In this document: piece by piece, positions 1 through 16,725 of the stretch | Position numbering within the stretch: the stretch's first letter is position 1 | How the letters are laid out: the number at the start of each line of letters is the position of its first letter | DNA from: a virus | Direction: 5' to 3' (one strand) | Length of the DNA stretch: 16,725 nt | Virus record (IMG/VR): IMGVR_UViG_3300013099_000164 | The notes under the pieces: generated by a model | What the model was told of the DNA's origin: nothing | The model's database searches: none | What the model saw: only the letters and a program-made list of their open reading frames with translations | Made by a program: the position numbers and the translations under genes

Positions 1-6756: not shown

Positions 6757-8517
6757 ATGAAACAACTTTTCTTGTTATTAGCCTTTATAATGTTCGGCAT
6801 TACGATTCAGGCTCAGGAGTGCGGTAGTTATGTAGATCTAGTAGGATCTGGCATTGCCGGAGAAAGTTCTGCTTCCTTAATAATCGATGCAACATCGGTT
6901 GACTCTATTGTAGTAGAGGCCATTTATAAATCTACTACTCAACCATCTGCTGTAAGATTTTGGACCGCTACGGAAGAAGTATTTGTAGAACCAGTCGATG
7001 TTTTAGTTAGTGGACTGTTGGGATCGGTTAATAATGATCCAATTATTGCAAGCGTTTATCGAACAACATTGAGCGCCGCATCGATTGTAAATTTGGATAT
7101 TCTCCAAAACACTCCCGAATTTTTTTCCTTTGCAGCTTACGTATTTTCCCCGAGCCTAGGAATTTCTTCCACGGTCAGCGGGGATTTATATCATGTCTAT
7201 AAGAATGAAGATAACCCATTAGTTACAAACATTCCAATTCCTACTTCAGTAAATTCTCGAAATATTACTATTCGATATGGAATTACTGAATTAAACAATG
7301 ATGAAAGAAAAGCTATATTTACATTCGAAGCAGATGGAACATTGATTGAAAAAGAAGTGTATGCTTGGGATGATGGTATTGGAGAAACAGAATCATATAC
7401 GATTCAAGACGTATTGATTTTGGGTGTTCCTGGAAATGTGGATAAAATTATAATGACCCAAATTTCTCATAATTATGATCATGATGGAACTGGAAGAGGT
7501 GATTCTTGGATTGGAGGAAGAGTAATTGCTGATATTCCATGTGAAAAAGAAAAGAAAGATTCTGCCCTGTTTTGTACATATACTCAAGGGTTTTATGGAA
7601 ATAAAGGAGGGAAAACCTGCTTAGGCGAAACAACTCCAGAAATAATTGCAAGGCTATTAGCCACTGATTTAGTATTAGGTTTAGGAAATAATACTTTTAC
7701 TATATCAGCTGGTAATGTAGATGATGTACTGGGTATTCTTCCAGGTGGTGGACCTTCAGCAGTTCTAAATGGACACGCTACTTATGCTAATCCAGTAGGA
7801 TTGAACATGAAAAAAGGAAAACTAAAGAACACACTATTGGCTCAATCCATTACGTTTGCTCTTAACCTTAGGAATAATCCTGATATGCTTTTATTTAAAC
7901 TCGACCCTTTTACTACTCAGTTTCCGATGGATTGTTCTAGCATAGAAGCTGGGGGAATTCCTGGAAGCGAAAAAGAATTTAAGTTCTCTCAAGCTATTGT
8001 GGATTATCTTGGAGATGATGCAACAATAGGAGATCTGCTAGATCTTGTTAATTTGGCTCTTTCGGGTGGAGACATCGGTACATTATCATTAAGTAATGTC
8101 TCTGATGCTGCAACCCTTGTAAATGAGGCATTTGATGAATGTGTATACGTTACAGTTGAAGCAGAGGAAGAAATACCAGAAGTAGCTCCAGTAGTAGAAG
8201 TCATAGAGGAGGATGAAGGTACTGAAGAAGATGGTGGAACAAAAGGAACAACTGGAATAAATGATATTGAAGCAGGTTCTTTTAGTTTATACCCAAATCC
8301 TGTAGGCGATCAGATGTTTATAAATCTTTCACCTGAAATTAGAAATGTTAAAACTATTTCAATGTATAACGTAACAGGAGCAACTGAAAAGATTTTAACT
8401 GATAATTTTAATGCTAATTCAATACAAATCGATGTATCTGATTTAAATGAAGGAATGTATTTTCTAAGAATAGATGCAGACACCGGAACTGTGGTAAGAC
8501 GCTTTACCGTAAACTAA
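6757..8517 (+). CDS. Secreted T9SS substrate: signal peptide, large Ser/Thr/Gly-rich body, acidic linker and C-terminal Por/T9SS sorting domain
   Basis: N-terminal signal MKQLFLLLAFIMFGITIQAQ. The C-terminal ~80 aa (SFSLYPNPVGDQMFINL...GMYFLRIDADTGTVVRRFTVN) matches the TIGR04183/Por_Secre_tail pattern (LYPNP, GxYxxR, K/R-rich end). The EEEIPEVAPVVEVIEEDEGTEEDGG linker sits just before the CTD. Confidence 0.8.
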   Translation: MKQLFLLLAFIMFGITIQAQECGSYVDLVGSGIAGESSASLIIDATSVDSIVVEAIYKSTTQPSAVRFWTATEEVFVEPVDVLVSGLLGSVNNDPIIASVYRTTLSAASIVNLDILQNTPEFFSFAAYVFSPSLGISSTVSGDLYHVYKNEDNPLVTNIPIPTSVNSRNITIRYGITELNNDERKAIFTFEADGTLIEKEVYAWDDGIGETESYTIQDVLILGVPGNVDKIIMTQISHNYDHDGTGRGDSWIGGRVIADIPCEKEKKDSALFCTYTQGFYGNKGGKTCLGETTPEIIARLLATDLVLGLGNNTFTISAGNVDDVLGILPGGGPSAVLNGHATYANPVGLNMKKGKLKNTLLAQSITFALNLRNNPDMLLFKLDPFTTQFPMDCSSIEAGGIPGSEKEFKFSQAIVDYLGDDATIGDLLDLVNLALSGGDIGTLSLSNVSDAATLVNEAFDECVYVTVEAEEEIPEVAPVVEVIEEDEGTEEDGGTKGTTGINDIEAGSFSLYPNPVGDQMFINLSPEIRNVKTISMYNVTGATEKILTDNFNANSIQIDVSDLNEGMYFLRIDADTGTVVRRFTVN

Positions 8518-8523
8518 AATTAT

Positions 8524-8925
8524 ATGAAAAACGTATTTGTAATAGACATACACAGTGTATTAGACGTGGTGACAAACAGTTCTTCAGAATTGTTTGTTAT
8601 CTCAGACGATACTACAGTCACAGCGGTAGAAGATTTACTTAGATATTTAGTAGACACTTGGAATGAGATGGCTGATAAAGGTGTGTTCGGAAAATGGCAT
8701 CAAGAAAGAGAAACAGTTAAATATGAAAACTGCATGTCTGTACGCTTAATGGATCCAAGCGATGTTGAGCATGATGAGCATGAAAAAAGATATAATTGGG
8801 GCTATGAAGTAGAAGAAAATGTGGGGAAAATTATTATTGAAAGTACTACCGATAATTCAATTCCATGGGAAATCATTGAATGGATTGAATCTGCATTTAG
8901 TGCAAAACGGTGGCATTTAGGTTAA
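8524..8925 (+). CDS. Acidic hypothetical protein, paralogue 1 of a tandem three-gene family
   Basis: Its N-terminal motif VIDIHSVLDVVTNSSSELFVISDD is shared with the next two genes. Confidence 0.6.
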   Translation: MKNVFVIDIHSVLDVVTNSSSELFVISDDTTVTAVEDLLRYLVDTWNEMADKGVFGKWHQERETVKYENCMSVRLMDPSDVEHDEHEKRYNWGYEVEENVGKIIIESTTDNSIPWEIIEWIESAFSAKRWHLG

Positions 8926-8944
8926 ACAATTAAAAAATATAAAA

Positions 8945-9382
8945 ATGAAAATTCCAATTCACTCAACAACTGATTTAATTACTAATTCTTCAACAGTAAT
9001 TTTCACATACAGTGAAAGTTCAGAAGGAGCAGTCGTTTCAATGATCGATGAAATGTTTAAAGCGTTTGGCATTGATAAGAAATGCGAAGATGTTTTTGAC
9101 ACAGTAGTATTAACTGAAAAGTACAAGTATAATGAGACTGAAGATTTAATTCCTGAGGGTGTAGATGGCGATGCTGTCGAAAAACTCTATGATGATGTCA
9201 AATCCGGGAAGGTTCAAAAGCCAGATTGGTTTAATGATATCGAAAGTCACGAAGGATCGTGGGATTACTATACTCCTAGTACTTATCTGCATCTTATTCC
9301 TAAGAAGCCAGAATACGAGAAATTAGCAAGCTTAGTTAAAAACTTTTTATATTCAACAGACCATGAAGCGACAAGAGATTAA
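8945..9382 (+). CDS. Acidic hypothetical protein, paralogue 2 of the tandem family
   Basis: IPIHSTTDLITNSSTVIFTYSE, CEDVFDTVVL, GKVQKPDWFNDIE and STYLHLIPKKPEYEKLASLVKNFLYSTDHE align with paralogue 3. Confidence 0.6.
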   Translation: MKIPIHSTTDLITNSSTVIFTYSESSEGAVVSMIDEMFKAFGIDKKCEDVFDTVVLTEKYKYNETEDLIPEGVDGDAVEKLYDDVKSGKVQKPDWFNDIESHEGSWDYYTPSTYLHLIPKKPEYEKLASLVKNFLYSTDHEATRD

Positions 9383-9854
9383 AATACCGTTCCATTCGAT
9401 GATTGATTTGATCACGAATTCTTCAACAGAAATTTTCATTAATAGCTCAAAGTCTATTGAGCCGGCTAAAGAACTTTTAAGCGAGTTGCTAAAACTTGCA
9501 GGATCATATAAGACTTGCGATGAAGTTTTCGAAGTAAGTTTAACAATGGACACTGACTATTTAGTAGATATTCTCAGAGATCAAATGGAAAATTATGATG
9601 AGGAGAATTATATCAAATTAGGCCTTGATGATCTTGCCTACACAAAATCTTATGAAGTTGTAGAACAATATGTTAACGATGTAATGAAAGGAAAGATAGA
9701 AAAACCAAAGTATTTTGAAGAGATGATAGATGATATGGAAATTGGTATCAGTACATATCTGCATGTAGTTTCAAAGGATTCTAAGTATGATCATTTCTTA
9801 GAAATTCTTGAGAAGCTTTTATATTCACCAGATTATGAAGAAGGTTCCTGCTAA
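9363..9854 (+). CDS. Acidic hypothetical protein, paralogue 3 of the tandem family
   Basis: IPFHSMIDLITNSSTEIFINSS, CDEVFEVSLT, GKIEKPKYFEEMID and STYLHVVSKDSKYDHFLEILEKLLYSPDYEE are shared with paralogue 2. It overlaps paralogue 2 by 20 nt. Confidence 0.6.
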   Translation: MKRQEIKIPFHSMIDLITNSSTEIFINSSKSIEPAKELLSELLKLAGSYKTCDEVFEVSLTMDTDYLVDILRDQMENYDEENYIKLGLDDLAYTKSYEVVEQYVNDVMKGKIEKPKYFEEMIDDMEIGISTYLHVVSKDSKYDHFLEILEKLLYSPDYEEGSC

Positions 9855-9855
9855 T

Positions 9856-10734
9856 ATGATTAAAACAAGAATCTTTCCAGAACATAACTACAAAGGGATC
9901 CATATTAATGGCAAGACTATACGTATTGCTCTAGACCCTAAGAAGCCCATTAGTGAACTACAGTGGCCCGAGTTCTATGATGTAAAGGTAACACCTTACT
10001 GTAAGGGTAATTGCCCATATTGTTATCAAGATAGCCTCTCTACTGTACAACATCCTGATAATATAGTTGAGAAATTTGAATCATTCTTCTCACCTATGAC
10101 AAAGAATCAGAAGCCATTCCAAATTGCCTTTGGAGGTGGTGAACCTACTACACATCCAGATTTTTCTAAACTCATGAAAGTTTGTTATGATATGGACATT
10201 GCTCCGAATTATACGACAAACGGGATGTGGGTTAAAGCAGAAAATCAAGATGAAATCATGGAAACCACAAAAAAATATTGTGGTGGAGTAGCAGTTTCAA
10301 CTCATCCTCATCTAGAAAAATACTGGAAAGCAGCCACTGATGCTTATTTAGAAGAGGGAGTATTTACTAACTTGCATATTATTATAGGGGGGAAGGGATC
10401 TATCGATGATTTCGTAGAAATCTATAAAGAATATCATGGAAGAGTTAAGTATTTTGTGTTGCTTCCGTTAACAGCTCAGGGACGTGCAAATGAATCTTTT
10501 GTTGATTGGGAATATTTTCAAGAATCAGTAGATGGCAGTCCAGCCGACATTGCATTTGGAGCTAACTTCTATCCATTTTTATGCTCAACACCTTCCAGAT
10601 TTAAAGTATCATTGTACGAGCCGGAGATAATGAGCAAATATTTATCTTTAGAAGATATGTCTATTTATAAATCAAGTTTTAGTGAAGAAAAGATTCAAAT
10701 TAAAAATGAAAAGTGGGAAAAAGTATCTGCTTAA
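9856..10734 (+). CDS. Radical SAM enzyme of unknown specificity
   Basis: CKGNCPYC is a CxxxCxxC 4Fe-4S cluster motif. FGGGEPTTHPDF is the GGE SAM-binding motif, and a TNG strand motif follows. I chose ATG 9856, 1 nt after the stop of paralogue 3, over the overlapping track start at 9808. Confidence 0.8.
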   Translation: MIKTRIFPEHNYKGIHINGKTIRIALDPKKPISELQWPEFYDVKVTPYCKGNCPYCYQDSLSTVQHPDNIVEKFESFFSPMTKNQKPFQIAFGGGEPTTHPDFSKLMKVCYDMDIAPNYTTNGMWVKAENQDEIMETTKKYCGGVAVSTHPHLEKYWKAATDAYLEEGVFTNLHIIIGGKGSIDDFVEIYKEYHGRVKYFVLLPLTAQGRANESFVDWEYFQESVDGSPADIAFGANFYPFLCSTPSRFKVSLYEPEIMSKYLSLEDMSIYKSSFSEEKIQIKNEKWEKVSA

Positions 10735-10757
10735 CTAGATTTCTTGAATATATATTC

Positions 10758-10883
10758 ATGAAAAAGTTTAATTATACTTATATAACTACTAATTTAAAAA
10801 ATGGAAAGAAATATGTCGGGGATCATTCAACAGATATGGAGCTTAAAACTTTTTACAAACTCGGATATATAAACTATAAATGA
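10758..10883 (+). pseudogene. Truncated GIY-YIG endonuclease remnant (N-terminal motif only, 41 aa, then TGA and TAG)
   Basis: NYTYITTNLKNGKKYVGDHS matches the GIY-x10-YIG motif (compare I-TevI GIYQIKNTLNNKVYVGSA). No continuation is found in any frame, and a 128-nt untranslated gap follows. Confidence 0.35.
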
Positions 10884-11011
10884 TAGAAATTATGAAAGAC
10901 GTATTTGGATAGATTAATCAAAAATTAGTTATTATCACCAGGAGAAACTTAAACCCTGGTTATCAAGCTGTTCATAAAAATCATAAATATATAAATAAAT
11001 CAGTTATTTAT

Positions 11012-11653
11012 ATGAATCATCAAAGAGTTTATGACTCTATAATCCAAAAAGCAAAATCCGAAAATAGAAAAAAGAATGGAGAGGTTTATTATGAAACTCA
11101 TCACATCTTACCCCGTTCTATGAATGGAGGAGACGAAGAAAATAATTTAGTGTTATTGACGGCAAAAGAGCACTTTGTTAGTCATAAATTATTACTATTC
11201 ATACATCCATTAAATGAATCCATGAAGCATGCATTTCACATGATGTGTTATTCAAAAAATGGAGACTATATACCATCAGGTAAAGATTTTGAATACGCGC
11301 GTATTTTAATAAGTAATTCACTGAAAGAATCTTACCAAGGTGAGAATAATCCCATGTATGGCAAAAAACATTCTAAGGAAGCAATTCAAAAAATTGGGTT
11401 AAAGAGTAAAGGAAGACGTCACTCTAAAAAATCAAAAGAAAAAATGGCGTTAAGTAAAATAGGAAAAAATAATCCTATGTATGATCAACCTGGATATTTC
11501 ACAGGTCTTACTCGTTCTGATAAAACTAAACAAAAAATAAGTGAAAGTCTTAAAATGGTTCTTAAAAAAGAATGTGAATATTGTCATAGGTTTATATCCC
11601 CTAGTAACTATAATAGACATACAGATAAATGTAAATTAAAAAATATATCATGA
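11012..11653 (+). CDS. HNH homing endonuclease with two NUMOD3 DNA-binding repeats and a C-terminal CxC...H Zn motif
   Basis: HNH core ETHHILPRSMNGGDEENNLVLLTAKEHFVSHKLL. NUMOD3 repeats NPMYGKKHSKEAIQKIG and KKSKEKMALSKIGKNNPMY. The TGA stop overlaps the next gene's ATG (ATGA). Confidence 0.85.
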   Translation: MNHQRVYDSIIQKAKSENRKKNGEVYYETHHILPRSMNGGDEENNLVLLTAKEHFVSHKLLLFIHPLNESMKHAFHMMCYSKNGDYIPSGKDFEYARILISNSLKESYQGENNPMYGKKHSKEAIQKIGLKSKGRRHSKKSKEKMALSKIGKNNPMYDQPGYFTGLTRSDKTKQKISESLKMVLKKECEYCHRFISPSNYNRHTDKCKLKNIS

Positions 11654-11994
11654 CATAGATTAAACTATACATTATAACACGAAGAGATTTGTTACCCGGA
11701 GTACAAATGTTACAAGCTGCCCATGCCGGGATAGATTTTCAACACCAACACCCAGAAATTGCAAAGCAATGGAATAATGAGTCAAATTATCTTATTATCT
11801 TGTCAGTTGAGAATGAAGAACAGCTATTATTGTATTTAGAGAAATTTAAGTACTACAATCTTAAAACAACAATCTTTAGAGAACCAGACATTGGCAATGA
11901 AATAACTGCTATAGTAGTAGAACCCAGTCAAAAAACGAAAAAACTAACTAGCAAATTACCACTTGCTTTAAAGGAAATTAACCATGGCAATTGA
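11650..11994 (+). CDS. PTH2-family peptidyl-tRNA hydrolase; the full-length reading needs translation of an in-frame TAG at codon 3 (11656-11658)
   Basis: Translation from ATG 11650 gives M-T-(TAG)-IKLYIITRRDLLPGVQMLQAAHAG.... This aligns with the PTH2 N-terminus ([27 protein letters not shown] in archaea, [25 protein letters not shown] in humans), and the downstream core (QW...II-SVENEEQL...PD-G-EITAIVVEP) is also conserved. If TAG is not translated, only truncated starts are possible (TTG 11689 or ATG 11707) and both lose the conserved first beta-strand. Confidence 0.6.
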
Positions 11995-12403
11995 GATCGA
12001 GGTCGGGAAACCCCTTAAAAAAATACAATATCAGAACGAATTCAAAGTTCTTGTTAAATTTAGATATAGTGACGCATCTGAAGTAGTTATGGTAGATGCT
12101 GCAGATATGTTTCAACTAAAGAAATTTATTAAAATGTTGGATGATTGCTTAGACGCATATCCAGAAGGAAAGGGTGTGTTAGATACGTACAACCATGTCG
12201 AGAATTTCTGGTTATATGTTGAAACTTATGACTCTTTGAGTCATGAACAACAAGCACAACTTGATGAAATGGCAGAGGGTGCAGAAATTTATCTAGAATG
12301 GCGAATTGATCCAGATGAAGGAGATCAGCACCAGATTGATAGTTACACATTAACATTTTTTGATAGTAACGGAATTGAAAGAGAAGTAGAAATAAAAAAA
12401 TAA
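11984..12403 (+). CDS. Acidic hypothetical protein (139 aa)
   Basis: The ATG overlaps the end of the PTH2 gene. Confidence 0.55.
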   Translation: MAIEIEVGKPLKKIQYQNEFKVLVKFRYSDASEVVMVDAADMFQLKKFIKMLDDCLDAYPEGKGVLDTYNHVENFWLYVETYDSLSHEQQAQLDEMAEGAEIYLEWRIDPDEGDQHQIDSYTLTFFDSNGIEREVEIKK

Positions 12404-12510
12404 AAGCTATGAAAACACATTGGTAGGTACGTCCTAGGGGTCCATAAGTTTATTTTTGTTACAGAAAGTATATTAACAGTAATCAAATTTAAACAAAAAT
12501 AAACAATATT

Positions 12511-12849
12511 ATGGAAACAATAGAAAAAATATATGACGTAAGAAAATTTAAAGCAGAAATTAAAGTAGCTGCAGGATATCAGAAATTCTTAAAAAATCAA
12601 AGAAAAACTGTAAAACTTGTAGGTAAAAGAGAACTTGAGCCTTGGATGGCAACAATGAAACATTATCATAATCGTCAAGATTTAGCTGCAATGTATGTAG
12701 CTTATGGAGTAATGAGAGGCAAAGATTTAGACGAACAAATGAAAGCTCATATCTCAAAAAGAAATGAGTATGCTATGAGTTCTGCAAAAGAAAAAGTAGA
12801 AAAATTGCTTAGTAAATACAAATTAGAAAAAGTAGAAGAATCAGCGTAA
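12511..12849 (+). CDS. Hypothetical protein (112 aa, Lys-rich)
   Basis: ATG start. A TATTTTTG (TAnnTTTG-like) box lies about 55 nt upstream. Confidence 0.55.
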   Translation: METIEKIYDVRKFKAEIKVAAGYQKFLKNQRKTVKLVGKRELEPWMATMKHYHNRQDLAAMYVAYGVMRGKDLDEQMKAHISKRNEYAMSSAKEKVEKLLSKYKLEKVEESA

Positions 12850-12888
12850 TCGGTCTTAGAGGGGGTGGACTTTAAATGACTCCCTTCT

Positions 12889-12961
12889 GTCCGATTAGCT
12901 CAGTTGGCGGAGCGCTGGATTCTAGACCCGGAGGTCGTCGGTTCGATCCCGACATCGGACG
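12889..12961 (+). tRNA. Amber suppressor tRNA, anticodon CUA (Sup-CTA); 73 nt, no encoded CCA
   Basis: The cloverleaf is canonical. Acceptor GTCCGAT/ATCGGAC is 7 perfect bp. D-arm GCTC-AGTTGGCG-GAGC. Anticodon arm CTGGA-TTCTAGA-CCCGG has U33 and anticodon C34-U35-A36 at 12922-12924, G37, and an A31-C39 mismatch at the stem base. Variable loop AGGTC. T-arm GTCGG-TTCGATC-CCGAC. Discriminator G73. Confidence 0.8.
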
Positions 12962-12974
12962 CAAAATTTAGAAT

Positions 12975-13310
12975 ATGAGAAAATTATTAGTAGTCTTATT
13001 TGCCTTTCTTTTATTACAATCTTGTGATGAATTTTATTACGGGCAGGGCTACGTATTCATTCAAAATAAAACAGAAAGTCCTATATGGTGCGATGTTACA
13101 TATAACTTAGGAGGAGAGAATGATCCTAAATTTTTATACCATAATGCAGAATATGGTTATCAAATGAATTATGGAGATATTTATGTAAACGTTTCAATAG
13201 ACGGGCAGCTTTGGTATTTTCATGAAGCATTTTTAGAAATTGGAGAGAATTTAAAAGTCATTGTTATACTCACGGACGGAGAAATAGATTTAGATATTAA
13301 ACATTATTGA
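12975..13310 (+). CDS. Lipoprotein (lipobox LLQSC)
   Basis: N-terminus MRKLLVVLFAFLLLQSC. Confidence 0.6.
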   Translation: MRKLLVVLFAFLLLQSCDEFYYGQGYVFIQNKTESPIWCDVTYNLGGENDPKFLYHNAEYGYQMNYGDIYVNVSIDGQLWYFHEAFLEIGENLKVIVILTDGEIDLDIKHY

Positions 13311-13312
13311 TT

Positions 13313-13720
13313 ATGAAAAATAGAACAACCGAACAACTTCTTATTGAAAATATGTCTAAGAGGAGGTATGAATTATTCGGGGTGGATTATAATGAGCGTC
13401 CCGATGGAGAGGAGATGCCGGTTAAAGTTGAAAAAGAAATTGATGATCTAGCAGATAAAATTCTTAATTGCATCAAAACTTATCACTATTCCCTTCCGTT
13501 TGAATTTGTTTTTGAAGAGCTTACAAAACTTGGATGGGCGCCGTGTCTTCTTTATGATGATGATGGACATTTTGCTATTTCCGGAGATGGAATGCAATCT
13601 ATTCCAATGGATTCACTACAAGAGACTGGTTCTGATTGGATATCTCACCACATAGTAGCGGGTGGGTGGTTTCCTACAATCAGACAAGCATTAGAACATT
13701 ACTTAAATGAAGAATATTGA
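13313..13720 (+). CDS. Hypothetical protein (135 aa)
   Basis: I preferred ATG 13313 to the track's TTG 13307, which overlaps the previous stop. Confidence 0.5.
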   Translation: MKNRTTEQLLIENMSKRRYELFGVDYNERPDGEEMPVKVEKEIDDLADKILNCIKTYHYSLPFEFVFEELTKLGWAPCLLYDDDGHFAISGDGMQSIPMDSLQETGSDWISHHIVAGGWFPTIRQALEHYLNEEY

Positions 13721-13721
13721 T

Positions 13722-13955
13722 ATGAAATACAACAAAACAGAACAGAAAATTATCGACAAATTAGAGTTAGGAGAACATGACGAAGAGATTACTAACCCAT
13801 TTAGTAAAGCAACAGTAGTCTTGCCACCGCTTGGTGTAGCTCTGTATGACTTAATAACGGGTTCTGAGATAACAGGCCGATATAAAGACTTTGATAACGC
13901 TCGCTATCTTTTCTCTAAGCTCTATCCCGAAGCATATATGATATTAATAGACTAA
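13722..13955 (+). CDS. Hypothetical protein (77 aa; alternative start ATG 13707 overlaps the upstream gene by 14 nt)
   Basis: ATG at 13722, one nt after the upstream TGA. Confidence 0.45.
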   Translation: MKYNKTEQKIIDKLELGEHDEEITNPFSKATVVLPPLGVALYDLITGSEITGRYKDFDNARYLFSKLYPEAYMILID

Positions 13956-13965
13956 ACAAACAAAA

Positions 13966-14631
13966 ATGAAAAAATACGGATCAAAGGACATAGATAGAAT
14001 GCAATCGCTCCAGGAAAAATCCTACGGCGATTATATGTCAGAACTAAATTTTGCGTTTAACATGTCTTCAGCAATTACCGAACCAGGGAAAGCTATGGCA
14101 AGAGGATACGCAGCCCAAGAAATATTTGGGGAGCATGCTGCAATTGCTCAAGTATTCTTTGAAAGGGCATTTAACTTAGGAGGTAAAGATGTGAAGCCAG
14201 AAGCGTCTGTTAATACTTTTGAAGATGCAGATTCAGAATTTGAAAACATTCCAATTAATGAACAACCTGCATCACGAAGAAAAGATGCTAAAGTTCTTAA
14301 TGGTAACGTATCCCGGAGAACGCCCTGGGCAAATTTAGTGTCCCTGGGAAAATTAAATATCATAAAGGGAACAGGACCACAATTCAAATTATATGATTAT
14401 CCATCTGGAACTGTAGAAGTCTGGGAAGATATTAGTTTAACTATAAAGGGAAGGTATCGTCTTATTTACACTTCACATTATGAGTCAGTTTATTTTATTG
14501 ATGAATTGAGAAAATTCAAGTATGCAGATAAATTAGTTGAATGGAAGTTGGTGGATTATATTGAATCTGAATTTGTAGCTAATTTAGCTCCAGTGTATGG
14601 AAAATCTATAATGATTTTTAACTACGATTGA
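13966..14631 (+). CDS. Hypothetical protein (221 aa)
   Basis: Long ORF with an ATG start. No recognisable motif. Confidence 0.6.
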   Translation: MKKYGSKDIDRMQSLQEKSYGDYMSELNFAFNMSSAITEPGKAMARGYAAQEIFGEHAAIAQVFFERAFNLGGKDVKPEASVNTFEDADSEFENIPINEQPASRRKDAKVLNGNVSRRTPWANLVSLGKLNIIKGTGPQFKLYDYPSGTVEVWEDISLTIKGRYRLIYTSHYESVYFIDELRKFKYADKLVEWKLVDYIESEFVANLAPVYGKSIMIFNYD

Positions 14632-14676
14632 GATTAAAACTTTCTTATTTATAACTCATATAAATAACTAAAAGAT

Positions 14677-16725: not shown

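Follow-up and report, generated by a model that had tools for sequence, protein, structure and literature searches.

The radical SAM (rSAM) enzymes of phages have so far been understood mainly through nucleotide-related ones, such as QueE and NrdG. The described systems that come closest to the locus reported here are the RiPP maturases and their partners (SkfB/SkfA, SuiB/SuiA, PqqE/PqqD/PqqA and MftC/MftB/MftA), the anaerobic sulfatase-maturating enzyme (anSME) with its sulfatase, and the activases of glycyl-radical enzymes. The region N-terminal to an rSAM domain is the usual site of recognition domains of the PqqD/RRE type or of electron-donor domains, such as the flavodoxin of TYW1. The locus lies in a 16,725-nucleotide stretch of viral DNA (IMG/VR record IMGVR_UViG_3300013099_000164), which was analysed as a whole and is called the window hereafter. 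It pairs one rSAM gene with three upstream genes encoding small proteins that have a short N-terminal motif in common, the TNSS box. The rSAM enzyme and the TNSS-box proteins, both members of unnamed families, make up a previously undescribed two-part phage module, and a literature search found no description of such a pairing.

The four genes are all on the plus strand: p1 (8524..8925; 133 aa, identified from the ORF list, alignments and profile comparison), p2 (8945..9382; 145 aa), p3 (9363..9854; 163 aa) and the rSAM gene (9856..10734; 292 aa). The gap is 19 nt between p1 and p2, −20 nt (an overlap) between p2 and p3, and 1 nt, as the initial annotation had reported, between p3 and the rSAM gene, the stop codon TAA of p3 being at 9852-9854 and the ATG of the rSAM gene at 9856. 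No terminator-like site was found between the p1, p2, p3 and rSAM genes. Near the N-terminus, all three small proteins carry the sequence H-S-x-x-D-[LV]-[IV]-T-N-S-S-[ST]-E-[LI]-F, which bears out the common motif that had first drawn attention to them. By alignment and six-frame scan, the box is located at 8551..8595 in p1 (HSVLDVVTNSSSELF; TNSS at 8572-8583), at 8960..9004 in p2 (HSTTDLITNSSTVIF; TNSS at 8981-8992) and at 9393..9437 in p3 (HSMIDLITNSSTEIF; TNSS at 9414-9425), on the plus strand in each case. Nine residues are invariant in the three-way alignment (H10, S11, D14, T17, N18, S19, S20, F24 and S27), and the six reading frames of the window contain three instances of 'TNSS' and no more, which lie at 13-18 residues from the Met of p1, p2 and p3, respectively.

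The three proteins had been described as tandem paralogues, which holds over the full length for p2 and p3 (BLASTP E=4e-19; p2-type versus p3-type profiles, E=4e-42 over 147 columns) but not for p1. The latter matches p2 and p3 at the N-terminus only (BLASTP E=7e-5 and 1e-5, respectively), and the p1-type profile aligns with the p2-type (E=3e-13) and p3-type (9e-14) profiles over the first ~44 residues only. That is, p1 has the N-terminal module of about 45 residues in common with the other two and is therefore not their full-length paralogue; its C-terminal domain is its own, ends in SIPWEIIEWIESAFSAKRWHLG and defines what we call the HLG type. The constant module is made up of a beta-strand, an invariant T-N-S-S-[ST] turn, a second strand and a helix, after which a variable body follows. 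The richness in Asp and Glu, also pointed out earlier, is real (20.3%, 20.0% and 21.5% D+E and pI 4.52, 4.56 and 4.41 for p1, p2 and p3) but not distinctive on this contig, since the small ORFs at 1730, 2583, 11984, 13307 and 16388 are equally acidic. The best conserved of the three subtypes is p2, which ends in the motif FLYSTDHEATRD(G). AF2 models its core (residues 23-135) with confidence, at pLDDT above 90; values <50 are confined to the box (1-20) and the tail (139-145), yet these are the most conserved segments. Judging from this model, the two termini look like docking or substrate segments, although the shallow alignment of 68 sequences could partly explain the low scores.

The downstream enzyme belongs to the radical SAM superfamily: it has the CX3CX2C [4Fe-4S]/SAM cluster motif at residues 49-56 (C49, C53 and C56; 10000..10023, plus strand, read from the sequence), a GGE-type SAM-binding motif and a partial TIM-barrel fold, and it matches Pfam Radical_SAM (PF04055) at 3.4e-9. 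The barrel is preceded by an N-terminal three-strand sheet (residues 3-24, with the motif G-x-T-x-R) and followed by a C-terminal beta region that contains no cysteine ligands. The search returned 897 homologues of this clade. Homologues share the start Met, with the consensus MxKTRxFPEHNYKG, and across 66 homologues the three cluster cysteine columns are invariant. The invariant cysteines number four (49, 53, 56 and 142); the C-terminal 90 residues contain none of them, and conservation of C142 does not extend to the branch of Microcystis phage Ma-LMM01. In some relatives the rSAM gene is split in an intein-like manner; a group I intron was rejected as the cause, there being no Rfam match.

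Scans of Pfam, PHROGs, NCBIfam and PDB gave no match of the enzyme to a named family beyond the superfamily-level Radical_SAM model. Its closest structural neighbours are the peptide maturases SkfB and SuiB. The NCBIfam maturase models scored only 17-33 bits, as against cut-offs of 265-650, and matched residues ~32-149 alone. A SPASM/Twitch RiPP maturase could be dismissed given that the C-terminal region has no auxiliary-cluster cysteines; neither the signature nor the fold of a PqqD-like RRE domain, fused or stand-alone, was found; and a RiPP cluster in general is contradicted by partners of 100-280 aa with a folded core and by the lack of any third family common to 79 loci. The activase models were likewise far from their cut-offs (TIGR02493, 17.4 versus 231.75; TIGR02491, 19.2 versus 126.1; TIGR02495, 25.5 versus 131.15), and p1-p3 contain neither a Gly_radical domain nor an RVxG[FWY] motif. 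As to anSME, there is no SPASM domain with two auxiliary clusters and no substrate motif C/S-x-P/A-x-R. For QueE, the score was below the model cut-off, with no equivalog match and no queC/queD/folE context, and for viperin/pVip the model NF038283 gave 37.7 bits against a cut-off of 180, matching only residues 45-142. The enzyme is thus not QueE, NrdG or viperin, the identities against which the initial annotation had proposed to check it, and the small proteins match no known family either: scans of p1-p3 against Pfam, PHROGs and NCBIfam gave no significant match, a PDB sequence search with family profiles gave none, and Foldseek against BFVD returned only two matches, both uncharacterised members of the same family.

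The context search that had been suggested, for the motif beside rSAM genes in other phages, gave a positive answer from both sides. Of 46 IMG/VR loci collected with the box profile, ~43 had an rSAM orthologue at 0-3 kb from the box gene and on its strand. Independently, loci were collected by the rSAM enzyme (37-74% identity), and 79 of these 80 IMG/VR loci carried box genes as detected by a regular expression; the one apparent exception (L062) has four box copies reading HSITSLITNSST, which brings the count to 80 of 80. The number of TNSS-box genes per rSAM-found locus ranges from one to six. Besides the rSAM, the only family common to the 79 non-redundant loci is the box family (78 of 79), the next commonest family being present in just 18, and no conserved third-party substrate gene, protease or exporter was found near the module in this set. 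In the compared genomes the association is reciprocal and near-obligate.

Many loci have a p1 orthologue with the ending R[YWF]HLG, frequently as the sole box copy. In phages whose rSAM is 62-74% identical to that of the window, the orthologues of p2, p3 and p1 are 47-63%, 37-47% and 29-39% identical over their full length, respectively. The presence of all three subtypes in such distant phages indicates that the triplication is old and that the copies are under purifying selection. Box copies vary in concert: those of one genome share either the HS or the QS variant, although both groups include HLG-type orthologues. Body length varies between 47 and 281 aa, what is shared being limited to the first 45 aa, and no known inserted domain was found by Pfam in the longest box proteins (170-281 aa). 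The box-protein partners of the rSAM clade fall into about 1,800 clusters at 50% identity. In about half of the family the tail reads an aromatic residue or His, one further residue and a final Gly; a C-terminal Gly is present in 52 of 107 box proteins compared with 31 of the 811 ORFs that served as background (Fisher p=3e-33, relatedness being ignored). Among 185,579 species genomes only three family matches were obtained, each of them on a short MAG contig, so that the module is phage-restricted and essentially absent from cellular genomes. It has been seen only in contigs of lytic or jumbo-type phages. Some of the carrier contigs are T4-like, e.g. that of locus L005 with prohead protease S77. 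The box family of the window was not found in cultured phages by blastn and tblastn (50,697 phage genomes). Candidate natural fusions inside the window's own families were rejected, the long matches (P0157, P0134 and P0092) being only start-site or C-terminal extensions.

A second, larger TNSS-box family (2677 matches; consensus MxKQIRQGVFETNSSSTHS...YYKGN-end) has its TNSS[ST] equally far from the N-terminus, and its gene abuts that of a 292-293-aa rSAM in L139, L140 and Ma-LMM01, where the box protein and the rSAM are gp130 and gp128. In Salmonella phage Arash the two parts are fused into one protein of 476 aa, gp146c, which starts with MYLTQIRYGFATNSSSSHS: its residues 4-141 correspond to phrog_28997 and its residues 188-457 to the rSAM family phrog_16999, labelled 'unknown function' and 'Fe-S oxidoreductase', respectively, in PHROGs. 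The rSAMs that go with this second family are full-length homologues of that of the window, aligning with it over 268 columns, N-terminal sheet included (hhalign 99.5%, E=3e-23). For the box proteins, the hhalign match between the two families covers 19 columns (P=2e-4, probability 47%), i.e. the box only; full-length homology was accordingly rejected, and the box proteins of the window gave no HMM match to phrog_28997. The Ma-LMM01/Arash family resembles that of the window in the distance of TNSS[ST] from the N-terminus, in a conserved extreme C-terminus and in an rSAM that is abutting or fused, but it differs in being single-copy in four examples (Ma-LMM01, Arash, L139 and L140), in its conserved body and in having no Glu after the box (TNSSSTHS). 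Its members also have the enzyme-like invariant motifs FGEFGW, GYVDHS and TGNDND; SGNH, metallophosphoesterase and Ntn-hydrolase readings of the conserved motifs were discarded, as motif order or fold size do not seem to fit. Both families nevertheless show the same arrangement, a T-N-S-S-[ST] at 10-20 residues from the N-terminus with an rSAM of the clade adjacent or fused. Since the pairing recurs in all the related uncultured phages that were examined and takes the form of one fused protein in a cultured Salmonella phage, it represents a phage system of two parts and not an accidental neighbourhood.

We consider it about an even bet that the four genes form a conserved, phage-restricted two-component module in which the box proteins serve the rSAM as dedicated partners, most likely as its protein substrates. 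The initial annotation had raised such a role, substrates or partners with the motif as recognition element, and the comparative genomics supports it, in the form of the gene linkage, the Arash fusion and the RiPP-maturase-like fold. Also in favour of the substrate or partner reading are the second family with its like arrangement, the conserved termini of low pLDDT in the p2 model, the excess of C-terminal Gly, the concerted box variants and the gene spacing. Docking on the rSAM would be through the flexible N-terminal module, plausibly by strand addition to the conserved N-terminal three-strand sheet, and the 5'-deoxyadenosyl radical would then take hydrogen from one of the residues in the invariant box, the C-terminal tail being a possible alternative. 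The result would be a one-off post-translational modification that matures the box protein, by the logic known from anSME and sulfatase, from activase and glycyl-radical enzyme, and from RiPP maturases that serve several leader-bearing precursors. A role of the module in host takeover or counter-defence is possible. Against it count the lack, in the rSAM, of the SPASM/Twitch auxiliary clusters on which most peptide-modifying rSAMs rely, the folded state and size of the partners (100-280 aa, not short peptides), and a homology to the Ma-LMM01/Arash box proteins that is confined to the box. More tentatively, a minimal rSAM without auxiliary clusters, for which the T-N-S-S-[ST] module serves as universal handle, might either place a new radical modification on phage effectors or be steered to host targets by interchangeable adaptors, with the number of paralogues and their bodies diversifying as targets change.

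The position of the box domain in Arash, N-terminal to the rSAM where recognition or electron-donor domains usually sit, favours a subunit over a substrate. The box proteins could then be unmodified adaptors or specificity subunits, comparable to chaperones of the PqqD/MftB type or to F-box adaptors, whose N-terminal module fits into the rSAM and might complete the active site there, while the bodies recruit host proteins, nucleic acids or metabolites. Such a role would suit the modular build, with a constant ~45-aa module and differing C-terminal domains, the one to six paralogues per genome served by one rSAM, and the obligate linkage in the rSAM-found loci, as well as the fusion, where RRE/PqqD-like domains sit in RiPP maturases. 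We nonetheless find it rather unlikely: no PqqD/RRE signature or fold was found, the neighbourhoods revealed no conserved third-party substrate gene, and a polar pentapeptide that stays invariant even where rSAM identity drops to ~21% is more suggestive of a place where chemistry happens than of a surface for docking. The N-terminal fusion also recalls eukaryotic TYW1, and acidic proteins of about 150 aa with a Ser/Thr-rich loop after the first strand might be imagined as flavodoxin-like reductants feeding the rSAM cluster. This seems to us the least probable of all readings, given that neither flavodoxin nor NrdI gave a Pfam match at E<=0.1, that several paralogues would be redundant, and that a body of 47-281 aa with only the first 45 aa in common is incompatible with a cofactor-binding fold; a flavodoxin or NrdI identity, which calls for a five-strand alpha/beta fold and an FMN phosphate loop T/S-x-T-G-x-T, was in fact rejected, neither fold nor sequence lending it support.

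The other two alternatives leave the rSAM as a bystander. The first of the two readings in the initial annotation was an anti-defence arms race, in which p1-p3 would inhibit host immunity, as DNA mimics or otherwise, and duplicate and diverge fast beside an rSAM that is a mere neighbour. The proteins are indeed small, acidic (pI 4.4-4.6) and tandem, copy number and bodies differ among phages, and the family is confined to phages. However, recent duplication with rapid divergence does not agree with subtypes that are orthologous in distant phages, the acidity is ordinary for the contig, and what is conserved is the uncharged box and tail and not the charge. Moreover, the linkage in 80 of 80 loci and the rSAM fusion would go unexplained, and no match to Ocr, ArdA or another known fold was found, all of which makes this explanation improbable. 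Alternatively, the box could be a packaging or export signal on otherwise unrelated cargo, after the manner of the capsid-targeting sequence of the T4 internal proteins, the rSAM linkage being inherited synteny. Small, variable proteins in tandem that begin with a constant segment, and the T4-like nature of some carrier contigs, would be in keeping with this. We regard it as very improbable, as the linkage persists where the gene neighbourhoods have nothing else in common, the arrangement is also seen in the non-T4-like Ma-LMM01, whose family moreover has no Glu after the box, a T4-type L/I-x-E cleavage motif was not noted by eye, and in Arash the rSAM itself carries the box as a fusion.

We know of few phage gene pairs that are so consistently linked across such divergent genomes. 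If the box proteins are substrates, the TNSS box would mark a new protein modification and the module would show the handling of folded proteins by an rSAM without auxiliary clusters; if they are adaptors, it would amount to a programmable radical enzyme. Either way, the module is present in culturable systems, as a single fused gene in Salmonella phage Arash and in Microcystis phage Ma-LMM01, which makes it directly testable.

Compared with known systems, the module shares with the DNA mimics Ocr and ArdA the small size and acidity of its proteins, but there is no similarity in sequence or fold, the conservation lies in uncharged termini and the pairing with an rSAM is obligate. The T4 internal proteins IPI, IPII and IPIII, with their capsid-targeting sequence, are also tandem small variable phage proteins with only an N-terminal segment in common, but they have no rSAM linkage, whereas the box of the window is a ~45-residue module with an invariant polar core that is fused to the enzyme in one phage. 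The likeness to RiPP maturases is closer: SkfB and SuiB are the best structural neighbours, paralogous partner genes with a constant N-terminal segment lie directly upstream of one rSAM, and the conserved N- and C-terminal segments of the box partner appear flexible in the predicted model. Unlike RiPP systems, however, the module has no SPASM/Twitch cysteines, no PqqD/RRE domain and no conserved protease or exporter nearby, its partners are folded and 100-280 aa long instead of peptides, and it occurs in lytic or jumbo-type phage contigs only. Differences from the anSME and activase systems are that the motif T-N-S-S-[ST] has no Cys or conserved Gly, that the rSAM is without auxiliary clusters, and that the box proteins have no sulfatase or glycyl-radical domain. 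In common with these two (partner motifs C/S-x-P-x-R and RVxG[FWY], respectively), the module has a short invariant partner motif that is kept across deep divergence, and a one-off maturation by a dedicated rSAM of this kind would tolerate a fusion such as that of Arash.

The three small acidic genes p1 (8524-8925, 133 aa), p2 (8945-9382, 145 aa) and p3 (9363-9854, 163 aa) and the 292-aa radical SAM (rSAM) gene on their 3′ side (9856-10734) are all on the + strand and tightly packed. That is, p1 and p2 are separated by 19 nt, p2 and p3 overlap by 20 nt, and the TAA stop codon of p3 (9852-9854) is followed, after the single nucleotide reported in the initial annotation, by the rSAM ATG at 9856, which encodes the same start Met as in the homologues. 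A simple scan of positions 8300-11100 revealed neither a terminator-like site nor an excess of promoter-like sites, which together with the spacing would be weakly consistent with co-transcription of the four genes. Across all six reading frames, the window contains the motif TNSS only three times, always close to the start of p1, p2 or p3, within a box whose residues H10, S11, D14, T17, N18, S19, S20, F24 and S27 (p1 numbering) are invariant in the three proteins. p2 and p3 are paralogous over their full length (BLASTP 4e-19; profile comparison E = 4e-42, 147 columns), whereas p1 matches the p2-type and p3-type profiles over the first ~44 residues only (E = 3e-13 and 9e-14, respectively) and then continues into a different C-terminal domain. 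What the three proteins have in common is thus a ~45-residue module (strand, TNSS turn, strand, helix), more than an 18-residue motif, and the earlier description of three paralogues holds for this module, and over the full length for p2 and p3, but not for the C-terminal domain of p1. A match to a named family, which the initial annotation had singled out as evidence against its reading, was not found: nothing significant was obtained with Pfam, PHROGs or NCBIfam, no relatives were found among PDB sequences, and none in 50,697 cultured-phage genomes. A profile of p1-p3 retrieved 260 hypothetical proteins, and an exhaustive search 1,794 clusters at 50% identity. One representative (P0393, 332 aa) has double the usual length and two matched stretches, and seems to consist of two box proteins fused in tandem.

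The pairing of box genes with the rSAM gene, for which a genomic-context search had been proposed, proved to be conserved and reciprocal. Starting from the box profile, ~43 of 46 IMG/VR loci had an rSAM orthologue on the same strand at a distance of 0-3 kb, and for one of the three loci lacking it nearby (L021) the rSAM gene is located elsewhere on the same 180-kb contig (L081). Starting from the rSAM, at least one box gene was identified by regular expression in 79 of 80 independently retrieved loci (rSAM identity 37-74%, contigs up to 508 kb). The sole exception, L062, carries four tandem copies in which the box Asp is replaced by Ser (HSITSLITNSST), so that with these recognised all 80 rSAM loci contain box genes. 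The number of box genes per locus ranges from one to six. Most loci have them immediately upstream of the rSAM gene, and at least seven immediately downstream (e.g. L122, L124, L127, L129 and L136). When all ORFs lying between -7 and +5 kb relative to the rSAM gene were clustered for 79 non-redundant loci, the box family was the only shared neighbour (78 loci; the next commonest family occurred in 18), and no conserved protease, transporter or second enzyme was found in these regions. A scan of 185,579 species genomes with the pattern [TIV]DLITNSST confirmed three relatives, all on short MAG contigs, and the module thus appears to be restricted to phages.

The rSAM has a CX3CX2C motif and a generic Radical_SAM match in Pfam. 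Specific NCBIfam models, including viperin, PqqE, MftC, anSME-like models, NrdG, PflA and MoaA, all scored far under their cut-offs and matched only the N-terminal part (within residues ~31-164), and QueE was absent among the 25 NCBIfam matches listed. Identity as QueE or NrdG, which would have spoken against the initial annotation, was therefore not found, nor does the rSAM belong to the viperins. The 897 homologues (59-99% identity to the window rSAM for the best 120 of 897) are ~280-300 aa long and bear automatic names only, e.g. 'organic radical activating enzyme'. Only cysteines 49, 53, 56 and 142 are invariant, with none in the C-terminal region, suggesting an enzyme without auxiliary cluster.

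The sole cultured-phage match to the rSAM was gp146c of Salmonella phage Arash (L137 4431-5861, 476 aa; 24.6% identity over 85% of the query, E = 4e-11), which begins with MYLTQIRYGFATNSSSSHS. Its residues 4-141 match phrog_28997 (unknown function) and 188-457 the rSAM family phrog_16999, so that gp146c joins a TNSS-box domain to a radical SAM domain in one protein; no methyltransferase domain was detected with Pfam despite the GenBank annotation 'methyltransferase'. The N-terminal domain stands alone in gp130 of Microcystis phage Ma-LMM01 (MLSIQVRQGVFETNSSSTHS...FFYKGN), two genes upstream of gp128, an rSAM annotated 'Fe-S oxidoreductase'. This second family comprises 2,677 matches, with the consensus MxKQIRQGVFETNSSSTHSICI...FGEFGW...GYVDHS...TGNDND...YYKGN-end, and in two huge phage-like contigs (L139 and L140) 2-3 nt separate its gene from that of an adjoining 292-293-aa rSAM. 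The rSAMs of both groups are homologous from residue 1 to ~287 (hhalign 99.5%, E = 3e-23, 268 columns), including the N-terminal sheet and a common motif G-T-x-[IV]-R. Between the two groups, the box proteins can be aligned over the box only (19 columns, P = 2e-4, probability 47%). They share T-N-S-S-[ST] equally far from the N-terminus, a conserved extreme C-terminus and the same enzyme partner, and a common origin is probable. The module has RNA ligase genes nearby in Arash and L139, and it adjoins a 'histidyl tRNA synthetase' gene in Ma-LMM01; this tRNA/RNA-repair flavour, to which a PTH2-type peptidyl-tRNA hydrolase in the window (11689-11994, +, 7.8e-8) would belong, is not a constant feature of the loci.

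Several relatives have an rSAM gene that is interrupted at the third cluster cysteine (L013 10296-12561; same site in L012/L070, L063, L106 and L134), and in L041 the break is at a different site. The first ORF ends in CPYC followed by an intein N-terminus-like FVGDTRINTL, a free-standing HNH endonuclease ORF lies between the two parts, and the last ORF has GVLVHN before CYQDS and the rest of the rSAM. No group I intron was detected at the broken genes, and the arrangement resembles a split intein whose halves flank a homing endonuclease ('fractured gene'). In the window, a 56-aa GIY-YIG remnant (10713-10883; N-terminal motif FNYTYITTNLKNGKKYVGDHS; SegE_GIY-YIG E = 0.0033) is directly downstream of the rSAM gene and is followed by an intact HNH-NUMOD3 homing endonuclease gene (11012-11653, +). 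Mobile endonucleases cluster at this strongly conserved gene.

In the window (16.7 kb, 34% G+C) every long ORF is on the + strand, and its gene content looks like that of a phage of a Bacteroidota-type host. A 586-aa protein (6757-8517, +) carries a type IX secretion Por_Secre_tail sorting domain at its C-terminal end (9e-15), which is indicative of such a host and of a secreted or surface protein encoded by the phage; it is the third of three successive proteins with signal-peptide or lipoprotein-like N-termini (5793-8517). For an 811-aa protein (3242-5677, +) without PHROG match, strong hits were obtained to domains of eukaryote-type major vault proteins (MVP_shoulder 2e-29, Vault_3 2e-10) in addition to SPFH/Band 7, which is unexpected for a phage-like contig. 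A thioredoxin is encoded at 14677-15033 (+, 6e-25).

The initial annotation had proposed either a rapidly diverging arms-race locus, possibly of DNA mimics, or partners or substrates of the rSAM. The strong acidity on which the former relied is real (pI 4.4-4.6, Asp+Glu 20-21.5%) but is no distinguishing mark, since a further five small ORFs of the window are just as acidic. One among several such proteins is a 139-aa ORF at 11984-12403 (+; phrog_8562, unknown function, 1e-14). Moreover, the subtypes, with C-terminal ends R[YWF]HLG (p1), FLYSTDHEATRDG (p2) and LYSPDY... (p3), have orthologues in phages whose rSAM is ~62-74% identical to that of the window (L001, L010, L011 and L012), at full-length identities of 47-63% for p2, 37-47% for p3 and 29-39% for p1 (the L011 p1 aligned in fragments only). 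All three evolve faster than the rSAM. The triplication is thus old, and p1-p3 are separately conserved orthologous sets under constraint rather than recent duplicates racing apart, and the reading as a DNA mimic or arms-race locus is not supported. Likewise, a T4-style targeting signal or a flavodoxin-like reductant finds little support.

The best-supported reading is that of a two-component module, with the box proteins as dedicated rSAM partners, a proposal now backed by strong comparative evidence (the reciprocal pairing and the Arash fusion). We favour, at about even odds, the version in which they are also its substrates. The rSAM would bind the N-terminal module, radical chemistry would then take place on the invariant box or on the tail, and the outcome would be a one-off maturation of the box protein. 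This version is favoured because the invariant polar pentapeptide, typically a hallmark of a chemistry site, persists while the enzymes diverge to ~21% identity, and because a single maturation event could be reconciled with the Arash fusion. In the p2 model pLDDT falls below 50 only in the box (1-20) and tail (139-145), the core being above 90, and these are the best-conserved p2 segments; conserved ends that do not pack look like docking or substrate segments, and part of the low confidence could come from a shallow alignment. Gly is the final residue of 52 of 107 box proteins versus 31 of 811 other ORFs of the same loci (Fisher p = 3e-33, uncorrected for relatedness), the tails being xYDG, xYNG, RYHLG or ATRDG, and YYKGN in the second family. 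Furthermore, the box variant (H-S or Q-S before Asp) is uniform among the copies within one genome, while orthologues with the p1-type HLG ending occur in both groups. The pattern points to concerted evolution with a shared partner; an alternative explanation is gene conversion. In the main rival reading, the box proteins would serve as exchangeable recognition subunits that steer the rSAM to other targets; this fits their modular build and the N-terminal placement of the fused domain in Arash, and seems to us less probable.

No paper describing a TNSS-box and rSAM module was found in the literature, and PHROGs labels for the cultured-phage counterparts read 'unknown function' and 'Fe-S oxidoreductase' only. 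The module is widespread, tightly linked and wholly uncharacterised, and its presence in two culturable phages makes it testable there. It lacks the defining features of each named family: the SPASM or Twitch cysteines of SPASM/Twitch maturases are missing, and no RRE of the RRE-type RiPP systems was found. One-off maturation is likened to anSME acting with a sulfatase or an activase with a glycyl-radical enzyme, but the module has neither the sulfatase nor the glycyl-radical motif. One enzyme maturing several partners would be analogous to a RiPP maturase with several leader-bearing precursors. A genuinely new class is possible but less likely than not; in its working the module most resembles an rSAM maturase with a protein partner.

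Follow-up and report, generated by a model that had tools for sequence, protein, structure and literature searches.

The locus we investigated is probably a gene-specific amber-readthrough module in a phage that otherwise uses the standard genetic code. It lies in a stretch of 16,725 nt (hereafter, the window) from the IMG/VR record IMGVR_UViG_3300013099_000164; the source virus is a jumbo phage of Bacteroidota. The module combines a PTH2-family gene, whose third codon is UAG, with a tRNA of anticodon CUA. Because it is kept in more than 80 related standard-code phages, we regard it as a switch for one gene rather than as a change of the code. The features of the window that bear on this reading are as follows:

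10880..10975, + strand: remnant of a second PTH2 5' end, judged from translation and DNA alignment, ..FG-[TAG 10910]-INQKLVIITRRNLNPGYQAV
11012..11653, + strand: HNH-NUMOD3 homing endonuclease at the PTH2 5' end (Pfam, PHROG)
11650..11994, + strand: PTH2-family gene, M-T-[UAG]-IKLYIITRRDL..., running from ATG 11650 through TAG 11656-58 to TGA 11992-94
11656..11658, + strand: in-frame amber codon, codon 3 of PTH2, followed by ATT and conserved in homologs
11984..12403, + strand: 139-aa ORF, phrog_8562 (PHROG match, unknown function), a variable filler of the module
12511..12849, + strand: p112, a conserved 112-aa helical protein with the motif NQRKT...LR.MY.AYG.lRGK, between PTH2 and the tRNA
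12889..12961, + strand: suppressor tRNA with anticodon CUA, short variable loop, G73 and an A31-C39 mismatch (ARAGORN, Rfam)

The region recurs without a single difference (100% identity) in an independent Logan assembly and with about 99.9% identity in two ENA assemblies, and a contig search returned near-identical strains only (99.9-100% identity). This agreement between independent assemblies shows that the TAG in PTH2 is not an assembly error, and sequencing error is likewise ruled out as its origin. A megablast search of the whole window against GenBank phages gave no match.

The amber codon at the 5' end of PTH2

The 5' sequence of the gene is ATC ATG ACA TAG ATT AAA CTA TAC ATT ATA ACA CGA AGA GAT TTG. 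Compared with Pfam PF01981, the frame scores 36.9 bits (cutoff 23) over profile positions 1-114 of 115, and these positions correspond to residues 1-102 if residue 1 is the one encoded directly behind the TAG; the protein also matches phrog_1866 (63 bits). In the same numbering, the alignments with the archaeal Pth2 structures 1rzw/3erj and 2zv3 begin at residues 2-3 of the phage protein and at residues 2-5 of the structures (structure matches: 1rzw, E 1.8e-5; 2zv3, E 4e-3). The first canonical start codons past the TAG are TTG 11689 and ATG 11707, and since the alignment to PF01981 and to the Pth2 structures begins right after the TAG, initiation at either codon would remove strand beta-1. 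The original prediction that this strand is recovered only by starting at ATG 11650 and reading through the TAG is borne out by the alignment, in which profile position 1 falls directly after the amber codon.

The catalytic residues of Pth2, established by mutagenesis of the S. solfataricus (Sulfolobus) enzyme, are the Lys of the GK motif and the Asp of the DAG motif. In the alignment of the phage family, an Asp (EPD) is found opposite the Asp of DAG; the Lys of the archaeal GK..AQ..HA motif is missing, and its position is occupied by V or Y. Given the missing Lys, the phage protein is best described as a putative peptidyl-tRNA hydrolase.

The suppressor tRNA

ARAGORN calls a tRNA at 12889-12962 (+) with the anticodon cta, and a match to Rfam RF00005 over the full model length (56.8 bits, threshold 29; E 3.5e-10) agrees with this call. 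The anticodon and the cloverleaf that had been predicted are both present; however, the cloverleaf is not perfectly clean, as the covariance alignment pairs A31 with C39, a non-standard combination, where the anticodon stem begins. Taken alone, the z-score of the MFE of the tRNA (-0.58) is uninformative. A permissive Rfam scan of the window revealed nothing credible except this tRNA, and no match to HDV-like or theta ribozymes. Only 1.2 kb away from the UAG in PTH2, the tRNA(CUA) would be its obvious decoder.

ARAGORN labels the molecule tRNA-Pyl because the anticodon alone sets the label. In the pyrrolysine system, the pylT tRNA(CUA) is found near methylamine methyltransferase genes that each carry one in-frame UAG. 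The resemblance is that a dedicated tRNA(CUA) is linked to a few UAG-bearing genes while UAG still serves as a stop. However, we reject a pyrrolysine system for this locus: the D-loop and T-loop are standard, the cloverleaf is an ordinary one that the general tRNA model of Rfam fits well, and no Pyl genes (PylS or PylBCD) were seen among the window proteins (Pfam). Moreover, the UAG in PTH2 is part of a non-conserved leader and does not encode a catalytic residue, and the tRNA bodies are not conserved between relatives.

The proposal that the suppressor derives from a tRNA for Gln or Trp is unsupportable, because the bodies of the suppressor tRNAs are wholly different between close phage relatives. 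The closest isoacceptor has at most about 74% similarity, i.e., generic tRNA likeness, and the residues aligned to internal PTH2 TAGs in relatives are E, Q or non-conserved. Neither RF2 nor aaRS genes indicative of a code change were seen among the window proteins (Pfam).

Conservation of the amber codon and its linkage to tRNA(CUA)

The TAG architecture of PTH2 is conserved, and the gene is linked to and co-varies with tRNA(CUA). We collected 87 PTH2 genes, which form 62, 32 and 17 clusters at 90%, 70% and 60% identity, respectively, and surveyed linkage at 80 PTH2 loci, counting a tRNA if it was within 4 kb and on the same strand. An alignment of 14 PTH2 sequences was too diverse for a pattern search, and a 6-sequence clade alignment was used instead. 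In all 87 genes, the in-frame stop just upstream of the domain is TAG, never TAA or TGA. Between 0 and 11 sense codons, usually 1-3, separate the ATG from the TAG (1 in 48 genes, 2 in 21), and the mini-ORFs formed in this way vary, with 30 distinct sequences among the 87 genes. The base after the TAG is A in 70 genes and G in 17, never C or T.

Reading upstream from the domain, the first stop in frame is TAG at 77 of the 80 surveyed loci, and an ATG precedes it by 0-11 codons. At 65 of these 77 (65 of 80 overall), a tRNA(CUA) satisfies the distance and strand limits given above. The three homologs without the TAG are GC-rich, start with MATIK.., and have neither the stop nor a tRNA(CUA). Among about 220 tRNAs located within 4 kb of PTH2, tRNA(CUA) is the most frequent (72), its 3' end often lies 65-150 nt before the PTH2 ATG, and all nine first-round loci that hold the position of the tRNA carry it. 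Two cultured phages harbor the module: Tenacibaculum phage pT24 (235 kb) reads ATG AAA TAG ATA and has an annotated tRNA-Sup, and Acinetobacter phage ME3 (vB_AbaM_ME3) reads ATG ACT TAG ATT, with a tRNA of anticodon CTA 450 nt upstream.

The distribution of the amber codon also includes departures from this scheme. In PTH2 lineages L031 and L033 the TAG is located elsewhere in the gene, with a tRNA(CUA) adjoining, and L035 and L137 have second TAGs in PTH2 near a tRNA(CUA), in L035 two in tandem. A tRNA(CUA) is also found beside the TAG-free PTH2 genes of L030 and L032, and in Lak phages and LR745208 a tRNA(UUA) adjoins a TAG-free PTH2. This suggests that the link between the enzyme and suppressor tRNAs extends beyond gating and is not explained by it.

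It is extremely unlikely that PTH2 starts at TTG 11689 or ATG 11707, or is a decaying pseudogene, with the TAG and the tRNA present by coincidence. The gene calls of public assemblies do use these codons, the GenBank CDSs BPT24_235 of pT24 and ME3_195 of ME3 begin downstream of the TAG, and ME3 has a GTG within strand beta-1. However, a start of this kind would delete a strand that aligns to solved Pth2 structures, and the homologs do not start at the position equivalent to ATG 11707: many have no ATG, GTG or TTG for 45-100 codons after the TAG, or none at all, so that the full enzyme needs readthrough. The stretch from the TAG to the first start shows high conservation of its residues (KLxVITRRDL..Q..Q..HA) and is therefore translated, and the TAG itself is conserved in 17 clusters at 60% identity. 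Judged from these comparisons, and in line with the original prediction, it is almost certain that codon 3 is read as a sense codon despite being UAG.

An alternative explanation is that ATG-NNN-TAG is a two-codon upstream ORF similar to the bar minigenes of phage lambda, with PTH2 made by reinitiation at AUU, AUA or GUA or regulated through drop-off, and with a tRNA(CUA) that is not the decoder. The sequence ATG ACA TAG does have the bar-like form, an AUG as its own translation start, followed by 1-7 sense codons and a stop, and two loci read ATG ATA TAG, of which ATG ATA are the first two codons of the bar minigenes. The codon after the TAG is ATT, ATA, ATC, GTA or GTT (A/G-T-H) in 78 of the 87 genes, whatever the distance to the fold, and could mark a near-cognate restart site. 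Termination is inefficient on toxic mini-ORFs of this kind, and peptidyl-tRNA, on which peptidyl-tRNA hydrolase acts, is set free (PMC2490762; Hernandez-Sanchez 1998 cited therein); a minigene yielding Pth substrates would provide tidy autoregulation. Nevertheless, we consider this explanation unlikely. TAA makes up 72-85% of the stops in these AT-rich genomes, so that an incidental upstream stop would be mostly TAA, and a restart gives no reason for the exclusive use of TAG. About 10% of the genes have a non-start codon after the TAG (ACT, ACA, ACG, AGC, AAT, AAC, AGA or GGC), the internal TAGs far from starts in L031, L033, L035 and L137 cannot be restart sites, and this explanation does not account for the close linkage of PTH2 to tRNA(CUA) or for their co-variation. 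The bar minigenes are free-standing, end in UAA or UGA, and starve Pth-deficient hosts of tRNA, whereas the mini-ORF described here is fused in frame to the hydrolase gene and always ends in UAG.

The genetic code of the phage

The phage probably uses the standard code otherwise, as observed across its relatives and, for this genome, across the window; its late genes lie outside. In the window, coding density is 0.834 with code 11 and 0.848 with code 15 (TGA-sense control, 0.830). The corresponding values for codes 11 and 15 are 0.893 and 0.895 in LR756500.1, a fully read relative of 462 kb, and 0.903 and 0.895 in pT24. Neither in the window nor in some 30 related loci did code 15 bring a gain over code 11 or the TGA-sense control. 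Using the portal protein of LR756500.1 as the query, we obtained 30 late-gene loci of related phages, and in 25 portal/structural loci of related huge phages code 15 again brought no gain; the closest large relative, an IMG/VR contig of 322.9 kb, was not among the loci found with this query.

TAG continues to function as a terminator in this clade. It ends one of the 30 plus-strand genes of the window (2348-2572); in LR756500.1 it does so for 29 of 624 ORFs and in pT24 for 33 of 271. The dUTPase gene of L030 ends in TAG as well, right at the conserved C-terminal motif. The original prediction took the rarity of TAG stops in the window as a sign of reassignment; the rarity is real, but a TAG share of 3-7% of stops is normal for this phage clade. 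Similarly, the back-up TAA noted behind the one TAG stop exists, 5 codons on, but it does not exceed chance, given that any gene of the AT-rich LR756500.1 has the next in-frame TAA or TGA at a median distance of 4-10 codons. Back-up stops were not in excess after the TAG-terminated genes of LR756500.1, although efficient suppression would lead one to expect them.

Genome-wide scans of LR756500.1 and pT24 identified PTH2 as the only gene with the 5' ATG-TAG architecture and no nearby start. One further TAG-containing gene, encoding a DUF6794 protein with the TAG in mid-domain, occurs in the 462 kb of LR756500.1 and was found in that genome only.

The reassignment of TAG that had been proposed, similar to that of crAss-like and Lak phages (code 15), would have to be genome-wide or restricted to late genes, the window representing an early, code-neutral region. 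A suppressor tRNA(CUA) is indeed present, TAG seldom ends a gene in the window, the structural genes of this phage lie outside the sequence read, and related Lak phages have been described as recoded; in recoded phages, moreover, early genes remain readable with the standard code (preprint 10.1101/2021.08.26.457843). However, we find this explanation very unlikely. Apart from PTH2, no gene of the window requires TAG to be sense, code 15 adds nothing in any of the sequences compared, relatives are essentially free of other in-frame TAGs, and LR756500.1 and pT24 share the PTH2-TAG/tRNA module yet use the standard code, with TAG terminating 5-12% of their genes. Furthermore, a TAG at one position is conserved across lineages of less than 50% identity, unlike the diffuse pattern of recoding.

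Comparison with known systems

Recoded phages (crAss-like, Lak, 'Agate', 'Jade') were described by Borges/Peters et al. (preprint 10.1101/2021.08.26.457843), including a 'code-change module' adjoining the genes that it controls, and metaproteomic validation is available (PMC9523058). The likeness to the module described here is that a phage suppressor tRNA decodes an in-frame stop in a standard-code host, and that the stop blocks translation until the decoding machinery of the phage is present. The differences concern extent and position. In recoded phages 26-71% of the genes have in-frame stops, whereas here it is one gene, rarely two; there TAG is no terminator and the coding density under code 11 collapses, whereas here TAG still ends genes and the densities are equal. 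The TAG in PTH2 is fixed 1-3 codons past the start. Finally, the gated gene encodes a translation-recycling enzyme, in contrast to the lysis or structural genes of recoded phages.

Programmed readthrough is known from viruses, for instance for the A1 read-through protein of Q-beta and the UAG of MuLV gag-pol. As in the PTH2 module, the in-frame stop is conserved, its occasional decoding yields a functional product, and the 3' context matters. However, Q-beta and MuLV rely on host near-cognate tRNAs and on RNA context or structures to make a minor C-terminal extension, whereas in PTH2 the stop is at the extreme 5' end, no useful product would arise unless it is read through, and the gene is adjoined by a cognate tRNA dedicated to it.

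Both components of the module have been reported separately. Iyer et al. (2021, PMC7824862) described archaeo-eukaryotic PTH2 from jumbo phages of groups 2/3 and do not mention a suppressor or a stop codon. Amber suppressor tRNAs are known in standard-code jumbo phages such as XacN1, whose authors were unable to identify target genes (PMC5852040); the PTH2 domain of XacN1 is without a TAG. Neither paper connects PTH2 with a suppressor tRNA, and we found no description of an amber-gated PTH2 module in the searchable literature.

A model for amber gating of PTH2

In the gene-specific switch that we propose, the PTH2 mRNA would open with a mini-ORF (here AUG-ACA) ending in UAG. As long as the phage tRNA(CUA) is absent, translation would yield a dipeptide but no PTH2 enzyme; once the tRNA is transcribed, processed, and charged, it would decode the UAG, giving full-length PTH2 including the first beta-strand. 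Because the UAG is in a variable N-terminal leader, the identity of the inserted amino acid should be immaterial, which fits the unrelated bodies of the suppressor tRNAs. A UAG that lies 1-3 codons behind the start codon and precedes a purine should favor the suppressor, because termination by release factors is slow on very short chains; shortening a mini-ORF from 8 to 2 codons results in slower termination and more peptidyl-tRNA drop-off (PMC2490762). An early UAG would also make the 'off' state cheap.

The purpose of the arrangement would be to tie PTH2 output to suppressor activity. As to why this particular gene is gated, PTH2 might recycle the peptidyl-tRNAs that arise from drop-off and from suppressor-driven readthrough; alternatively, the arrangement might simply delay PTH2 expression. 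A more far-reaching idea, which we offer as possible though rather doubtful, is that tRNA(CUA) and PTH2 form a self-contained circuit, in which synthesis of the hydrolase would report suppressor activity and the hydrolase would act on ester-linked (peptidyl/aminoacyl) tRNA forms or on readthrough products, with the phage setting and buffering its level of UAG suppression. If true, this circuit would explain many 'orphan' suppressor tRNAs of non-recoded phages, and it could be a stepping-stone to fully recoded lineages such as Lak.

Many large phages without recoding carry suppressor tRNAs, whose targets had been an open question. The locus provides a concrete and widely conserved candidate target, the phage's own PTH2 with a UAG few codons past the start. 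It also suggests that stop-codon recoding in phages is graded, a switch of one gene and one tRNA being one extreme of a continuum. The annotation of PTH2 as an N-terminally truncated protein in GenBank and metagenome gene calls can be corrected, and with pT24 and vB_AbaM_ME3 as cultured carriers the module is testable now. For synthetic biology, it may offer natural, compact amber-gating leaders and diverse natural tRNA(CUA) scaffolds.

The neighboring homing endonuclease

The ORF at the 5' end of PTH2 contains an HNH domain and NUMOD3 (Pfam, 63.6 bits for NUMOD3) and matches phrog_655 (153 bits). Homologs with 55-64% identity are located immediately 5' of PTH2 in L005, L006 and L026 and are missing in L025. 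The domain content, the sporadic presence at the PTH2 5' end, and a duplicated remnant of the target identify the ORF as an HNH homing endonuclease. The remnant (DNA of 10880..10975) aligns to the PTH2 5' ends of L025/L005-type alleles, TAG ATT included; by sequence comparison, it is what remains, 5' of the HNH cassette, of a second PTH2 5' end. A group I intron was rejected, as this upstream piece is a duplicate of the PTH2 5' end rather than an exon missing from the gene. The 139-aa ORF on the other side of PTH2 was not found adjoining PTH2 in other loci. The TGA of the HNH ORF overlaps the PTH2 ATG (ATGA), as originally noted; however, the translational coupling read into this overlap is incidental, because codon 2 of PTH2 begins with A in most homologs, whether or not an ORF lies upstream.

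Genomic context

The window (34% G+C, all genes on the + strand) is part of a jumbo phage with a Bacteroidota host, the host being indicated by the type IX secretion sorting tail of one of its proteins. Related IMG/VR contigs are 320-480 kb long, and three further public assemblies hold near-identical copies of the window. The following features are referred to below:

3242-5677, + strand: major-vault-protein-like (MVP-like) protein, 811 aa
6757-8517, + strand: 586-aa protein ending in a type IX secretion sorting domain (PF18962)
10880-10975, upstream of the HNH gene: 96-nt remnant of the 5' end of a different PTH2 allele, with its own TAG at 10910
11012-11653, + strand: HNH-NUMOD3 homing endonuclease
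11650-11994, + strand: predicted PTH2 hydrolase, with an in-frame TAG
12511-12849: p112, a 112-aa helical protein
12889-12961: tRNA(CUA)
within the window, + strand: radical-SAM enzyme

The amber codon of PTH2 is very probably read as sense

The suppressor tRNA at 12889-12961 is real: ARAGORN calls it with anticodon CUA and the Rfam tRNA model scores it at 56.8 bits, although the cloverleaf, originally described as clean, has one A-C mismatch in the anticodon stem. A pyrrolysine system is ruled out by the ordinary architecture of this tRNA. The predicted reading of the PTH2 5' end was likewise recovered, ATG(11650) ACA TAG(11656) ATT AAA CTA TAC ATT ATA ACA CGA AGA GAT. The codon directly 3' of the TAG is the first position of the Pfam PTH2 profile match, and solved structures of archaeal Pth2 align to the window protein from their own residues 2 to 5. 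An alternative is that the protein starts downstream of the TAG, or that the gene is a pseudogene; however, starting at the canonical TTG 11689 or ATG 11707 would remove strand beta-1, and this explanation is also contradicted by two features of the family: residues lying between the TAG and the first start codon are strongly conserved, and there are homologues in which a start codon is lacking altogether. In this gene the UAG is almost certainly a sense codon, and the public gene calls for the gene (95 or 101 aa) lack the N-terminal leader.

The TGA of the HNH gene does overlap the PTH2 ATG (ATGA), but the coupling that had been read into this overlap is incidental. The endonuclease is a mobile element inserted exactly at the PTH2 5' end; its cassette is patchy among close relatives (present in loci L005, L006 and L026, absent from L025), and it left a duplicated PTH2 remnant behind. 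The neighboring p112 carries an invariant NQRKT motif and is found together with PTH2 and the tRNA in distant loci as well; no clue to its function came from the fold.

TAG-led PTH2 genes in other phages

Among the first ten IMG/VR PTH2 loci compared, six start with ATG-NNN(-NNN)-TAG and two have a TAG in mid-gene. A tRNA(CUA) lies beside PTH2 in nine, the exception being L005, whose contig stops about 0.6 kb past the gene. The same module occurs in the GenBank huge-phage genomes LR756500.1, LR756501.1 (where PTH2 has two TAGs and two tRNA(CUA) genes stand in tandem), LR745206.1 and LR756504.1. It is also carried by two cultured phages, pT24 (ATG AAA TAG ATA, with an annotated tRNA-Sup) and Acinetobacter phage vB_AbaM_ME3 (ATG ACT TAG ATT, with a "tRNA-OTHER, anticodon CTA" 450 nt upstream); the leader is missing from their GenBank CDSs, BPT24_235 and ME3_195, which use internal start codons.

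A profile-guided scan added 80 PTH2 loci. In 77 of these, TAG is the nearest in-frame stop on the 5' side of the domain and is itself preceded by an ATG at a distance of 0-11 sense codons; the three loci without a stop belong to GC-rich phages and start MATIKxGDKLYV. A same-strand tRNA(CUA) was found within 4 kb of PTH2 at 65 of the 80, several others being incomplete contigs, and none was found within that distance at any of the three TAG-less loci. Pooled with the earlier loci, the scan gives 87 TAG-led genes (62 clusters at 90% identity, 32 at 70% and 17 at 60%) with 30 distinct mini-ORFs. The base 3' of the TAG is A in 70 genes, G in 17 and never a pyrimidine; a purine in this position is reportedly the classic context favoring suppression. 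Since TAA makes up 72-85% of the stops in module-bearing genomes, the exclusive use of TAG at the PTH2 5' end cannot simply reflect where ORFs happen to begin and end. The bias of the post-TAG codon to ATT, ATA or GTA suggests that PTH2 might be made by reinitiation at a near-cognate codon 3' of the TAG. However, reinitiation leaves unexplained why the stop is exclusively TAG, why about 10% of the genes have a non-start codon after it, why some PTH2 genes contain internal TAGs, and why tRNA(CUA) is linked to PTH2.

No evidence for genome-wide reassignment of TAG

The original prediction was that TAG is reassigned throughout the genome, for which no evidence was found in the window, in about 30 related loci, in 25 portal or structural loci of related phages or in two whole genomes of relatives. 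With TAG read as sense, PTH2 is the only real gene in the window to become longer, and across the window and about 30 related loci coding density does not rise above a control in which TGA is sense. TAG is indeed rare as a stop in the window (1 of 30 genes), but the TAA five codons beyond it, taken as a backup, is at chance level for AT-rich DNA.

The whole 462-kb genome of LR756500.1 was examined as a relative (PTH2 60% and MVP-like protein 52% identical to those of the window). Its PTH2 has the same architecture, ATG-AAG-TAG-ATT, with a tRNA(CUA) 0.8 kb downstream. Coding density is 0.893 under code 11 versus 0.895 under code 15, TAG terminates 29 of 624 ORFs, and a genome scan found an ATG-x-TAG leader without a nearby start codon only in PTH2. 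The cultured Tenacibaculum phage pT24 behaves similarly: density is 0.903 under code 11 versus 0.895 under code 15, TAG ends 33 of 271 ORFs, and PTH2 is again the sole TAG-led gene. Under code 11, coding is dense in 25 portal or structural loci from related huge phages, and in locus L030 the dUTPase has its TAG stop immediately past the C-terminal motif. With equal density under both codes and TAG still terminating genes, recoding of the crAss/Lak type does not pass the tests that define it in any relative examined; what survives of the original interpretation is that UAG is almost certainly sense in PTH2, not that the code is reassigned.

Only one other gene of LR756500.1 has a TAG within a domain. 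It encodes a DUF6794 protein (L045 44642-45049, about 395 kb in the genome, minus strand; Pfam 85 bits; IRNN-TAG-GLW within the domain), and the gene is confined to this phage. The 182-224 kb region of the same genome (L041-L042) holds five or more paralogous ORFs (540-630 aa) that have many tandem RYG(V/T)xNP modules, share an endonuclease-like domain at the C terminus and are interspersed with terminase, portal and scaffold genes.

A possible amber gate

The simplest reading of these sequence patterns is that translation of PTH2 would begin at the ATG and that the UAG would be decoded by the neighboring phage tRNA(CUA). The leader holding the UAG varies in both length and sequence, and the suppressor tRNAs of close relatives have little in common except the anticodon and T-loop; it therefore probably does not matter which residue is inserted, the codon acting as a gate rather than specifying a particular amino acid. 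The closer a mini-ORF comes to a length of two codons, the slower its termination and the more frequent the drop-off of peptidyl-tRNA (PMC2490762), so that a UAG at codon 3 should be easily won by a suppressor, at low cost if unsuppressed. PTH2 would recycle peptidyl-tRNA, whose supply the suppressor should raise through non-stop readthrough and drop-off, and tying PTH2 output to suppressor activity could provide a feed-forward safeguard, or merely a timer. Peptidyl-tRNA recycling may be the reason why PTH2 is the gated gene. Several module-bearing phages also encode a tmRNA.

The TAG-free PTH2 genes of loci L030 and L032 are also flanked by tRNA(CUA). In Lak-B1 (L054), Lak-A1 (L055) and LR745208.1 (L057), PTH2 has no in-frame stop, and at a distance of 150-700 nt there is an ochre-anticodon tRNA(UUA). 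In mycobacteriophage Myrna, a gene 130 nt downstream of PTH2 (gp84) is annotated as tRNA-Ser in GenBank but called as tRNA(CUA) by ARAGORN. These suppressor tRNAs hint at a deeper functional tie to PTH2, possibly feedback on the suppressor itself.

The full-text literature searched, with most subscription journals outside its coverage, contained no description of the module. A preprint on recoded phages does not mention any hydrolase (10.1101/2021.08.26.457843), a jumbo-phage survey lists PTH2 without linking it to suppressors or stop codons (PMC7824862), and the authors of the XacN1 paper could identify no targets for the amber suppressor tRNAs that they report (PMC5852040). Judged from comparative data, the module appears to be a new variation on recoding by suppressor tRNA, in which a conserved amber gate controls a single gene, that of a putative translation-recycling enzyme, and it is directly testable in the cultured phages pT24 and ME3.

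Other features of the window

Eukaryotic vault particles have MVP and a TROVE protein as their hallmark proteins. The MVP-like protein, common to 20 jumbo-phage contigs at 40-79% identity, combines a Major Vault Protein shoulder domain (102 bits) with a vault repeat and an SPFH/Band-7 domain, and about 4 kb past the window's 3' end (L002 7953-9587) the phage also has a gene for a TROVE (Ro60/TEP1-like) protein. In a non-coding gap of about 300 nt, a 28-nt unit, GAGGGTGCACTGGCTACCATATAGGCCA, is repeated head to tail about five times (2022-2156), with a 23-nt inverted repeat (1971-2021) ahead of the array. ARAGORN also reports a tRNA-like element with a 4-base anticodon (ccag) at 971-1035, upstream of the MVP-like gene, which at 23 bits is under the Rfam tRNA threshold; it may be a decayed tRNA, since arrays of 10-20 tRNA genes occupy this position in relatives.

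Follow-up and report, generated by a model that had tools for sequence, protein, structure and literature searches.

Why would a virus keep a gene for a PTH2-type peptidyl-tRNA hydrolase close to an amber-suppressor tRNA? The question is raised by a stretch of viral DNA of 16,725 nucleotides (IMG/VR record IMGVR_UViG_3300013099_000164), hereafter called the window, which gave no match when compared as a whole with GenBank phages by megablast. A gene at 11650-11994 had been predicted from the letters alone to encode PTH2, and its adjacency to the suppressor tRNA had been taken as a hint of a functional link, with the recycling of dropped-off peptidyl-tRNAs and the countering of host defences that target tRNA as speculative roles.

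The product of the gene is a PTH2-superfamily protein

The PTH2-like coding sequence runs on the plus strand from an ATG at 11650-11652 to a TGA stop at 11992-11994. It consists of 114 codons and the stop when the TAG at codon 3 is read as sense, and its translation is then M-T-(TAG)-IKLYIITRRDLLPGVQMLQAAHAG...FREPDIGNEITAIVVEP... The start codon overlaps the TGA (11651-11653) of an upstream HNH ORF as ATGA, and it is the sole in-frame ATG 5' of β-strand 1. The read-through translation matched Pfam PTH2 (PF01981) with 36.8 bits and an E value of 5e-9, against a gathering cut-off of 23 bits, over profile positions 1-114 of 115. The match begins at residue 4, that is, 5' of the first standard-code start (TTG 11689), from which the longest standard-code ORF extends without β-strand 1. 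Because the TAG sits in frame at codon 3, standard gene callers give 95-101 aa instead of 114, and since standard-code calling drops the first β-strand, current annotations probably misplace the 5' end of such genes.

The structural comparisons agreed with the profile match. The window protein matched the PDB Pth2 chain 1rzw by sequence with an E value of 1e-5, and the family profile matched the PDB Pth2 chains 24bt, 2zv3 and 1rzw with E values of 1e-8 to 2e-9. In the AlphaFold (AF2) model of the window protein (pLDDT 95.4), the strands and helices follow the Pth2 order, the Pth2 fold being taken as α/β with four strands and four helices. A Foldseek search with this model placed archaeal and human Pth2 on top, with a probability of 1.0 and TM values of 0.74-0.80 to 2zv3, 3erj, 1q7s and 1xty. 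The product of 11650-11994 is thus a PTH2-superfamily protein by Pfam score and by fold, as had been predicted. PTH2 had also been held to be unusual in phages, which did not stand for large phages: 233 GenBank phage records match PTH2, and PTH2 in jumbo phages has already been described and placed among RNA-repair functions (Iyer et al. 2021, PMC7824862).

Active-site motifs of the phage subfamily

The phage family resembles archaeal and eukaryotic Pth2/PTRH2 (PF01981; 2zv3, 3erj, 1q7s and 1xty) in α/β fold and length, and the two have in common an R-x-D-L strand, a Q..HA helix motif, a Trp and a C-terminal T-A-[IV] strand, yet they are just 21-28% identical. Two conserved motifs had been named in the original prediction. 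The first, QAAHAG, is present in the window protein. The second, a D-x-G...T segment, is not the canonical DAGxT, which is replaced in the family by (R/x)EPD(I/L)xxxxT in a shorter loop; E-P-D-(I/L)-x-x-x-x-T is invariant. An acidic residue may be retained at this site, since HMMER aligns the invariant Glu with the canonical Asp. All five aligned PDB Pth2 chains carry GK in the β1-α1 loop, whereas the Lys is not kept in the phage family: the window protein has G-V there, and Y, A, L, Q, V and others are found across the family. Fromant and colleagues are said to have identified, in 2005, Lys18 and Asp86 of the S. solfataricus Pth2 as catalytic.

The conservation of catalytic motifs that had been predicted therefore does not stand, and the protein scored far below the cut-offs of both NCBIfam Pth2 equivalogs (NF003314, 30.3 bits against a cut-off of 126; TIGR00283, 25.2 bits against 82). 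Judged by its sequence, the window gene is a member of a large phage subfamily without canonical GK and DAGxT. Because the canonical motifs are lacking, the hydrolase activity is one that we infer, and because the Lys position is variable and DAGxT is replaced, the substrate may differ from that of canonical Pth2. Experimental work on hydrolysis by this phage subfamily was not found in the literature searched.

An early in-frame amber codon

The in-frame amber codon lies at 11656-11658 on the plus strand, is followed by ATT, and is the proposed suppression gate. It had gone unmentioned in the original prediction and is the most telling feature of the locus. Seventy distinct homologous loci were collected with a narrow alignment of the family, and 61 of them show the same arrangement of an ATG, mostly 1-3 codons, and then TAG. 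As a background, 529 neighbouring ORFs with 100 or more codons were compared, of which 22 contain TAG among codons 1-12, and only five internal TAGs occur across 90 PTH2 gene bodies. The enrichment at the leader has a Fisher p of 1e-54, with the loci counted as independent and kinship uncorrected.

Of the 18 clusters formed at 60% identity, 13 have the leader TAG, and all five huge-phage homologues in GenBank start with M-x(-x)-TAG-I. Database proteins that start with 'MTQI...' result from calling genes across this TAG with code 15. A purine directly follows the TAG in 60 of 62 loci. The leader residues that separate ATG from TAG differ among loci, and in a non-recoded relative the place of the TAG is taken by ACC (Thr); selection therefore acts on the stop codon and not on an amino acid. 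The leader TAG is missing in nine of the 70 loci, the 'KLYVLVRKDL' subgroup among them. A pseudogene or a sequencing error was rejected as its source, since dozens of independently assembled sequences carry it, three of them from this same phage.

One account of such a codon would be that the gene is a housekeeping PTH2 of a tRNA-rich phage, placed near tRNA genes like other genes for translation, and that TAG is a mere Gln-type sense codon of a recoded genome without any regulatory meaning. PTH2 is indeed common in jumbo phages, often near tRNA arrays, and TAG does serve as a sense codon in relatives. These phages decode TAG, as is seen from sense TAGs in the interior of the homologues LR756501.1, L012 and L014; LR756501.1 has one such TAG, which aligns with E, D or V. 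Elsewhere in the 16.7-kb window, no sense use of TAG was seen, and two ORFs apparently end in TAG. This account fits poorly with a codon that has a frequency of 1.41 per 1000 codons elsewhere and yet recurs within the first few codons of the 61 loci, and which is still present at protein identities as low as 37%, although the leader residues around it change.

The stop could also be a real one. ATG-x-TAG would then be a mini-ORF of two or three codons that truly terminates, and ribosomes would reach the hydrolase by re-initiating or by using a non-canonical start a short way downstream; the mini-ORF would thus tune initiation without any part played by the suppressor tRNA. In the mycobacteriophage homologues the codon after the TAG is GTG, which is the annotated start and could serve as an ordinary one, and ATT, a rare bacterial start codon, follows the TAG in 34 of 62 loci. 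Minigenes of such size, for example the lambda bar minigenes, provoke peptidyl-tRNA drop-off, which would suit the hydrolase theme. In many loci, however, the codon after the TAG is no start (GTA, GTT, ACT, AAC, AGC or GAA). Moreover, in 61 of 62 loci the stretch from the TAG to β-strand 1 contains no ATG, GTG or TTG, the lone exception being a false positive, and the tight linkage to tRNA(CUA) described below would be left unexplained. We give true termination only a small chance of being correct. At the sequence level, the in-frame TAG and the lack of an alternative canonical start indicate that expression of the PTH2-like gene would depend on suppression.

Linkage of the gene to tRNA(CUA)

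The suppressor that had been predicted nearby was found by ARAGORN and by the Rfam tRNA model (56.8 bits, end to end) at 12889-12962 on the plus strand, 895 nt 3' of the stop codon of the PTH2-like gene. It is an amber-suppressor tRNA with the anticodon CUA and an ordinary cloverleaf. The label 'Pyl' given by ARAGORN follows from the anticodon alone, and a Pfam scan of the 21 larger ORFs in the window, the PTH2-like CDS among them, detected no pyl genes (pylS or pylBCD).

The nearest tRNA is a tRNA(CTA) in 53 of the 70 distinct loci, and hence in 53 of the 63 loci having any tRNA, though this anticodon accounts for only 62 of the 222 flank tRNAs. In 61 of 62 cases the linked tRNA(CTA) is on the strand of the PTH2 gene, and it usually lies 44-210 nt upstream, 1-72 nt past the stop, or some 0.5-1.5 kb downstream. 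The linkage recurs in 15 of 18 clusters at 60% identity. The same-strand linkage between the PTH2-like gene and tRNA(CUA) across lineages is a conserved and real link. The adjacency thus reflects a link that is stronger than had been proposed, and PTH2 and suppressor tRNA occur together in cluster C mycobacteriophages as well. The preference for CTA is a further point against a housekeeping gene that reads TAG as an ordinary sense codon, a reading that is already disfavoured and that we consider very unlikely to be true.

The linkage has exceptions, and it is not reciprocal. The family members in Xoo-sp13 and ZPAH1 have no tRNA nearby. In a reverse sample of 76 loci chosen by tRNA pattern alone, a PTH2-like gene was present in 15, again often with the leader TAG. 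The gene is thus present at only about 20% of the suppressor-tRNA loci sampled and is not required for suppression. The bodies of the linked tRNAs are diverse, with 61 unique sequences among 84, and resemble many isotypes.

The module in the window consists of the PTH2-like gene, a non-conserved ORF, a protein that we call protein X and the tRNA-Sup(CUA), in this order on a single strand. The non-conserved ORF (11984-12403, plus strand; 139 aa, phrog_8562) overlaps the 3' end of the PTH2-like gene by 11 nt and is not conserved in the module elsewhere. Protein X (12511-12849, plus strand) is a basic protein of 112 aa with four predicted helices and the conserved motif FLKNQRKT...KH..NR..L..MY.AYG..RGK, and it accompanies the PTH2-like gene and tRNA(CUA) in 47 of 99 loci. 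No terminator-like site was found in 10700-13400. A scan for sigma-70 promoters gave 13 where 16 were expected; the host is probably a member of Bacteroidota with different promoters.

This neighbourhood bears on a further possibility, namely an anti-defence enzyme, unrelated to suppression, which reverses the action of tRNA-blocking host toxins such as the GNAT toxins that acetylate aminoacyl-tRNA. Pth detoxifies the products of TacT-type GNAT toxins and so counters them. The position given to phage PTH2 among RNA-repair functions by Iyer et al. (PMC7824862) points in the same direction. The neighbourhood of the window gene carries no sign of defence or counter-defence, and such an enzyme would account neither for the leader TAG nor for the pairing with tRNA(CUA) in particular; we regard a role against such toxins as highly improbable.

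The same arrangement in cultured phages

Bxz1 gp154 and about 200 genes of cluster C mycobacteriophages, annotated as 'peptidyl tRNA hydrolase' by SEA-PHAGES, belong to the window subfamily (40-42% identity, E about 1e-16 to 1e-22). As in the window, these genes adjoin a tRNA(CTA) and have a start-TAG motif at the 5' end, which reads ATG-TAG-GTG in Bxz1 and GTG-TAG-GTG in Myrna and ScoobyDoobyDoo, with the tRNA(CTA) 130-306 nt downstream in each. Unlike in our reading of the window, the annotated genes start at the GTG after the TAG, and the neighbouring amber suppressor, annotated as 'tRNA-OTHER', 'tRNA-Ser' or 'tRNA-Pyl', is not connected with them. The cluster C phages have an actinobacterium as host and use the standard code, and the arrangement may explain why standard-code phages have suppressor tRNAs. 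Since it is present in the cultured phages Bxz1, Myrna and their relatives, direct testing is possible in an isolated phage with Mycobacterium smegmatis as host.

Phage XacN1 encodes CUA suppressor tRNAs (PMC5852040), and its ORF295 is a PTH2-family gene, so that a jumbo phage with CUA suppressors again carries such a gene, as in the window family. ORF295 differs from the window gene in having canonical GK and D-N-G-T-T and no leader TAG, and it belongs to a different subfamily; no tRNA is among the annotated features within ±9 kb of it. As ORF295 is a canonical PTH2 without a leader TAG, the PTH gene of XacN1 was rejected as a target of its CUA suppressors. Phage PTH2 itself was already known, and the amber gate and the linkage to tRNA(CUA) appear to be unreported in the literature searched.

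A proposed amber-suppression module

We propose that the locus is an amber-suppression module of large phages in which synthesis of the hydrolase is gated by suppressor activity, and we consider this moderately probable. Initiation would occur at ATG 11650, and at codon 3 the ribosome would meet UAG. Should release factor 1 prevail at this codon, only a dipeptide would be made, and if the charged phage suppressor tRNA reads it, the full 114-residue protein with the PTH2 fold would be produced. The output of hydrolase would in this way be tied to the amber-suppression activity in the infected cell and not just to transcription. The enzyme would most probably cleave the ester of peptidyl- or N-blocked aminoacyl-tRNAs that build up during stop read-through, by which tRNAs, possibly including the suppressor itself, would be freed and the host Pth relieved. 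The actual decoding of the leader TAG, its role as a gate, the enzyme activity and the substrate are all points that we infer. With a hydrolase wired to amber suppression and with protein X as its partner, the module is a candidate component for how recoded phages switch decoding.

Code-change modules of stop-codon-recoded phages, which combine a suppressor tRNA, an aaRS and a release factor, have been described in a preprint that makes no mention of a hydrolase or Pth (Borges et al. 2021, 10.1101/2021.08.26.457843). The proposed module is like them in that a phage suppressor tRNA is clustered with translation-factor genes, and in that in-frame stops would delay expression until suppression is on. 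The code-change modules are written in the standard code, whereas the PTH2-like gene would itself be gated by a recoded stop at its extreme 5' end.

A second parallel is prfB, the gene for RF2, which is autoregulated through an in-frame UGA at codon 26 and a +1 frameshift and so senses its own product. In prfB, and as proposed for the PTH2-like gene, an early in-frame stop in a gene for termination or decoding ties synthesis to the decoding of that stop. The leader stop of the PTH2-like gene differs in that a tRNA would decode it, and feedback is here a proposal. In one such proposal, the enzyme would deacylate aminoacyl- or peptidyl-tRNA(CUA), and the leader UAG would report the level of charged suppressor. 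Removal of charged suppressor would create a negative loop that holds read-through at a set point, and regeneration of free suppressor from dropped-off peptidyl-tRNA would create a positive loop that sharpens the code switch. Consistent with this are the early stop in a gene for stop-decoding machinery, as in the autoregulation of RF2, the specificity of the linkage for tRNA(CTA) and not for tRNA arrays generally, the presence of the pair in mycobacteriophages too, which use the standard code and do not aim at global recoding, and the altered active site, which allows a non-canonical substrate. The very different bodies of the linked suppressors speak against recognition of one particular tRNA, and we put feedback of this kind forward as a tentative and rather unlikely reading.

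An extension of the gated module is conceivable, although doubtful, in which tRNA(CUA), protein X and the PTH2-like enzyme work together as a self-sensing circuit by which the reading of UAG is set or switched in the course of infection. The enzyme would be made only through UAG and would act on suppressor-tRNA esters or on UAG-paused ribosomes. If this were true, a feedback loop would control the switch between standard and recoded decoding, answering how recoded phages time their code change. Such a circuit would work in standard-code mycobacteriophages too, where the PTH2 leader may be a principal target of the otherwise unexplained suppressor.

A homing endonuclease within the 5' part of the gene

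The 5' portion of the PTH2 gene carries an inserted homing endonuclease with HNH and NUMOD3 domains at 11012-11653 on the plus strand (Pfam NUMOD3, 63.6 bits; HNH below cut-off). The present 5' end of the PTH2 gene (11650 to about 11715) stands 3' of it, and homologues of the endonuclease occupy the same site in loci L006, L007/L019 and L020. The displaced, older 5' end is located at 10880-10972 on the plus strand, where it is now an in-frame fusion to the HNH ORF and has a leader TAG of its own at 10910-10912 (MIEIMKDVFG-TAG-INQKLVIITRRNLNPGYQAV). A displaced 5' end fused to the HNH ORF was also found in loci L006, L008 and L019. The replacement 5' end beside the homing endonuclease retains ATG-ACA-TAG.

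The PTH2-like gene and its leader amber codon

The proposed type 2 peptidyl-tRNA hydrolase (PTH2) gene at 11650-11994 was borne out by both sequence and structure comparisons. The ORF, on the + strand, starts at ATG 11650 and ends with the TGA at 11992-11994; its translation is MT*IKLYIITRRDLLPGVQMLQAAHAGIDFQHQHPEIAKQWNNESNYLIILSVENEEQLLLYLEKFKYYNLKTTIFREPDIGNEITAIVVEPSQKTKKLTSKLPLALKEINHGN. When the TAG was read through, the Pfam PTH2 profile (PF01981; gathering score 23) gave 36.8 bits, and the match begins at residue 4 and takes in positions 1-114 of the 115 in the profile. The sole meaningful matches in a PDB sequence search were archaeal and human Pth2. An AlphaFold2 model calculated with 30 homologues as input had a pLDDT of 95.4, and its top Foldseek matches were 2zv3, 3erj, 1q7s, 1wn2 and 1xty (TM 0.7-0.8, probability 1.0). 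In PHROGs, the ORF matched phrog_1866 (unknown function, E 1e-17) and phrog_3668 ('hydrolase'). The original prediction also held PTH2 to be unusual in phages, which is contradicted by 233 matching GenBank phage records, 207 of them from mycobacteriophages and annotated 'peptidyl tRNA hydrolase', and by Iyer et al. 2021 (PMC7824862), who already described PTH2 in jumbo phages.

That prediction overlooked an in-frame TAG at codon 3 of the ORF (11656-11658). The upstream ORF has its stop codon in overlap (ATGA) with the ATG at 11650, which is the sole in-frame ATG ahead of the conserved core. Under the standard code the longest ORF begins at TTG 11689 and lacks β-strand 1. Public gene calls for the same phage's protein are 95 or 101 aa long, and database proteins starting 'MTQI...' represent the leader TAG as called under code 15. 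Judged from its sequence, this PTH2-fold gene would be unable to give a complete fold unless its 5' UAG is decoded.

ARAGORN and in-frame translation were applied to 90 loci from IMG/VR and GenBank, 70 of which had distinct protein sequences. An ATG followed by TAG was observed in 61 of the 70 distinct loci, with one codon between them in 35, two in 14 and three in 6, and the core 'KLxVITRRDL' lies directly downstream of the TAG. All five GenBank huge-phage homologues (39-60% identity) have an early TAG followed by I, their gene starts being MK-TAG-I (LR756500.1), MS-TAG-I (LR756501.1), MNN-TAG-I (LR745206.1), MT-TAG-I (LR756504.1) and MKN-TAG-I (LR756502.1). Among 62 loci, the leader TAG is followed by A in 47 and by G in 13; a purine at this position is a suppression-favouring context in E. 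coli. Elsewhere in the same loci TAG occurs 1.41 times per 1000 codons, and among the 529 other ORFs with 100 or more codons, 22 have a TAG within the first 12 codons, four of the 22 being displaced PTH2 5' ends. The enrichment of the leader TAG is strong (Fisher p = 1e-54, shared ancestry uncorrected). A mini-ORF with re-initiation at ATG-x-TAG fits less well; an ATG, GTG or TTG between the leader TAG and β-strand 1 was found at a single locus (L092), where it was a false positive.

The leader TAG is kept at 37% protein identity (L010/L090) and in 13 of 18 single-linkage clusters formed at 60% identity. The residues between ATG and TAG are variable (K, T, TH, NN, KDT, KKPFYY and others), and a GC-rich, non-recoded relative (L018) has ACC (Thr) at the TAG position. 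Based on these observations, the stop codon itself appears to be under selection and not simply inherited, and a housekeeping gene with a neutral TAG fits less well. Since the homologues from LR756501.1, L012 and L014 hold a second TAG within the conserved body, we infer that TAG really is decoded in these phages.

Leaders of this kind were also seen in ORFs near the PTH2 gene in L003 (6998-7588, an unrelated gene) and L079 (3204-3986), as MNT-TAG-I or MK-TAG-V. The L003 case may mean that the amber leader is used more widely, and in L079 a displaced PTH2 5' end may have become joined to an inserted gene.

Homing endonuclease insertion

At 10880-11715 of the window, the PTH2 gene is interrupted directly past the 'PGYQAV(Q)' codons by an HNH-NUMOD3 homing endonuclease. 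The older PTH2 5' end (10880-10972) has a leader TAG of its own, at 10910, and forms an in-frame fusion with the endonuclease ORF, and on the 3' side a diverged replacement 5' end, again with ATG-ACA-TAG (MT-TAG-IKLYIITRRDLLPGVQMLQ), restores the PTH2 gene. The same design was found in L006 (1930-3049) and L019 (3217-4327); L008 (4169-5330) has the same design and site but a different inserted ORF. In the insertion-bearing alleles the 'PGYQAVQ' coding stretch is altered to PGVQMLQ, AGQQMLQ or IAQQIVQ, as expected if this stretch is the cleavage target. The product of a short ORF at 10713-10883 (…KKFNYTYITTNLKNGKKYVGDHST…) resembles, by eye, a GIY-YIG endonuclease N-terminus, and this ORF may be the decayed remains of a second homing endonuclease adjoining the HNH gene.

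Linkage to the amber-suppressor tRNA

The expected suppressor tRNA near the PTH2 gene was detected by ARAGORN at 12889-12962 (+), with a CTA anticodon and an Rfam tRNA score of 56.8 bits, and the proposed check for co-occurrence found the two genes together in most related loci. The nearest tRNA is tRNA(CTA) in 53 of the 70 distinct loci (7 have no tRNA in the 4-6 kb flanks), 61 of 62 CTA tRNAs are on the same strand as the PTH2 gene, and CTA accounts for only 62 of the 222 flanking tRNAs. The tRNA lies 44-210 nt upstream of the PTH2-like gene, about 0.5-1.5 kb downstream, as in the window, or starts 1-72 nt past the stop codon, as in the 'KLYVLVRKDL' subgroup, the majority of whose members have no leader TAG. 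There are 61 unique sequences among 84 linked CTA tRNAs, resembling many isotypes; by sequence, the anticodon is conserved and the tRNA body is not. The second commonest tRNA near the gene, in the flanks of L005-L098, is tRNA(CAT) (41 of 222).

The gene with its conserved leader UAG is arranged co-linearly with tRNA(CUA) and protein X, a basic, predicted helical protein of 112 aa (12511-12849, +). Among the loci compared, this phage alone has an ORF matching phrog_8562 (11984-12403) between the PTH2-like gene and the tRNA, and no terminator-like sites were found in window 10700-13400.

In the reverse direction, 76 tRNA(CTA) loci were chosen solely by a CUA anticodon-loop and T-arm pattern. A PTH2-like gene was present in 15 of them (20%), in 13 cases on the same strand and within 2.5 kb of the tRNA, and the newly found genes often carry the leader TAG. 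Given this 20% share, the hydrolase is an accessory that some suppressor-bearing phages have; in those holding this PTH2-like subfamily, the gene nearly always adjoins the suppressor.

The arrangement is also found in cultured phages. The standard-code mycobacteriophages of cluster C have an amber-suppressor tRNA, labelled variously as 'tRNA-OTHER', 'tRNA-Ser' or 'tRNA-Pyl(cta)', directly 3' of the PTH2-like gene, and the annotated GTG start of that gene comes after an in-frame ATG/GTG-TAG. Bxz1, a standard-code phage of Mycobacterium smegmatis, has its PTH2-like gp154 annotated from a GTG preceded in frame by ATG-TAG, and the tRNA(CTA) gt155 (L100 9657-9729, annotated 'tRNA-OTHER') follows after 306 nt as the first tRNA downstream, before a series of more than 20 tRNA genes. 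Myrna and ScoobyDoobyDoo have GTG-TAG-GTG at the PTH2-like gene and a tRNA(CTA) 130-180 nt downstream (gene 86, L101 3463-3534, and gene 80, L102 3514-3587, respectively). In the Prevotella phage Lak-A1, the PTH2-like gene has no leader TAG, and the tRNA about 700 nt away (L103 3242-3314) is a tRNA(UUA), of the ochre type and not CUA. The family members of Xoo-sp13 and ZPAH1 have no tRNA nearby. The XacN1 PTH was ruled out as a member of the leader-TAG subfamily; it is a canonical PTH2 with no leader.

Active-site motifs and proposed function

A family profile search among 1.84 billion representatives yielded 1,552 clusters (50% identity) at E ≤ 1e-10. Two residues of the TRRDL strand, its first Arg and its Asp, are invariant or nearly so in the family alignments, as are Q..H(A), a Trp, E-P-D and a Thr. 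Of the motifs predicted to be conserved, Q..H(A) is kept, but the active site as a whole is non-canonical: where solved Pth2 chains have the 'GK' lysine the family position varies (Y, V, A, L, Q), and their 'DAGxT' aligns with 'EPD(I/L)', four residues being deleted. Scores with the NCBIfam Pth2 equivalog models were 30 and 25 bits, below the cut-offs of 126 and 82. Because of these replacements and scores, the protein is best classed within the PTH2 superfamily but apart from the archaeal Pth2 equivalogs. That it acts as an esterase on tRNA-linked substrates may reasonably be inferred.

We propose that the leader UAG would act as a translational gate, at which charged suppressor tRNA competes with RF1, so that hydrolase output would track suppressor activity and not transcription alone. 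The enzyme could then clear peptidyl- or N-blocked aminoacyl-tRNA arising from stop read-through, for example from read-through into 3' ends, drop-off or stalled-ribosome rescue, and might recycle the suppressor tRNA in particular. A prfB-like feedback loop acting on the suppressor itself is a close kin of this gate and a less probable alternative that would leave the same traces in the sequence data. An anti-toxin role fits less well than either.

In the literature searched, whose coverage was incomplete, no paper linked phage PTH2 to suppressor tRNAs. Borges et al. (10.1101/2021.08.26.457843), surveying recoding, mention no hydrolase and describe code-change genes as standard-code, whereas the PTH2-like gene here has its own in-frame 5' TAG. 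Hence the amber-gated leader, the specific tRNA(CUA) pairing and protein X appear to be new, phage PTH2 itself being already known.

Genomic context

Every gene in the window is on the + strand, the GC content is 34%, and the best relatives are uncultured phages of 0.46-0.74 Mb. A 586-aa protein (6757-8517) carries a type IX secretion (T9SS) C-terminal sorting domain (Por_Secre_tail, 55 bits), which suggests a Bacteroidota host. No sense TAG was found in any real window gene besides the PTH2 leader(s), and two small ORFs (2026-2247 and 2348-2572) apparently end in TAG, read-through adding about 75 and 6 codons, respectively; on these grounds the region reads as essentially standard-code compatible.

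An 811-aa protein (3242-5677) matches the Major Vault Protein shoulder (102 bits), a Vault_3 repeat and Band_7/SPFH, and such a vault-like protein is unusual for a phage. ARAGORN also reported a 65-nt 'tRNA-???' with a four-base anticodon (ccag) at 971-1035, below threshold for the Rfam tRNA model, which may be spurious, or else a tRNA that is degenerate or of the frameshift type. Past the window's end, a contig of the same phage (ERZ27227323 k141_3222629; L228 7953-9587) encodes a 544-aa TROVE (Ro60-like) protein, by its domain a further putative RNA-quality-control type gene; next to it on the downstream side are a cold-shock-domain protein and a dCMP deaminase.
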